Assembly (NCBI GenBank): GCA_963706575.1 | Contig: CAVPNL010000004.1 | Location: forward strand, 448,001-512,000 | Source: an uncultured delta proteobacterium | GTDB lineage: Bacteria > Desulfobacterota > Desulfobacteria > Desulfobacterales > JAHEIW01 | Length of the DNA stretch: 64,000 nucleotides | Direction: 5' to 3' | In this document: positions 1-64,000 of the stretch, one piece after another | Layout of the letters: every line of letters begins with the position of its first letter | Numbering within the stretch: position 1 is the first letter of the stretch | Program-made: the position numbers and the translations under genes | The notes under the pieces: generated by a model | Databases searched by the model: none | Seen by the model: only the letters and a program-made list of their open reading frames with translations | What the model was told of the DNA's origin: nothing

Positions 1-893
1 ATCATTTTCCCGGAAAGGCTGAGATCATAGCCTGAAAATTTTTCGCCCAGCTGTTTAAAGTCCTTTTCATGTAAAAGGCTTAAAAATCGCTGAATCCCTT
101 CATCAAAAAAACGATCCTTTAACACCATCAAATCGAATCGCTCCCAGCGAATTGGGATGAACCCGATATTCAATAATCCCGCAACCGCGCCGATACCGGG
201 ACCGGCGTCTGCCCTCCCCGCTACAATCTCCAGCCCCACATCCAGATGCCGGTGGACCTCATCGCCATAGCCGTCAATTTTTTCTCCCTCGATGCCGGCC
301 TTTTTGAATTCCCGATCCAGCAACAGGCGTGTCCCGGTACCGAGCGGCCGGTTAACAATTCGGAGGCCGGGTTGGGCCAGATCAGCGACCCCGGAAATTT
401 TTTTGGGATTGCCCTCCGCCACCAGAATGCCCTGCTCACGACGGCAAAAATTGACAACGGCCGGAATTAGGTTCAGTTCCTGAAAAGCATAATCAAAATT
501 ATACTCCTCTTCGTCTTCCTGCAGTAGATGGCTTGAAGCAATATGGCAAAGGTTTTGCCGCAAAGCCCGCAAGCCCCCCATGCTGCCCAGATTTCCGAAA
601 ACGGCCAGGGGCACTTGAATTTGGCTGTTATAAAGTGTAATCGAGCGGTCCAGCAATGGATCGTTGCTGCCGGCCAGGATGAGTACTCCCTGCTGGAGGG
701 GCTGCAGGCTGCCAGTGTCCGGGTAGTTGATGGTCTGGGTTTCAACCCACTGTTCCACCAGATGTCTCGGGAAAAGCCATTTTCCCGTTACTTTGGAAGC
801 CGGCAGACCTTTTTCGGCAACCAGGGTGTAAACCATCTTTTCATTGACATTGAGCAACCGCGCAACTTCTTTGGTGCTAAGGAGGGGATTCAT
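1..893 (-). CDS. HTH_17 (excisionase-like) + PBP-like substrate-binding domain transcriptional regulator, TaoR-type; 3' end runs off the window
   Basis: Not in the ORF track because there is no stop in the window. Manual translation from ATG 893 gives MNPLLSTKEVARLLNVNEKMVYTLVAEKGLPASKVTGKWLFP..., then AGSNDPLL, GSMGGL, IVNRPLGTGTRLLLD, motifs typical of HTH_17 + molybdate/tungstate PBP-like regulators. RBS GAGGAG upstream. Confidence 0.85.
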   Translation of the reverse strand, partial: MNPLLSTKEVARLLNVNEKMVYTLVAEKGLPASKVTGKWLFPRHLVEQWVETQTINYPDTGSLQPLQQGVLILAGSNDPLLDRSITLYNSQIQVPLAVFGNLGSMGGLRALRQNLCHIASSHLLQEDEEEYNFDYAFQELNLIPAVVNFCRREQGILVAEGNPKKISGVADLAQPGLRIVNRPLGTGTRLLLDREFKKAGIEGEKIDGYGDEVHRHLDVGLEIVAGRADAGPGIGAVAGLLNIGFIPIRWERFDLMVLKDRFFDEGIQRFLSLLHEKDFKQLGEKFSGYDLSLSGKM

Positions 894-1205
894 TGGATTC
901 TCCTCGCGTTCTGCAAAAGTTTAATAACAAACTCCCAATTGAAAGTGTCTTCTTATATTTTTTAGTAACTTTTAGTCAATAAAAAACTGAGTTGGTGAAA
1001 ATTATTAGGTTAAAATAACTTATTATTACTAAATATAACATCAAAACACTGAAAATGGGTGTAAAAAATTCAGCTCGATTGTTTAAAGCCCATCAAAAAT
1101 AGGGAATATTTTGATGGTTGAATAACAGGTGCGAACGGTATAACGATACAAAAGCATCAAAATCAGCGTAGAGCATACATTTTCTACCCGAATTGGAGGA
1201 TCGCA

Positions 1206-1922
1206 ATGAAAACCATTGGGATGATCGGCGGTATGAGCTGGGAGTCTTCGATTGAGTATTACCGGATCATCAATGAAACCGTTCGAAATGAGCTGGGTGG
1301 GCTGCATTCCGCCAAAAGCATAATGGTTTCGGTGGAGTTTGCCGAAATTGAAGCGCTGCAGCATCAGGATCGCTGGGATGAGGCCGCCGAAATTTTGATC
1401 GATGCGACCCGCAGCCTTGAAAGCGGCGGCGCTGATTTTGCCATCATTTGTACAAACACCATGCATAAATTGTATGATATAATACAACAAAATGTCCGGA
1501 TCCCGCTGCTGCACATCGCGGATGCTACGGCTGAAAGGATCAAAGCCCAGGGGATTCAAAAAATAGCCCTATTGGGAACGCGCTTCACTATGGAAGAAAA
1601 TTTCTATAAAGGCAGACTGGTGGACAACTATGGACTGGAGGTCATCATACCGGGTGCAGAAGACATGGAAATCGTGCACCGTATTATTTATAACGAGCTT
1701 TGCGCCGGGATTATCCAACCGGACTCAAAACAAAAATATGCGGATATCATTCAACGCCTGGTTAAAGAAGGCGCAGAAGGCATAATCTTGGGGTGCACAG
1801 AGATCGGGTTGCTCGTCAAACAGGATGACAGCCCTGTTCCACTGTTTGATACCACTGAAATTCATGCGACGGCTGCCGTAAAATATGCCCTGGCGGATGA
1901 AATGAGTCCGCCCGGCCAATAA
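1206..1922 (+). CDS. Aspartate/glutamate racemase family protein
   Basis: MKTIGMIGGMSWES start, CTNTMH and LGCTEI catalytic motifs, GGAGG RBS. Confidence 0.93.
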   Translation: MKTIGMIGGMSWESSIEYYRIINETVRNELGGLHSAKSIMVSVEFAEIEALQHQDRWDEAAEILIDATRSLESGGADFAIICTNTMHKLYDIIQQNVRIPLLHIADATAERIKAQGIQKIALLGTRFTMEENFYKGRLVDNYGLEVIIPGAEDMEIVHRIIYNELCAGIIQPDSKQKYADIIQRLVKEGAEGIILGCTEIGLLVKQDDSPVPLFDTTEIHATAAVKYALADEMSPPGQ

Positions 1923-1941
1923 AAAAAAGCAATGGATACTC

Positions 1942-2092
1942 GAGGGGTCGGGGAGCTTTACCGTCATTCCCGCGCCAGGCTGGCATCCAGTCCTTGTCCC
2001 CGCGCAGGCGGGGATCCAAACAGCAAAACATTTCTGGATTCCCGCCTGCGCGGGAATGACAAGCTGGGAATGGAAAAACGCCCCGATCCCTC
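1942..2092. repeat. REP-like cluster (GTCATTCCCGCG..GCGGGAATCCAG family) nested inside an outer inverted repeat
   Basis: Units at 1963-1990, ~1994-2018 and an inverted unit at 2034-2060. Outer arms gaggggtcggggagcttt (1942-1959) and aaaacgccccgatccctc (2075-2092). Confidence 0.85.
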
Positions 2093-2744
2093 AATGAATA
2101 CTTCGAGTTTTGGTTGTCTTGAGCGGCCAGGGACACAGTTTGTCCAGAGGGCAGGTCGGACATTTTGGTTTGCGGGCCATGCATGTCTCCCTGCCGAAAA
2201 AAATCAGCTGAAGACTAAAATCATTCCAGGCCCGTTTGGGGAGAATTTTCATCAAATCGAACTCGATTTTCACCGGGTCCTTGTTCTCGGTCAGCCCCAG
2301 CCTCCCGGATATACGGGCCACATGGGTATCCACCACCACGCCGGAAATACCGAAGGCGGCTCCCAGAACCACATTGGCGGTCTTACGCCCCACCCCGGGC
2401 AGTTTCACCAACTCCTCCAGGGTCTGCGGCACCTGTCCGCGGTGCAGATCTAAAAGCGCTCTTGAACAATTTTTAATGTTTTTGGCTTTGTTGTGAAAGA
2501 AGCCGGTGGGACGAATCAGCTTTTCAATGGATTTAATAGGCGCAGCGGCAAAATCAGCAGGCGTTTTAAGGCGTTTAAAAAGCACCGGCGTAACCTGATT
2601 CACCTGTTTATCAGTGCATTGGGCCGACAGAATGGTGGCAACCAGAAGTTGAAAGGGATTCCGATGAAACAGCTGGGTTTTGACTTCCGGATAAATCTTT
2701 CGCAGAATCTTACGAATTTTATCAGCACGCGGTTTTAGCTGCAT
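2091..2744 (-). CDS. nth: Endonuclease III
   Basis: LSAQCTD, HhH motif LPGVGRKTANVVL, VDTHV, C-terminal CxARKPKCxxCPLxxxC Fe-S motif. Confidence 0.96.
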   Translation of the reverse strand: MQLKPRADKIRKILRKIYPEVKTQLFHRNPFQLLVATILSAQCTDKQVNQVTPVLFKRLKTPADFAAAPIKSIEKLIRPTGFFHNKAKNIKNCSRALLDLHRGQVPQTLEELVKLPGVGRKTANVVLGAAFGISGVVVDTHVARISGRLGLTENKDPVKIEFDLMKILPKRAWNDFSLQLIFFGRETCMARKPKCPTCPLDKLCPWPLKTTKTRSIH

Positions 2745-2750
2745 ACAAAA

Positions 2751-2918
2751 GTCCGTGGTCAGTTGTCCGTCGTCAGTTGCAAAAATTCCTTTTCTATCCT
2801 ATTTTAGAGGAGGTGCTTAACGGATCTATTTAGGCGTAGGATATAAGTCGGTTTTAAGGGCACAGTCAAGTCTGAATAATATTCGACCGGCAACTGGCCA
2901 CAGATAACCAACCACCAA
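2751..2918. repeat. Inverted pair of heptamer tandem arrays (GTCCGTG/GTCAGTT family), empty
   Basis: Left arm gtccgtg gtcagtt gtccgtc gtcagtt gc (2751-2780). Degenerate right arm gcaactggccacagataaccaaccacc (from 2890) resembles its reverse complement. Confidence 0.65.
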
Positions 2919-2969
2919 CAGAAACTTAATGATAAACGGCTCAAAAATCTCTACTACCGACGAACCTCT

Positions 2970-3965
2970 ATGAATCCGAACGAAAGAAAAGTACGTGCCT
3001 TAGGCTTGTGTTCCGGAGGTCTGGACAGCACGCTGGCCGGCCTGGTGTTACGCGATCAGGGAATCGATGTCGAATGGATCACATTTGAGACGCCGTTCTT
3101 TGCGGCGGCCAAAGCCCGTAAGGCTTCTGAAAATACGGGCATCCCCTTAACCGTTAAACCCATTTATCCCGTTTACATCAACATGTTGAAGAATCCGCCG
3201 GCCGGATACGGCAAACAAATGAACCCCTGTATGGATTGTCACGCCCTCATGTTCAAACTGGCCGGCGAGGTGATGAAGGAAAAAAATTTTGATTTTCTGT
3301 TTAGCGGTGAAGTCCTGGGACAGCGGCCGATGTCGCAGACCAAATCATCCCTGATGTATGTCGAAAAACATTCGGGCTTTAAAGGGTATATTCTGCGGCC
3401 GTTAAGCGCCAAAAAGCTTCCGGAAACCATTCCGGAAAAGGAAGGCCTGGTCGACCGCGAACGTCTGCTGGACTTTGCGGGCCGGGGCCGCAAACCTCAA
3501 ATCGCGCTGGCCAGGAAATTCGACCTCACCGATTATCCCGCTCCGGCCGGTGGCTGCCTGCTGACCGACGTCGCATATTCCAAGCGACTGAAAGATCTGT
3601 TTGCCCATCAGGATGAGTGCACGGAGGAAGAGTTGCACCTTTTAAAATACGGTCGCCATTTTCGCTTGAATCCGCAAACGAAACTGATTGTCGGACGCAC
3701 TCAGAAAGATAATGAAAACATATTGAAATATCACAATTCGCAAACCGATACGGTGATCGACGTCAAAGATTACTCCAGCCCCATTGGGCTGGTCCCCCGT
3801 GGCGGTCCCAAAGATGTGACTTATCTGGCAAGTTCCATCTGCGTCGGTTACAGCAAGGCCTCCAACCTGACCCCCATCGATGTCGTCATCAAAACACCTC
3901 AAAGCCGGGAAACCATCCAGGTCATTGGTATTCCCACCGATGATTTTAAAAAATTATTAATTTAG
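2970..3965 (+). CDS. ThiI/MnmA-like PP-loop tRNA thiolation enzyme (no THUMP domain)
   Basis: PP-loop SGGLDS, PCMDCH, GEVLGQRPMSQ, PAGGCLLTD, GRHFRL. Confidence 0.85.
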   Translation: MNPNERKVRALGLCSGGLDSTLAGLVLRDQGIDVEWITFETPFFAAAKARKASENTGIPLTVKPIYPVYINMLKNPPAGYGKQMNPCMDCHALMFKLAGEVMKEKNFDFLFSGEVLGQRPMSQTKSSLMYVEKHSGFKGYILRPLSAKKLPETIPEKEGLVDRERLLDFAGRGRKPQIALARKFDLTDYPAPAGGCLLTDVAYSKRLKDLFAHQDECTEEELHLLKYGRHFRLNPQTKLIVGRTQKDNENILKYHNSQTDTVIDVKDYSSPIGLVPRGGPKDVTYLASSICVGYSKASNLTPIDVVIKTPQSRETIQVIGIPTDDFKKLLI

Positions 3966-4010
3966 GTATTGGGTATTAGGTATTGGGTATTGGGTATTGG
4001 GTATTGGGTA
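3963..4010. repeat. Heptamer tandem array (TGGGTAT)x7, one arm flanking four-helix-bundle gene 1
   Basis: taggtat tgggtat taggtat tgggtat tgggtat tgggtat tgggta; starts in the TAG stop of the upstream gene. Confidence 0.95.
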
Positions 4011-4034
4011 CAAAGAACAAATCGATACCACCAA

Positions 4035-4412
4035 TTAGGTTTTTATTTCTTTTTGATGGGCCTTTTTAATCGATCCTATATATGCATTAAGCCTTTTAGG
4101 TAATATTTCAATTATTTCGTTAATTTCCTCGATCTTATTTTTTATTAAATTCCTCCGAATAGCTTTGAAAAACCAACTCCTGCACTCAAATAAAGAACCT
4201 CTGGCATAATAGCAAAATCTCAAACGATCATTATAATGATAACGTCCATGACCTTCAGCAATGTTAGCAGAAATGGAATCAGCCGCGCGGACCAGTTGCT
4301 TTCCAACAGTGTCTCTTGCGGAGTAATCCAGCCTGATGCATAATTCCCATATCTTGTCAGATAAATCTTCAGCCATTTGATAAATTTCAAGATCTTCAAC
4401 TTTTAATACCAT
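4035..4412 (-). CDS. Four helix bundle protein (23S rRNA-IVP / Avd-like family)
   Basis: VEDLEIYQ, QLVRAADSISANIAEGHGR, FCYYARGSLFE. AT-rich relative to its neighbours; GAGGAGG RBS. Confidence 0.93.
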   Translation of the reverse strand: MVLKVEDLEIYQMAEDLSDKIWELCIRLDYSARDTVGKQLVRAADSISANIAEGHGRYHYNDRLRFCYYARGSLFECRSWFFKAIRRNLIKNKIEEINEIIEILPKRLNAYIGSIKKAHQKEIKT

Positions 4413-4475
4413 TTCAATCCTCCTCGTAACTCTGCTTCAAACCAAAAAGTGTTTAGTACTATCATTTGCCAACTC

Positions 4476-4508
4476 ATTACCAACAACTAATACCTAATAC
4501 CCAATACC
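4476..4508. repeat. Inverted heptamer arm (ATACCCA family) flanking four-helix-bundle gene 1
   Basis: attaccaacaactaatacctaatacccaatacc; the reverse complement ggtattgggtattaggtattag... matches the 3963-4010 array and overlaps the last codons of rlmN. Confidence 0.85.
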
Positions 4509-5543
4509 ATATTTACCCGCCAGCTGCCCGCAAGCTGCCGAAATGTCCTGTCCCTTGCTCTGGCGAATCATGACCGTATAGTTCTTATCGATCAAAATCT
4601 TCTGAAATCGGAGAATGCGATCTTCGCTCGGTCGTTGATATTGACAACCTTTATGAGGATTGAAAGGGATGAGATTTATTTTGGCTTTCACGGGCCGCAG
4701 GAGTTTGGCCAGGCGATTGGCATCTTCGAACGAATCGTTGACATCTTTTAACAGGACATATTCGAAGGTAATCCGTCGCCCACCGGAAAGCGGAAATTGC
4801 TGACAGGCTCTCAGTAATTTTTCGATGGGAAACTTCCGGTTGATGGGCATCAGGCGGTTGCGGGTGGCGTTATCGGTGGCATTGAGCGAAACGGCCAGAT
4901 TTGCCCGCGTATCGCGTCCCAGGTCGGCCAGACGGGTTACCAGGCCGGCTGTTGATACGGTTACCCGTCTCCCGGCAAAGCCAAGCCCAAGACTGCTGTC
5001 GGTGATCACCGCAATGGCTTCCACCAGGTTTTTATAATTGGCCAGGGGCTCGCCCATTCCCATAAACACCAGATTGCTCAACGGCATCGAATCTTGCAAA
5101 TCATTTTTAACGTCCCTTACCTGGGAAACAATTTCCGCCTTGGTTAAATTGCGCTGAAATCCGCAACTGGCGGTTAAACAAAACCGGCAGTTCTGCGCGC
5201 AGCCTACCTGGCTGGAAATACAGAGGGTGTAATGATCGCGCTCGGGAATAAGAACACTTTCAATGTATTTTTCATCTTCCAATTTAAACAGATATTTACG
5301 CGATCCGTCTTTTGAGGTTTCAATATTTTCAATTTGCAGGCGGCTGATTGTAAAATGATCATCCAAAAGCGGACGGATATCTTTGGCGATATCGGTCATG
5401 CGGTCAAATCGATCTGTCTGACGCAAATAGATCCATTTAAGAATTTGATCGGCACGATACGGCTCGATTCGCTGGCCGTTCAGCCAGGCAATCAATTCTT
5501 TACGATCTAGTTCGAGGATGTTCTGCTTTTTAGTATTCTGCAT
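4494..5543 (-). CDS. rlmN: 23S rRNA (A2503)/tRNA (A37) C2-methyltransferase RlmN
   Basis: Radical SAM motif CAQNCRFC, FMGMGEPL, ISAACGQL. Start taken at ATG 5543 (MQNTKK). Confidence 0.96.
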   Translation of the reverse strand: MQNTKKQNILELDRKELIAWLNGQRIEPYRADQILKWIYLRQTDRFDRMTDIAKDIRPLLDDHFTISRLQIENIETSKDGSRKYLFKLEDEKYIESVLIPERDHYTLCISSQVGCAQNCRFCLTASCGFQRNLTKAEIVSQVRDVKNDLQDSMPLSNLVFMGMGEPLANYKNLVEAIAVITDSSLGLGFAGRRVTVSTAGLVTRLADLGRDTRANLAVSLNATDNATRNRLMPINRKFPIEKLLRACQQFPLSGGRRITFEYVLLKDVNDSFEDANRLAKLLRPVKAKINLIPFNPHKGCQYQRPSEDRILRFQKILIDKNYTVMIRQSKGQDISAACGQLAGKYGIGY

Positions 5544-5632
5544 ATTAATTAAATTCCCAGACCCTGTAATGAGCGGAAAAATGAATCCATGCGACATACC
5601 CGGGCAACCCATTCTTCAGGTCTTGCGATAGA

Positions 5633-5776
5633 GAATTAATTCAGAGGTCAGGAAGCTTCTTCATTCCAAATATGTCATTCCCGCGAAAGCGGGAATCCAG
5701 AAACATTTTACTAAAAAACTGGATGCCCGCCTACGCGGGCATGAAGGAAAAGCTTCTCTGCTGTTCAATTAATTTC
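5633..5776. repeat. REP-like inverted doublet inside an outer imperfect inverted repeat
   Basis: tgtcattcccgcgaaagcgggaatccag (5673-5700) and ctggatgcccgcctacgcgggcatga (5719-5744). Outer arms aattaattcag..gaagctt and aagcttctctgctgttcaattaatt. Confidence 0.8.
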
Positions 5777-5777
5777 C

Positions 5778-5806
5778 TTGACATAGCATTTTTTAAATTA
5801 TATTTT
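5778..5806 (+). promoter_or_regulatory. Putative sigma70 promoter of the ffh operon
   Basis: TTGACA-N17-TATTTT, about 30 bp before the ffh ATG. Confidence 0.5.
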
Positions 5807-5837
5807 CAAGAATTTATGAACTTAACCAGGTAAAAGC

Positions 5838-7169
5838 ATGCTGGACAGCCTAAGCGATAGACTTAACACCATATTCCGGAAGCTTAAAGGGCATGGCAAA
5901 TTAACGGAAAAAAATATCGAGGAAGGACTGAAAGAAGTTCGCATGGCCCTTCTCGAAGCCGATGTCCACTATCGTGTCGTTAAAAGCTTCATTGCCGACG
6001 TCAAAGAACGGGCGATGGGTCAGGAGGTCCTGGAAAGTCTGACACCCGGCCAGCAGGTCATTAAAATTGTCAATGAAGCCCTGACGAAATTAATGGGTGC
6101 CCGTCATGAGGAATTGAATCTGTCGGGGACAAGTCCGGTATCGGTGATGCTCGTCGGCCTTCAGGGCTCCGGTAAAACAACCACTGCAGGTAAGCTTTCT
6201 GCATTTTTAAGAAAAAAAGGCCGCAAACCGTATCTGGTTCCGGCGGATGTCTATCGCCCGGCGGCTATCGAACAGCTTCAAAAGCTGGGCAATCAGCTGG
6301 ATGTACCGGTTTTCCCGTCCCGTACGGACCAGGACCCGGTTCAAATCTGTCAGGAGGCTCAGACCGCCGCTCATCAACAAGGATGCGATACCCTGCTGCT
6401 GGATACCGCCGGTCGCCTGCATATCGATGAGGAACTGATGGCTGAGCTGGTCAATATTAAAACAGCCATCAAGCCGGCCGATATCCTGCTGGTGGCTGAC
6501 GCCATGACCGGCCAGGATGCGGTCAATATCGCCAAATCATTCAATGAGACCCTCGATCTGAGCGGTGTGGTTCTCACAAAAATGGATGGCGATGCCCGGG
6601 GCGGGGCGGCGCTTTCAATCAAATCCATAACCGGAAAACCGATCAAGTTTATCGGTGTGGGTGAAAAGCTCAGCGACCTGGAATCATTTCACCCGGATCG
6701 CATGGCTTCCAGTATTCTGGGCATGGGAGATGTTCTTACCCTGATAGAAAAGGCCCAGGATGTCGTTGATCAGAAACAAGCCGCCGCGCTCGAGAAAAAA
6801 CTTAGAAAAAGCCAGTTCACACTGGAGGACTTCCGTGACCAGATGGTTCAGGTCCGGAAGATGGGGTCCATTACCGATCTGATAAAAATGATCCCGGGCA
6901 TGGGGCAGATGAAACAGCTGAAAAACCTGCAGGTGGATGAAAAGGAGTTTGTTCGAATCGAGGCGATTATTAACTCCATGACACCTCAGGAAAGGCGGAA
7001 TCATTCCATAATTAACGGTAGCCGCCGCAAACGAATCGCCAGGGGAAGCGGAACCCGGGTTCAGGAGGTCAACAAACTTTTAAAAAATTATACCCAGGTT
7101 TTGAAAATGTTAAAAAAATTAAATCAAGGCGGCATGCGCGGCATGGGACGAGGGATGCTGCCGTTCTGA
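5838..7169 (+). CDS. ffh: Signal recognition particle protein
   Basis: [19 protein letters not shown], Met-rich M domain. Confidence 0.98.
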
Positions 7170-7182
7170 AGGAGAAATCATA

Positions 7183-7437
7183 ATGGGAGTCAGAATTAGA
7201 CTGGCAAGACACGGCGCCAAGAAAAAACCTTTTTATCGGATCGTTGTTGCCGACAGCGAAAACCCCAGGGATGGCAGGTTTCTGGAAAAAGTGGGCACAT
7301 ACGATCCCTTAAAGGATCCGGTAGAGGTATCGTTAAATCCGGATCGAATTAAATACTGGATGGAAAAAGGTGCGATTCCGTCAGATACGGTAAGAAGTCT
7401 TTTGAAAAAGGAAGGCTTTTTTGCTAACCATAACTAG
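7183..7437 (+). CDS. rpsP: 30S ribosomal protein S16
   Basis: [23 protein letters not shown]...RDGRFLE; conserved operon position. Confidence 0.98.
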
Positions 7438-7582
7438 AAGCCGTCTCAAAAATAGGATTTTGGTTCAAGATCGAGGCGGGGCCGAGCTTTATACCGGAGG
7501 CATACTGTTGTATGTTGAGGATTTAAAGCGAGGCACCAACAAAGATATTGGGCCAAAAGACATTTTTGAGGTGGGTTCCAGT
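7433..7582. mobile_element. MITE-like palindromic element, 150 bp
   Basis: Terminal inverted repeats actagaagccgtctcaaaaat / atttttgaggtgggttccagt (17/21), central hairpin catac-tgtt-gtatg. End fragments recur at 54168-54201 and 63380-63412. Confidence 0.75.
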
Positions 7583-7633
7583 TTAGCCGTTCATCCCCCC
7601 TGTTTCTCAACCGGCAAAAAAGGAGATGGCGCT

Positions 7634-7864
7634 ATGAAAGATCTGATCAGCTATATTGCTCAGGCACTGGTAGATCATCCGGAAGAGGTCAGCGTTACAG
7701 AGGTTGAGGGAAATCAGACCTCGGTTCTGGAACTTAAAGTGGCCAAAGAGGATCTTGGGAAAGTCATCGGCAAACAGGGCAGAACTGCACGCGCCATGCG
7801 AACGATACTGGGCGCCGCCTCCGCTAAACTAAAAAAACGCACTGTCCTCGAAATTATTGAATAA
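7634..7864 (+). CDS. khpA: KH domain RNA-binding protein KhpA
   Basis: [14 protein letters not shown]...[26 protein letters not shown]. The longer ORF from 7421 is read-through of the MITE. Confidence 0.93.
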
Positions 7865-8387
7865 GTTGGCGCCAAAAAAGGACCTTGTTCTCATTGGAAA
7901 GATTGTGGGTGCCCATGGCCTTAAGGGTACCAGCAAGATTCAGTCATTTGCTGAATCCTTAGAAATTTTCAAATCGGGCACCGTCCTGCTGGTTTGCAGC
8001 CCGGAGGGCAGGGAAAACAGCTATGAAATTGACTGGGTCAAATCACATTCTCGCGGGGCGCTTTTAACCTTAAAAGAAGTAACCGGCCGTGATCAGGCAA
8101 AATCACTGATCGGATCCGAGCTCTATATTGAAAAAACAGAACTTCCAGAATTGGAAGACGGCGCCTATTACTGGTTTGATCTCATTGGCATGAACGTTTA
8201 CACATCAGATGACCGCTACATTGGACGCCTAGATTCGATTATCGAAACCGGGGCCAATGATGTGTATGTTGTTAAAGACGCTGAAAGAGAAATACTGGTT
8301 CCGGCCCTTGAATCGGTTGTGCGTTCCATCGATATCGAATCGAAAATAATGCGAGTTGAATTACCCGAAGGACTGGAAGAGGTATAA
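7857..8387 (+). CDS. rimM: Ribosome maturation factor RimM
   Basis: [30 protein letters not shown]. Confidence 0.96.
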
Positions 8388-8404
8388 TTGGATGTGATTA
8401 GGGA

Positions 8405-9199
8405 ATGAAATTTGTCGTATTAACAATTTTTCCTGAAATGTTTGACCCATTTTGGGATCACGGGATTATCAGGAGAGCGATCGATCAAAAAATAATCTTC
8501 GCGTCAACCTTGAATATCAGAGATTTTGCTGAAGACAAACACCAGGTAACCGATGATCGGCCCTATGGCGGCGGCAGTGGGATGGTGATGAAGCCCGAAC
8601 CATTAGCCGGCGCGATTCGGGCGGCCAACCGCAAATGCCCTGCTGCAAAAACAATTTTACTGTCACCTCAGGGACGTGTTTTTGATCAGGCAGTAGCAAA
8701 TGAACTGGCCGGTTTTGAAGGGCTGGTTCTGGTGTGTGGACGTTACGAAGGCGTCGATGAGCGCATCAGCCACGACCTCATTGACGATGAAATTTCTATC
8801 GGAGATTATGTACTGACCGGCGGTGAACTGGCGGCCATGGTTATCATCGATGCCGTTACCCGCCAGATACCCGGCACCCTGGGGGGGGAAGACGCCGCTG
8901 AAAAAGATTCATTTTCAAACGGCTTGCTCGAACACGCGCATTACACCCGACCGCAATTTTTTGAAGGCAAAGCGGTACCGCAGATACTGTTGTCGGGACA
9001 TCACGAAGCGATTGAAAATTGGCGCCTGGAATCTGCGATGCTGCGCACCTTATTAAAGCGGCCGGATCTGTTAAAAAATAAATCGTTGAGCAAACAGGAA
9101 TTGGATATCTTAAAAAAGTGGTCGCAGCGCATTGAAGAAATAATAAAAAATTACCACAGAGAAGACAGAGCGCACAAAGAAAAAAATAATAAATCATAA
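8405..9199 (+). CDS. trmD: tRNA (guanine-N1)-methyltransferase TrmD
   Basis: [34 protein letters not shown]. Confidence 0.97.
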
Positions 9200-9279
9200 C
9201 AATTTCCGAAAATTATTACAGATATTCAAGTTTGAACCAACTTTCACTTCTCTGTGAACTCTGTGTTCTCTGTGGTGAA
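9151..9279. repeat. Inverted pair of 9-mer arrays (CACAGAGAA / TTCTCTGTG), empty
   Basis: ttaccacagagaagacagagcgcacaaaga (9151-9180) and tctctgtgaactctgtgttctctgtggtgaa (9249-9279). Confidence 0.85.
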
Positions 9280-9286
9280 AAAAAAC

Positions 9287-9844
9287 ATGCCGAAACTTTA
9301 TGTGGCATTGATCCATTACCCGGTGGTCAATAAAAACGGCGAAACAATTGCATCCGCCTTGACCAACCTGGATTTACACGATATATCGAGGGCCGCTAAA
9401 ACATACGGCCTGGAGGCATTTTTTGTCGTTACGCCGCTTGAAGACCAGAAAGGTCTGGTCGAAAAGATAATTTCGCATTGGACAACCGGCATTGGTGCTG
9501 AGTACAATCCCAAAAGGCGCAGCGCTCTCGAGCTTATACGTGTCTATGATTCGTTCCCGGAAGCGCTCGAACGGATCGCAGCAGCGGAAGGCAGCTATCC
9601 GATAACCATCGCAACCTGCGCGCGGAAATATCCGGCCAGCATCAGCAGCAAAAAATTGCGTGCCATGTTGACCAACGGCAAGCCGCATGTGCTGATTTTA
9701 GGGACTGCCTGGGGTTTAACTGAAGAATTTATTTCCAAGGCCGATTATGTACTCGAACCGATTGTGGGAAAAACAGACTACAACCACCTATCGGTACGCT
9801 CGGCCGCAGCAATTATATTTGATAGACTGATGGGCAAAAAATAA
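9287..9844 (+). CDS. SPOUT-class RNA methyltransferase (Methyltrn_RNA_4 type)
   Basis: LYVALIHYPVVNK, TNLDLHDISRAAKTYG, GTAWGL, YNHLSVRSAAAIIFDRL; usual position after trmD. Confidence 0.9.
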   Translation: MPKLYVALIHYPVVNKNGETIASALTNLDLHDISRAAKTYGLEAFFVVTPLEDQKGLVEKIISHWTTGIGAEYNPKRRSALELIRVYDSFPEALERIAAAEGSYPITIATCARKYPASISSKKLRAMLTNGKPHVLILGTAWGLTEEFISKADYVLEPIVGKTDYNHLSVRSAAAIIFDRLMGKK

Positions 9845-9849
9845 GGGTC

Positions 9850-9966
9850 GTTTTATTGGTTCTATTTGTTTTATCGGTTTGATTGGTTTGACGGAAAATG
9901 AAGATTGTCTGAGGCGGCAGAGCTATTAACCAATTAAACCAATTCAACCAATCAAACTAATTAAAC
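9850..9966. repeat. Inverted pair of 9-mer arrays (GTTTTATTG / TAAACCAAT), empty
   Basis: gttttattg gttctattt gttttatcg gtttgattg gtttg (9850-9890) and ttaaccaat taaaccaat tcaaccaat caaactaat taaac (9926-9966). Confidence 0.9.
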
Positions 9967-10050
9967 ATTAATATACAATTTAGGCATCAACGAACGGGCA
10001 ATTTGCATCTCGTACCGTTGAATGATATTTAAAGAACTTTTGGAGGAACG

Positions 10051-10398
10051 ATGGAAAAGATACAGCAAATTGAAAAAGAACAAATGCGATTGGACCACCC
10101 TGATTTTGGACCGGGCGATAATGTCAAGGTCCACGTAAAAATAAGAGAAGGTGAAAAAGAACGTATCCAGGTTTTTCAGGGCGTGGTCATCAGCAAGCGC
10201 AAAGGTGGTACAAATGCGACGTTTACCGTCCGCAAGGTTTCCTACGGTGTCGGTGTAGAGCGAATTTTCCCGCTGCACTCGCCGGCTCTCGATAAAATCG
10301 AGGTGGTTACGCGGGGCCGTGTCCGGCGGGCAAAAATCTACTACCTGCGCAAACTTAGAGGAAAGGCTGCCAGGATCAAAGAACGTCGATTAACTTAA
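10051..10398 (+). CDS. rplS: 50S ribosomal protein L19
   Basis: [51 protein letters not shown]. Confidence 0.98.
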
Positions 10399-10423
10399 AA
10401 CACAAGACGGCCAATAAGGACTG

Positions 10424-10487
10424 AAGTCGGAAATCGGAAAAATGAAGATCGCACTTTCGACTTCCGCATTCCGAATTCAGAATTCCA
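10424..10487. repeat. Short inverted heptamer pair (AAGTCGG / CTTCCGA family)
   Basis: aagtcgg aaatcgg aa (from 10424) and actttcg acttccg cattccg aattcag aattcc (to ~10487). Confidence 0.65.
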
Positions 10488-10489
10488 AG

Positions 10490-11092
10490 ATGGATTTGTG
10501 GTTTTTCGAAAAAAAAGCCACTGAAAAAGGTTATAAAGAGATTGCCGGTATTGACGAGGCCGGCCGGGGTCCTCTGGCCGGTCCTGTTGTTTCTGCGGCT
10601 GTAATCCTACCGCCCGCTTTCTCGGTCGCCGATGTCACCGATTCTAAAAAACTGTCTGCTAAAAAACGTGTTCGGCTGTATCAAGAAATTTATTCGCATG
10701 CAGTTTCGGTGGGCATCGGTATCGTTGATCCGGTTGAAATCGACCGTATCAATATCCTGCAGGCTTCATTACTGGCCATGTCCATGGCGACGAATAATTT
10801 ACGGCCCCAGCCCGAGTGCCTGCTAATCGACGGGCCATTTCGGATTCCATCCCATCTACCTCAGAAACCCATCGCCAAAGGAGACACGTTGAGTGTTTCC
10901 ATCGCCGCTGCATCGATTGTGGCCAAGGTCACCCGTGACCGGCTGATGGAAAGGTATAGCGAATACTATCCGCAATTCGGTTTTTCCCAGCACAAAGGGT
11001 ACCCGACCCGGGCCCATAAGGAAGCCATCCGTAAATTTGGATATTGTCCGATTCATAGACGGAGTTTCAAAGGCGTCAAAGAATACCTCTGA
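10490..11092 (+). CDS. rnhB: Ribonuclease HII
   Basis: GIDEAGRGPLAGPV, DSKKL, SIAAASIVAKVTRD, HKGYPT. Start taken at ATG 10490; the upstream extension is repeat-derived. Confidence 0.97.
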   Translation: MDLWFFEKKATEKGYKEIAGIDEAGRGPLAGPVVSAAVILPPAFSVADVTDSKKLSAKKRVRLYQEIYSHAVSVGIGIVDPVEIDRINILQASLLAMSMATNNLRPQPECLLIDGPFRIPSHLPQKPIAKGDTLSVSIAAASIVAKVTRDRLMERYSEYYPQFGFSQHKGYPTRAHKEAIRKFGYCPIHRRSFKGVKEYL

Positions 11093-11233
11093 ATTACTTT
11101 AAAATACCCATCTATCGGCCGAGGGTGGTGTTGCTCGTCACCGAAAGCGGCTAACGTACTACAAGTACGCGGCGCCGTTTTCGCCTCCTCCCGCCTAACC
11201 CTCGACCAATATCTGTGCATTTTAAAGCAATTC
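11091..11233. mobile_element. MITE-like long palindromic element, 143 bp
   Basis: Terminal inverted repeats gaattactttaaaat / attttaaagcaattc (14/15). Nested stems gagggt/accctc and cgaaagcggc/gccgttttcg; central hairpin cgtact-aca-agtacg. Confidence 0.75.
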
Positions 11234-11345
11234 AAACTATTTGTTAAATTATAAATTTCATTTGATACGCCATATGATATAGGTGTAAATTAAGTTAGGT
11301 AATCACAATCAAAATCCTTACAACTAAAACACAAAATATCTGAAA

Positions 11346-11717
11346 ATGGGAAATCGACGACAAAAATTTGGTGAGAAAGGAGAAGCGCTTGCGGTTCAAC
11401 GGTTGAAAAAAGCGGGTTATAAAATCATTAAAACCAATTATCGCACCCAACTGGGTGAAATCGACATTATTGCGAAAGAAAAAGATACCATCGTTTTTGT
11501 AGAGGTAAAATCCAGACGCTCGGTCCAATTCGGCAATCCCAAGCAGGCAGTAACGCTTCAAAAACAGAAAAAAATATCAATGGTTGCCCTTTATTATCTG
11601 AAGGCCACCAACCAGAGCACCGCCAAAGCCAGATTTGATGTCGTGACCGTAATTTCAAATCGGGACACGCCTCAGGTTGAAATCATTAAGAATGCCTTTG
11701 AACTCGCCTATGTCTGA
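11346..11717 (+). CDS. yraN: YraN family (UPF0102) protein
   Basis: GEKGEALA, NYRTQLGEIDIIA, VFVEVKSR, RFDVV. Confidence 0.94.
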   Translation: MGNRRQKFGEKGEALAVQRLKKAGYKIIKTNYRTQLGEIDIIAKEKDTIVFVEVKSRRSVQFGNPKQAVTLQKQKKISMVALYYLKATNQSTAKARFDVVTVISNRDTPQVEIIKNAFELAYV

Positions 11718-12582
11718 TCCGACCAAAACGGAAACATTCGGAGTGCTCTATGTGGTGGCCACCCCCATTGGCAACCGGGAGGACATCACCTTGAGGGCGC
11801 TTGATATTCTAAGGGCAGTCGATCTGATTGCCGCCGAAGATACCCGCAAATCCGGCAGCCTTCTGGCCCACTACCAGATTAAAAATCGCCTGATTTCATT
11901 CCATGAGCATAACGAAAACAAGCGAACCCCGGAACTGGTCGGCAAACTTTTAGGCGGAATGACCATCGCGCTGGTATCCAATGCCGGCACACCATTGGTT
12001 TCCGATCCCGGCTATCGTTTGATAGAAGCTGCCATTGCGAATAAAATCACGGTGACCCCGATTCCCGGGGTAACCGCCGCCACAGCTGCCATGAGCGTTT
12101 CCGGGCTGCCCACCGATTCCTTTGTGTTTGTTGGATTTGCCCTTAAAAAAAAGGCAAAACGGCTGAAATTCCTTACTGAACTGAGTGGTGAGCCCCGGCC
12201 GCTGATTTTCTATGAATCTCCCAAACGAATTCTATCTCTAATGGAAGAAATTATCTCCTGTATGGGCGATCGCAATGCAATGCTGGCCCGGGAAATGACC
12301 AAACTGCATGAAGAATTTGTAAGGGGAACCCTGTCGCAAATCTTAAAAACCGTCAGGGCCCGGTCGGTCTTTAAAGGGGAATGCACCCTTCTGGTTGCGG
12401 GCGGCAAAACCTCAGAGCAGATTGACGCTGAAATGGTTAAAGCCGAGATAAAAGCAGCATTACAAAATGATCAAAAGGGTCTCTCCCAAATTGCCCGGAC
12501 CATTGCCAAAAAATATGGCCTTCCGAAAAATGAGATCTATGATCTTGCATTAAAAATCAGAGGTCAGAAGTCAGAGGAGTGA
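11710..12582 (+). CDS. rsmI: 16S rRNA (C1402) 2'-O-methyltransferase RsmI
   Basis: LYVVATPIGNREDIT, AAEDTR, AGTPLVSDPG, FYESPKR, AREMTKLHEE. Confidence 0.96.
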   Translation: MSDPTKTETFGVLYVVATPIGNREDITLRALDILRAVDLIAAEDTRKSGSLLAHYQIKNRLISFHEHNENKRTPELVGKLLGGMTIALVSNAGTPLVSDPGYRLIEAAIANKITVTPIPGVTAATAAMSVSGLPTDSFVFVGFALKKKAKRLKFLTELSGEPRPLIFYESPKRILSLMEEIISCMGDRNAMLAREMTKLHEEFVRGTLSQILKTVRARSVFKGECTLLVAGGKTSEQIDAEMVKAEIKAALQNDQKGLSQIARTIAKKYGLPKNEIYDLALKIRGQKSEE

Positions 12583-12860
12583 TGACAGAGGACAGATCCA
12601 AGTGATTGCGGATTTCAGATTGCGGATTGCGGATTGTGGGGGATAGACGGAAATATGGCATTTTATCCGGCATCTTGGCATAAATTAAATCAGATAAATC
12701 GAAGGTCGCATTATGCTTTTTTATACATTACTCCAGCACTCCAATTCAGCCGCCGTTGCCAAAGGCTACTATGGCGAAGTCGTTTAAGCTATTACTTCAG
12801 AATTAAAGATATTTAATAATTATGGTCCCAATCCAAAATCCGCAATCCGCAATCCGCAAT
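12557..12860. repeat. Compound repeat junction: TCAGAGG array, then an inverted GATTGCG/CAATCCG pair enclosing other repeat remnants
   Basis: tcagagg tcagaag tcagagg (from 12557); gattgcg gatttca gattgcg gattgcg gattgtg (12604-12638); caatcca aaatccg caatccg caatccg caat (12829-12860). Confidence 0.9.
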
Positions 12861-13421
12861 AAGGTCATTTACCCTGTAATCTTAGCGGTACCGGATGCGA
12901 TTAAGGCGCTAACGCCGAAGGAACGCGTCAAATTCCTCAGCCGACATGCCCGGCGTGCCCTCGAGATGTCTGCTGAAAAAAGCCGCATTCGCCTCGACGC
13001 GCTTGCACAGGATGAACGCAACGCCCCCCTGCCTTTCAACGGTACGTACTGGTCGATTACCCACAAAAATGAATATGTCGGCGGGGTGGTCTGCCCGTCG
13101 CCGACCGGCATTGATATTGAAAAAATCTGCCCGCGCGCAAAATCTCTGTTTCGAAAAACCGCTGATGAAGCCGAATGGGCATTGGCCGATAAGACGTTCA
13201 CGACGTTTTTCCGCTACTGGACGGCAAAAGAAGCGGTATTGAAGACTGCCGGTATCGGCCTGAGAGACCTTTCAAAATGCCGGATTCGCAGGGTCCGGGA
13301 CCCGCACCATCTCGATCTGGCATACGATGGTAACAATTGGCGGATCGAGCACCATTTCTTTAACAACCATATTGCATCCATTGTTAAAAACGACTTTTTG
13401 ATCGAATGGACAGTTGCATAA
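12822..13421 (+). CDS. 4'-phosphopantetheinyl transferase superfamily protein (Sfp-like)
   Basis: YWSITHK, GIDIE, FFRYWTAKEAVLKTAGIGL. Confidence 0.9.
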   Translation: MVPIQNPQSAIRNKVIYPVILAVPDAIKALTPKERVKFLSRHARRALEMSAEKSRIRLDALAQDERNAPLPFNGTYWSITHKNEYVGGVVCPSPTGIDIEKICPRAKSLFRKTADEAEWALADKTFTTFFRYWTAKEAVLKTAGIGLRDLSKCRIRRVRDPHHLDLAYDGNNWRIEHHFFNNHIASIVKNDFLIEWTVA

Positions 13422-13561
13422 GGCCGCAACAAATAATTAGAACCCATATCACAACTGGCAGAGACATCACTTACCTCTAAGACCTTATCAATCAACACTA
13501 TAACCAATTGAAATAATATGATATATAAAACTTAATCCATTTCAGCCAAGATGGAATTTTT

Positions 13562-13590
13562 TTGACTTTTGGCCGGTGATGAGCTATAAA
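13562..13590 (+). promoter_or_regulatory. Putative sigma70 promoter of the ParM-like gene
   Basis: TTGACT-N17-TATAAA, about 55 bp before ATG 13645. Confidence 0.55.
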
Positions 13591-13644
13591 TTTATAAGAT
13601 GCATTTTAACCTGAGGGTCTTCCCCCAGGTTAAGGGAGGATAAA

Positions 13645-14769
13645 ATGGAAGTTCTGGGTATTGATATCGGTTTCGGATTCACAAAAGCCACCAACGGCAA
13701 AGAAACCAAGATTTTTAAGTCGATATTTGGTGACGCGGCCGAAATCCAGTTTTGGGCGGATTTCGGTGAAAGCGCCAGCACAGATCACATTCATGTCACC
13801 ATTGATGGCAAATCTTATTTTGTCGGCGACCTTGCCGAACAACAGTCGAGTGTTTTGAATTTCACTCTGGACCAGGAGCGACTGATTGCCGATTATGTCA
13901 GAATTCTGGCCTTAACGGTTGCGGGACTTTTCTTTAATAATAGTACCCCCATCAATGTGCCCATCAACGTCGTCTCCGGATTGCCCATTGGTTATTTTAA
14001 ACAAAATCATGAACGCTTTAATGAAATTTTAACCGGTCATCACAGCGTGACCTATCACTCCCATAACGGCGGCAAGCATACCCGGGAAATTTATATCAAC
14101 AAGGTCCGCATGTTGCCTCAACCTTTGGGCAGCATTTTAAATCAGTTGATGGATAATGAAGGTAAAATAACAAATGAAGAGCTGGCCACCCAGAAGGTGG
14201 GCGTGGTCGATATCGGGTTTCGCACCACCGATTTCACGATCCTCGATCATCTGCGCTATATTGATCGCGGCAGCCGTACCGCTGATACCGGTATTTCAAA
14301 GGGATTCAGTGTGATTTCAAATAAGCTGAGAGAAAAATGCGGTGTCAGTGTCGAGCTTTACCGCTTATACAAAGCCGCTGAGGAAGGCACCATAAAGATG
14401 CGGGGACATGGTTTCTCTTTTGAAAAAATCAGGGATCAGGTCTATTCCCAGCTGGCTTCAACCATCGCCAACGATCTTGACCGACTCTGGGCCGATGACT
14501 GGGATATCGATACCATCATCCTTACCGGTGGGGGCTGCCGGGAGCTGGCCAAGTATCTTCACCCGCTCATTACCGGAAACGTCATACCGATTGATTCAAA
14601 TACCGACCCGCGTCTCAACAATGTCCTTGGCTATGCCAAGTACGGCAGGTATATCTGGGGAGAAGCGTCTAACGAAAATCCGGCTGCAAAATCAGCCGGT
14701 GAGCCGAATCCCGAACCGGCATCTGAAGAAATCGAAACCATCGATGAGAATGAATTATCCCAGGTCTAA
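13645..14769 (+). CDS. ParM/StbA family actin-like ATPase
   Basis: Phosphate-1 LGIDIGFGFTK, VVSGLP, PQP, phosphate-2 VVDIGFRTTD, adenosine motif ILTGGG, NVLGY; acidic C-terminal tail. Confidence 0.88.
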   Translation: MEVLGIDIGFGFTKATNGKETKIFKSIFGDAAEIQFWADFGESASTDHIHVTIDGKSYFVGDLAEQQSSVLNFTLDQERLIADYVRILALTVAGLFFNNSTPINVPINVVSGLPIGYFKQNHERFNEILTGHHSVTYHSHNGGKHTREIYINKVRMLPQPLGSILNQLMDNEGKITNEELATQKVGVVDIGFRTTDFTILDHLRYIDRGSRTADTGISKGFSVISNKLREKCGVSVELYRLYKAAEEGTIKMRGHGFSFEKIRDQVYSQLASTIANDLDRLWADDWDIDTIILTGGGCRELAKYLHPLITGNVIPIDSNTDPRLNNVLGYAKYGRYIWGEASNENPAAKSAGEPNPEPASEEIETIDENELSQV

Positions 14770-14788
14770 CCCACCTAAAATTTTGAGA

Positions 14789-15478
14789 TTACATCTTTAG
14801 ACCGAAATTTTTCAGGGTTTGTTTCAATGGCCGGCCGAACAAAAAATCAAGCATTTCCACGTCCAGTCCGCCCCGGGATACAACCAGTTTCCGAATTTCA
14901 ATATCAAATTGAATGATTTCCGCAAGTTTCTGCCGGGCTTCACCCCCTTTGCCGCTGTTTATCGCGTGCACCAGTTTCTGAATGGTTTCGTAATTGCAGC
15001 GCGCCTGATGGTCTTTTATTATGCCCCACAGCCCTTCGATATCAGCGATTAGGTCTTTGCGCTTGAGGCGCTTTCGGGCATACAGCTCTTCAAGCGCTTC
15101 GGTATCCCAGCATTTGAGTGCGCGACATTCAATCGGCCGGTTTTCATAGATGGTGCAGGCGTTTTGTTTTTCATCAAAGAGAATACAAGTCCAGCTCTCA
15201 CCTTTGCCTTTTAACTTTATAACATCGGAACTGACCGGCTCCAGACACTGTCTGACGTTGTCATATGCCATTTCACCCTTGCGGATGGTATAAAGATATT
15301 TTGAATGGATCACGCCCTTTTCAATCAGCGCTTTATCGGCGCGGTGAAATGACGGTCCGCCCTTCTTACAGCAGGTGCCGCAGCGACGGCATTCTGAAAT
15401 GGGCTCTTCCTTCCCGGCTTCAGCCGTCCCTTTGGATTCATTTTTTTTATTTTGTGAATCTGAGTTCATAGTGAACAT
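14789..15478 (-). CDS. YkgJ family cysteine cluster (CxxCxxCC) protein
   Basis: CRRCGTCC and CTIYENRPIEC motifs. Confidence 0.88.
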   Translation of the reverse strand: MFTMNSDSQNKKNESKGTAEAGKEEPISECRRCGTCCKKGGPSFHRADKALIEKGVIHSKYLYTIRKGEMAYDNVRQCLEPVSSDVIKLKGKGESWTCILFDEKQNACTIYENRPIECRALKCWDTEALEELYARKRLKRKDLIADIEGLWGIIKDHQARCNYETIQKLVHAINSGKGGEARQKLAEIIQFDIEIRKLVVSRGGLDVEMLDFLFGRPLKQTLKNFGLKM

Positions 15479-15608
15479 ATATCAAAGCAGGCACGAATTC
15501 ACAATTTCATTCGGAAAGCATAAAAAGGGTATTTGATTAACCAAAGGATTTGCATTATCATATTGATGAATTCGTTTAAAGATTTAACCTCATGGTTTCC
15601 AAATTATC

Positions 15609-16190
15609 ATGCCGCGACCCCATCAGAAAATAAAAAACTTGATCCTGCATGTCGAACAGCTCAAGGATAAGGAATTTCATCATGAATTTGAAGAAAGTCC
15701 ACAGGTCTTTCCAATAATCAACGAAATGGAAAAAAAACAGGAGTGCGAATTCCTCAAGCCTCTAAACATCCGTTTAAAGGCATTTAGAGTGAGAGAGCTT
15801 TATGAGGTGCAGGGAACACTGCAGACCAGCATTCGCCTACCCTGCAGCCGCTGTCTGAAAGACTTTGATACTCCATTGGCATCCGACTTCGAGTTAACCT
15901 ACACCAAAGAAATGCCGGGTCTTATGGATATTTTCGATGAGGAAGAGATCGAGGTAAGGGTTGAGGAAATCGGAATGATCTATTTCAAAGGGGAAGAGAT
16001 CAATCTTCAGCAGGGGATCCAGGAACAGGTTGTGATGGCATTTCCCTTGCAGCCATTATGCGATGAAAACTGCAAGGGCCTTTGCCCGAATTGCGGGTCG
16101 GATCTCAACCAGGGAGATTGCGGATGTAAGCGGGAGCCCGGCTCTAATAAATTTGCGGTTCTAAAAAATTTAAAGCTGGATAAACCTTAA
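15609..16190 (+). CDS. DUF177 / YceD family protein
   Basis: CSRCL and PLCDENCKGLCPNCGSDLNQGDCGC..FAVLKNLK. Confidence 0.92.
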   Translation: MPRPHQKIKNLILHVEQLKDKEFHHEFEESPQVFPIINEMEKKQECEFLKPLNIRLKAFRVRELYEVQGTLQTSIRLPCSRCLKDFDTPLASDFELTYTKEMPGLMDIFDEEEIEVRVEEIGMIYFKGEEINLQQGIQEQVVMAFPLQPLCDENCKGLCPNCGSDLNQGDCGCKREPGSNKFAVLKNLKLDKP

Positions 16191-16230
16191 AGCCTGGCAC
16201 ATGCGAGCTGCAGCCAAACTGAATTTATTT

Positions 16231-16308
16231 ACCACGAAAGCGAAAACACGAAAAGATAAAAACATATATTTAATTTCGTGGTTCCCTAATTTCGTGGTTT
16301 CGTGGTTA
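16231..16308. repeat. Inverted pair of 8-mer arrays (CCACGAAA / TTTCGTGG), empty
   Basis: accacgaaagcgaaaacacgaaa (16231-16253) and tttcgtgg...tttcgtggtttcgtggtta (16274-16308). Confidence 0.8.
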
Positions 16309-16379
16309 TATTTTCAATTTCACAAGCGTATACAAATATTTCATCCTTAGGGCACTAAACAATTTTTCATTAACATCGC

Positions 16380-17276
16380 ATGGCTGATACCCAAAAATAT
16401 TCAAGGAAAATCCTGCGTCATCCGGGCAGATTTATGTGGCGGGTGCTGAAAGGATTTAAACGCAATCAGGGTTTACTTCTTTCCGGAGGCGTTGCCTACA
16501 ATTCCCTGTTGTCTATTATCCCCATGCTGGCCCTGATTTTAATCGGTCTTTCCCAATTTATTGAGCAGGAAAAATTATTAGAAATCATCATAAGGGAGCT
16601 GGAATTAATTGTCCCCGGTCATGCGGAAAAAATAGCGGTTGAAGTGGTGGCCTTTCTGCAATATCGCCAGTTTGTCGGCATTATCGGTATCGGCGTCATG
16701 CTGTTTTTCAGCTCCATGGCCTTTACCATGCTGGAAAACGCCATGGCGGTCATCTTTTACCACCGTATCAAAACCCACCGGCGCCATTTTCTGATCTCCG
16801 CAATCATCCCCTATGTCTACATGATTTTAATGGGGGTCGGCATTGTGATCGTAACGGTCATTGCCGGTGTGCTGGACGCGATCGAAGGCGAAACCCTGAC
16901 CATCTTCGGCAAAAGCTTTGGTCTCGCATGGGCTTCCGGGATCGGGCTTTACCTGGTGGGGATCGCAGGCTTGATATTAATGCTGACGTCTTTGTATCTC
17001 GTCATGCCGGTCGGACAAATCACCATTCGCCATGCGCTTCTGGGCGGGACCACCGCCGCTATTCTGTGGGAGATCACCCGGCATGTGCTGGTCTGGTATT
17101 TCGCAAAACTTTCCCTGGTCAGTATCATATACGGTTCCTTTGCAACTGCCGTAGTGGTGCTGCTCAGTATTGAAATCGCCTCGATTATCTTCCTTTTAGG
17201 CGCCCAGGTGATCGCCGAATTTGAACGCGCCACCGAAGAGTTGGCCGAAAAAGAAAACGCAAAACTTCAAACATAA
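16380..17276 (+). CDS. YihY/virulence factor BrkB family membrane protein
   Basis: VAYNSLLSIIP, IYGSFATAVVVL, FLLGAQV; multiple transmembrane segments. Confidence 0.9.
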   Translation: MADTQKYSRKILRHPGRFMWRVLKGFKRNQGLLLSGGVAYNSLLSIIPMLALILIGLSQFIEQEKLLEIIIRELELIVPGHAEKIAVEVVAFLQYRQFVGIIGIGVMLFFSSMAFTMLENAMAVIFYHRIKTHRRHFLISAIIPYVYMILMGVGIVIVTVIAGVLDAIEGETLTIFGKSFGLAWASGIGLYLVGIAGLILMLTSLYLVMPVGQITIRHALLGGTTAAILWEITRHVLVWYFAKLSLVSIIYGSFATAVVVLLSIEIASIIFLLGAQVIAEFERATEELAEKENAKLQT

Positions 17277-17563
17277 AAATAAGTTAATGCCAAGCAGTTT
17301 ACATTCATAGCGGCTCACCGTTCTTTTATTTAACAAATCTACCCGCCAAACCGTCTATGTGCCCATCTATTCCCATATTTACAGCGGCCTGGGAACCCGT
17401 TTAGCCTGGCCGCCACACTCAGCATCCGCAATGCGGCCTGCGACGAGCTCAGCCGAGTCGATAGCGGCAATTAATGGTTTACATTAACCGGCATCTTGGG
17501 TTAAAAGACTTAGCTGAAACAGACCAACAGAAGACAACCCGAATTCGTGACGAGGTTATTGTT

Positions 17564-19207
17564 ATGCTATCGAAATTATTTAACAAAAAATCTTTTAAAA
17601 ACGGTTGTGGCATTTTTCGCAACCGGTTGGTTTGCGGTATGGTCGCTGCGATCTTTTTGATCACCGGATGCAGCATGGTCGGGCCGGATTTTGTAAAACC
17701 TGAGGCACCGGTGGAGACCGAATGGCTGGAAGCCCGCGATCCGGAAATAAAAACCGCGCCTTCAGACTACAAAGCATGGTGGTCGGCATTCAATGATCCG
17801 GTGCTCGATAGCCTGGTTGAGAACGCCTATCAGCAGAACCTGCCGTTGCAGATTTCCGGAATTCGAATTCTTCAGGCCCGTGCCCAGCTAGGTGTGATCG
17901 CCGGCAATATCTATCCCCAGCAGCAACAGGGAAGAGGCGGCGCCAATTATAATCGAATTAGCGAAAATGCCCCCAATAGCATAGGGGCTGATGATTCCTT
18001 CTGGCAATATGATGCCGGCTTCGATGTTGCCTGGGAACTGGATATCTGGGGAAAATTCCGGCGCGCGATTGAGTCCGGTGTGGCAAATCTGGAAGCGTCC
18101 ATCGCGGACTATGACGACGTTCTGATTTCGTTAACCGCCGAGGTGGCCCGCACGTATGTTCTGCTGCGTACATTTGAAGAACGCCTCGAGATTGCAAGAG
18201 AAAATGTGAAAATCCAGGGGCGCTCCCTGGAAATCGCCGAAATCCGCTTCAAGGCCGGAGCAGTTACCGAGTTGGACGTGGTGCAGGCCAAATCGTTGTT
18301 AAAAAATACCGAGGCATCTATTCCGCGGTTTGAAGCCGGCGTCCGTCAGGCCAAAAATGCCCTGGCCATCCTGCTGGGCCGGTTACCGGGGCAGATCGAT
18401 CACCTGATCGGCGGCGCCAAGCTTATTCCCAAAGCACCGCCGGAAATCGTGGTCGACGTTCCGGCGGAATTGTTGCGCCGCAGGCCCGATATTCAGCTGG
18501 CTGAATATCAAATTGCCTCCCAGACCCCATTGATCGGGGTATCTAAAGCCGACTTATTTCCAAGCTTTCAGCTGTTCGGCTCTTTTGGGCTGCTCACCAG
18601 CAGTTCCAGAAACACCAAGTCCGGCGGCCAAAGCGGCAGCAGTTTCAGCGACCTTTTTGAAGCCGACAGCTTTGAATTTTTCGGCGGGCCGTCTATTCGC
18701 TGGAACCTGTTTAACTATGGCCGCATCAATAACCAGGTGCGTGTGGAAGATGCCCTTTTACAGCAGCTGATTGTCAACTATGAAGACACCGTGCTCAGAG
18801 CGCATCAGGAAGTGGAAGATTCGATGATCGGCTTCTTACGGAAGCAGCAGGAAGCCGGATTTTTAATGGACAGTGTTAAAGCCTCCCAACGGTCGGTGGA
18901 TCTTTCAATGCTTCAGTACAAAGAAGGCCAGGTCGATTACCAGCGTGTGTTGAGTTCTCAGCGGTCTTTAGCAGACCAGCAGGATGTGTGGACGGCAGCC
19001 CGCGGTAGTGCCATTGTCAATCTGATTGCCATGTATAAAGCGCTGGGTGGCGGCTGGCAGATCCGTGAAGGACAAAATTTTGTCTCCAAAGATAATATAG
19101 AACAAATGGAAAAACGCACCAACTGGGGAGACTTGCTCGAACCGAAAGCACTGGTAACACCGGCCTCTGCTAAGGAACGCCAGCAGTGGCGCTGGCCCGA
19201 TTGGTAA
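17564..19207 (+). CDS. Efflux transporter outer membrane lipoprotein (NodT/OprM, TolC family)
   Basis: Lipobox ITGC, VGPDF..P, WELDIWGK, PAELLRRRPDI, LIAMYKALGGGW. Start taken at 17564 (GAGG RBS). Confidence 0.92.
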   Translation: MLSKLFNKKSFKNGCGIFRNRLVCGMVAAIFLITGCSMVGPDFVKPEAPVETEWLEARDPEIKTAPSDYKAWWSAFNDPVLDSLVENAYQQNLPLQISGIRILQARAQLGVIAGNIYPQQQQGRGGANYNRISENAPNSIGADDSFWQYDAGFDVAWELDIWGKFRRAIESGVANLEASIADYDDVLISLTAEVARTYVLLRTFEERLEIARENVKIQGRSLEIAEIRFKAGAVTELDVVQAKSLLKNTEASIPRFEAGVRQAKNALAILLGRLPGQIDHLIGGAKLIPKAPPEIVVDVPAELLRRRPDIQLAEYQIASQTPLIGVSKADLFPSFQLFGSFGLLTSSSRNTKSGGQSGSSFSDLFEADSFEFFGGPSIRWNLFNYGRINNQVRVEDALLQQLIVNYEDTVLRAHQEVEDSMIGFLRKQQEAGFLMDSVKASQRSVDLSMLQYKEGQVDYQRVLSSQRSLADQQDVWTAARGSAIVNLIAMYKALGGGWQIREGQNFVSKDNIEQMEKRTNWGDLLEPKALVTPASAKERQQWRWPDW

Positions 19208-19362
19208 ATCCTCGAGAGGTTAGTTCTTTAGACTGGACAAACAAAATTCAGTCGATTTTTCTTGAACGTCAATTTGTGCGGCTTACTTGTTTCATGGTCA
19301 TACAAGGCCATGGAAAATTGTAATAAAGTTCTAAAATGCACTGATAGGAAAGGATTGAAACA

Positions 19363-19863
19363 ATGAAACATGTGACCTCCGCGATGCTTTTACTGCTTTT
19401 TCTGGTCTGGTTTGCCGGTCCTGTTTTGGCCCAAGAAGTCATCGTGTTCCCCGCCAAAGGCCAGAGTGAAGAGCAGATGGAACAGGATAAGTTCCAGTGT
19501 TACTCCTGGGCAAAAAAGGAAAGCGGCTTCGATCCCATGGAAATACCAACTGCAACGGCACCCCCGCCAAAGAAAGAAGCGCAAAAAGGCGGTGCGGGGC
19601 GCGGTGCTGTTGCCGGCGCTGCAACCGGTGCGATTGTCGGCGGCATCGTCAAAGGCAGAAAAGGTGCCGGTAGAGGCGCTATCATTGGCGGTGGCAGCGG
19701 TGCCCTTCTCGGTGGTATGCGAAGAGAGAACCAGAGGAAGCAGGAGGAACAAGCACGAAATCAATGGGAACGGGAACAGGCTAACGCATATATGCAGAAG
19801 CGCAATACCTACAATCGCGCATATAGCGCATGCCTTGAAGGAAAAGGTTATACGGTAAAATAG
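19363..19863 (+). CDS. Exported glycine-zipper domain protein
   Basis: Signal peptide, PAKGQS..Q..QDKFQCYSWA, GxxxG zipper, YNRAYSACLEGKGYTVK. Confidence 0.85.
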   Translation: MKHVTSAMLLLLFLVWFAGPVLAQEVIVFPAKGQSEEQMEQDKFQCYSWAKKESGFDPMEIPTATAPPPKKEAQKGGAGRGAVAGAATGAIVGGIVKGRKGAGRGAIIGGGSGALLGGMRRENQRKQEEQARNQWEREQANAYMQKRNTYNRAYSACLEGKGYTVK

Positions 19864-19943
19864 GATTTCGGATTGATTGGATTTGCGATTTTAAAATTTG
19901 GATTTTGAATTAAGAAAAATGAGATCCAAACTAAGGAGATAAT

Positions 19944-20378
19944 ATGAAGAAAATATGCATATATGGACTTGTAGCCGTATTTTTTTTCTTTTTTTCGGTG
20001 CCAGTATTTTCCGGTGATTTTGATGGCTCCAAACCGCTGATCTGTGCGGTGATGGATCTTGTTGAATGCCAACCGGGCGGTAAATGCCAGCAGGTAACCG
20101 CCGAAGAGGTAGGAATCCCCCTTTTTTCGAAAATAGATTTCAAAAAGAATGAAATCAGCGCAATCCTTGCTGATGGGACCAAAAGAAGCACACCGATCGA
20201 GAGATTCGAAAAGGTTGATGGCAAAATCATCATTCAGGGCGCAGAAGACGGTATCGAAGGTGTCAGAGATGGCGTGGGCTGGAGTATGGCCATCGCTGAA
20301 GAAACCGGCAAAACCGTGCTAACCGCCTCCGGCGACGAAGTCGGATTTGTGATATTTGGTGCCTGCACGCGGCCATAG
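19944..20378 (+). CDS. Conserved exported hypothetical protein
   Basis: AGGAG RBS, signal peptide, DFDGSKPLICA, C-terminal FGAC. Confidence 0.75.
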   Translation: MKKICIYGLVAVFFFFFSVPVFSGDFDGSKPLICAVMDLVECQPGGKCQQVTAEEVGIPLFSKIDFKKNEISAILADGTKRSTPIERFEKVDGKIIIQGAEDGIEGVRDGVGWSMAIAEETGKTVLTASGDEVGFVIFGACTRP

Positions 20379-20533
20379 GTAAAGTTACTCTCTCTTCATC
20401 AGGGCATACAAACGATTTAATAATTCAATATTTTTATCCCGTTTGGTTGAAATGACATATTTTGTCTGATAAGCATCAGTATAACGCCCTTTAAAAATTA
20501 CAAATCCCGCAACTATCCGTTAAGGAAACCGAA

Positions 20534-21085
20534 ATGACCCAGGAATTTGACCCTAAAAAGAGTTACCTGTCGGTTAAAGCCCATGAAAAAATGATCGCCT
20601 ATGTCGGCTTCAGGATTCAGGATGGAGGAGATGACCGGGATCAGGAGGGGGTAATAAAAATATCTTCCTCTCAACGTCCGTATGGGGGCGGATATATTAC
20701 CCTCACGTTTATTATGGATACCAGGGATGATAATGACTTAAAAGATAAGTTAAGCCAGCGCTTTAACAGCCTGACGGAGGATTCCCTCAGACCCTTCTTG
20801 GGAAAAGATATGCAGAAAATCGTCAAGGTCTCTTTGGATTCCTTAGAACAAATTCCGACATGGTATATCGAGGAGGTTAACGTTTACTTTAGCAAAATCG
20901 ATGATCGTGAGAACGTATTAGTTGAAGATCGATTGATACCAGCGTTGGAATCCAGCCTGTCATTTTCGTTTGATCCCGTGGAATGGTGGCCGGCTGACAG
21001 ACCTGTCAAAGAACCCGAAGAAGCGTCTTTAATGGGGCAGCTCTCTTTGAAGGCTATATTCCGGAAATGGTTTAAAGGGGATTAA
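20534..21085 (+). CDS. Hypothetical protein, co-oriented with the STAS gene
   Basis: AAGGA RBS, 183-aa ORF ending 14 bp before the next gene; no recognisable motif. Confidence 0.7.
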   Translation: MTQEFDPKKSYLSVKAHEKMIAYVGFRIQDGGDDRDQEGVIKISSSQRPYGGGYITLTFIMDTRDDNDLKDKLSQRFNSLTEDSLRPFLGKDMQKIVKVSLDSLEQIPTWYIEEVNVYFSKIDDRENVLVEDRLIPALESSLSFSFDPVEWWPADRPVKEPEEASLMGQLSLKAIFRKWFKGD

Positions 21086-21099
21086 AATAAGGAGGTTAC

Positions 21100-21465
21100 A
21101 TGACGCTTAAAGTCAATTCTGCTGAAACCCGACCCGGTGTTTTCACCGTATCGCCGATCGGGAGTCTGGATGGAAATACCTACAAGGTTTTGGAAGGTAC
21201 CGTGGAGGCGATCTTAAAGCAATTACCGGATATCATCATCTTCGATCTTGAATTCCTGGATTACATCAACAGCATGGGTATCCGGGTTCTTCTCAAAACC
21301 AAAAAAGAGCTTGAAAAAAATAGCGGCAAGATCATGTTCATGCACCTGCAGCCCCAGATCAGGAAGGTTTTTGATATTTTAAACGCCCTGCCAACTCTGC
21401 AGGTGTTTACCAGCATTCAGGAGATGGATGAGTATCTCGACGCGATGCAAAAAGCCGCCCGGTAG
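21100..21465 (+). CDS. STAS domain anti-sigma factor antagonist
   Basis: GSLDG, IIFDLEFLDYINSMGIRVLL (phospho-Ser region), IRKVFDI. Confidence 0.92.
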   Translation: MTLKVNSAETRPGVFTVSPIGSLDGNTYKVLEGTVEAILKQLPDIIIFDLEFLDYINSMGIRVLLKTKKELEKNSGKIMFMHLQPQIRKVFDILNALPTLQVFTSIQEMDEYLDAMQKAAR

Positions 21466-21566
21466 AGGGGATTTATAAGCAATTATCTTTAAACCGTGCG
21501 CTTTTTTGGTCTTCATCAAAACATTCCCCGCCGGGGATTTTAGATTACGGATTTGTAGAGGAGAAC

Positions 21567-21965
21567 ATGAAAAAATATGTTCTGTTGATTACACTGGCTT
21601 TTTTTCTGGTTGCATGTACCAGCGGTAAAACGGAATTCTTTCCGTCTCAGGGGTATTCAGCTGATGCAGCTGAAGTAACGGTTATCCGACAAGGCGGTAT
21701 GTTCGGAATGGGTTTTTCAATGCAGGTTCTTTGGGATGGTGAAGTCATCGCCCGCCTGAAGACCGGACAATATCTAACTTTTTACGTCGATCCCGGCGTT
21801 CACAAAATCGGCATACAGAAATCAACCATTACCGTCATGCTGGAAAGGGCGCGCAAACATTATTTTGCGATAAAAACCGATTCATCCCAATTCGGTTTTG
21901 AGATCGAACGTATTAGTGAAAACAAAGCAACGTCATGGATGGCGCAGGCGCAGTCAATAAATTAG
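21567..21965 (+). CDS. Lipoprotein, DUF2846-like
   Basis: Lipobox LVAC; LKTGQYLTFYVDPGVHKI pattern. Confidence 0.7.
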   Translation: MKKYVLLITLAFFLVACTSGKTEFFPSQGYSADAAEVTVIRQGGMFGMGFSMQVLWDGEVIARLKTGQYLTFYVDPGVHKIGIQKSTITVMLERARKHYFAIKTDSSQFGFEIERISENKATSWMAQAQSIN

Positions 21966-21967
21966 AT

Positions 21968-22009
21968 ATTTCGGATTGCAGAATGCGGATTGCGGATTTT
22001 GATTTTTGG
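21968..22009. repeat. Single GGATTGC-family heptamer arm
   Basis: atttcgg attgcag aatgcgg attgcgg attttga, directly after the stop. Shorter arms of the same family at 19863-19911 and 21535-21554. Confidence 0.8.
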
Positions 22010-22032
22010 AGAGAACCCCTATGTAAAAAAAA

Positions 22033-22059
22033 CGGGGCTTCCATGATATAGAAGCCCCG
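22033..22059. terminator. Intrinsic terminator hairpin, probably bidirectional
   Basis: cggggcttc-N9-gaagccccg with A and T runs on either side, between convergent genes. Confidence 0.7.
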
Positions 22060-22146
22060 CATTTTTTTTACTATTTTCCGAAAGTGCGGCAGTGCCTGAA
22101 GCCGATTCAGCTCCACCGCCACCCATCAGATAAAAAGACCGAATGC

Positions 22147-22917
22147 TTAGAACTTGAACACCACCAGCACGGCAGTGAAAAGTTGGGTTTCAGAGCCTTC
22201 ATCCACCACCGGGCTGCCATCATCGGCATCACCCACCAGCTGTTTGATTTGAGCCAGACCGCGCAGGTTCCAGCTTTGCGCAAAGGCCCAGTTGACACCC
22301 AGATCCAGACCAATGTCTTTGAAGCTCTCATCGGCGTCATAGGTCGGCAGCCCGCTCCGGGCCGAATCACTTCCGTTAACGCCAAAATAAGTTTGCATGT
22401 AATCATCGTCGGCATAGGTGGTGAAGGCGCCCATTGTAAGCGCCCATTCTGGGTTGATGATCCAGGTATAGCCGCCCTTGAGCGTAGCATACCAGCCCTC
22501 ATAAGCATTGCCCGTATCGCCTAATATATCTAAAAACACATACCAATTGTCCCACTCGATGCCGCCAAAAATACCGAACTCATTGGCGTCGCTGATATCC
22601 TTCATCCTGTCGACCCGGTCGTTTTCCACATTGTCTCGTTCCGATCGATAATTGTAGACCGGCCCCAGGCGCCAGAATTTGCTGGGGATCAAGTTGGCTC
22701 TCAGATTCAACCCCAGCAATTTCACATACATGCCGTTGTCGAATTTGGCGTCGGCTGCCGGTACCGGCACCAGCTCGTAATCAGATGAGCCCTCGTAATC
22801 AGGGGCCACACCGATACCGCCGCCGATGGAATATTGCCCGGCCTGGACTCCCGGGGTCACCAGCAGTGCGACCAGCAGCACGGCCAGCAACCAACCACAG
22901 ATTCCTTGATGTTTCAT
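22147..22917 (-). CDS. MipA/OmpV family outer membrane protein
   Basis: Signal peptide, GVAPDYEGSSDY, YMQTYFGV, DSP-like motif near the end, C-terminal Phe. Confidence 0.9.
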   Translation of the reverse strand: MKHQGICGWLLAVLLVALLVTPGVQAGQYSIGGGIGVAPDYEGSSDYELVPVPAADAKFDNGMYVKLLGLNLRANLIPSKFWRLGPVYNYRSERDNVENDRVDRMKDISDANEFGIFGGIEWDNWYVFLDILGDTGNAYEGWYATLKGGYTWIINPEWALTMGAFTTYADDDYMQTYFGVNGSDSARSGLPTYDADESFKDIGLDLGVNWAFAQSWNLRGLAQIKQLVGDADDGSPVVDEGSETQLFTAVLVVFKF

Positions 22918-23181
22918 CTTTCTCCTCCTTTTCCCTTGTTGTTTCGAACTATAGAATCACTGCAACTTTAAATAATGATACTTGTTATCATTTTGTCGAT
23001 TCTCGACAAAATAGATCAACAGAGATCAAAAGGCAAGAGAAAATAAAATTTTAACAATTGACGAGACCCGGATGATGCAGTTCCAATAAGCCTTTATGTA
23101 AGGTATATATCAGGGGAATTGTGTCTGGGAGACGGTCAATTTTATCCTGGAATGAGAATCATCGGGCACAAAATCTATTTT

Positions 23182-24189
23182 TCACCCGAGTTTTTTAAGC
23201 TCCAGCCCCATCAGGGTAATATCATCCTGCGGTTTGGCATTGTGGCCAAAATCCATCAGGGATTTAATAGACTTCTCGACCATGTCATTTATTGATTCTC
23301 CGCGCAGCGTTTCCAGTGTCTCGTAAAATCGCCCGGTACCATAAAATTCATCATCACGATTCTGATATTCAACGATTCCGTCCGTATAAACGAATAGTTT
23401 ATCGCCGGGATGAAGCTGGTGGCGCCCTTCCTCAAATCGGTCCGCCTGCTCGGTTAACAGGTGAAAATCTCCCGTTCCGATAGCCGGACCGCCCTTTGGC
23501 AATAGTTCCACCTTTCCGCTTTTGCACATCACAATGGAGTGCGGGTGCCCGGCATTGCTGTATCTTAATTCTCCGGTTGCGGTATTGATGATCATGTAGG
23601 TAATGGTAAAAAAATTATTGAAGCGTTCAAATGGAAACTCCGCATCAAGGGCGGCAAGTACCTCAGCCGGCGTCATTAATTGAAGGGGTTGTGATGATTT
23701 GCCGGTTTTTCTTTTGAATAGATGGCCTGAATTGGGCTGCAAAAACTGAGAAACCGAAACGGTGATCATTGCCGCTTCCACCCCGTGCCCGCTGACATCG
23801 AGCATGTAAATGGCCCAATGATCCTCATCCAGTCGAAACATATTGAAAATGTCTCCGCCCATATGTTCACAGGGCTCAAATTTCCAGGCAACCGCCATGT
23901 TCTCGGCTGAATCAATTTTTTGGGGCAAAAGGCTTTTCTGGATCTGAGCCGCCGCTGCAAGGTCGGCATCCAGCCGTTTTTGTTTGTCAAGCAGCTCCTG
24001 ATTCAGCTGGTTGAGCTTTTTTCCGGCGGCCGAATACTTTAAGACCAGATCCTGCAAAAGCTGGTTATTGATGCCGGTGTCTTTTAAAGAAGCCCAGTAC
24101 TCTATAATTTGCTTTACCAGCGAGGCGTGCTGCGGCTTTTTGATGTCTAACTCTTTAATTTTATCTTTTAACGAGTCTTCGAAATTCAT
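23182..24189 (-). CDS. SpoIIE/RsbU-type PP2C serine phosphatase with N-terminal coiled coil
   Basis: AAQIQKSLLP, GGDIF, DVSGHG, NAGHP, YTDGIVE, DDIT. Start ATG 24189 is 1 bp after the upstream stop. Confidence 0.93.
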   Translation of the reverse strand: MNFEDSLKDKIKELDIKKPQHASLVKQIIEYWASLKDTGINNQLLQDLVLKYSAAGKKLNQLNQELLDKQKRLDADLAAAAQIQKSLLPQKIDSAENMAVAWKFEPCEHMGGDIFNMFRLDEDHWAIYMLDVSGHGVEAAMITVSVSQFLQPNSGHLFKRKTGKSSQPLQLMTPAEVLAALDAEFPFERFNNFFTITYMIINTATGELRYSNAGHPHSIVMCKSGKVELLPKGGPAIGTGDFHLLTEQADRFEEGRHQLHPGDKLFVYTDGIVEYQNRDDEFYGTGRFYETLETLRGESINDMVEKSIKSLMDFGHNAKPQDDITLMGLELKKLG

Positions 24190-24190
24190 C

Positions 24191-25054
24191 TTATTTAAAC
24201 CGTTGCCCAATTTTGTCGAAATTGAAACGATAATCGTCGTCAATGATGCCATCAATGCCCACCCCTTTTAAGGTGGCCAGCGATTCGAACACATAGCGAA
24301 GGGTCTCTTTGTCGTTGATGATACTGCCGTGCTGCGGTGCGATCGTCGTAAATGGAATGTCCAAAATCTGATCGAGTGAGTATCTTAACGCTTTTTCAGA
24401 TGGCATAACGGTTTTGTGGAAATTCAAGATGTCCCGGATCGGACAGATCTTCCTGCCCTTTGGGCATTCGGCAAGGCTGGCGCAATCCATACATTCCGGT
24501 TTCAAGTTTAGAAACAGTTCCCATTCGAGACCCAGACTGCCGAATAAATCGCTGGTGAACAGAATGCCGCTTTGGGGATCAAACGTAACGATGCTGCCGC
24601 CCGAATGTGAGTATGGGGTTTTGATAAACTGCAGAGTGCGCCCGGAAGAAAACGCATATTGATAATTCAGCTTGCTGATGGGAAGCAAGCGGGTGGCCAC
24701 CGAGTAATGGCGGATAAACATTAAATTTTCCGAATCGGATAGAATCTTCAGGTCATTTCTTTTGATGATATCTTCAAAATTAGGAATACTACCGCAAAGA
24801 TCAGGGTCATAGTGCTGGTAAAGCAAAGCGACAATCTGGTTGGGCGCAATGCCGGTTTGCAATATTTTCATCATCACCGTGGCAAAATCCGGGCGGCTGC
24901 CGCCGTCAATGACAATGGCCTCATCGTTATCAACAATCAGATACGGGTTACAATGCAAACCGGCCTGCTCATCGTAAAAGCCGACCCAGTGGACGCCTTC
25001 GGCGATTTCCACTGAACTCTCAAGGTCAATGTCGTCCTTTTTGAGGTTGTACAT
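24191..25054 (-). CDS. MBL-fold di-iron protein, ODP (oxygen-binding di-iron protein)-like
   Basis: EIAEGVHWVG, CNPYLI, IDGGS, QHYDPDLCGS, PYSHS, FTSDLFGS, IAPQHG. No flavodoxin domain. Confidence 0.8.
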   Translation of the reverse strand: MYNLKKDDIDLESSVEIAEGVHWVGFYDEQAGLHCNPYLIVDNDEAIVIDGGSRPDFATVMMKILQTGIAPNQIVALLYQHYDPDLCGSIPNFEDIIKRNDLKILSDSENLMFIRHYSVATRLLPISKLNYQYAFSSGRTLQFIKTPYSHSGGSIVTFDPQSGILFTSDLFGSLGLEWELFLNLKPECMDCASLAECPKGRKICPIRDILNFHKTVMPSEKALRYSLDQILDIPFTTIAPQHGSIINDKETLRYVFESLATLKGVGIDGIIDDDYRFNFDKIGQRFK

Positions 25055-25160
25055 ATCATCGTCCTTCTCAAGTATAAGGAATAAATTAATATTCCTTATA
25101 ATTTTTGTATTAAGCATCCCAATGTCAAGACCGTTGAAATAAAATAGCCGATCACAGACG

Positions 25161-25195
25161 TAAGCGGGGCTTCTGTATACCAGAAGCCCCGCTTA
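25161..25195. terminator. Intrinsic terminator hairpin downstream of the mla operon
   Basis: taagcggggcttctg-tatac-cagaagccccgctta, a perfect 15-bp stem. Confidence 0.7.
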
Positions 25196-25257
25196 TTTTT
25201 TCAAATTAAAATTGCCGACTGCATTTATACCAGTGTTATGAAATTTGGCAACGGGCC

Positions 25258-25419
25258 TAGTGTCATGCCCTATAAATAATTTGTAAAATGAATGTCACTC
25301 CCGCGCAGGCGGGAGTCCAGTTCAGAGATTCCGGATTCCCGCCTGCGCGGGAATGACGGATCGATACCATGACACAGAACTGAATAATATTTTAGAAGAT
25401 ATTTTTGGGACATGACACT
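25258..25419. mobile_element. MITE-like element with (T)AGTGTCATG termini enclosing a REP-like doublet
   Basis: Ends agtgtcatgccc (25259-25270) and gggacatgacact (25407-25419). Inner units tgtcactcccgcgcaggcgggagtccag (25293-25320) and ccggattcccgcctgcgcgggaatgac (25331-25357). Confidence 0.75.
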
Positions 25420-25424
25420 GTCGA

Positions 25425-26255
25425 TTATTCAGCAATCAATTTGTTACGATGTTCGACGTAGGCATCGCGAACCGCCACATAGGGGTCCAGTACGGCCTCT
25501 TTCATGGCATCGATATCGTCAATCTGAAACGATAATTCATTAAACTTGTCATAGGCCGTTATGGCCACTGTTGTCCGCCAGCTGTAACCGCCGAACTTAT
25601 CGTATCTGAGCCAGCTGACCGGATCTAAAAAATACGAGTCGATAAACCGGGCAGTATCGCGCAGGGTGTATGGCCCTAAAACGGGTAGCATAATGAAAAA
25701 ACCGTTTCCGGTGCCCCAGACGGCCAGTGTCTGGCCGAGGTCCTCGGGACTGGGCGGTAGATTTTCATAATGAGAAGCCACATCGCCGATGCCCAGAAAA
25801 CCGACGCTGGTGTTCAATAAAAAGGAGCCAAATTCCTCCGCGGCCTTAACGCCCTTGGCCTGCAAAAGGCAGTTGACAAATCGGATGGGAAATCTCAGAT
25901 TGTAAAAAAAATTTTTGACGCATGACCGAACTTCAACCGGCATAATCTTGTTGTATACTTTGGCCGTCGGCTTTAATAAAATAATGTACAGGCTGTCATT
26001 GAACCAGAACATATCACGGTTGAACTGGTGCAGGGGGTCGTTAATCTGGACGACATCATCCGCATATTCGTCATCGTCTTCGTAGTCTTCATCTTCCTCA
26101 GCTTCTGCTTCCTGACTTTGCTGGGCCAGATAGAGTCCGGGCTCACGGTCCGCTGCAAAAGCGGGAGTGCAAAAACAAACGATCGAGAAAAAAACCAACA
26201 TTATTGCCGCAGCCAATAATTTTTTCACGGGTTTCGCTCCTTTCTGCTTTTTCAT
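25425..26255 (-). CDS. mlaA: VacJ/MlaA family protein
   Basis: DPLHQFNRDMFWFND, NTSVGFLG, EDLGQTLAVWG, LPVLGP, DPYVAVRDAY. Confidence 0.92.
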   Translation of the reverse strand: MKKQKGAKPVKKLLAAAIMLVFFSIVCFCTPAFAADREPGLYLAQQSQEAEAEEDEDYEDDDEYADDVVQINDPLHQFNRDMFWFNDSLYIILLKPTAKVYNKIMPVEVRSCVKNFFYNLRFPIRFVNCLLQAKGVKAAEEFGSFLLNTSVGFLGIGDVASHYENLPPSPEDLGQTLAVWGTGNGFFIMLPVLGPYTLRDTARFIDSYFLDPVSWLRYDKFGGYSWRTTVAITAYDKFNELSFQIDDIDAMKEAVLDPYVAVRDAYVEHRNKLIAE

Positions 26256-26365
26256 ATGAAATCCGCCAACACCGATGCGCTTCGCCGGTTTCCGTCAAAA
26301 GGGGAATATTCGATAAAAACCCAATCAGCCATGACGTTTCGCCAGAAGACAGGGCGCCGGAAGCC

Positions 26366-26980
26366 TTAGCCGGCTGGCTTTTCTTTGGTTTTTTCCCGCA
26401 GGGTTTGCAGCAGGTCTTCGGGCTTCTTTGTCGAAAGAATCTGCCTGAACTGCCCGCGATAGTTTTTGACCATGCTGACGCCTTCGATGACGACATCGTA
26501 GACCCGCCATTGACCGCTTTTATCGGTCATCCGGTAAAACAAGGGCACCTTTTTATTATCCGTCGTGATAATATAGCTTTCAACTTCCACCCTGCCCTTC
26601 TTGAGTTCGGTCTCTTTGCCGAATTCGATTTTCTCCTGGGTATAGGCCAGAATGCGGTCCGCATAGATACCTTTAAGAAGTTCCTCAAAAAGCGTCACGA
26701 ATTCTTTTTGCTGATCCGGCGAAAAATTTTTCCATTCCCGCCCGAGGGTGCGCTGCGACAGCTCCTGCCAATCAAATACCTTATTAATGATCGTGCTGAT
26801 CTCAGTCAGTTTGGCGTCTTTCTGCAACCCTTTAAATTCCGGCGTCTGCATTTTGGCCAGCATCTTGTCGATTTGCGCTTTAACCGTGTCTTTTGCACCG
26901 CCGGCCAATACCGGCAACGGCAGGATCAATAAAACAACAAGTAGTATGATTATTTTCAGTCCGATACGTTTACTTTTCAT
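26366..26980 (-). CDS. mlaC: MlaC/Ttg2D phospholipid-binding periplasmic protein
   Basis: LGREWK, WRVYDVVIEGVSMVKNYRGQF. Confidence 0.92.
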   Translation of the reverse strand: MKSKRIGLKIIILLVVLLILPLPVLAGGAKDTVKAQIDKMLAKMQTPEFKGLQKDAKLTEISTIINKVFDWQELSQRTLGREWKNFSPDQQKEFVTLFEELLKGIYADRILAYTQEKIEFGKETELKKGRVEVESYIITTDNKKVPLFYRMTDKSGQWRVYDVVIEGVSMVKNYRGQFRQILSTKKPEDLLQTLREKTKEKPAG

Positions 26981-27071
26981 CTGTCTTTCCCTCCTGAAAA
27001 ACGAAAATTTACAACTTTAATAATATAGCCCGGCTAATCTTTAAGCGATATCATGTAACGCCCAATCCTGT

Positions 27072-27107
27072 TACCCAATACCGAATACCGAATACCTGAT
27101 ATCCAAT
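27072..27107. repeat. Single heptamer arm (TACCGAA / TTCGGTA family) directly after the mlaD stop
   Basis: tacccaa taccgaa taccgaa tacctga tatccaa. Confidence 0.8.
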
Positions 27108-27583
27108 TATTCTTCTTTTTCCTTCCCATCACCGCTGCCGACATCACCGAAGGCGTATTTGCTGACCAGGTCCATGATATCGGTCGGTGATTCGGTGTCG
27201 GTAATGGTATCACCGTTTGCCAGCAAATCACCACCGCCGCCGGCATCGATGCTGACGAATTTATCGCCGATCAGCCCCTCGGTTTTGATGGAGGCAATGG
27301 CATCATCGTAGACCTCGATGCCGTTATTAATTTTTAATTCAACCACCGCCACCTGTTTTTCCTGGTCCATTTTAAATGACTCCACCCGGCCGATCTCCAG
27401 GCCCAGCATATTCACGGGGTTGCCGACCCTCAGACCCGTCACCGAGGTAAACTTGGCATATAAAGAGTAGGTGTTTTCTCCGAGAAATCCGACATTGCCA
27501 AGTTTCACCGTCATATAACCGATGGCGAGTAAACCGATAACCACAAAAATTCCAACGACTGTTTCCTGGGTATACTTTTTCAT
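27107..27583 (-). CDS. mlaD: MCE family protein MlaD
   Basis: N-terminal TM helix, FTSVTGLRVGNPV..G.EIGRV, ASIKTEGLIGDKFV. Confidence 0.94.
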   Translation of the reverse strand: MKKYTQETVVGIFVVIGLLAIGYMTVKLGNVGFLGENTYSLYAKFTSVTGLRVGNPVNMLGLEIGRVESFKMDQEKQVAVVELKINNGIEVYDDAIASIKTEGLIGDKFVSIDAGGGGDLLANGDTITDTESPTDIMDLVSKYAFGDVGSGDGKEKEE

Positions 27584-28854
27584 TGAGTCTTACCTCCACG
27601 TTCACATTGAAAGCGTGCAATGGGTGTTTGATTAAAGCGCGCAAATTCCATAACTGATTCGATTTCAATCTGGGGTTTGCCCTGGGCCAGCCCGGCCAGG
27701 ATTTTAAATTCAAACCAATCCTCGGCTGGTTTTTCGCCCTCTGCCAACGTCTTAATATCGGGCAAACCGTGTTCCCGAAAATCCGTTTTAAAGTCCGCCA
27801 TGATGCGCTGGCCCTCATCCAGATCCGAGTACGGCAGCACGGTGGCATATTCATTAATGGTCTGCCGCGATGAAAATCCCCCGACGGCACCAAAATGTTT
27901 ATTAATGTAAGAACCCAGGGCCCGGATGATCTCCTGGGCGGCATCATGTCCCATATGCTCGATGATGCTGTCCAGATCATCGACGGCAAAGGCGGCCACC
28001 GCATACATGGCATCGGGGTTCCGCTTGCTCAAATCGGTTTGATAGCGGACCTTGAAGTGACGTTTGGAGTACAGGCCGCTAATGTCTTGCTGCAGACTTT
28101 CAAGGCTCGTCAGGATTTCTTCACGGAACGGATGCTCGAATTCCTCGAATTCATCCGGCGTGCCCTGGAAAACGATTTTTTTACCGTAGAGCGCTAAAAT
28201 GCGATTGGAGATAAAATAGACATCCGGAATTTCGTGGCTGATCAAAAGCGCGGTAAAACCAAAGCGGCTTTGATATTCCGCCACCATGCCCAGGATCGCA
28301 TTTTTACGAATGGGGTCCTGGCCGGTGGTGGGCTCATCGAAGAGCACCAGGGACGGATCGGTCACCAGCGCCCGGGCCAGCGCAGCCCGCTTCTGCATAC
28401 CACCCGACAATTCAGACGGATATTTATCAAACACCTCGGTCAGCTCGGTCTGCTCTATGCTGGCCATGGCCTTCTCTGTAATTTCCTTTTTGCCCATATG
28501 GGTGGTCTGACGCAGCGGCAGGGCCACATTTTCAACAACCGTCATCGAGTCAAAAAGGGCATTGTTTTGAAACATATAACTGATCGAACCGATGTAAGCG
28601 TTCCACTCTTTTTTACTCATTTGATCGATGGGCTTGCCGCGATATAGAACTTGGCCCTCATCGGGTTTGAGCAGTCCGATAATGTGCTTGAGCGTCACGC
28701 TCTTACCGGTACCGCTCAAACCGATCAAAGTGGTCACTTCACCCTCATAAATTTTAAAGTCGACCTTATCCAGAATCGTCCGCACGTCGAATCGTTTGGT
28801 CACCCCTTTAAATTCGATTATTGGTTCTTTTTCCACAACAGGCTCTTTTTCCAT
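27580..28854 (-). CDS. mlaF: MlaF-type ABC ATPase fused to a C-terminal degenerate GGDEF-like domain
   Basis: Walker A GLSGTGKS, LSGGMQKR, LFDEPT, SHEI, then ~175 extra residues: DISGLYSKR, FAVDDLDSIIEHMGHDAA, RQTINEY. Confidence 0.88.
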   Translation of the reverse strand: MEKEPVVEKEPIIEFKGVTKRFDVRTILDKVDFKIYEGEVTTLIGLSGTGKSVTLKHIIGLLKPDEGQVLYRGKPIDQMSKKEWNAYIGSISYMFQNNALFDSMTVVENVALPLRQTTHMGKKEITEKAMASIEQTELTEVFDKYPSELSGGMQKRAALARALVTDPSLVLFDEPTTGQDPIRKNAILGMVAEYQSRFGFTALLISHEIPDVYFISNRILALYGKKIVFQGTPDEFEEFEHPFREEILTSLESLQQDISGLYSKRHFKVRYQTDLSKRNPDAMYAVAAFAVDDLDSIIEHMGHDAAQEIIRALGSYINKHFGAVGGFSSRQTINEYATVLPYSDLDEGQRIMADFKTDFREHGLPDIKTLAEGEKPAEDWFEFKILAGLAQGKPQIEIESVMEFARFNQTPIARFQCERGGKTQ

Positions 28855-28863
28855 AATAGGCCC

Positions 28864-29730
28864 CTACATAATGAAAGAGGTTACGATATAATCTGAAATC
28901 AGGATCATCACACATGAGAGCACCACCGCCGAAGTGGTGGACAGGCTCACACTTCTGGCGCCAAAGCTGTCGGTGCGCATATGAGTGTAAAAACCCTGAA
29001 AACAGCAAATGGTAACAACCAGAAGACCGAAGACCAATGATTTTACCAGACCCCCGGTAATATCTTCCATCTCAGTGGCGGAAACCACCCGGTAAAAATA
29101 CGCCCCGGAATTCACGCCCAGTAAAAGACAGCCGCTGACCCAGCCGCCGAGGATACCGATCATATCAAACAGGGTGGTCAAGATCGGAAAACTGATGACG
29201 GCCGCCGCAATCCGCGGACTGATCAAATACCCGACCGGATCGATGCGCATGGTCGACAGGGCATCGATCTGTTCGGAAATGCGCTGGATGCCGATTTCGG
29301 CGGTCATGGCCGACCCGGCCCGGGCGGTAATCATAATCGCGGTTAAAACCGGTCCCATTTCTCTGATCAACGAAAGGGCCACCGCGGTACCCAGCACCCC
29401 CACCGAGCCGAACTTAACCAGCACATGGTACAGCTGCAGGCCCAGGACCATACCGGTAAAAAAGCCCACCAGCATAACGATTTGGGCGGATTTGGCCCCG
29501 ATAAAATAAATCTGCTGGACGATGGCGGAAAACTGCCGGGGATGAAAAATCATGACCAGGGCGCGGAAAAAAAAGATCGCTATGGCGCCCAGGTTGCCGT
29601 TGATCCGGATCGCTCTGGCCCCGAATGGATGAAAAAGCCAGGTAAACGGATTGCCTGGCTTTGGTAACGCTATTTCCCCTGAAGGGTCTGGTTCGGAAGG
29701 ATTTTGTTCGCTTGAATTTTCTTCTGCCAT
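28864..29730 (-). CDS. mlaE: MlaE family ABC permease
   Basis: REMGPVLTAIMITARAGSAMTAEIG, SEQIDAL, STTSAVV. Confidence 0.95.
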   Translation of the reverse strand: MAEENSSEQNPSEPDPSGEIALPKPGNPFTWLFHPFGARAIRINGNLGAIAIFFFRALVMIFHPRQFSAIVQQIYFIGAKSAQIVMLVGFFTGMVLGLQLYHVLVKFGSVGVLGTAVALSLIREMGPVLTAIMITARAGSAMTAEIGIQRISEQIDALSTMRIDPVGYLISPRIAAAVISFPILTTLFDMIGILGGWVSGCLLLGVNSGAYFYRVVSATEMEDITGGLVKSLVFGLLVVTICCFQGFYTHMRTDSFGARSVSLSTTSAVVLSCVMILISDYIVTSFIM

Positions 29731-30158
29731 GTTTACTGTTCCCCCCCTTTTATAACCGAATAGTCTAAATTGATAGCAGGCATGCTACCCAAGGAATGAA
29801 ATATCCACCATTGGATTCAATTCTATTACCCCAGTGATTTTTATCATAAAAAATGCGAAGCGCAAGCATAAAATGAAAATGAGTACTATTTTAAGCAGGA
29901 TAGGCTGCCTTAGAGACTGGAAAAAGCGGTTTTAACAACCATTATAATTTCGGACACATTTTTCGCAGGATTATGATGGTTACGGCATGTATTGACTTTA
30001 AATTAGCAGATGATAATGTTTTCGAGCGGTTAGCGAAAAATATGAGGCGTTTAAAAGCCGGCGTCGAAGATTGGACACTACCGTAGTGGTTTGGAATTAT
30101 TCTGTCAATTGGACTTTGCGTATAGGTGGATTGGACCTAGGTCCAATAGGGGGAAAAT

Positions 30159-32264
30159 ATGGCAAACAGCCTTTACATCACCGCAGTGGCACCCGGAAGC
30201 GGCAAATCGGTTGTGGCCCTCGGTATTATGGAAATGCTTTCAAGACGAATCCGCCGCCTGGGTTATTTTCGACCCATCGTGCCTTCCGCAGAAGAACCGG
30301 ATAATAACATCCGGCTGATTAAGACACGTTACCACCTGGATCTGGATTATGAAGACATGTATGCCTGCGCACACGGTGACGCCCGTAACCTGGTTGCGGA
30401 AGGACGGGTTAAAACCCTTTTGAAGAACATTCTTAACAAATACAAAGCGCTGGAAAGTCGGTGTAATTTTGTTTTATGCGAGGGTACGGATTTTACCGGA
30501 GTGGGCTCCGCCTTTGAGTTCGAATTTAACGCCGATGTGGCCAACAATCTGGGAAGCGCAATTTTGGTGCTGGTCAACGGCCGCGGTAAATCACCCGATG
30601 AAAGCGTTGATGCCGCACAAGTGGCCAGGGAATCATTTGAAGATAAAGGGTGCACGGTGGCAGCCACCATCATTAACCGGGTGAATAATAAACAATTTGA
30701 GGATGTTAAGGATCAATTAAAAAAAATGGGCCTTGCAACAGAGCCGATTTACATTCTGCCCGAAGAGCCAAGCCTGGGGAAACCGACGGTCGGAGAAATC
30801 GCCCGCAACCTGAATGCCCAGATCCTGCAGGGTGAACCCACAGGGCTAAACCGCGATGTGCATGACTTCAAGGTTGCCGCCATGAATGTGCCGCATTTTT
30901 TGGATCGTATCGAAGACGGCGATCTCATTATCACACCGGGTGATCGTGCCGATGTGATTCTGGCAAGTCTGGCGACTACCGTCTCCGACACGTCGCCGAA
31001 TATCGCCGGGTTACTTTTGACCGGGGGGCTGACGCCGGAAGACCCGGTCCAGCGCCTGATCCAGGGCTTCAAAAAATATTCACCGCTTTCGGTGATCAAA
31101 GTAGATACCGACACCTACACCACCGCCATGAATGCCAGCGTGGTAAGACCGGCGCTGACACCTGAAAACGACCGCAAAATCGCCGCCGCATTAGGTGTTT
31201 TTGAATCCCACGTCAATACCCAAGAACTCGAGGACCGTATCCAGGTGGTGCGTTCCAATCGGGTCACGCCCATCATGTTCGAATATGAACTTATTGAAAG
31301 AGCCAAGGCCGATCGCCGCCGTATCGTCCTGCCCGAAGGCGCAGAAGAACGCATCCTGCGCGCCGGCGAAATCTTACTGCGGCGGGGTGTTGCCGACCTT
31401 ACGTTACTGGGCAACCCGGAAGAAATTAAAAATAAAATCGGGCTGCTGGGTCTCAATCTGGATGGAATCGAGATCATCGATCCGCACACATCCGAACATC
31501 GCCAGGACTTTGCCCGGACCTACTATGATTTGCGCAAGCACAAAGGCATATCGGAAGAAATGGCCGCTGACACGGTAAGCGATGTCAATTTTTTTGGGAC
31601 TCTGATGGTGTACAAAGATCTTTCCGACGGTATGGTATCGGGGTCCATTCACACCACCGGCGAAACGATTCTGCCGGCCCTTCAGATTATTCGCACCCGG
31701 CCGGGTTTTTCAGTGGTTTCCAGTGTTTTTTTGATGTGCCTGGCAGACCGGGTTCTGGTGTACGGAGATTGTGCGGTTAATCCCGATCCCAATGCCGAGC
31801 AGCTTGCGGAAATCGCCATCAGCTCAGCCGAAACCGCCGGCATTTATGGAATTCAGCCCCGCATCGCCATGTGCTCGTATTCCACCGGTGAATCCGGCAA
31901 GGGCGCAGAGGTTGATAAAGTGCGCCAGGCCACCCGCATCGTCAGGGAACGCCGGCCGGATTTAAAAATTGAAGGTCCGATTCAGTACGATGCCGCCGTG
32001 GATGCGGGAGTGGCGAAGACCAAAATGCCTGAAAGCGAGGTTGCCGGAAAGGCGACCGTTTTTATCTTTCCGGATTTAAATACGGGCAACAACCTGTACA
32101 AAGCCGTGCAGCGTTCCGCCAACGCGGTGGCCATCGGACCGATTCTGCAGGGATTGAATAAACCGGTCAACGATTTGAGCCGCGGCTGCACCATTGCCGA
32201 TATCGTCAACACCGTCGCTATCACAGCCATTCAGGCGCAAGCCGCGCGCCACCCGTCCAACTAA
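30159..32264 (+). CDS. pta: Phosphate acetyltransferase, long form
   Basis: N-terminal P-loop-like domain, DRTGG-type region (ITPGDRAD), RIVLPEG, YGDCAVNP, GPILQGLNKPVNDLSRG. Confidence 0.97.
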   Translation: MANSLYITAVAPGSGKSVVALGIMEMLSRRIRRLGYFRPIVPSAEEPDNNIRLIKTRYHLDLDYEDMYACAHGDARNLVAEGRVKTLLKNILNKYKALESRCNFVLCEGTDFTGVGSAFEFEFNADVANNLGSAILVLVNGRGKSPDESVDAAQVARESFEDKGCTVAATIINRVNNKQFEDVKDQLKKMGLATEPIYILPEEPSLGKPTVGEIARNLNAQILQGEPTGLNRDVHDFKVAAMNVPHFLDRIEDGDLIITPGDRADVILASLATTVSDTSPNIAGLLLTGGLTPEDPVQRLIQGFKKYSPLSVIKVDTDTYTTAMNASVVRPALTPENDRKIAAALGVFESHVNTQELEDRIQVVRSNRVTPIMFEYELIERAKADRRRIVLPEGAEERILRAGEILLRRGVADLTLLGNPEEIKNKIGLLGLNLDGIEIIDPHTSEHRQDFARTYYDLRKHKGISEEMAADTVSDVNFFGTLMVYKDLSDGMVSGSIHTTGETILPALQIIRTRPGFSVVSSVFLMCLADRVLVYGDCAVNPDPNAEQLAEIAISSAETAGIYGIQPRIAMCSYSTGESGKGAEVDKVRQATRIVRERRPDLKIEGPIQYDAAVDAGVAKTKMPESEVAGKATVFIFPDLNTGNNLYKAVQRSANAVAIGPILQGLNKPVNDLSRGCTIADIVNTVAITAIQAQAARHPSN

Positions 32265-32326
32265 AGATGTAGGATAAAAACTCTCTGGCAGAATAGTAAC
32301 CTCTAAAGCTAATAAGATGCTATTTA

Positions 32327-32359
32327 AATTGCGGATTGCAGATTGCGGATTGCGGATTT
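32327..32359. repeat. GATTGCG heptamer array, left arm of four-helix-bundle cassette 2
   Basis: aattgcg gattgca gattgcg gattgcg gattt. Confidence 0.93.
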
Positions 32360-32433
32360 AAAAAAGAATGCATTTAGGCATTATTGAAGGATCGGGAGGT
32401 TTAATATTCAAGAGAAACAATATGGAGGATCAA

Positions 32434-32805
32434 ATGGGTAATGGAAAAGCGATGAATCCAGAGGTCATGAAAGATAGGACAAAGAAATTTGCGAAACAAA
32501 TCATTCTCCTTTGCCGAAAAATGCCTAAAAATCGAGAAGGAAATTTGATTGGAAATCAAATATTCAGATCAGGCTCTTCTGTGGCATCCAACTATCGTGC
32601 AGCGTGCAGAGGGAGATCTAAAGCTGAATTCATTGCTAAAATGGGTATTGTAGAAGAAGAGGCTGATGAAACACTATTTTGGTTAGAGGTAATAGAAGAG
32701 GTAGAAATCTTTAAGAAAGATTCAATTTCATCTTTGATGCAAGAATGCAATGAGATTTTATCTATAGTAGTATCATCAATAAATACAGCCCGAAAAAGAA
32801 AGTAA
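32434..32805 (+). CDS. Four helix bundle protein (23S rRNA-IVP / Avd-like family)
   Basis: MKDRTKKFA, QIFRSGSSVASNYRAACRGRSKAEFIAKMGIVEEEADETLFWLE. AT-rich; GGAGG RBS 5 nt before ATG 32434 (exact start uncertain). Confidence 0.93.
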   Translation: MGNGKAMNPEVMKDRTKKFAKQIILLCRKMPKNREGNLIGNQIFRSGSSVASNYRAACRGRSKAEFIAKMGIVEEEADETLFWLEVIEEVEIFKKDSISSLMQECNEILSIVVSSINTARKRK

Positions 32806-32835
32806 GGTTATGATACAAATCAATAAATTCGAATT

Positions 32836-32866
32836 AATCCGCAATCTGCAATCCGAAATCCGCAAT
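32836..32866. repeat. AATCCGC heptamer array, right (inverted) arm of cassette 2
   Basis: aatccgc aatctgc aatccga aatccgc aat, ending just before the ackA RBS. Confidence 0.93.
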
Positions 32867-32880
32867 ACACAAGGTGGATT

Positions 32881-34098
32881 ATGAAAATTTTGGTGATCAA
32901 CTCCGGCAGTTCGTCCATCAAATACCGCCTCTTCGAGATGACCGAAAAAACCGTACTGGCATCCGGTGTTATGGAGCAAATCGGGGAAGCCCAAAGCCGT
33001 CTTACCCATCATGCCCGCAACAGCAAAGGTGAAATGGAAGAAATTGTCAACAGCGAGACTGTTGTCGATCATCAGGCGGGATTTCAGCTGATCGGGGCTG
33101 TTATGGGCGCATCGGGCGCTCTGCAGGATACCCAGGAACTGTCCGGTATCGGTCATCGAGTGGTACACGGCGGCGAAGAATTTAAACAACCAACGCTTAT
33201 CAATAAGAAAGTCATCGACACCATTCGTCGGCTGAGCCCCCTGGCCCCGCTGCACAATCCGGCCAATCTGCAGGGTATTGAAGTGGCCATACAGAGTGCA
33301 CCGCAGGTGCCCCAGGTCGCCGTCTTTGATACGGCCTTTCACCAGTCGATTCCGGTGCATGCCTTTCGCTATGCCATTCCGCAGAATCTCTACGAGGCCC
33401 ATCATGTGCGCCGCTATGGCTTCCACGGCACCTCGCACCATTACGTCACCAAACAGGCTGCAGCTTTAATGGACCGGCCCCTGGACGCCTTAAACCTGAT
33501 CACGCTGCATCTGGGAAACGGTGCCAGCGCAGCTGCCGTAAGAGGAGGTAAAAGTATCGACACCTCCATGGGCATGACGCCGCTGGAAGGCTTGATCATG
33601 GGCACCCGCTGCGGCGATATCGACCCGGCCATCATTTTTTACCTGAAGAGGAAGACCGGTCTGACCAGAGATGAAGTCGAAACCTTACTGAACAAAGACA
33701 GCGGCCTGAAGGGCATCTGCGGTGTCAATGACATGCGGCAAATTGAAGAACTCGCCCAGTCTGGCAATTCTCGGGCACTGCTGGCAATCGAGATGGTTTG
33801 CTACCGCATCAAAAAATATATTGGCGCCTATTATGCCGTCCTCGGCCGTCTCGATGCGCTTGTTTTTACGGCGGGAATTGGAGAAAAATCTCCTCTGATT
33901 CGGGCCGGTGCCTGCCGGGGACTGTCGCATCTGGGCATCGAGATTGACCCTGAAAAGAATAACCGGAAGTCAAAAAAAGCATTTGAGATTCAAACCCGGG
34001 GCGGTACTGTCAGGGTTCTTGTTATCCCAACCAACGAGGAACTCGAAATTGCCGAACAGACCCTGATGTGCATCCAAAAATTACCAAGGCCAGAATAA
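32881..34098 (+). CDS. ackA: Acetate kinase
   Basis: LVINSGSSSIK, GHRVVHGG, APLHNP, YGFHGTSH, TSMGMTPLEG, PTNEEL. Confidence 0.98.
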   Translation: MKILVINSGSSSIKYRLFEMTEKTVLASGVMEQIGEAQSRLTHHARNSKGEMEEIVNSETVVDHQAGFQLIGAVMGASGALQDTQELSGIGHRVVHGGEEFKQPTLINKKVIDTIRRLSPLAPLHNPANLQGIEVAIQSAPQVPQVAVFDTAFHQSIPVHAFRYAIPQNLYEAHHVRRYGFHGTSHHYVTKQAAALMDRPLDALNLITLHLGNGASAAAVRGGKSIDTSMGMTPLEGLIMGTRCGDIDPAIIFYLKRKTGLTRDEVETLLNKDSGLKGICGVNDMRQIEELAQSGNSRALLAIEMVCYRIKKYIGAYYAVLGRLDALVFTAGIGEKSPLIRAGACRGLSHLGIEIDPEKNNRKSKKAFEIQTRGGTVRVLVIPTNEELEIAEQTLMCIQKLPRPE

Positions 34099-34576
34099 CC
34101 GCTATTAGGAGAAAAACGATATCACTAAAAGACATCGTTTACTAGTGAGCAGTCAAATGTAATAGTACTTTTCTAGTTGCCTAATATGGCGGGAAAAAAA
34201 TTCTTGCTTCTAAGATAAAAAAAATATTAGTTTGGCAGTGGGGATCTGTGGGGCCTAACATAGAATTTTCTTCTTCTGCTTTACAATTAAAGAATATTTT
34301 CTGTTTCGACGTACAGCAATTTGCCTCTGCTCGTCGGATAATCCCCCGTGAGCTTAATGCATTTTTTTGGATTAAAGCTGCCGACCGCACCTTCCTCCGG
34401 TATATATACGATATTCAATTTTTTGCCGTCTTTTTTGAACTTGACGATCAATGAGTGGGGCTTATTTTACCTCTATGTTTCGAATTTTAATTCAAGCACT
34501 TGTCTTTAATATTTCTTTAACATAGCTCCGGTAAACAACAGAATTAACCTGACTTAATTTTTAGAGGAAAACCTGC

Positions 34577-36400
34577 ATGAAACAGAAATGGAAAACGGGA
34601 ATCGTTATTGTGCTGTGCTGCCTGTGTTTTGCAGTCCTGTGGACGGGGATTGCGTCAGCGGCGGAGCCGGTATCATCAGACGCCGGAAATTTTCCTCGCA
34701 GTTTAGAGAGCTATAAAGATGCGGATGCCGGCAGCATCTGGGCAATTTTGAAAAATCGCGTTAAAGAAGAGCCCTTCAATCTAATCGCCACCCTGATTTT
34801 CTTTCTGGCGATCGTCCACACCTTTATGACCGGCAGGTTCATGGTCACTGCCCACAAATGGGAGCATGAACATCAAGAAAAAATCAAAAGCGGCGCAGCG
34901 GACCGAGATTCGGTCCATCACAGGGCTGAATTGTTTCATTTTCTGGGTGAAGTTGAGGCGGTCTTTGGAATCTGGGTCATCGCGCTGGTTATTGCCATTT
35001 TCGGTTTTTACGATTGGAAAACCATTGTGAACTACATCAGCTACGGGGTCAACTTTACCGAGCCGCTGTTTGTCGTGGTGATCATGACGCTGGCGGCCAC
35101 CCGCCCGATTTTGAGACTGTCGGAAGCCATCATCCGCAGGATCGCCAACCTGCTCGGCGGCACGTTGACCGCCCAGTGGCTGACCACTCTGACCATCGGC
35201 CCGCTTTTAGGATCGTTTATCACCGAGCCTGCCGCCATGACCATATCCGCCCTGGTGCTGGCCCGGATGCTATATGCGCTCGAGCCCAGCCAGAGATTTA
35301 AATACGCTACTCTGGGTTTATTATTTGTAAACATCTCGGTTGGCGGCACGCTGACCCACTTTGCCGCCCCGCCTGTATTGATGGTCGCCGGTCCCTGGAA
35401 ATGGACTACGGGGCACATGCTTGTCAACTTTGGTTGGAAGGCCATCATTGGTATCCTCCTTTCCAACGGAATTTACTTTTGGGTGTTCCGTAAGGAGATG
35501 GAAAAGCTGGAGCAAAAATCCATGCTGGTGCGTCTCAAAGATGAAATTCAGGAAAAGTATCTGAAACGCAGGGACATGGACGCCCGATTTGAAGAATTCG
35601 TGAGGGAAGTCGACGGTGAACAGGAAACGCTGAGAGCCGTTGATAAGCAAATACAAAAAGTCGCGAGCGAAGTCAGACAGCGATTGGAAAATCGCTATAT
35701 CCCGGAACTGGTCGATAAGGGCATCGATGAAGATCTGGTCCAGCAGGCATTCGAGCAGCGATTCGAGGAAATAAGGCTGCGCGCCATGCGTCGGGGACTG
35801 CCCGCGCTGCTTTCGCCTGAACAGCGGGGAAATTTCACGGATCCCGATTGGGACAACCGCGACGATCCGGTCCCCGTCTGGGTGACCATCATGCATGTCT
35901 TTTTCATTGCCTGGACCATTTTAAACGCCCACCATCCGGAACTGTTTATTCCGGGGATGTTGTTCTTTCTGGGATTTGCCGAGGTTACCAAGCCCTTTCA
36001 GAATCGGGTTGATCTCAAGCCTGCGCTGCTGGTTGGGTTTTTTCTGGGTGGGCTGGTGATCCACGGCGGCGTGCAAGGCTGGTGGATTGCGCCGATTCTG
36101 GGTAATTTGTCTGAAATTCCATTAATGCTGGGCGCCACCATTCTGACGGCTTTCAATGACAACGCCGCCATTACCTTTTTAAGCACCCTGGTGCCGGACT
36201 TTACCGACAGCCTCAAATATGCGGTGGTGGCCGGGGCCGTTGCTGGCGGCGGTTTGACTATCATTGCCAATGCCCCCAACCCGGCCGGTGTTTCGATTCT
36301 GAAGAAATATTTTAACAATGAGGTCTCACCCGGCGGTATCCTGGCCGGCGCCGTGGTCCCGACGGCCATCGTGTGGCTTATCTTTCTGGTGTTCCGCTAA
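34577..36400 (+). CDS. Putative Na+/H+ antiporter (DUF1504-like)
   Basis: HFLGEVEAVFGIW, GSFITEPAAMT, NISVGGTLTHFAAPPVLMVA, DNAAITFL, GGGLTIIANAPNPAG. Confidence 0.85.
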   Translation: MKQKWKTGIVIVLCCLCFAVLWTGIASAAEPVSSDAGNFPRSLESYKDADAGSIWAILKNRVKEEPFNLIATLIFFLAIVHTFMTGRFMVTAHKWEHEHQEKIKSGAADRDSVHHRAELFHFLGEVEAVFGIWVIALVIAIFGFYDWKTIVNYISYGVNFTEPLFVVVIMTLAATRPILRLSEAIIRRIANLLGGTLTAQWLTTLTIGPLLGSFITEPAAMTISALVLARMLYALEPSQRFKYATLGLLFVNISVGGTLTHFAAPPVLMVAGPWKWTTGHMLVNFGWKAIIGILLSNGIYFWVFRKEMEKLEQKSMLVRLKDEIQEKYLKRRDMDARFEEFVREVDGEQETLRAVDKQIQKVASEVRQRLENRYIPELVDKGIDEDLVQQAFEQRFEEIRLRAMRRGLPALLSPEQRGNFTDPDWDNRDDPVPVWVTIMHVFFIAWTILNAHHPELFIPGMLFFLGFAEVTKPFQNRVDLKPALLVGFFLGGLVIHGGVQGWWIAPILGNLSEIPLMLGATILTAFNDNAAITFLSTLVPDFTDSLKYAVVAGAVAGGGLTIIANAPNPAGVSILKKYFNNEVSPGGILAGAVVPTAIVWLIFLVFR

Positions 36401-36444
36401 TGCAGGTATCGCTGTGAACTGCTTCTTTCAGGCAGAGAGGATAA

Positions 36445-38103
36445 ATGAAACCGTTAAAAAAAGCTGAAAAATTCAAAGGCCCCCAAGGACCGGTTGTACT
36501 GGCGATTTTGGATGGTGTCGGTATCGGCACCTGTGCGGAGGGCGATATAGTCAGCCGGGCAAATACGCCGACACTGGATTGGCTGGCCCAAAATGCCCTG
36601 AATGCCAGGCTCAAGGCTCATGGAACGGCAGTGGGCATGCCCTCGGATTCGGATATGGGCAACAGTGAGATCGGTCACAACGCTATCGGATGCGGCCGCG
36701 TTTTTGCTCAAGGTGCCAAGCTGGTAAATGAATCCATCGAAAGCCGCACCCTTTTTGAGGGAGACGTTTGGAAAGAATTAATTGAGAACGTCGTCGGCCA
36801 TGATTCCAGGCTGCATTTTATCGGCCTATTCTCAGACGGCAACGTGCACAGTCATATCGACCATCTGGAGGCCATGCTGGCCGAGGCCAAAAACCAGGGT
36901 GTTAAAAAAGCCTGCGTTCATATCCTGCTGGATGGGCGCGATGTGCCGCCGACCTCGGCCTTGGAATATGTCGATCGGCTCGAAGAATTTTTGTCTGCGC
37001 TTAAAAAGGACAGCAAAATTGATTTTGCGATTGCATCCGGCGGCGGGCGCATGCAAATAACCATGGACCGCTACCAGGCCAACTGGGGCATGGTTGAACT
37101 GGGATGGAAAACCCATGTCCGGGGCGAGGGTAGAAAATTCGGATCTGCCCGGGAGGCGATTGAAACGTTGCGCCAGGAAAATCCGGATGTCATCGACCAG
37201 GATCTTCCGCCATTTGTCATCGGCCGCAACAACTCGCCCCTGGGGCCCATTGAGAAAAATGACAGCGTCATTTTTTTTAATTTCCGCGGCGATCGAGCCA
37301 TTGAGATCAGTAAGGCTTTTGAAGAAGATGAATTTGACAAATTTGCCCGGGGACCCAAACCTGATGTCAAATATGCCGGCATGATGCAATACGACGGTGA
37401 CGCGCTGATTCCGCAAAAGTATCTGGTGAATCCGCCCGGGATTGACCGCACCGTCGGCGAGTATCTGGTCAAGGCCGGCGTCAAGCAGCTGGCCATCAGT
37501 GAAACTCAGAAATTTGGCCATGTGACCTATTTTTTTAACGGCAACCGCTCCGGCAAGTTCGACGATCGTTTAGAGGATTACATCGAGGTGCCCTCTGACA
37601 ATGTCCCATTTGAGGAACGCCCCTGGATGAAAGCGGCCGAGATTACCGACAAGGTCGTCGATGCCATCTTGGGCGGCACATACGATTTTATCCGGCTCAA
37701 TTATGCCAACGGTGACATGGTCGGGCATACCGGTATCCCCGATGCAGTTGAAATCGCCGTTGAAACCGTCGACCTGTGTATCCGTCGACTTGTCAAGGCG
37801 GTAAAAAAAGCCAACGGCATTCTGGTTGTCACAGCGGATCACGGCAATGCGGACGATATGTACGAGTGCAATTATAAAACGGGCGAAATCATCTATGATG
37901 AGAAAACCGGTAAACCCAAATCGCGAACGGCCCATTCACTGAATCCGGTATTTGCCTATGTGTTTGAGCCAACCGGCAGCATAAAAATGAAGCTTTCGAA
38001 TCATAAGGACCCGGGTATCAGCAATCTGGCGGCAACGTGTTTGACGCTGCTGGGTTTTGAACCGCCGGAAGATTATACGCCGAGTATCGTCGTCATCAAT
38101 TAA
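36445..38103 (+). CDS. gpmI: 2,3-bisphosphoglycerate-independent phosphoglycerate mutase
   Basis: ILDGVG, MGNSEIGH, SDGNVHSH, ETQKFGHVTYFFNG, DMVGHTG, TADHGN. Confidence 0.97.
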   Translation: MKPLKKAEKFKGPQGPVVLAILDGVGIGTCAEGDIVSRANTPTLDWLAQNALNARLKAHGTAVGMPSDSDMGNSEIGHNAIGCGRVFAQGAKLVNESIESRTLFEGDVWKELIENVVGHDSRLHFIGLFSDGNVHSHIDHLEAMLAEAKNQGVKKACVHILLDGRDVPPTSALEYVDRLEEFLSALKKDSKIDFAIASGGGRMQITMDRYQANWGMVELGWKTHVRGEGRKFGSAREAIETLRQENPDVIDQDLPPFVIGRNNSPLGPIEKNDSVIFFNFRGDRAIEISKAFEEDEFDKFARGPKPDVKYAGMMQYDGDALIPQKYLVNPPGIDRTVGEYLVKAGVKQLAISETQKFGHVTYFFNGNRSGKFDDRLEDYIEVPSDNVPFEERPWMKAAEITDKVVDAILGGTYDFIRLNYANGDMVGHTGIPDAVEIAVETVDLCIRRLVKAVKKANGILVVTADHGNADDMYECNYKTGEIIYDEKTGKPKSRTAHSLNPVFAYVFEPTGSIKMKLSNHKDPGISNLAATCLTLLGFEPPEDYTPSIVVIN

Positions 38104-38142
38104 TTCTCATAATGTTAAATAACGCTGTCAAGGAGGTGACGT

Positions 38143-39162
38143 ATGGCAACAACAATCGGTCTAATGGGCTTTGGAAGAATCGGAAGAAATTTATTCCGGA
38201 TTCTTTACCAGAGCGAAGACATTAAACTGGCCGCCATCAGTGACATTGCCGATCACAAGGCACTCGAGTACCTCTTGCGCTTTGATACGATTCTGGGGCC
38301 TTTCCCCGATGAGGTCAGCGTAGCGGAAGGCAACCTCTATGTGATCGGCCGCCAGATTCCCATGCTTTCTGAAAAAGAGCCCGGAGATGTCCCCTGGGGG
38401 GATTTAGGGGTGGATATTGTTATAGAAGCCACCGCCCAGAATCGGACCCGGGAGGACTTCGAAAAACACCTGAAGCAGGGTGCCAAGCGCGTGATTCTAT
38501 GCGTACCCCAGAAGACACCACCGGATATCACCGTGGTGATGGGAGTCAACGATGATCAGCTGAAAGCGGAACACCGGATTGTTTCCAATGGGTCCTGCAC
38601 AGCGCATTGCGCCGCACCGGTGGTCAAGATCCTGCACGAGGCCTTTGGCATCCAGAGAGCGTTTTTAAGTACCGTTCACGCCTATACCAATCAGCAACGC
38701 CTGGCGGATGTGCCTTCCGAGGATAAACGGCGCGGCCGCGCTGCCGCCGAAAATATCATCCCCCAGGAGACCAATGCTACCCAGGTGGTCACCGGGCTGA
38801 TTCCGGACCTTGCCGGGCGGCTGAGCGGTGCCTCCATGAACGTACCGGTCCCCAACGGGTCGGTGGTGGATTTGGTCTGCTGGCACGAGAAACCGGTGAC
38901 GGAACTGGCGATAAACGAGGTGATCCGAACCGCGGCGGCTTCGAATCGATGGCGGGGGATTCTGAACTATGAGGATGACCCCATTGTTTCCAGTGATATT
39001 ATTCGCAGTACCTACTCCAGCACTTTCGATTCCCTGGCAACAATGGTCCAAAAGGAAAGCGTTTCCAAAACACTGTCCTGGTATGACAATGGCTGGGGGT
39101 ACGCCCATCGGGTGGTTGATTTGATTAAAAAGTTTATGGAAATAGACAAGGAGGCCGCATAA
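38143..39162 (+). CDS. Divergent type I GAPDH-family protein (copy 1)
   Basis: GFGRIGR and catalytic Cys in SNGSCTAHC, but several conserved residues are altered (see findings). Confidence 0.9.
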   Translation: MATTIGLMGFGRIGRNLFRILYQSEDIKLAAISDIADHKALEYLLRFDTILGPFPDEVSVAEGNLYVIGRQIPMLSEKEPGDVPWGDLGVDIVIEATAQNRTREDFEKHLKQGAKRVILCVPQKTPPDITVVMGVNDDQLKAEHRIVSNGSCTAHCAAPVVKILHEAFGIQRAFLSTVHAYTNQQRLADVPSEDKRRGRAAAENIIPQETNATQVVTGLIPDLAGRLSGASMNVPVPNGSVVDLVCWHEKPVTELAINEVIRTAAASNRWRGILNYEDDPIVSSDIIRSTYSSTFDSLATMVQKESVSKTLSWYDNGWGYAHRVVDLIKKFMEIDKEAA

Positions 39163-40169
39163 TGGCTATTCAAGTTGGCATAAATGGCTTCGGCCGTATC
39201 GGCCGGAGCGTATTTCGGATTATCAGTGATCGCGACGACATGGAAGTGGTTGCGATCAACGACTTGTTTGACAATGAGCAACTCGCCTACCTCCTCAAAT
39301 ATGATACCGTCATGGGCATTTTTGATAAGGCGGTAACTGCGGAATCAGACGCCATGACCGTCGACAATCACCGGGTGGTGATGACCGAGCATCGCGATCC
39401 GGCGCAGATCCCCTGGAAGGATTTAGGTGCTCAATTTGTGATTGAATCCACCGGTGTTTTCCGTACTCGCGAACCGCTGGAAAAACACATGGCAGCGGGC
39501 GCCGAAAAAGTGATTCTGACCGTACCGGCAAAAGAAGAAATTGACGCCACCATTGTGATCGGGGTCAACGACCAGGAACTGAAGCCGGAACACCGCATTG
39601 TTTCCAACGCATCCTGCACCACCAATTGCCTGGCACCGATCGCTAAGATCCTGGATGATGAGTTCGGCCTTGAAGAGGGTTTTATCACCACGGTGCACGC
39701 CTACACCAATGACCAGCGCCTGGCGGATGTGCCCCACAAGGATTTTCGCCGCAGCCGGGCGGCCGGTGAAAATATCATTCCGACAACCACCGGAGCAGCC
39801 AAGGCCGTCGGTAAAGTGTTGCCCCAGCTGAAGGGCAAACTGGATGGTTTGGCCATGCGGGTGCCGGTGCCGGACGGCTCGATCGTGGACCTTGTCTGCC
39901 GATTGGGCAAAAAAGCTTCCCGCAAAGATATCAATGCGGCGGTGCAGGAAGCCGCCAAAGGGCCGATGCAGCGTGTGGTCGAATACAGTGAGGCGCCGCT
40001 GGTATCCAGCGATATCATCGGCAACACCCATTCGAGCATCTTCGATGCCCTGTCGACCAGCTCCCAGGAAGACGGGTATGCCCGCATTGTTTCCTGGTAT
40101 GACAATGAGTGGGGCTACTCGAATCGGGTGGTGGATTTAATCAAGATGCTGGCAGCATTCGGCAAATAA
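39162..40169 (+). CDS. gap: Type I glyceraldehyde-3-phosphate dehydrogenase (copy 2, canonical)
   Basis: INGFGRIGR, SNASCTTNC, HAYTNDQ, IPTTTGAA, MRVPV, WYDNEWGY. Confidence 0.97.
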   Translation: MAIQVGINGFGRIGRSVFRIISDRDDMEVVAINDLFDNEQLAYLLKYDTVMGIFDKAVTAESDAMTVDNHRVVMTEHRDPAQIPWKDLGAQFVIESTGVFRTREPLEKHMAAGAEKVILTVPAKEEIDATIVIGVNDQELKPEHRIVSNASCTTNCLAPIAKILDDEFGLEEGFITTVHAYTNDQRLADVPHKDFRRSRAAGENIIPTTTGAAKAVGKVLPQLKGKLDGLAMRVPVPDGSIVDLVCRLGKKASRKDINAAVQEAAKGPMQRVVEYSEAPLVSSDIIGNTHSSIFDALSTSSQEDGYARIVSWYDNEWGYSNRVVDLIKMLAAFGK

Positions 40170-40194
40170 ACTGGCATCAAGTACATAGGTAAGC

Positions 40195-40360
40195 AGATTG
40201 CGGATTTTAGATTGCGGATTGCGGATTTAAAAACCTATTTCAGCCGGCTTTGCAAAGATTCTGAAATAGAGGCCCAGAGGCAATGAACGCCCACACCGAA
40301 TTATGAAGAAAAGAAGCATCAAATCAGCGAAAATCCGCAATCTGCAATCTAAAATCGTAA
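40195..40360. repeat. Inverted GGATTGC/CAATCCG heptamer pair, empty
   Basis: agattgc ggatttt agattgc ggattgc ggattt (40195-40228) and aaatccg caatctg caatcta aaatcgt (40331-40358). Confidence 0.9.
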
Positions 40361-40371
40361 GGGGGGATTGT

Positions 40372-41568
40372 ATGAACAAACTGACTGTTGAGGATTTAGA
40401 TCTAAAGGGCAAACGCGTTCTGATGCGGGTTGATTTCAATGTGCCGCTGGAAAACGGTAGAGTTGCCAACGACAAACGCATACGAGCCGCCCTGCCCACC
40501 ATTAAATATATCACCAACGCCGACGGCAAGCTTATCCTGATGTCCCACCTGGGGCGCCCCGAGGGCAAGCGGGTTCCCGAGCTGTCGCTGAAACCTTGTG
40601 TGGCAGTTCTCAGCGCTTTGCTTGGCAAAAAGGTGCGGTTTGTTGATGACTGCATCGGAGAAGCGGTTGAGGCTGCTGTCGAGTCCCTCGGCGAAGGGGA
40701 TATTCTTCTATTGGAAAACCTGCGATACTACCCGGAAGAAACAGAAAATGATCCGGATTTTGCCGCCAAACTGGCTCAATTGGGCGATGTTTATGTCAAT
40801 GATGCCTTTGGCACCGCCCACAGGGCCCATGCATCGACCGAGGGTGTCACCCATCATATACCTCAAAGCGCAGCCGGCTACCTGATGATGAAAGAACTCG
40901 ATTATCTGGGGGATGTTTTGGCAGACCCGGTGAAACCTTTTGTCGCCATTCTGGGTGGTGCCAAGATATCAGGTAAAATTGACATTATTTCCAATTTACT
41001 GCCCCGGGTCGACAATATCATCATTGGCGGGGGAATGGCATATACTTTTTTTAAGGCCCAGGGAAAAGAAATCGGAAAATCTCTGCTTGAAGAAGACAAA
41101 GTTGAGCTGGCCCAAAAACTGCTAGCACAGGGCGGTGCAAAAATCGTTCTGCCAGTTGACTGTATGGTTTCGGATACCTTTGATTTTAAAGCGCGTAAAG
41201 TCGGTGCTCTCAAGGTAGTTTTGGCGGATGCGATCGCTGACGATGAATTTAGCCTGGACATCGGGCCGCAATCGATTGAAAAATTTCGGTCCTTTATCAA
41301 TGCTGCCAAAACCATTGTCTGGAACGGCCCCATGGGGGTTTTTGAAATTGAAGACACCGCCAGAGGAACCTATGCCATCGCAAATGCCCTGGCGGAGGCT
41401 ACCGCCCGGGGTGCCACCACCGTTATCGGCGGCGGAGATTCCGCTTCGGCAATTCATAAAGCCGGTGTGGCCGACAACGTCTCCCACGTGTCAACCGGCG
41501 GGGGGGCGTCACTGGAGCTTATGGAGGGCAAGGTGCTGCCGGGAGTAGCGGCGCTTACTAATAAATGA
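40372..41568 (+). CDS. pgk: Phosphoglycerate kinase
   Basis: RVDFNVP, SHLGRP, LENLR, NDAFGTAHRAHAS, WNGPMGVFE, STGGGASL. Confidence 0.98.
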   Translation: MNKLTVEDLDLKGKRVLMRVDFNVPLENGRVANDKRIRAALPTIKYITNADGKLILMSHLGRPEGKRVPELSLKPCVAVLSALLGKKVRFVDDCIGEAVEAAVESLGEGDILLLENLRYYPEETENDPDFAAKLAQLGDVYVNDAFGTAHRAHASTEGVTHHIPQSAAGYLMMKELDYLGDVLADPVKPFVAILGGAKISGKIDIISNLLPRVDNIIIGGGMAYTFFKAQGKEIGKSLLEEDKVELAQKLLAQGGAKIVLPVDCMVSDTFDFKARKVGALKVVLADAIADDEFSLDIGPQSIEKFRSFINAAKTIVWNGPMGVFEIEDTARGTYAIANALAEATARGATTVIGGGDSASAIHKAGVADNVSHVSTGGGASLELMEGKVLPGVAALTNK

Positions 41569-41661
41569 TCTAAAATGCCTAAAGTGAACTAAAATGAGCT
41601 AAAATTAAAAAATATTGATCCGAAACTTTAGGCATTTTAGGCATTTTAAACTTTAGGCATT
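41562..41661. repeat. Inverted pair of 9/10-mer arrays (TAAAATGCC / GGCATTTTA), empty
   Basis: taaaatgcc taaagtgaac taaaatgagc taaaatt and aactttaggcattttaggcattttaaactttaggcatt. A second copy of this family is at 54241-54372. Confidence 0.88.
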
Positions 41662-41687
41662 CGCCGAAAACCACCAGGAGGCTTTTT

Positions 41688-42668
41688 ATGGCTGATATTG
41701 TACACTATAAAGAACTCGGTCTGGTAAACACTGAAAATATGTTTAAAAAGGCCATGGCAGGCGGCTACGCCATCCCGGCCTATAACTTTAACAACATGGA
41801 ACAGCTCCAGGGTATCATCATCGGGTGCGCAGAATCAAAATCACCGGTGATTTTACAGGTGTCCGGCAGTGCCCGAAAGTATGCCGACCCGATATTTCTG
41901 CCATATATGGCAATGGGAGCCGTTCAGATGGCAAAAGCGCTGGGCGCCGATATCCCTGTGGCCCTGCATCTGGATCACGGCGATACCTTTGAGCTGGCCA
42001 AATCCTGTATCGATTCGGGCTTTTCCTCGGTAATGCTTGACGGGTCCCACCACCCGTTAGAGGAAAATGCAGCGCTGACCCGGCAGGTCGTCGATTATGC
42101 CCATGAACGCGAGGTCACGGTCGAAGGGGAGCTGGGGGTACTGGCCGGAGTCGAAGATGAAGTCTCCCATGAAGTATCGCATTATACCAAACCGGAAGAA
42201 GTCGAAGCGTTCGTTGAAAAAACCGGCGTGGACAGCCTGGCCATTTCAATCGGCACCTCCCACGGTGCCTATAAGTTTAAAGTCAAATCCGGCGAAGAAG
42301 TCCCTCCCCTCCGATTTGATATATTGGAAGAAATCGCCAGACGCGTACCGGGTTTTCCTATCGTGCTGCACGGGGCCTCAGCCGTTGTTCCCGAATACGT
42401 CAAGATGATCAACGCATTTGGCGGTAAAATGGATGACGCGGTCGGGATCCCTGAAGAACAGTTGAGAAAAGCAGCCGGATCTGCGGTGTGTAAAATTAAT
42501 ATCGACAGTGACGGCCGGCTGGCCATGACGGCGATCATCCGCAAAGTATTCGCCGAAAACCCGGCTGAGTTCGACCCCCGCAAATACCTGGGACCGGCGC
42601 GGGAAGAGCTTGTCAAAATGGTAAAGTATAAGAATGAGAAGGTGCTCGGCAGTGCAGGTAAAACGTAG
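41688..42668 (+). CDS. fba: Class II fructose-1,6-bisphosphate aldolase
   Basis: AYNFNNME, LHLDHG, VEGELG, SIGTSHGAYKF, VLHGAS, KINIDSD. Confidence 0.96.
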   Translation: MADIVHYKELGLVNTENMFKKAMAGGYAIPAYNFNNMEQLQGIIIGCAESKSPVILQVSGSARKYADPIFLPYMAMGAVQMAKALGADIPVALHLDHGDTFELAKSCIDSGFSSVMLDGSHHPLEENAALTRQVVDYAHEREVTVEGELGVLAGVEDEVSHEVSHYTKPEEVEAFVEKTGVDSLAISIGTSHGAYKFKVKSGEEVPPLRFDILEEIARRVPGFPIVLHGASAVVPEYVKMINAFGGKMDDAVGIPEEQLRKAAGSAVCKINIDSDGRLAMTAIIRKVFAENPAEFDPRKYLGPAREELVKMVKYKNEKVLGSAGKT

Positions 42669-42670
42669 AT

Positions 42671-42746
42671 GATTTCGGAATGCGGATTTCGGATTTTGAA
42701 TGATCGATGTGTCTACTATTTCAATCTGAAATCTGAAATCCGGAAT
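42671..42746. repeat. Inverted GATTTCG/AAATCTG heptamer pair, empty
   Basis: gatttcg gaatgcg gatttcg gattttg aat and caatctg aaatctg aaatccg gaat. Confidence 0.85.
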
Positions 42747-42819
42747 TAATTTTTCTCCAATACTCCGGTTGAAACTGGATTAATGTATCTAAATTTTCGA
42801 TTAAATACAGGAGATCCCT

Positions 42820-44109
42820 GTGGATGAGAAAAATTTAAACTTTGATGTGGATCGATTGGGTGAATGCCGCGTGTCTTCCCCAATGTCCGGCGTGCAGTTT
42901 GTGGGTGAAGATGAACGTGTTCTTTATCATACCGACCCTCGCAAGATAGCGCCATTTTTTAAAGCGGGTCAACAGCCGCCTGCATTTGAACTCGCCGGGC
43001 CCCGCAATAAAATTTACTTCGATCCTTCCAAACTTAAATGCGGAATTGTGACCTGCGGGGGCCTCTGCCCGGGGCTAAACGATGTCATCCGCGCCATTGT
43101 CATGGGCCTGCATTACCATTACGGTGTCAAAACGGTATTTGGCTTCCCTTATGGTTACGAAGGTCTTTCCTATAAATATGGCCATGTACCGGTAGAACTG
43201 AACCCGGAAGTGGTTAACAATATTCACCAGATCGGCGGAACGATTCTGGGTTCATCCCGCGGGCCCCAGGATGTCTCGGAGATGGTGGATACCCTGGAAC
43301 GAATGAACATCGGTATTCTGTTTACCATTGGCGGTGATGGGACGCTGCGCGGTGCCCAGGCCATTGCCAAAGAAGTGGGTAAGCGCAATCTAAAGATTGG
43401 TGTTATCGGCGTCCCCAAAACAATTGACAACGATATCTCATTTACCGATCAATCCTTCGGTTTTGTTACCGCCGTATCCGAATCGAGAACTGCCATCTAT
43501 TCAGCCCACACAGAAGCCCAGGGAGCCCGGAACGGTATCGGTCTGGTAAAGCTGATGGGCCGCGAATCGGGTTTTATCGCCGCGTTTGCCTCCATCACTA
43601 ACGGGGATGTTAATTTCTGTCTGATCCCTGAAATACGCTTTACCCTGGAGTGTTTCCTCGAGGCTTTGAAAGAGCGACTGGAAAATAGAAGGCATGCGGT
43701 TGTCGTGGTGGGCGAAGGCGCCGGCCAGGATTTAATTGAAGCCACCGGTGAACGGGATGAATCCGGCAACATCCGTTTTAGTGATATCGGTCTTTTTCTT
43801 AAAGACCGGATTCCGGCCTATTTTAAAAATAAAAAAATGGATGTGACTTTGAAATACATCGATCCCAGCTACACCATCCGGAGCATGCCGGCAAATCCGC
43901 ATGACTCCGGATTTTGTTTGCTGCTGGGCCATAATGCGGTGCATGCCGGGATGTGCGGAAAAACGAATATGGTGGTCGGCCACTGGAACAACGAATTTAC
44001 ATATGTGCCGATTCCTCTGGCGGTATCCCAACGCAAGCAAATCGATCCGCATGGTAGATTGTGGAGCAATGTGCTTTCATGCACCGGCCAGCCCAAGGAA
44101 CTGGTGTGA
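42820..44109 (+). CDS. pfkA: ATP-dependent 6-phosphofructokinase (clade X-like)
   Basis: IVTCGGLCPGLND, GGTILGSSRG, GGDGT (Gly at the ATP-specificity position), PKTIDND, KLMGR, LKYIDPSY. Confidence 0.93.
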   Translation: MDEKNLNFDVDRLGECRVSSPMSGVQFVGEDERVLYHTDPRKIAPFFKAGQQPPAFELAGPRNKIYFDPSKLKCGIVTCGGLCPGLNDVIRAIVMGLHYHYGVKTVFGFPYGYEGLSYKYGHVPVELNPEVVNNIHQIGGTILGSSRGPQDVSEMVDTLERMNIGILFTIGGDGTLRGAQAIAKEVGKRNLKIGVIGVPKTIDNDISFTDQSFGFVTAVSESRTAIYSAHTEAQGARNGIGLVKLMGRESGFIAAFASITNGDVNFCLIPEIRFTLECFLEALKERLENRRHAVVVVGEGAGQDLIEATGERDESGNIRFSDIGLFLKDRIPAYFKNKKMDVTLKYIDPSYTIRSMPANPHDSGFCLLLGHNAVHAGMCGKTNMVVGHWNNEFTYVPIPLAVSQRKQIDPHGRLWSNVLSCTGQPKELV

Positions 44110-44177
44110 ATCGAATGTTGAATTCGGAATGTGGATTTCGGAATTAAGAATACAAAACACACTCGCAAAAGGAGCTG

Positions 44178-45473
44178 ATGATGCCTGATATTCGAACCGG
44201 GGAAAAAGTTAAAAATGTCGGTTTTATTTCCACCCGAATCGCCGGCACGGATGGGGTGTCGCTGGAGCTTGAAAAATGGGCGGATGTCTTCAAAAAATTT
44301 GGCTGGACGAGTTTTTATTTTGCCGGTGAATTAGACCGGCCGCCGGAGCGATCCTACCTGGTTGAAGAAGCCCATTTTACCCATCCTGAAATAAAGGCGA
44401 TTCATAACAAAGTATTCGGTGTAACGACTCGTGAGCGCGCAGTCTCTAAGAAAATTTATCAACTGGCCATAAAACTAAAAGACGATTTATACGACTTTGT
44501 CAAAAAATTCGACATCGATCTGATTATTCCGCAAAACGCGCTGACGATTCCGCTGAACATCCCCCTGGGAATTGCTCTGACAGAATTTATCGCCGAGACC
44601 CATATCCGCACCATCGCACATCATCATGATTTTTACTGGGAACGCGACCGCTTTATGGTGAACGCCGTGTCGGATTATTTAAGAATGGCCTTTCCACCGG
44701 TGTTGCCATCCATCGATCATGTAGTGATTAACTCGGTGGCTGATATCGAGTTGAGTTTGCGCACCGGTATTTCAAGTCATGTTATTTACAATGTCATGGA
44801 TTTTGACAATCCACCGCCGCCACCTGACGAATATACATTCGATGTGAGGCAGGCCCTGGGTATCGCAGACGATGAGCTTTTTGTTTTGCAGCCCACCCGC
44901 GTGGTTCAGCGCAAGGGAATCGAGCATGCGATTGAATTGGTTCACCGGCTGGGCCGCAAAGCCAAACTGGTAATTTCGCATGCCTCCGGTGATGAAGGCT
45001 ATGACTATGAGCAGCGACTGAAAGAATATTCCAAACTGATGAACGTCAATACGATTTTCGTTTCCGACATCATCAACGAGGAAAGAGGCACCACACCGGA
45101 CGGCAGGAAAATTTACACCCTGGAAGACATTTACCCCTATGCGGATCTGGTCACCTACCCTTCGTCTTTTGAAGGATTTGGCAACGCCTTTTTGGAAACA
45201 CTCTATTTTAAAAAACCGATCGTCGTGAATACCTATTCAATTTATCTCAAAGATATTCAGCCCAAAGGATTCAAGGTTATTGAAATTGACGGTTACGTTA
45301 CCGATAAAGCAGTTGAGCATACCAAACAGATATTGGACAACCCGGATCTTCGCCAAGAAATGGTTGACCACGATTATGCGTTGGCCAAAGAATATTTTTC
45401 TTACACGGTTCTAGAACGTATACTCAGACATTATATGATCGAACACAATTGGCTGGCACCTGATCAATGTTAG
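44178..45473 (+). CDS. Glycosyltransferase family 4, mannosylglucosylglycerate synthase (MggS)-like
   Basis: RIAGTDGVSLELEKW, IAHHHDFYWER, QPTRVVQRKGIE, PSSFEGFGNAFLE. Confidence 0.82.
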   Translation: MMPDIRTGEKVKNVGFISTRIAGTDGVSLELEKWADVFKKFGWTSFYFAGELDRPPERSYLVEEAHFTHPEIKAIHNKVFGVTTRERAVSKKIYQLAIKLKDDLYDFVKKFDIDLIIPQNALTIPLNIPLGIALTEFIAETHIRTIAHHHDFYWERDRFMVNAVSDYLRMAFPPVLPSIDHVVINSVADIELSLRTGISSHVIYNVMDFDNPPPPPDEYTFDVRQALGIADDELFVLQPTRVVQRKGIEHAIELVHRLGRKAKLVISHASGDEGYDYEQRLKEYSKLMNVNTIFVSDIINEERGTTPDGRKIYTLEDIYPYADLVTYPSSFEGFGNAFLETLYFKKPIVVNTYSIYLKDIQPKGFKVIEIDGYVTDKAVEHTKQILDNPDLRQEMVDHDYALAKEYFSYTVLERILRHYMIEHNWLAPDQC

Positions 45474-45486
45474 CGGGAGAGGGAAA

Positions 45487-47190
45487 ATGGAACGCATGGA
45501 TAAAGTAAAAGACCTGCTTAAGAAAATATATGGGGAAAAAGCCGGTGGGCAGGCGTTTGAGCGACTCACATCGATAATTGAAAAATATGCGGTTCAAAAA
45601 CGTAAAAAAGAAACCTACTTCTCCCAGGAAGATGTAGTGCTGATCACCTATGGAGATTCATTGAGGAAAAATGGAGAAGCGCCTCTGACGACCTTGCATG
45701 AATTTGCCAACCAGTACCTGAAAGGGGCCATCTCCAACGTTCACTTCCTGCCCTTTTTTCCTTATTCCTCAGATGACGGTTTCTCGGTTATGGACTTTTT
45801 TGAGATCGATCCCGCACTGGGCTCCTGGCAAGAAGTGGCCGCCATCTGGCAGGACTTTGAACTGATGTTTGACTATGTGGTCAACCATTATTCATCAAAG
45901 GGTCAATGGTTCCAGAGCTATCTGGAGGGCAAAGACGGATTTGAAGCCTTTGCCATGGAAGTCGATCCCGCAACCGATTTGTCGATGGTCACCCGGCCCA
46001 GATCCCTGCCGCTTTTATCGGAGTACAAAAAAAAGGATGGTCGAACGGTCCATCTGTGGACCACTTTCAGTGCCGATCAAATCGATTTTAATTTTAAAAG
46101 CCTGGACGTGCTCGAGAAAATGATCGATGTTCTGCTGTTTTATGCCGATCGGGGCGCGACTATTTTACGGCTGGATGCCATCGCCTATTTATGGAAAGAA
46201 ATCGGCACCAGCTGCATTCACCTGTCTCAAACCCATGATATGGTAAAACTTTTCCGGGCCGTATTGGATCTGGTGGCCCCGGACGTGATCATTTTAACGG
46301 AAACCAATGTTCCCCATGATGAAAATATCAGCTATTTTGGAGACGGCCGCGATGAGGCCCAGATGGTCTATAATTTTACCCTGCCGCCGCTGTTGTTTTA
46401 TTCAATGGTAAAAGAAGATGCCACCGTCCTGTCGCAATGGGCCAAAGGTCTTTATCTGGAATCTGCAAACAATACGTTTTTTAACTTCACGGCCTCCCAT
46501 GACGGTATCGGTGTCCGGCCCCTGGAGGGTATTTTAGACCCCGCAGAACTGGATGGGTTGATTGAAATCGTGAAAGCCAACGCGGGGCAGGTTTCTTACA
46601 AACAAAATCCTGATGGTTCTGAAAGCCCCTATGAATTAAACATTACCTATGTGGACGCCATTCTGGCGGACACATCCTCGACCCGGGCAAATAAATTTCT
46701 GGCCTCCCAGTCCATTCAATATGCCCTGCCGGGTGTACCGGCGACCTATATCCACAGCCTGCTGGGCTCACGCAACTGGGTGGAAGGGATCAAGCAAACC
46801 GGCAGAGCCCGCACCATCAACCGTGAAAAACTGCCGGTAGATAAACTCATTTCAGAATTAAATGATCCGGATTCCTTTCGCGCGCGGGTTTTTTTCCCGT
46901 ATCTGAATTTAATCAAAACCCGCAAAAAACAGAGCGCCTTTCACCCCAATGCCGGGTTTGAGATTCTGGAGCTGGATCCGAAAGTTTTCGGGATCAAACG
47001 ATACAGTAAAAACCAGACAATTTACGCCCTCAGCAACATTTCATCCAAACCCATTGCCATTTCTCTTGCGGGAACGGCATCAGCCGATCAAACAACCGAT
47101 TTAATTACCGGCGAAACGGTAAACACAGCGGCATTTGATCTAAATCCCTATCAGTACATGTGGCTTGAAGAAAAAGGCGAAAAGATCTAA
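45487..47190 (+). CDS. GH13_18 sugar phosphorylase, probably glucosylglycerate phosphorylase
   Basis: LITYGD, PYSSDDGFSV, WTTFSADQID, RLDAIAYLWK, TETNVPH, ASHDGIGVRP, SPYELNITY (YcjM/GGaP-type loop). Confidence 0.85.
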   Translation: MERMDKVKDLLKKIYGEKAGGQAFERLTSIIEKYAVQKRKKETYFSQEDVVLITYGDSLRKNGEAPLTTLHEFANQYLKGAISNVHFLPFFPYSSDDGFSVMDFFEIDPALGSWQEVAAIWQDFELMFDYVVNHYSSKGQWFQSYLEGKDGFEAFAMEVDPATDLSMVTRPRSLPLLSEYKKKDGRTVHLWTTFSADQIDFNFKSLDVLEKMIDVLLFYADRGATILRLDAIAYLWKEIGTSCIHLSQTHDMVKLFRAVLDLVAPDVIILTETNVPHDENISYFGDGRDEAQMVYNFTLPPLLFYSMVKEDATVLSQWAKGLYLESANNTFFNFTASHDGIGVRPLEGILDPAELDGLIEIVKANAGQVSYKQNPDGSESPYELNITYVDAILADTSSTRANKFLASQSIQYALPGVPATYIHSLLGSRNWVEGIKQTGRARTINREKLPVDKLISELNDPDSFRARVFFPYLNLIKTRKKQSAFHPNAGFEILELDPKVFGIKRYSKNQTIYALSNISSKPIAISLAGTASADQTTDLITGETVNTAAFDLNPYQYMWLEEKGEKI

Positions 47191-47247
47191 ACTTGAAACG
47201 ATACTCTGAACGCTATCTGACTTGTCAAAATTAGAGGTGGGCAACAA

Positions 47248-49386
47248 ATGAATACCAAAACATGGACTGCAAAAGCAAAAGACGGTTTCAACACTTTAGA
47301 TGTCTCGCAAAAGTATATTAACTCCGCCCTGAAATGGCTGGATGTCTGGTTAACCGATCCAGCCTTCAGCGAATATGTTCCTCAGATTCAATATTTAATC
47401 GAAAGCGGCAAATGGAATTTTTTGCTGGATTCCTTTTACCAGGTCATTCCTTTTGGCACCGGCGGCCGCAGGGGTCTGGTCGGTATCGGACCCAATCGGA
47501 TAAATTCCTGGACGATACAGGCATCCGCCCAGGGCCACTCGCAATACCTGACCAAGGTCTTCGGGGAGGAAGCCAAAAAACGGGGCGTGGTTCTCACATA
47601 TGATGTGCGCAAATATGCCCAAAAAGGCGCCTATGATGATTCGGCGCCCAATCCCGTCATGGGCTTAGACGGCAGGAAGCTCGCCAGAGCCGCGGCCGAG
47701 GTTTACGCCGCCAATCATATCAAAGTGTATATGTACGCTGAGGCCCGAAGCACACCGCAACTTTCCTTTACCATTCGCCATCTAAACGCAATTTCAGGTG
47801 ATATGTTTAGTGCCAGCCACAATCTACCGACCGATAACGGTAAAAAGGTCTATGATCAGTACGGCGGGCAGCTCATTCCACCTGATGATCAAAACCTGGT
47901 GGATGAAGTCACCCAGAATGTCAAGGAAATAAAAACGGTTGATTTTGATCAGGCCAGAGCCGGTGGGCTCATCGAGCTTATCGGCAAAGAAGTCGATGAA
48001 GCCTATTATAATGCCGTATGCCCGGTATCCCTTTCCGAGGAACGAGATTTAAAGATCGTTTATTCTCCCCTGCACGGGACCGGCCTGACATCGGTCGATC
48101 CGATATTTAAAAAGCTGGGTTTTGACGTCACCCTCGATCCGGCAACTTCGAACTTAAGCGGAGCGTTTGAAAACGTAACTTTCAATATACCCAATCCGGA
48201 AGTCGTCGAATCCTTTGACACCTCGCTGCCGTTTGCCGAAGAAATGGATGCCGATATTTTGATCAGTACCGATCCGGATGCGGATCGAATCGGCGTAATG
48301 CTCAAACACAACGGCTCCTGGGAGTTTTTAAGCGGCAATGAAATCGGAATCATCCTGACCCAGTATGCCATTTCAAAATATAAGGCACGCGGCCAACTCA
48401 ACCCGGAAAATATCATCATCAAAACCGATGTCACCACTTCATTGATTCAAAAAATCGCCGATGAAAATAAGGTCCAATGTATCGGCAATTTGCTGGTCGG
48501 GTTCAAATATATCGGCGATCTGATGAATAAAATCGAAAGTGAAAACAAAATCGAGCACTTTATCCTCGGTACCGAAGAAAGCCATGGGTACCTGATGGGC
48601 AATTATGCCCGGGACAAGGATGCCGCCTGTGCGGCGGTGTGGATATCCGAACACGCGGCTGAACTCAAAAAGAAAAATAAAACGCTATTGGATGACCTGG
48701 CCGAAATCTATGCCAAATACGGCTATTGTCATAATTATTTAACCGAAATCAGATTATTGGGCGCCAAGGGCATGGAGCAAATTATGTTCATTATGAATCA
48801 TCTGCGGGATACCCGGATTGATTCGTTTGGTGATTTCAAGGTTCGGCATAAAATTGACCGCCGCGACGGTGAACCGCAACCGCACCTGTCGCGCACCGAC
48901 TCATCGGCACGCAACATGCTGATCTACTACATGGAAGATACCCCGGATACAACCGGCATGCGAATGACGGTACGGCCGTCCGGCACGGAGCCGAAAATTA
49001 AAATGTACTTCGAAGTGTTCGGGAAACCATTTAAATTGGACAATATCGATTCGGAAAAAGATAAAGTCTGCAAAATCCGTGAAGACCTGGAAAAAAGTGT
49101 CATGCAATATTGCTATCAACTGCTGGATGTCGACTTCCCGGACAGAGGTTTTTTGCTGTTCTGGCAGCTGCCGCTCAATGATAAATTAAAATATTTCGAA
49201 ATTGAAGAAGAAATCACCCGTCTGAAAAGCGTTTCCGACGAAAAAGAACGCAAAGAAAAATTATTTGCGCTATTGGAATTTCTGGGCGCCAATCCGATCG
49301 AAAAAATAAATAAGGCGTTCCAGGAGAAGTATCAAAGCGGGTATATTGGAATACCTCGAGTTGTCTTAAGCCGACCAGGCACATAA
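47248..49386 (+). CDS. Phosphoglucomutase/phosphomannomutase family protein
   Basis: FGTGGRRG, SASHN, DPDADR, GTEESHG, RPSGTEPKIK; extra C-terminal segment. Confidence 0.93.
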   Translation: MNTKTWTAKAKDGFNTLDVSQKYINSALKWLDVWLTDPAFSEYVPQIQYLIESGKWNFLLDSFYQVIPFGTGGRRGLVGIGPNRINSWTIQASAQGHSQYLTKVFGEEAKKRGVVLTYDVRKYAQKGAYDDSAPNPVMGLDGRKLARAAAEVYAANHIKVYMYAEARSTPQLSFTIRHLNAISGDMFSASHNLPTDNGKKVYDQYGGQLIPPDDQNLVDEVTQNVKEIKTVDFDQARAGGLIELIGKEVDEAYYNAVCPVSLSEERDLKIVYSPLHGTGLTSVDPIFKKLGFDVTLDPATSNLSGAFENVTFNIPNPEVVESFDTSLPFAEEMDADILISTDPDADRIGVMLKHNGSWEFLSGNEIGIILTQYAISKYKARGQLNPENIIIKTDVTTSLIQKIADENKVQCIGNLLVGFKYIGDLMNKIESENKIEHFILGTEESHGYLMGNYARDKDAACAAVWISEHAAELKKKNKTLLDDLAEIYAKYGYCHNYLTEIRLLGAKGMEQIMFIMNHLRDTRIDSFGDFKVRHKIDRRDGEPQPHLSRTDSSARNMLIYYMEDTPDTTGMRMTVRPSGTEPKIKMYFEVFGKPFKLDNIDSEKDKVCKIREDLEKSVMQYCYQLLDVDFPDRGFLLFWQLPLNDKLKYFEIEEEITRLKSVSDEKERKEKLFALLEFLGANPIEKINKAFQEKYQSGYIGIPRVVLSRPGT

Positions 49387-49391
49387 TTATC

Positions 49392-49486
49392 AATTGCGGA
49401 TTGCAGATTTCGGATTGCGGATTTAAAGATCAGAAATTTATGCATTATTTCAAACAATCCGCATTCCGCAATCCGAAATCTAAAAT
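49392..49486. repeat. Inverted GATTGCG/CAATCCG heptamer pair, empty
   Basis: aattgcg gattgca gatttcg gattgcg gattt (49392-49424) and caatccg cattccg caatccg aaatcta aaat (49455-49486). Confidence 0.92.
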
Positions 49487-49498
49487 ATGAGGAACCCC

Positions 49499-50929
49499 AT
49501 GCCCTTCCCTGCCAATAAAACCAAAATTGTCTGCACCATCGGGCCGGCTTCGGATTCTCCCGAAATTTTGGAAAAAATGATCCACGCGGGAATGAATGTG
49601 GCGCGCCTTAATTTTTCTCACAGTGATTTTGAGAGCCACGCGGATACCATCCAAAAAATCCGAGCCGCATCGAAGGTTACCAAAAGACGGGTGGCCATCA
49701 TGGCCGATCTACCCGGTCCCAAAATGCGAATCGGAGAACTTGAAGAGGAGCCCATTGAATTAGAACTCGATGATCCCTTCACCTTGACAACCGAAGATAT
49801 CATTGGCAATCAGACGCGTGTATCCGTTAGTTTCCCGCGTCTGCCCAAAGCGGTAAAACCGGAAGACAAGCTGTTTATAAACGATGGTCTGGTCGAACTT
49901 GAAGTCATAAAGGTAGATGGCAAAGACGTTCATTGTAAAGTTCTTGTCGGCGGTCGCCTGCGATCCCGCAAAGGACTGAATTTGCCAGGAATCGACCTCG
50001 GCATCAGTGCTTTTACAGACCGCGATCATGAATGCCTGAGGTTTGCTCTGGAACATGGCGTGAATGCTGTCAGCCAGTCGTTCGTTGAAACCGGCGAAGA
50101 TATCAAGGCTGTCCGCAAAGCCGCCACGGACCTTGGCCACGATCCGTTTATTATCGCCAAAATCGAGCGCATCGGGGCACGCAATCACATCGATGACATC
50201 CTTGACGCAGCCGACGGTATCATGATTGCCCGGGGTGATCTGGGGGTTGAAATTCCGATCGAAAAGATGGCCATTGCCCAGAAGCTGCTTATGCACAAGG
50301 CCAATCTGGTAGGTAAACCCGTCATTACCGCCACCCAGATGCTGGAGTCCATGAGCCACAGCCGCCGACCCACCCGGGCCGAGGCTACCGATGTGGCCAA
50401 TGCCATATTGGATGGCACCGATTGCGTCATGCTGTCCGGCGAATCCGCCATGGGCGAATATCCGGTGGATGCAACCGCCATGCTGACTAAAATTGCAGCG
50501 GCCATCGAACCGTATCGCAGCGTCAATCCCATCAAAGGGAAACTGGTATCGCGCCGGGAAGGCGATGACGTCCACCTTGAAGATTTGATCGCCTTAAGCG
50601 TTGAAACGACGCTCGAGCGCATCACGCCGCCGACAGTCATCGTGCCCACCCGCAGCGGGGCAACAGCCAGAAGCATTACACGCTTTAGACTGCCGGTGTG
50701 GATTACCGCATTCAGCCGCTATGAAAAAACATGTCAGGATCTGATGTTTTCCTACGGCGTCTTTCCGATCTGTGAGGTGGAACATCCGAATGATTGGAAA
50801 CAATGGGCCCGTAACTGGCTGCAGACCGTTGGAGAGGTGGGCAACCTGGTGGTGTTGACCGAAGGACCTTCAAAAAAACATCCCTATCGTAACAACCGCA
50901 TGGAGATACTTGATCTGAGTCGGACGTGA
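49499..50929 (+). CDS. pyk: Pyruvate kinase
   Basis: TKIVCTIGPAS, ARLNFSH, IIAKIE, MIARGDLGVE, ATQMLESM, MLSGESA; GAGGA RBS before ATG 49499. Confidence 0.97.
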   Translation: MPFPANKTKIVCTIGPASDSPEILEKMIHAGMNVARLNFSHSDFESHADTIQKIRAASKVTKRRVAIMADLPGPKMRIGELEEEPIELELDDPFTLTTEDIIGNQTRVSVSFPRLPKAVKPEDKLFINDGLVELEVIKVDGKDVHCKVLVGGRLRSRKGLNLPGIDLGISAFTDRDHECLRFALEHGVNAVSQSFVETGEDIKAVRKAATDLGHDPFIIAKIERIGARNHIDDILDAADGIMIARGDLGVEIPIEKMAIAQKLLMHKANLVGKPVITATQMLESMSHSRRPTRAEATDVANAILDGTDCVMLSGESAMGEYPVDATAMLTKIAAAIEPYRSVNPIKGKLVSRREGDDVHLEDLIALSVETTLERITPPTVIVPTRSGATARSITRFRLPVWITAFSRYEKTCQDLMFSYGVFPICEVEHPNDWKQWARNWLQTVGEVGNLVVLTEGPSKKHPYRNNRMEILDLSRT

Positions 50930-50951
50930 AAAAGCGCCTCCGGCTCTTTTT

Positions 50952-51083
50952 GTTGAATTGGTTTTATTGGTTATATTGGTTTTATTAGTGGCTGCTTCAG
51001 AAAAGTTGATATTTGTTTGATTCGTGGCTGGAAGCCACTCCCACATCCAATTGTTAACAGTGGGAGCGGCATTTTGCCGCGAT
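50952..51083. repeat. Single GTTTTATTG 9-mer arm followed by a GTGGGAG-type REP doublet
   Basis: gttgaattg gttttattg gttatattg gttttatta (50952-50987); tcgtggctggaagccactcccaca and gtgggagcggcattttgccgcga (51022-51082). Confidence 0.8.
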
Positions 51084-51107
51084 ATCAAAACAGAATGAGA
51101 GAAAGAT

Positions 51108-52451
51108 ATGGGCTCAAATATCGGAAAGATGCGCGAACACGCCTTGCAGATTTTTCAGGCCGGATTGCAGGCCGTCGATCCGTTGGAAGCCATCATTCGC
51201 CATGTAACATTGAACGATAATGTGCTTCGCATCAGCGACCGGCAGTTCAATCTTAAAGATTATGATCGAATTCTAGTCGTCGGCGCCGGAAAGGCTGTCG
51301 CGCCCATGGCCAAGGCATTGGAAGATCTTCTGGGAAATCGTATTTCCGACGGTGTGATGGTTGTCAAAGATGAACATGGCTTGCCTTTAAAAAAAATAAA
51401 GGTCCGCGAAGCCAGTCATCCGGTCCCTGACGAGCGCGGCGTAAAGGGTACGGAGGAAATCCTCTCCCTGGTTGAAACAGCCGGTAAGCGCGACCTGGTC
51501 ATATGTTTGATCTCCGGTGGAGGATCGGCGCTTTTAATCGCTCCGGTCCATGACATATCGCTTGAAGATAAACAAAATGCCACAAAGCTTTTATTGGCCT
51601 GCGGTGCAACGATCCATGAATTCAACACCGTTCGCAAACATCTCTCCCGGGCCAAAGGCGGCAGACTGGCACAGATGGCCTATCCGGCTACGGTTACCAG
51701 CCTAATCCTATCAGATGTGGTGGGGGATGATCTGGATGTCATTGCATCCGGTCCGACGGTTCCCGACTCCAGCACGTTTAACGACGCCGAGCGGATCCTT
51801 AAAGACTATGGCATCTGGGATCAGCTGGCACCCACTGTCCGCAATCATCTCGAAAAAGGGGCTTCCGGCCAAATAGAGGATACACCGAAATCAGATAATG
51901 CGGTCTTTCAACAATGTTCCCAGGTGCTGGTGGGAACCAATCTTCAAGCATTGAAGGCTGCCGGCCAGGAAGCACAGCGGCTCGGATATCACCCGTTAAT
52001 TCTTTCTTCCAAAGTAGAAGGAGAGGCCCGTGAGGTGGCAAAGTTTTATACGGCCATTGCCAAGGAAGCCCTCAGTTCGCAGAATCCATTAAAACCTCCG
52101 GTATGTGTACTTGCCGGAGGTGAGACCACCGTGACGCTCACCGGAGAAGGGCGTGGCGGCCGTAATCAGGAATTTGCCCTAGCGGCGGCCCTGACAATAG
52201 CGGGTTTAGACAATACCGTCGTTTTGAGCGGCGGTACGGACGGAACCGACGGCCCGACGGATGCCGCCGGAGCGATTGCCGACGGCACTACGGTGGCGCG
52301 GGCGCTTGAAAAAGGCCTGGATCCGAAAGATTTTCTGAGACGTAATGATTCCTATAACCTCTTTCAAAAACTGGAAGACCTGCTAATGACCGGGCCCACC
52401 CGCACAAATGTGATGGATATGTATATGCTGCTGGTCGGCAGCGCCAAGTGA
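51108..52451 (+). CDS. Glycerate kinase (MOFRL / glycerate 2-kinase type)
   Basis: [53 protein letters not shown]. Confidence 0.93.
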
Positions 52452-52516
52452 TTTCGGATTTTGGAATTAAAAATAAGTGTCAAGACCAGAGTGTGGGTCC
52501 GACAGGGAGATCTGAT

Positions 52517-54184
52517 ATGTTAAATAAAAAGAATCCGACGACAACAAAAAGCTGGCAAAACCTCTACCGCCATTACGAAAAAACGAAAAATCTTCACATG
52601 CGCGCCCTCTTCGCCGAAGACCCCCAGCGGTTTGATAAATTTTCCATTCGCTTTAACGATTTGCTTGTCGATTATTCTAAGAACAGGATCACGCAAGAAA
52701 CCCTTAAGAGCTTAATTGAATTGGCCGAAGAATGCGACCTAAAAAATGCGATTGAAAATATGTTCAGCGGAGCAAAGATTAACGAAACTGAAAATCGCGC
52801 GGTGCTGCATATTGCCTTGCGCAACAGAGCCAACACCCCGATTGTGGTCGACGGCCAGGATGTCATGCCGGAAGTCACCAGAGTTTTAGATCAGATGGAA
52901 GATTTTTCCACCCGGGTGATCTCGGGAGATTGGCAGGGACATACCGGCAAAAAAATCAGCGACATCGTCAATATCGGTATCGGCGGATCGGACCTGGGCC
53001 CGGTCATGGTCACCGAGGCTTTAAGGCCTTACGCCAAAAAAGGCTTGCGCGTTCATTATGTTTCCAACATCGACGGTACCCACCTGACGGAAACATTAAA
53101 GCAGTTGAAGCCGGAAACCACCCTGTTTATGATTGCCTCCAAAACCTTTACCACCCAGGAGACTATGACCAATGCATTTTCGGCCAGAGAGTGGTTTTTA
53201 GAGGTGGCCAAGGACCCGCTGCATGTGGCCCGCCATTTTGTTGCGATTTCAACCAACGCGGAAGCGGTCGAGAAATTCGGCATTGATAAAGACAACATGT
53301 TTGTTTTCTGGGATTGGGTGGGCGGCCGCTATTCTCTGTGGTCGGCCATTGGCTTATCGATCGCCTGCTATATCGGATATGAAAACTTCGTTGAACTGTT
53401 GCAGGGCGCTTTTGAAATGGATCAACATTTTAAAACAGCGCCATTTGATAAAAACATCCCGGTGTTACTGGCCTTAATCGGCATCTGTTATAATAATTTT
53501 CACGGAGCCCAGACGGAGGCCATTCTTCCCTATGATCAGTACCTGCATCGATTCCCGGCCTATTTCCAGCAGGGCAACATGGAAAGCAACGGCAAATCAG
53601 TAGATCGCAATGGTGATAAAATCGATTATCAGACCGGACCCGTCATCTGGGGTGAGCCGGGAACCAACGGCCAGCATGCCTTTTATCAACTCATTCACCA
53701 GGGCACAAAATTAATTCCGGCCGATTTTTTGGCAGCGGCAATCAGCCACAATCCCATCGGGGAGCATCATCAGATTTTATTATCGAACTTCTTCGCCCAG
53801 ACCGAAGCGCTGTTAAATGGCAAGACCCAAAAGCAAGTGATTGCAGAATTGAAAAAGGAGGGAAAAACCGATAAGGAGATTCAAAAACTGCTGCCCCACA
53901 AAATGTTTGACGGTAATCGCCCGACCAACTCTATTCTTTTTAAAAAACTGACCCCCGGAGTCCTGGGAAGTTTAATTGCCATGTACGAGCATAAAATTTT
54001 TGTCCAGGGGGTGATCTGGAACATTTTCAGCTTTGATCAATGGGGTGTCGAGCTCGGCAAACAGCTGGCCACCAAAATATTGCCCGAGTTGGTAGATGAT
54101 AAACCGGTGGATACTCATGATGGTTCAACAAATGGGTTGATTAACACTTACAAAAAGATGAGAAGCGAGAACCCATCTCAATAA
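52517..54184 (+). CDS. pgi: Glucose-6-phosphate isomerase
   Basis: [55 protein letters not shown]. Confidence 0.98.
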
Positions 54185-54240
54185 TTGTATTTTTTCTTCA
54201 AAGACAGAGAATAAAAGTTCCAACGACGCTCTAAAGTCAG

Positions 54241-54372
54241 AAGTGCCTAAAATGACTAAAATGAGCTAAAATGCCTAAAGTTAAGGTTTCGCTGCGCTCC
54301 ATCTTTTATTATAAATATGATAGAATTCCTCAATTTTAGGCATTTTAGATCATTTTAAATTTTAGCTCACTT
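54241..54372. repeat. Inverted TAAAATGCC/GGCATTTTA array pair, empty
   Basis: aagtgcc taaaatgac taaaatgagc taaaatgcc taaagtt (54241-54282) and aattttaggcattttagatcattttaaattttagctcactt (54332-54372). Confidence 0.88.
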
Positions 54373-54500
54373 GTTGTCATAAGCACTTTTTATAGGTTTA
54401 GAACTTTACCAGCGGGCGTTCGTCCGCCAACGGATTGAGATAGACTATAGTCTGTTTGATGCCAAAATAAATAATTCAACCACAAAGTTGTAAAGAAAGG

Positions 54501-55340
54501 ATGATGATGAAAATTAGGATGAAAAAATGGACGTTTGTATTTGTAGCCCTGCTGCTGTTATTAGGTGGATGTGCTCAGATGAATAGCAACACGGCCAATG
54601 CCTCGGCTTCGCCGGTCCTCGATCGCATCGTGCAGCGAGGAGAGCTTGTAGTCGGCATGGCGGGCAACATGCCGCCAATGAACATGACCAGCAAAGAGGG
54701 TGAATTGATCGGGTATGAAGTCGATCTGGCCAGGGCCATGGCAAAGGCCATGGGGGTCAAGGCCAAAATGGCGGTTATGCCTTTTTCCGAACTGCTGCCG
54801 GCGTTACAGTCGGGAAAAATCGACCTCATTCTGTCGAATATGACCATTACCCCAGGGCGCAACCTGAAAGTGGCATTTGTGGGGCCTTACTTTACTTCCG
54901 GCAAAGCGTTCCTCACCAAAATCAAAACGATTGCCATGGCGGAAGAACCGGGAGATATCGACGCCAAAAAAACCAAACTGGTAGCGCTTAAAGGCTCCAC
55001 CAGCCAGGCATTTGTCGAAGAAGCCATCCCGGATGCCACCCTGGTTAGCGCCAATGACTACGATGAGGCCGTAAAGATGGTGCTCGAGGATAAAGTGCAC
55101 GCCATGGTGGCGGATTACCCGATCTGCGTCGTGTCCGTTTTTCGCTACCCGAACCAGGGGTTGTTATCTGTGGTTACGACGCTGACCTATGAGCCCATCG
55201 GTGTGGGGGTGCCGGCGGGTGATCCGTTGCTGGTCAACTGGGTAGAAAATTTTATGGGGATCGCCGAGGAAACCGGCTTGTTGGAGGAACTAAACGGGAA
55301 ATGGCTTCTGCAGGCGGACTGGCTGCATCGGCTGCCTTAA
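54501..55340 (+). CDS. Polar amino-acid-type substrate-binding lipoprotein (SBP family 3), orphan
   Basis: Lipobox LGGC, GYEVDLA, LPALQSGKID, MTITPGR, FVGPYF. Confidence 0.9.
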   Translation: MMMKIRMKKWTFVFVALLLLLGGCAQMNSNTANASASPVLDRIVQRGELVVGMAGNMPPMNMTSKEGELIGYEVDLARAMAKAMGVKAKMAVMPFSELLPALQSGKIDLILSNMTITPGRNLKVAFVGPYFTSGKAFLTKIKTIAMAEEPGDIDAKKTKLVALKGSTSQAFVEEAIPDATLVSANDYDEAVKMVLEDKVHAMVADYPICVVSVFRYPNQGLLSVVTTLTYEPIGVGVPAGDPLLVNWVENFMGIAEETGLLEELNGKWLLQADWLHRLP

Positions 55341-55382
55341 TCCGGTTTTTAAAAAAACCGGATAGTTATTCGTGTATGAAAA

Positions 55383-55432
55383 AAAGCGGGATGATCTGCC
55401 CGTATCTGTTGTGGGGCAAAATCATCCCGCTT
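55383..55432. terminator. Bidirectional terminator hairpin
   Basis: aaagcgggatgat...atcatcccgcttt between convergent genes. Confidence 0.7.
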
Positions 55433-55485
55433 TCTTTCAGTAAGCCACATTTAGCAATCCAAAATCTAAATTCTAAATTCCAAAA

Positions 55486-56001
55486 TCATTGAGCGCCCAC
55501 AAATACCCCGTTTTTAAATTCGCCGCTAACCTTTTTGCCGTCCGGATAGGTCATGGTTCCCTGACCGGTGCGTTCACCGAATTTAAAATCGCCCTCGTAC
55601 TTGCGGCCGTCCGGATAAAACAGAGTGCCCTTTCCGTGGCGCTGGTCGCTTTTAAATTCACCGATGTAACGGCGGCCGTCCGGGTATGTCAAATCACCCT
55701 GGCCGTTGCGCTCGCGATACTTCCACTGACCGGCATATCTGGTGCCGTCCGGCATGGTATAGGTGCCTTCCACAATTTCGTTTTCTTTCCAAACGCCGAC
55801 GAGTTTGCGGCCGCCGGGCAAAATAAAAACCCCATCTCCGTGGCGCAAGCCGTCCTTGAAATTGCCGATAAACTTTTGACCGGTGCTAAAAACCATGGTC
55901 CCATAACCGTTGACGCAATCACCCTCGATACACTCATCGGCATGAACGCCAAGCGGAGCGATGAAAATCAATATAAAAACCGCGATGAAAAATAGTCTCA
56001 T
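55486..56001 (-). CDS. Exported MORN repeat protein
   Basis: Signal peptide, CIEGDCVNGYG, repeated YxGxFK..xRHGxG units. Confidence 0.92.
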   Translation of the reverse strand: MRLFFIAVFILIFIAPLGVHADECIEGDCVNGYGTMVFSTGQKFIGNFKDGLRHGDGVFILPGGRKLVGVWKENEIVEGTYTMPDGTRYAGQWKYRERNGQGDLTYPDGRRYIGEFKSDQRHGKGTLFYPDGRKYEGDFKFGERTGQGTMTYPDGKKVSGEFKNGVFVGAQ

Positions 56002-56073
56002 CTTCTCTGTCCCTTATTGTGTTTATATCAAAAAAACTGCTGAAGCTAACGTCTTTAGACATGGTCCTTGCCA

Positions 56074-56751
56074 TTATTGCTTTGACTTTCTTGACACGTA
56101 CATGCCGACAAACCAGGCGACCACCACGACCAGGTATATTTGCCCTGTTATCGCTTCCAGAACCGCCAGTGATATGGCCTGGCTCCCGACAGGTGTAATG
56201 TCGCCGTAACCTAAAGTGGTAATGGTTACAAGGCTGAAATATAAATAAATATTTTCTGCATCCAGGAGTTTAGCATGCGCAATTGCAAAAGATGCGGGGT
56301 AGAGTATCGCTATTAACCTATAAATAAAAGTCCACATCAGCGCAATGAGCAGATATACGACGACCGCAGCAGATAGGGTTTGTCTGGTAACCACCAGGTG
56401 TGAAAAAACATATTTCAAAATCAAAATAACTGCAAAAGCAAAGAGAATCAAGCCACAGATGTAGCCGATTGTGATATAGGTATTGCTTATGGCAATTTCC
56501 TTGGACCACAATGCAAAAAGCGCCGGTATAACCAAGATTACAGCAATTATTATGTGACTTCTTTTTTGAGAGGCAGCATAAATCGTGGAAATAAAAATGA
56601 TGGAAAAAAACAGGTTCGCGGATAACTTTAGCCTTATGAAGCCCTCTATGAAAGGGACAAGCACGATCAGCGCCACCATCAGAACGGTCAGCAAGAGAAA
56701 CCTATCTTTGTAACACGCTTTCGCAAAAGACAAAAAAAATTTATCTCTCAT
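56074..56751 (-). CDS. Potassium channel family (Ion_trans_2) membrane protein
   Basis: YFSLVTITTLGYGDITP selectivity-filter motif; multiple TM segments. Confidence 0.9.
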   Translation of the reverse strand: MRDKFFLSFAKACYKDRFLLLTVLMVALIVLVPFIEGFIRLKLSANLFFSIIFISTIYAASQKRSHIIIAVILVIPALFALWSKEIAISNTYITIGYICGLILFAFAVILILKYVFSHLVVTRQTLSAAVVVYLLIALMWTFIYRLIAILYPASFAIAHAKLLDAENIYLYFSLVTITTLGYGDITPVGSQAISLAVLEAITGQIYLVVVVAWFVGMYVSRKSKQ

Positions 56752-56802
56752 GAGCCTACCCTTTACCTACTGTCTGGAGCGAGCAGATCGCTTCTACTTT
56801 TT

Positions 56803-57648
56803 CTACAACGCCGCTAAAGAAGACTTTGAACCGTTGGCCTCAGCGTAAGCATTATTTATACCGCTTTTCATAATTTTATTCCGAATTAAGGAAACGCGGC
56901 ATAAGTGGCTGTAGAAAAAAACGTTCGAATACCGGAACGTTTTTTTGACAATCACTATACGTGGCCAACGTACCGCATTTAAAGAAGTAAGGTAGCAGTA
57001 TTTATTCATATTGGCAAAAACAATTTTGGATCTTCGACCCCCTCCGTGCTTTTGTTCGATCTGCTCTATTTTCTGTTTCAACATTTCGATTACCTGATCC
57101 GGGGTTTCCTTACGAAGTATGGACTGAAATTGAGCGCGATAATTTCTCACAGCGCTGATCCCCAGAACCTGGATATCGTAAACCTTCCATGAACCCCTAC
57201 GCTTGATCATCCGAAGGTCAACCGGAATTTTTTGGCCTTTCCAGACGACTTTGATGTTCACCAGCGCCCGTGTGGCGGATATCATCTCCTGGCCGACATA
57301 AATCAGTTTTTCGTCTTTGTATTTTTCCTGTAATTTACCCATATAAAACTTGCCTAAAAACTCGGCAAACACCCTGACAAACTCTTTTCTTTGTGACGGG
57401 GAAAAATTTTTCCAGTTTGAAGCCAGCACCTTTTTGGAAAAGATTCGAAAATCAAATAGCTGCTCTAAAATAATGCGGAGCTCTTGCTGCTGCGCTTCTT
57501 TACGCTCCGCGTCACTGAAATCAGGGTCCTTTAAAATTCGGAATCCCGCTTCGACGCCTTTCTGCAGCGCTTCGATCGGCTGGTCCCCGTCCGCCAAAGC
57601 CGGAATCGCAGCCAATATCAAAAGGCAACCCATTAGAATATTTCGCAT
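56803..57648 (-). CDS. Second MlaC/Ttg2D-like periplasmic protein with an atypical C-terminal extension
   Basis: WKNFSPSQRKEF and WKVYDIQVLGISAVRNYRAQF match the mlaC pattern. Confidence 0.82.
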   Translation of the reverse strand: MRNILMGCLLILAAIPALADGDQPIEALQKGVEAGFRILKDPDFSDAERKEAQQQELRIILEQLFDFRIFSKKVLASNWKNFSPSQRKEFVRVFAEFLGKFYMGKLQEKYKDEKLIYVGQEMISATRALVNIKVVWKGQKIPVDLRMIKRRGSWKVYDIQVLGISAVRNYRAQFQSILRKETPDQVIEMLKQKIEQIEQKHGGGRRSKIVFANMNKYCYLTSLNAVRWPRIVIVKKTFRYSNVFFYSHLCRVSLIRNKIMKSGINNAYAEANGSKSSLAAL

Positions 57649-57975
57649 TGCACAAACCCATCTGATGATTAGGTTCTAGATGTTACCCCTGAGGGTGATT
57701 GTAAACCATAAATAAGGACAAGCTCATGAGCAAAAAAATATCAGAAAAAGAAAGCATTTGTCTTGAAAGATGCTATTTTTTTGCTGAAAATTGCCGGCAA
57801 AAAGAGGATGGCACCTGGGACTGTAAATCAGGCCCCCAGTACTGTGAAGAGCACTGTCACGGCAAATCATAGCAAACACAACCCAATAGATTACCTGGCT
57901 GCCTTTAGACGGGCATAACGGGCAACAGAATTTTACAATTCCGCATAAGCCATTGTGCTAGATCATAAAGGAAAC

Positions 57976-58005
57976 AAAGGCCGTTTGATTTCTCAAACGG
58001 CCTTT
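57976..58005 (-). terminator. Terminator hairpin after por
   Basis: aaaggccgtttga-tttc-tcaaacggccttt. Confidence 0.75.
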
Positions 58006-58031
58006 TCGATTTAGCAGCATACGAAGCGCTA

Positions 58032-61601
<3,570 letters not shown>

Positions 61602-61606
61602 TTATC

Positions 61607-61735
61607 TGTTGCGCGCTGCAGGATCCGCGTTGCGAGTTTCGGGTTACGCGTTACGAGTTAAAAAAGAAATATCGATTTAAAACACCGGACGCGCAACACG
61701 AAACACGGAACCCGCAACGCGGATCCTGTAACACA
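61607..61735. repeat. Inverted CGTTGCG/CGCAACG heptamer pair, empty
   Basis: tgttgcg cgctgca ggatccg cgttgcg agtttcg ggttacg cgttacg agtt and aacaccg gacgcgc aacacga aacacgg aacccgc aacgcgg atcctgt aac. Confidence 0.88.
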
Positions 61736-61737
61736 CT

Positions 61738-63351
61738 TTAATTTAGAAGTTTTTCGAAGAAGTCATTGCCTTTGTCATCAACGATGATAAAGGCTGGAAA
61801 GTCCTTTACGGCTATCATAAAAACCGCTTCCATGCCAAGCTCTTCATATTCGATGGTCTCAACGCTGGTGATGCATTCCTTGCCGAGCCTGGCTGCCGGC
61901 CCGCCGATACAGCCCAGATAGAATCCGCCAAATTTTTTACAGGATTCGGTGACCGCCCGCGATCGGTTTCCTTTTGCCAGCATGATCATCGAGCCCCCCT
62001 GGGCTTGAAAGATCGGCACATAGGGATCCATGCGGCCGGCAGTGGTCGGCCCGAACGAGCCCGACGCATATCCGGGCGGTGTTTTGGCCGGCCCGGCATA
62101 ATAGATGATGTGGTTTTTAAAATAATCCGGAAGCGATTCTCCGCGATCCAGGCGCTCTTTTATGTTGGCATGGGCAATATCTCTGGCGACCACAATTTTT
62201 CCGGTCAGCAGCAAGGGGGTCGCGACCGGAAACGCTTTCAACTGCGCCAGGATCTGATCCATGGGCCGATTTAAATCAACGCGCACCGCATCCGTATCCG
62301 AGACATCGACCTGCGGTAAATATTGGGCCGGGTTGGTATCCAGCTGTTCTAAAAAAATACCCTTGGAGGTGATTTTAGCCTTGATATTGCGGTCGGCACT
62401 GCAACTGACCCCCACCCCGATGGGACAGGAACCGCCGTGACGGGGTAATCGGATCACCCGGACATCCAGACAGAAATATTTCCCGCCGAACTGAGCACCA
62501 ATACCCAGCTCCGCCGACATTTTAAGCACCCGTTCTTCCAGTTCAAGGTCCCGAAATGCATGTCCCGATTCGCCGCCTTTTGTCGGCAGGCTGTCCAGAT
62601 ACCTGGCGCTGGCCAGTTTAACTGTTTTCAGATTGATTTCGGCAGAAGTTCCGCCGATAACAAATGCCAGATGATACGGCGGGCAGGCAGCGGTTCCGAG
62701 CGATTTCATTTTGTCCTTCATAAAATCCATCAGCCGCTGCGGTGTCAATACCGCTTTGGTTTCCTGATAAAGATAAGTCTTATTGGCGGATCCGCCGCCT
62801 TTGGCCAAAAACAAAAAATGATATTCATCTCCCTGTACCGCGTACAGTTCGAACTGGGCCGGCAGGTTGCAGCCGGTGTTTTTTTCTTCGTAGGTGGTCA
62901 GAGCGGCATTCTGAGAGTAGCGCAGATTGCCCTGGGTGTACGCGTTAAAGATGCCTTTTGAAAGCGCTTCCTCGTCCGAATAACCGGTCCAGACGCTCTG
63001 GCCTTTTTTGCCGATAACGATCGCCGTTCCGGTATCCTGGCACATGGGAAACTCGCCTTCGGCGGCAATCACCGCATTTTTTAAAAGCTCCAGGGCAACG
63101 GCTTTATCATTCGCAGAACCCTCCGGATCATCGAATATGGCCGCCAATTGCTTTAAATGCGAGGTGCGTAAAAAATGGGATACGTCGCGAAAAGCCTGTT
63201 CGGCCAAAAGTGTTAACCCTTCCGGGGCCACCCGCAAGAGCCGGGTTCCGTCAACCTCGACCGGAGATATATGATCCGTTGTCAGCAGGCGATATTCGGT
63301 GGGATCATCTTTCAGGGGAAACATTTCGTGGTAGGTAAAATCGACCATCAA
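61738..63351 (-). CDS. fumA: Class I fumarate hydratase
   Basis: [39 protein letters not shown]. Confidence 0.95.
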
Positions 63352-63379
63352 ACAATGCTCCTGTGCAACATCCGGAGTT

Positions 63380-63412
63380 TTGGGCCAAAAGATATTTTTG
63401 AGATGAGTTCTA
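63380..63412. mobile_element. Right-end remnant of the 7433-7582 MITE family
   Basis: ttgggccaaaagatatttttgagatgagttcta compared with ttgggccaaaagacatttttgaggtgggttcca at 7548-7580. Confidence 0.8.
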
Positions 63413-63642
63413 ATTAAAGGGGTTTAAGTATCAGCCGGCAGTCAAACTGTCAAGGTATTTAGATTTATCTGCGACCGGATCGATCAGAGAAAAGGGGATT
63501 CAAAGTGCCAAAATCCCCAAATGAAAATCCCGCCGGTAAAAGGCGGGATTCGAGTTGGGGGTACTGTGGCTTTCTGACTCCATGTTCTGGGTCGTATTAC
63601 TTCCGCAAGGGCAATATTCTCATAAAAGCTTGGATTCTGTCA

Positions 63643-63731
63643 TTCACCACGAAGGGCACGAAGCTACACGAAGATTGATACAAAATTTATTAAATTCTTT
63701 TCTTTGTGTCCTTCGTGAACTTTGTGGTAAA
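63643..63731. repeat. Inverted 9-mer pair (CACGAAGGG / CCTTCGTG), empty
   Basis: ttcaccacgaagggcacgaagctacacgaag and ctttgtgtccttcgtgaactttgtggtaa. Confidence 0.85.
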
Positions 63732-63818
63732 AATTAATGGTTTTATATATGAAACTCCGCTCTAAAACGCTTTAGCATATAGAATTTCACGGCATTATAG
63801 CGCTAATTTTACACTTAT

Positions 63819-64000
63819 CTATTCTTCCGGGTCCTCCGGCGGTTTGAGGTGTTCCGGAACCTCGAGCATATTGATTAAAAGCGGTTTTAAGAATGACCAG
63901 CGAATTCCGATTTTGTAAACTTCTTCTAAATCACGGATGGCATCCCAGCAATTGTGGCAGGGCGCAATCACCAGTTTTGCACCGGTTGCCAGTATTTGAT
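63819..64000 (-). CDS. C-terminus of a CCG-domain (Fe-S)-binding protein (HdrD/TmcB/DsrK-like); 5' part lies outside the window
   Basis: Manual translation ...[59 protein letters not shown]. Confidence 0.8.

What the first reader, a model, noticed from the sequence alone, without database searches (positions are those of the whole stretch)
32327..32866. Four-helix-bundle gene inside an inverted heptamer-array cassette, splitting pta from ackA
Seen: an AT-rich four-helix-bundle ORF lies between pta and ackA. It is bracketed by about 4.5 copies of GATTGCG and the reverse-complement array AATCCGC, which ends just before the ackA RBS. Known: this protein family (23S rRNA IVP / Avd-like) was first found in the loop of rRNA intervening-sequence hairpins, and it is structurally related to the nucleic-acid-binding Avd of diversity-generating retroelements. 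Inference: this is an IVS-like stem-loop cassette in an mRNA. It may be mobile, or removed at the RNA level (for example by RNase III), and the encoded protein may bind its own repeat. No transposase, recombinase or reverse transcriptase is adjacent.
Basis: partly seen in the sequence, partly recalled or inferred. Interest (0 to 1): 0.85.

Follow-up and report, generated by a model that had tools for sequence, protein, structure and literature searches.

The report
Swappable repeat-armed gene cassette, pta-ackA slot
A small conserved gene wrapped in two mirror-image runs of a 7-base repeat sits in a gap between two acetate genes that related bacteria fill with different repeat elements, and it likely belongs to a slow-moving family of mobile DNA whose protein is predicted to recognise its own repeat.

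Summary
In detail: 31-nt inverted GATTGCG arrays enclose a TIGR02436/PF05635 gene (likely start 32434) between pta and ackA. The layout is typical of the family: 92 of 127 homologues in relatives and 67 of 77 across phyla have inverted arms, and the repeat unit follows the protein clade. The genome holds about 175 inverted heptamer elements, only 4 with the gene.

The pta-ackA gap behaves as a slot. In 17 of 17 visible genus alleles it holds some repeat element: this cassette, a paralogue, a decayed copy or unrelated gene-less hairpins. The cassette is old and under purifying selection, was replaced several times, and one copy sits at the same junction in a host whose pta and ackA are of a distant type.

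Best reading: an exchangeable DNA element organised like RAYT/REPIN, with no transposase of its own; binding of the arms is inferred. RNase III removal is untested, and the stems show no G·U bias. The scan has noted this class before on other DNA (740 notes); I did not find it in the papers searched.

The parts
30159..32264 (+). pta, phosphate acetyltransferase (host gene, left flank)
   Evidence: NF004167 939 bits
32265..32327 (+). 63-nt spacer between the pta stop and the left arm; alignable in L013, absent in L180 where the arm starts at the pta stop
32328..32358 (+). left arm, about 4.4 x GATTGCG (one GATTGCA variant), the G-rich arm
32424..32428 (+). putative RBS GGAGG of the four-helix-bundle gene
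   Evidence: sequence; conserved in homologues
32434..32805 (+). four-helix-bundle gene, 123 aa, TIGR02436/PF05635, S23p/Xcc0516/Avd fold (the ORF finder extends it to 32368)
32836..32866 (+). right arm, about 4.4 x AATCCGC, reverse complement of the left arm
32871..32877 (+). putative ackA ribosome-binding site just outside the right arm
   Evidence: sequence
32881..34098 (+). ackA, acetate kinase (host gene, right flank)
   Evidence: TIGR00016 494 bits
3962..4508 (-). second armed cassette in the window: GGTATTG arms around a TIGR02436 gene at 4035-4412
12605..12863 (.). gene-less inverted GATTGCG element (194-nt loop)
49406..49480 (.). gene-less inverted GATTKCG element (33-nt loop)

Best explanation
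This is one gene-bearing copy of a family of exchangeable DNA elements whose inverted repeat arrays are likely the element's ends and likely binding sites for the encoded four-helix-bundle protein. SHOWN: the arm-gene-arm layout; unit type follows protein clade; many gene-less copies, some with shared loops at unrelated sites; nesting of one class inside another; long residence under purifying selection; repeated replacement at this junction; one transfer into the same junction of a distant host without flanking pta or ackA sequence. INFERRED: the protein forms a pentamer like its solved relatives and binds the roughly 4-5 units of each arm as single-stranded or hairpin nucleic acid, holding both ends together. 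A host or trans-acting enzyme (unknown; the genome has Y1/HUH transposases and one group II intron RT) would do the strand transfer into junctions that already carry a hairpin, just after a stop codon. The cassette has no detected promoter and likely depends on read-through from the operon, which would explain why gene-bearing copies are mostly sense-oriented between co-transcribed genes. The arms leave the ackA RBS intact, so the insert is likely close to neutral.
For: Arms: 92 of 127 FHB loci against 21 of 500 mismatched flank pairs and 19 of 1083 small ORFs; 67 of 77 cross-phylum homologues. Unit follows protein: the nearest protein at another site has a similar unit in 43 of 92 (shuffled mean 10, max 26); this cassette's motif flanks 20 of 77 close homologues in 8 phyla against 2 of 119 other-clade loci. 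Natural control: a 20-member armless clade (0 of 19 scored reach 24) sits at one site in 19 of 20 cases, whereas the GGTGTCA clade maps to at least four different G000 junctions. Gene-less copies: 175 elements, 4 with the gene; about 15 copies of one composite at distinct sites. Slot turnover: (AU p 4e-71). Transfer: L180. Purifying selection: dN/dS about 0.06-0.16. Fold: TM 0.73-0.84 to 2RLD, 2GSC and Avd. Median arm 4.6 units, n = 101. No G·U excess on the transcribed strand. Sense orientation: 61 of 85 cassettes co-oriented with both neighbours by a crude ORF test, 6 with an opposite neighbour.
Against: No catalytic partner was identified and no target-site duplication was seen by eye. The most abundant class in G000 (GGTGTCA, 40 exact dimers) has no cognate gene in the 92%-complete assembly, so copies may be relics or may move without the cognate protein. 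Moves are rare: GGTGTCA-clade genes at different sites differ by dS of at least 0.3, and most clades keep to one site. A match of unit to clade also follows from arms and gene simply travelling together, without any binding. Arm length is broad (10th-90th percentile 3.3-7.3 units), so the fit to a pentamer is loose. The cross-family case is one MAG contig. No precise excision joint was seen in 8 runs.
Confidence: 0.55

Rival explanations
1. mRNA intervening sequence: the arms are kept as an RNase III substrate, so the pta-ackA transcript is cut at the stem and the gene is released and degraded, uncoupling pta and ackA mRNA levels.
For: A 23-bp helix plus an 8-bp helix is predicted; RNase III is present in the genome; in Coxiella the IVS has a 28-bp terminal stem cut by RNase III, with heptamer repeats at the cut (PMC4990558, passages); the arms fit their own partner better than other same-class arms in 20 of 21 cases, though the arms were defined by that pairing.
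Against: G·U does not exceed A·C on the transcribed strand in three sets (41:58, 93:92, 64:67), while a hairpin control leans the other way (60:43, p 0.11; Fisher p 0.024 against the first set). 42 of 175 elements lie between convergent or divergent genes. It does not explain copying, nesting or transfer. Cleavage may still occur as a side effect.
Confidence: 0.2
2. Domesticated regulator: the protein binds the repeat RNA in TRAP fashion, opens or closes the stem beside the ackA RBS and tunes downstream translation; the gene-less hairpins are its regulon.
For: Strong purifying selection over dS of about 1; the right arm abuts the RBS in all filled alleles; Avd binds an RNA stem-loop with all five protomers (bioRxiv 2023.10.23.563531, passages).
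Against: The closest relatives have lost the cassette and carry unrelated repeat classes at the same junction; the gene is frameshifted or truncated in L013 and L022; same-class hairpins sit at scattered junctions in all orientations.
Confidence: 0.15
3. The arrays arise locally by slippage and template switching at tolerant junctions, and FHB genes only co-occur with them.
For: Unit number varies between the two near-identical contigs (L003 against L004); 421 of 3165 co-directional junctions hold a periodic tract.
Against: The same unit flanks related proteins in 8 phyla; gene-less copies share non-repetitive loops at unrelated sites; the G-rich arm comes first in 171 of 175.
Confidence: 0.05

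Closest known systems
ORF-bearing 23S rRNA intervening sequences (Coxiella burnetii helix 45, Leptospira; PMC4990558, abstract and passages read)
   Same: Same protein family (PF05635) in the loop of terminal inverted repeats; heptamer repeats upstream of the ORF (GACAGAT/GACAGAA, resembling one class found here); horizontal acquisition followed by vertical maintenance.
   Different: Here the site is a protein-coding operon junction, not rRNA; the gene has a good RBS and is under purifying selection, whereas the Coxiella ORF is decaying; there are many gene-less copies; RNase III cutting is not shown.
RAYT-REPIN system (Bertels and Rainey, bioRxiv 2021.07.10.451892, abstract and section 4 read)
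   Same: A rare, long-resident, conserved gene plus about 100-nt extragenic inverted-repeat copies with conserved arms and variable spacers; slow duplication.
   Different: The arms are tandem 6-10-mer arrays, not short palindromes; the protein matches only the four-helix-bundle family, not a HUH transposase; 8 genes of several unit classes occur in one genome; the gene-bearing copies themselves change site and host.
DGR accessory protein Avd (PDB 4DWL, 8UB7; bioRxiv 2023.10.23.563531, passages read)
   Same: Same fold (TM about 0.73-0.74); a basic protein (net +6); the solved relatives are five-chain structures.
   Different: About 11% identity; no NF033474 match and no DGR-type RT found in G000; no RT is adjacent.
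Xanthomonas/Nostoc intergenic heptamer repeats (Rehm et al., PMC4692102, passages read)
   Same: Intergenic heptamer arrays, often as inverted pairs (70 cases in Xcc).
   Different: Interpreted there as G-quadruplex formers; the terms 'S23' and 'four helix' do not occur in the main text; GATTGCG has no G-run.

Membership tests
TIGR02436 / PF05635 four-helix-bundle (S23p) proteins | HMM score over the curated cut-off | tested here: met
   90.3 against 24 bits; 64.4 against 33.8 bits
TIGR02436 / PF05635 four-helix-bundle (S23p) proteins | four-helix bundle like 2RLD and Xcc0516 | tested here: met
   pLDDT 94, four helices; TMq 0.84 to 2RLD, 0.80 to 2GSC
TIGR02436 / PF05635 four-helix-bundle (S23p) proteins | homopentamer | not testable with these tools
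23S rRNA IVS | located inside an rRNA gene | tested here: not met
   Flanks are pta and ackA; no rRNA match in 12 loci scanned with Rfam, 7 of them G000 FHB loci
23S rRNA IVS | terminal inverted repeats forming a long stem around the ORF | tested here: met
23S rRNA IVS | excised by RNase III | not testable with these tools
   Only contigs from RNA libraries of relatives were available; rnc is present
RAYT-REPIN | HUH/Y1 transposase between the repeats | tested here: not met
   The enclosed gene matches only PF05635; the 6 PF01797 matches lie elsewhere
RAYT-REPIN | many extragenic gene-less inverted-repeat copies sharing the arms | tested here: met
   175 elements, 173 outside called ORFs; shared loops
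RAYT-REPIN | gene single-copy, vertically inherited, non-jumping | tested here: inconclusive
   dS matches the host genes within the genus, but L180 and multi-site clades show movement
DGR | DGR RT, avd gene, TR/VR pair | tested here: not met
   The only RT found is a group II intron maturase; no NF033474 match; genome 92% complete
IS / MITE | cognate transposase and target-site duplication | tested here: inconclusive
   No transposase is adjacent; no duplication seen by eye at the L180 or window ends; no precise empty site was available

The most novel reading that the evidence does not exclude
A transposase-free homing system: each Avd-like pentamer reads its own 6-10-base repeat code, pairs the element's ends and delivers the cassette, or gene-less copies, into hairpin-marked gene junctions, even the same junction in distant hosts. 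Many unexplained bacterial heptamer arrays, and the rRNA intervening sequences, would be its footprints.
Probability: 0.25. Interest if true: 0.92.

Novelty: new variant of a known kind. Interest (0 to 1): 0.7.

Why it matters
It links a large protein family of unknown function (PF05635) with the unexplained excess of intergenic heptamer repeats, about which PMC4692102 says no detailed literature existed in 2015. It recasts rRNA intervening sequences as one landing site of a general element. It makes a direct test possible, because each protein clade predicts its own repeat unit. This locus adds the population picture: one housekeeping junction with filled, decayed, replaced and horizontally refilled alleles. 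In this genome 13% of co-directional gene junctions carry such tracts.

Tried and rejected
RNA processing: 8 runs were laid (X1, X2, X18, X19; X3, X4, X6, X23), all Logan contigs. The three RNA runs hold only 6-9% of the words, so they cover relatives and say nothing on ends or excision; joints that skip arm to arm carry other letters and have short sides, so they likely come from gene-less elements elsewhere.

Viral contigs: none of 28 pattern hits encodes a relative. Rfam over 31800-33300: 2 matches, both far below gathering score. Sigma-70 scan of 32150-33000: 0 promoter-like sites (shuffles 2.1) and no terminator-like site on the + strand.

The G·U test is weak: its positive control reached only p 0.11 and may include the elements themselves. 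The own-partner arm test is biased by how the arms were defined. Conserved residues (Q42, S49, N53, E79) are largely shared with the armless clade and suggest no catalytic motif to me. I did not try to derive a residue-to-base code. No complex was predicted, since five copies cannot be submitted.

Literature, 10 searches: TIGR02436, 0 papers; four helix bundle + inverted/tandem repeats + Avd, 0; S23 ribosomal protein + repeat + insertion + mobile, 0; some searches gave only the papers cited or listings that looked unrelated. PMC8700078 was seen as a listing only. No supplements were read; subscription journals are not covered.

Full report
OBSERVATION. The window has pta (30159-32264), a 616-nt gap, and ackA (32881-34098). 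In the gap two 31-nt arms (32328-32358, 32836-32866; 90% complementary) enclose an AT-rich gene of TIGR02436/PF05635. The likely start is ATG 32434, because homologues have indels upstream and run X4 has a 1-nt insertion at 32426. The model is a four-helix bundle (pLDDT 94) matching 2RLD, Xcc0516 and Avd. Contigs from two other studies bridge pta-arm-gene and gene-arm-ackA. Close homologues come from records titled Desulfobacterales or Deltaproteobacteria.

NOT CHANCE, AND TYPICAL OF THE FAMILY. G000 has 8 TIGR02436 matches, one a duplicate on a second contig. A search of 41 genomes gave 185 matches, 150 of them listed. I studied 142 loci, dropped 3 (two duplicates, one partial), and scored the 127 of 139 with full flanks. 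92 have an inverted repeat across the gene (score at least 30), against 21 of 500 mismatched flank pairs and 19 of 1083 small ORFs of G000; of those 19, six are the FHB genes themselves, three GxxExxY genes and one a Y1 transposase. Among the 80 closest homologues in the species collection, 77 had full flanks and 67 have arms.

THE UNIT TRAVELS WITH THE PROTEIN. Units of 6-10 bases map onto protein clades (quick tree, few columns). The nearest protein at a different site has a similar unit in 43 of 92 cases (shuffled mean 10, max 26; kin are not independent). This cassette's motif flanks both sides of 20 of 77 close homologues in 8 phyla, against 2 of 119 other-clade loci; L203 (Verrucomicrobiota, 53% identical protein) has nearly the same arms. 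One clade of 20 has no arms (0 of 19 scored reach 24), and 19 of the 20 sit at a single site. The GGTGTCA clade maps to at least four different G000 junctions. This link shows co-travel; binding is an inference.

GENE-LESS COPIES. G000 has 463 period-7 tracts; 238 have an inverted partner within 700 nt (7 in random regions). They collapse to 175 elements, 173 outside called ORFs, 171 with the G-rich arm first, and only 4 with the gene. A few are duplicates from the 6% contamination. Some gene-less copies share non-repetitive loops at unrelated sites (five copies, up to 91% alike over about 135 nt). About 15 of 18 aligned GATTGCG hairpins share a loop, and most sit inside octamer arms (read by eye). 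Others look like internal deletions of a full cassette at the same site, with arms, RBS and start codon left (C6:463468 against L101). Against a simple master-copy model: the commonest class, GGTGTCA, has no cognate gene in this 92%-complete assembly.

THE PTA-ACKA SLOT. Of 18 genus loci with ackA (the window's own included), 17 show at least part of the junction, and all 17 carry a repeat element (classed by eye): 5 full cassettes (one frameshifted, one a 65%-identical paralogue), 1 truncated, 1 a 46-nt remnant, and 10 gene-less elements of other classes, often nested. Bare junctions of 14-21 nt occur in other families (L031, L034, L281). The 7 GATT-class alleles do not form a clade on the ackA tree (AU p 4e-71; at least 4 changes), and the window's nearest relatives carry other classes. 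Synonymous divergence of the FHB gene matches ackA (1.10 against 1.01; 1.07 against 1.11; 0.31 against 0.44; one half-gene 0.44 against 0.89), with dN/dS of about 0.06-0.16. So the cassette is an old, selected resident that was repeatedly replaced. L021 and L084 catch replacement part-way: a paralogous cassette starts at the pta stop while part of the old right arm and the RBS region remain. Other junctions behave alike: of 24 G000 junctions that hold a cassette in a relative but no gene here, 10 carry a periodic tract, against 421 of 3165 co-directional junctions (p 0.0006) or 418 of 2166 with gaps of at least 40 nt (p 0.01). The strict detector missed several visible arrays.

TRANSFER TO THE SAME JUNCTION. 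L180 carries a cassette 87% identical to the window's protein, with alignable spacers, nested among the genus's pta-ackA copies (95/86 support). Its ackA is only 51% identical to the window's, and both its pta and ackA group with L032 of another family, which has an unrelated 9-mer-armed cassette at this junction. Informative sites favour the L032 type up to both ends (3 against 11 in the last pta block, 1 against 6 in the first ackA block), so no flanking gene sequence visibly came along. The left arm starts at the pta stop and the right arm ends at the RBS. This is one MAG contig, and the direction of transfer is not known.

DNA OR RNA. An RNA stem under selection should favour G·U over A·C on the transcribed strand. 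It does not: 41:58 (96 gene-less and filled elements), 93:92 (92 cassettes), 64:67 (67 cassettes). The control leaned to G·U but weakly (60:43, p 0.11), so this is modest evidence. RNase III is present and the predicted stem is long, so cutting may happen as a side effect; ackA keeps its own RBS. No usable RNA data were available.

MECHANISM. I commit to an exchangeable DNA element organised like RAYT/REPIN. The arms are likely ends recognised by the cognate pentamer (median 4.6 units per arm, n = 101, broad spread). Strand transfer would come from an unknown trans factor; G000 has 6 Y1 transposase matches and one group II intron RT, and no DGR avd. Targets are likely junctions already marked by a hairpin just after a stop codon. 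Expression likely relies on read-through (0 promoter-like sites; mostly sense orientation). Mobility and replacement are shown by comparison; binding, pentamer formation and the catalytic step are inferred.

KNOWN OR NEW. The protein family and the rRNA IVS are known (PMC4990558, abstract and passages; bioRxiv 2024.02.27.582315, two passages). PMC3936711 (one passage) notes these genes inside cas operons without mentioning arms in that passage. PMC4692102 (passages) describes inverted heptamer pairs without the gene. Ten searches found no paper on the combined system; supplements and subscription papers were not seen. The scan's own notes hold 740 findings of this class in at least 672 genomes; a look-up for junction replacement with horizontal homing returned none. 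It is not an IVS in the strict sense (not in rRNA) and not a RAYT (no HUH domain), but it works like both in part. Verdict: new variant of a known kind, interest 0.70.

Noticed in passing
window 3962-4508: A second armed four-helix-bundle cassette (GGTATTG units, gene 4035-4412 on the minus strand); the same site holds a copy with an in-frame stop near the start in L166.
   Followed up: partly
G000 C19:8585-8926, C6:266174-266521, C6:909823-910164 (L175-L177): Three of four GxxExxY (TIGR04256) genes are also bracketed by inverted 8-10-mer arrays. I recall this family as PD-(D/E)XK nuclease-like (no call); if so it is a parallel cassette class with a possible catalytic protein.
   Followed up: partly
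L072 (G000 C19:5693-6155); junctions in L026 and L028: A Y1 transposase between REP-like 25-nt inverted repeats; the same repeat sits in the pta-ackA junction of two relatives.
   Followed up: no
G000 C4:622300-622620 (L005) and 19 orthologues: Armless four-helix-bundle clade fixed at one site, with altered motif residues; a candidate domesticated member.
   Followed up: partly
G000 C20 against C6 (L003/L004); C16/C17, C16/C21, C5/C6 pairs: Duplicated regions, likely a second strain in the bin; L003 and L004 have identical genes but different unit numbers in one arm.
   Followed up: partly
L068 (G000 C4:300193-303849): A group II intron with RT/maturase, the only RT found in the genome.
   Followed up: partly
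L085, L271, L280: Repeat arms start at or near the pta stop even where ackA was not found downstream, which suggests the hot spot is tied to the pta 3' end.
   Followed up: no
window 25425-29730: An Mla/Ttg2-like cluster (my reading of the sequences, no family scan) whose ABC ATPase (27580-28854) has a long C-terminal extension.
   Followed up: no
window 38143-40169: Two tandem, divergent GAPDH-like ORFs whose stop and start overlap (my reading, no family scan).
   Followed up: no
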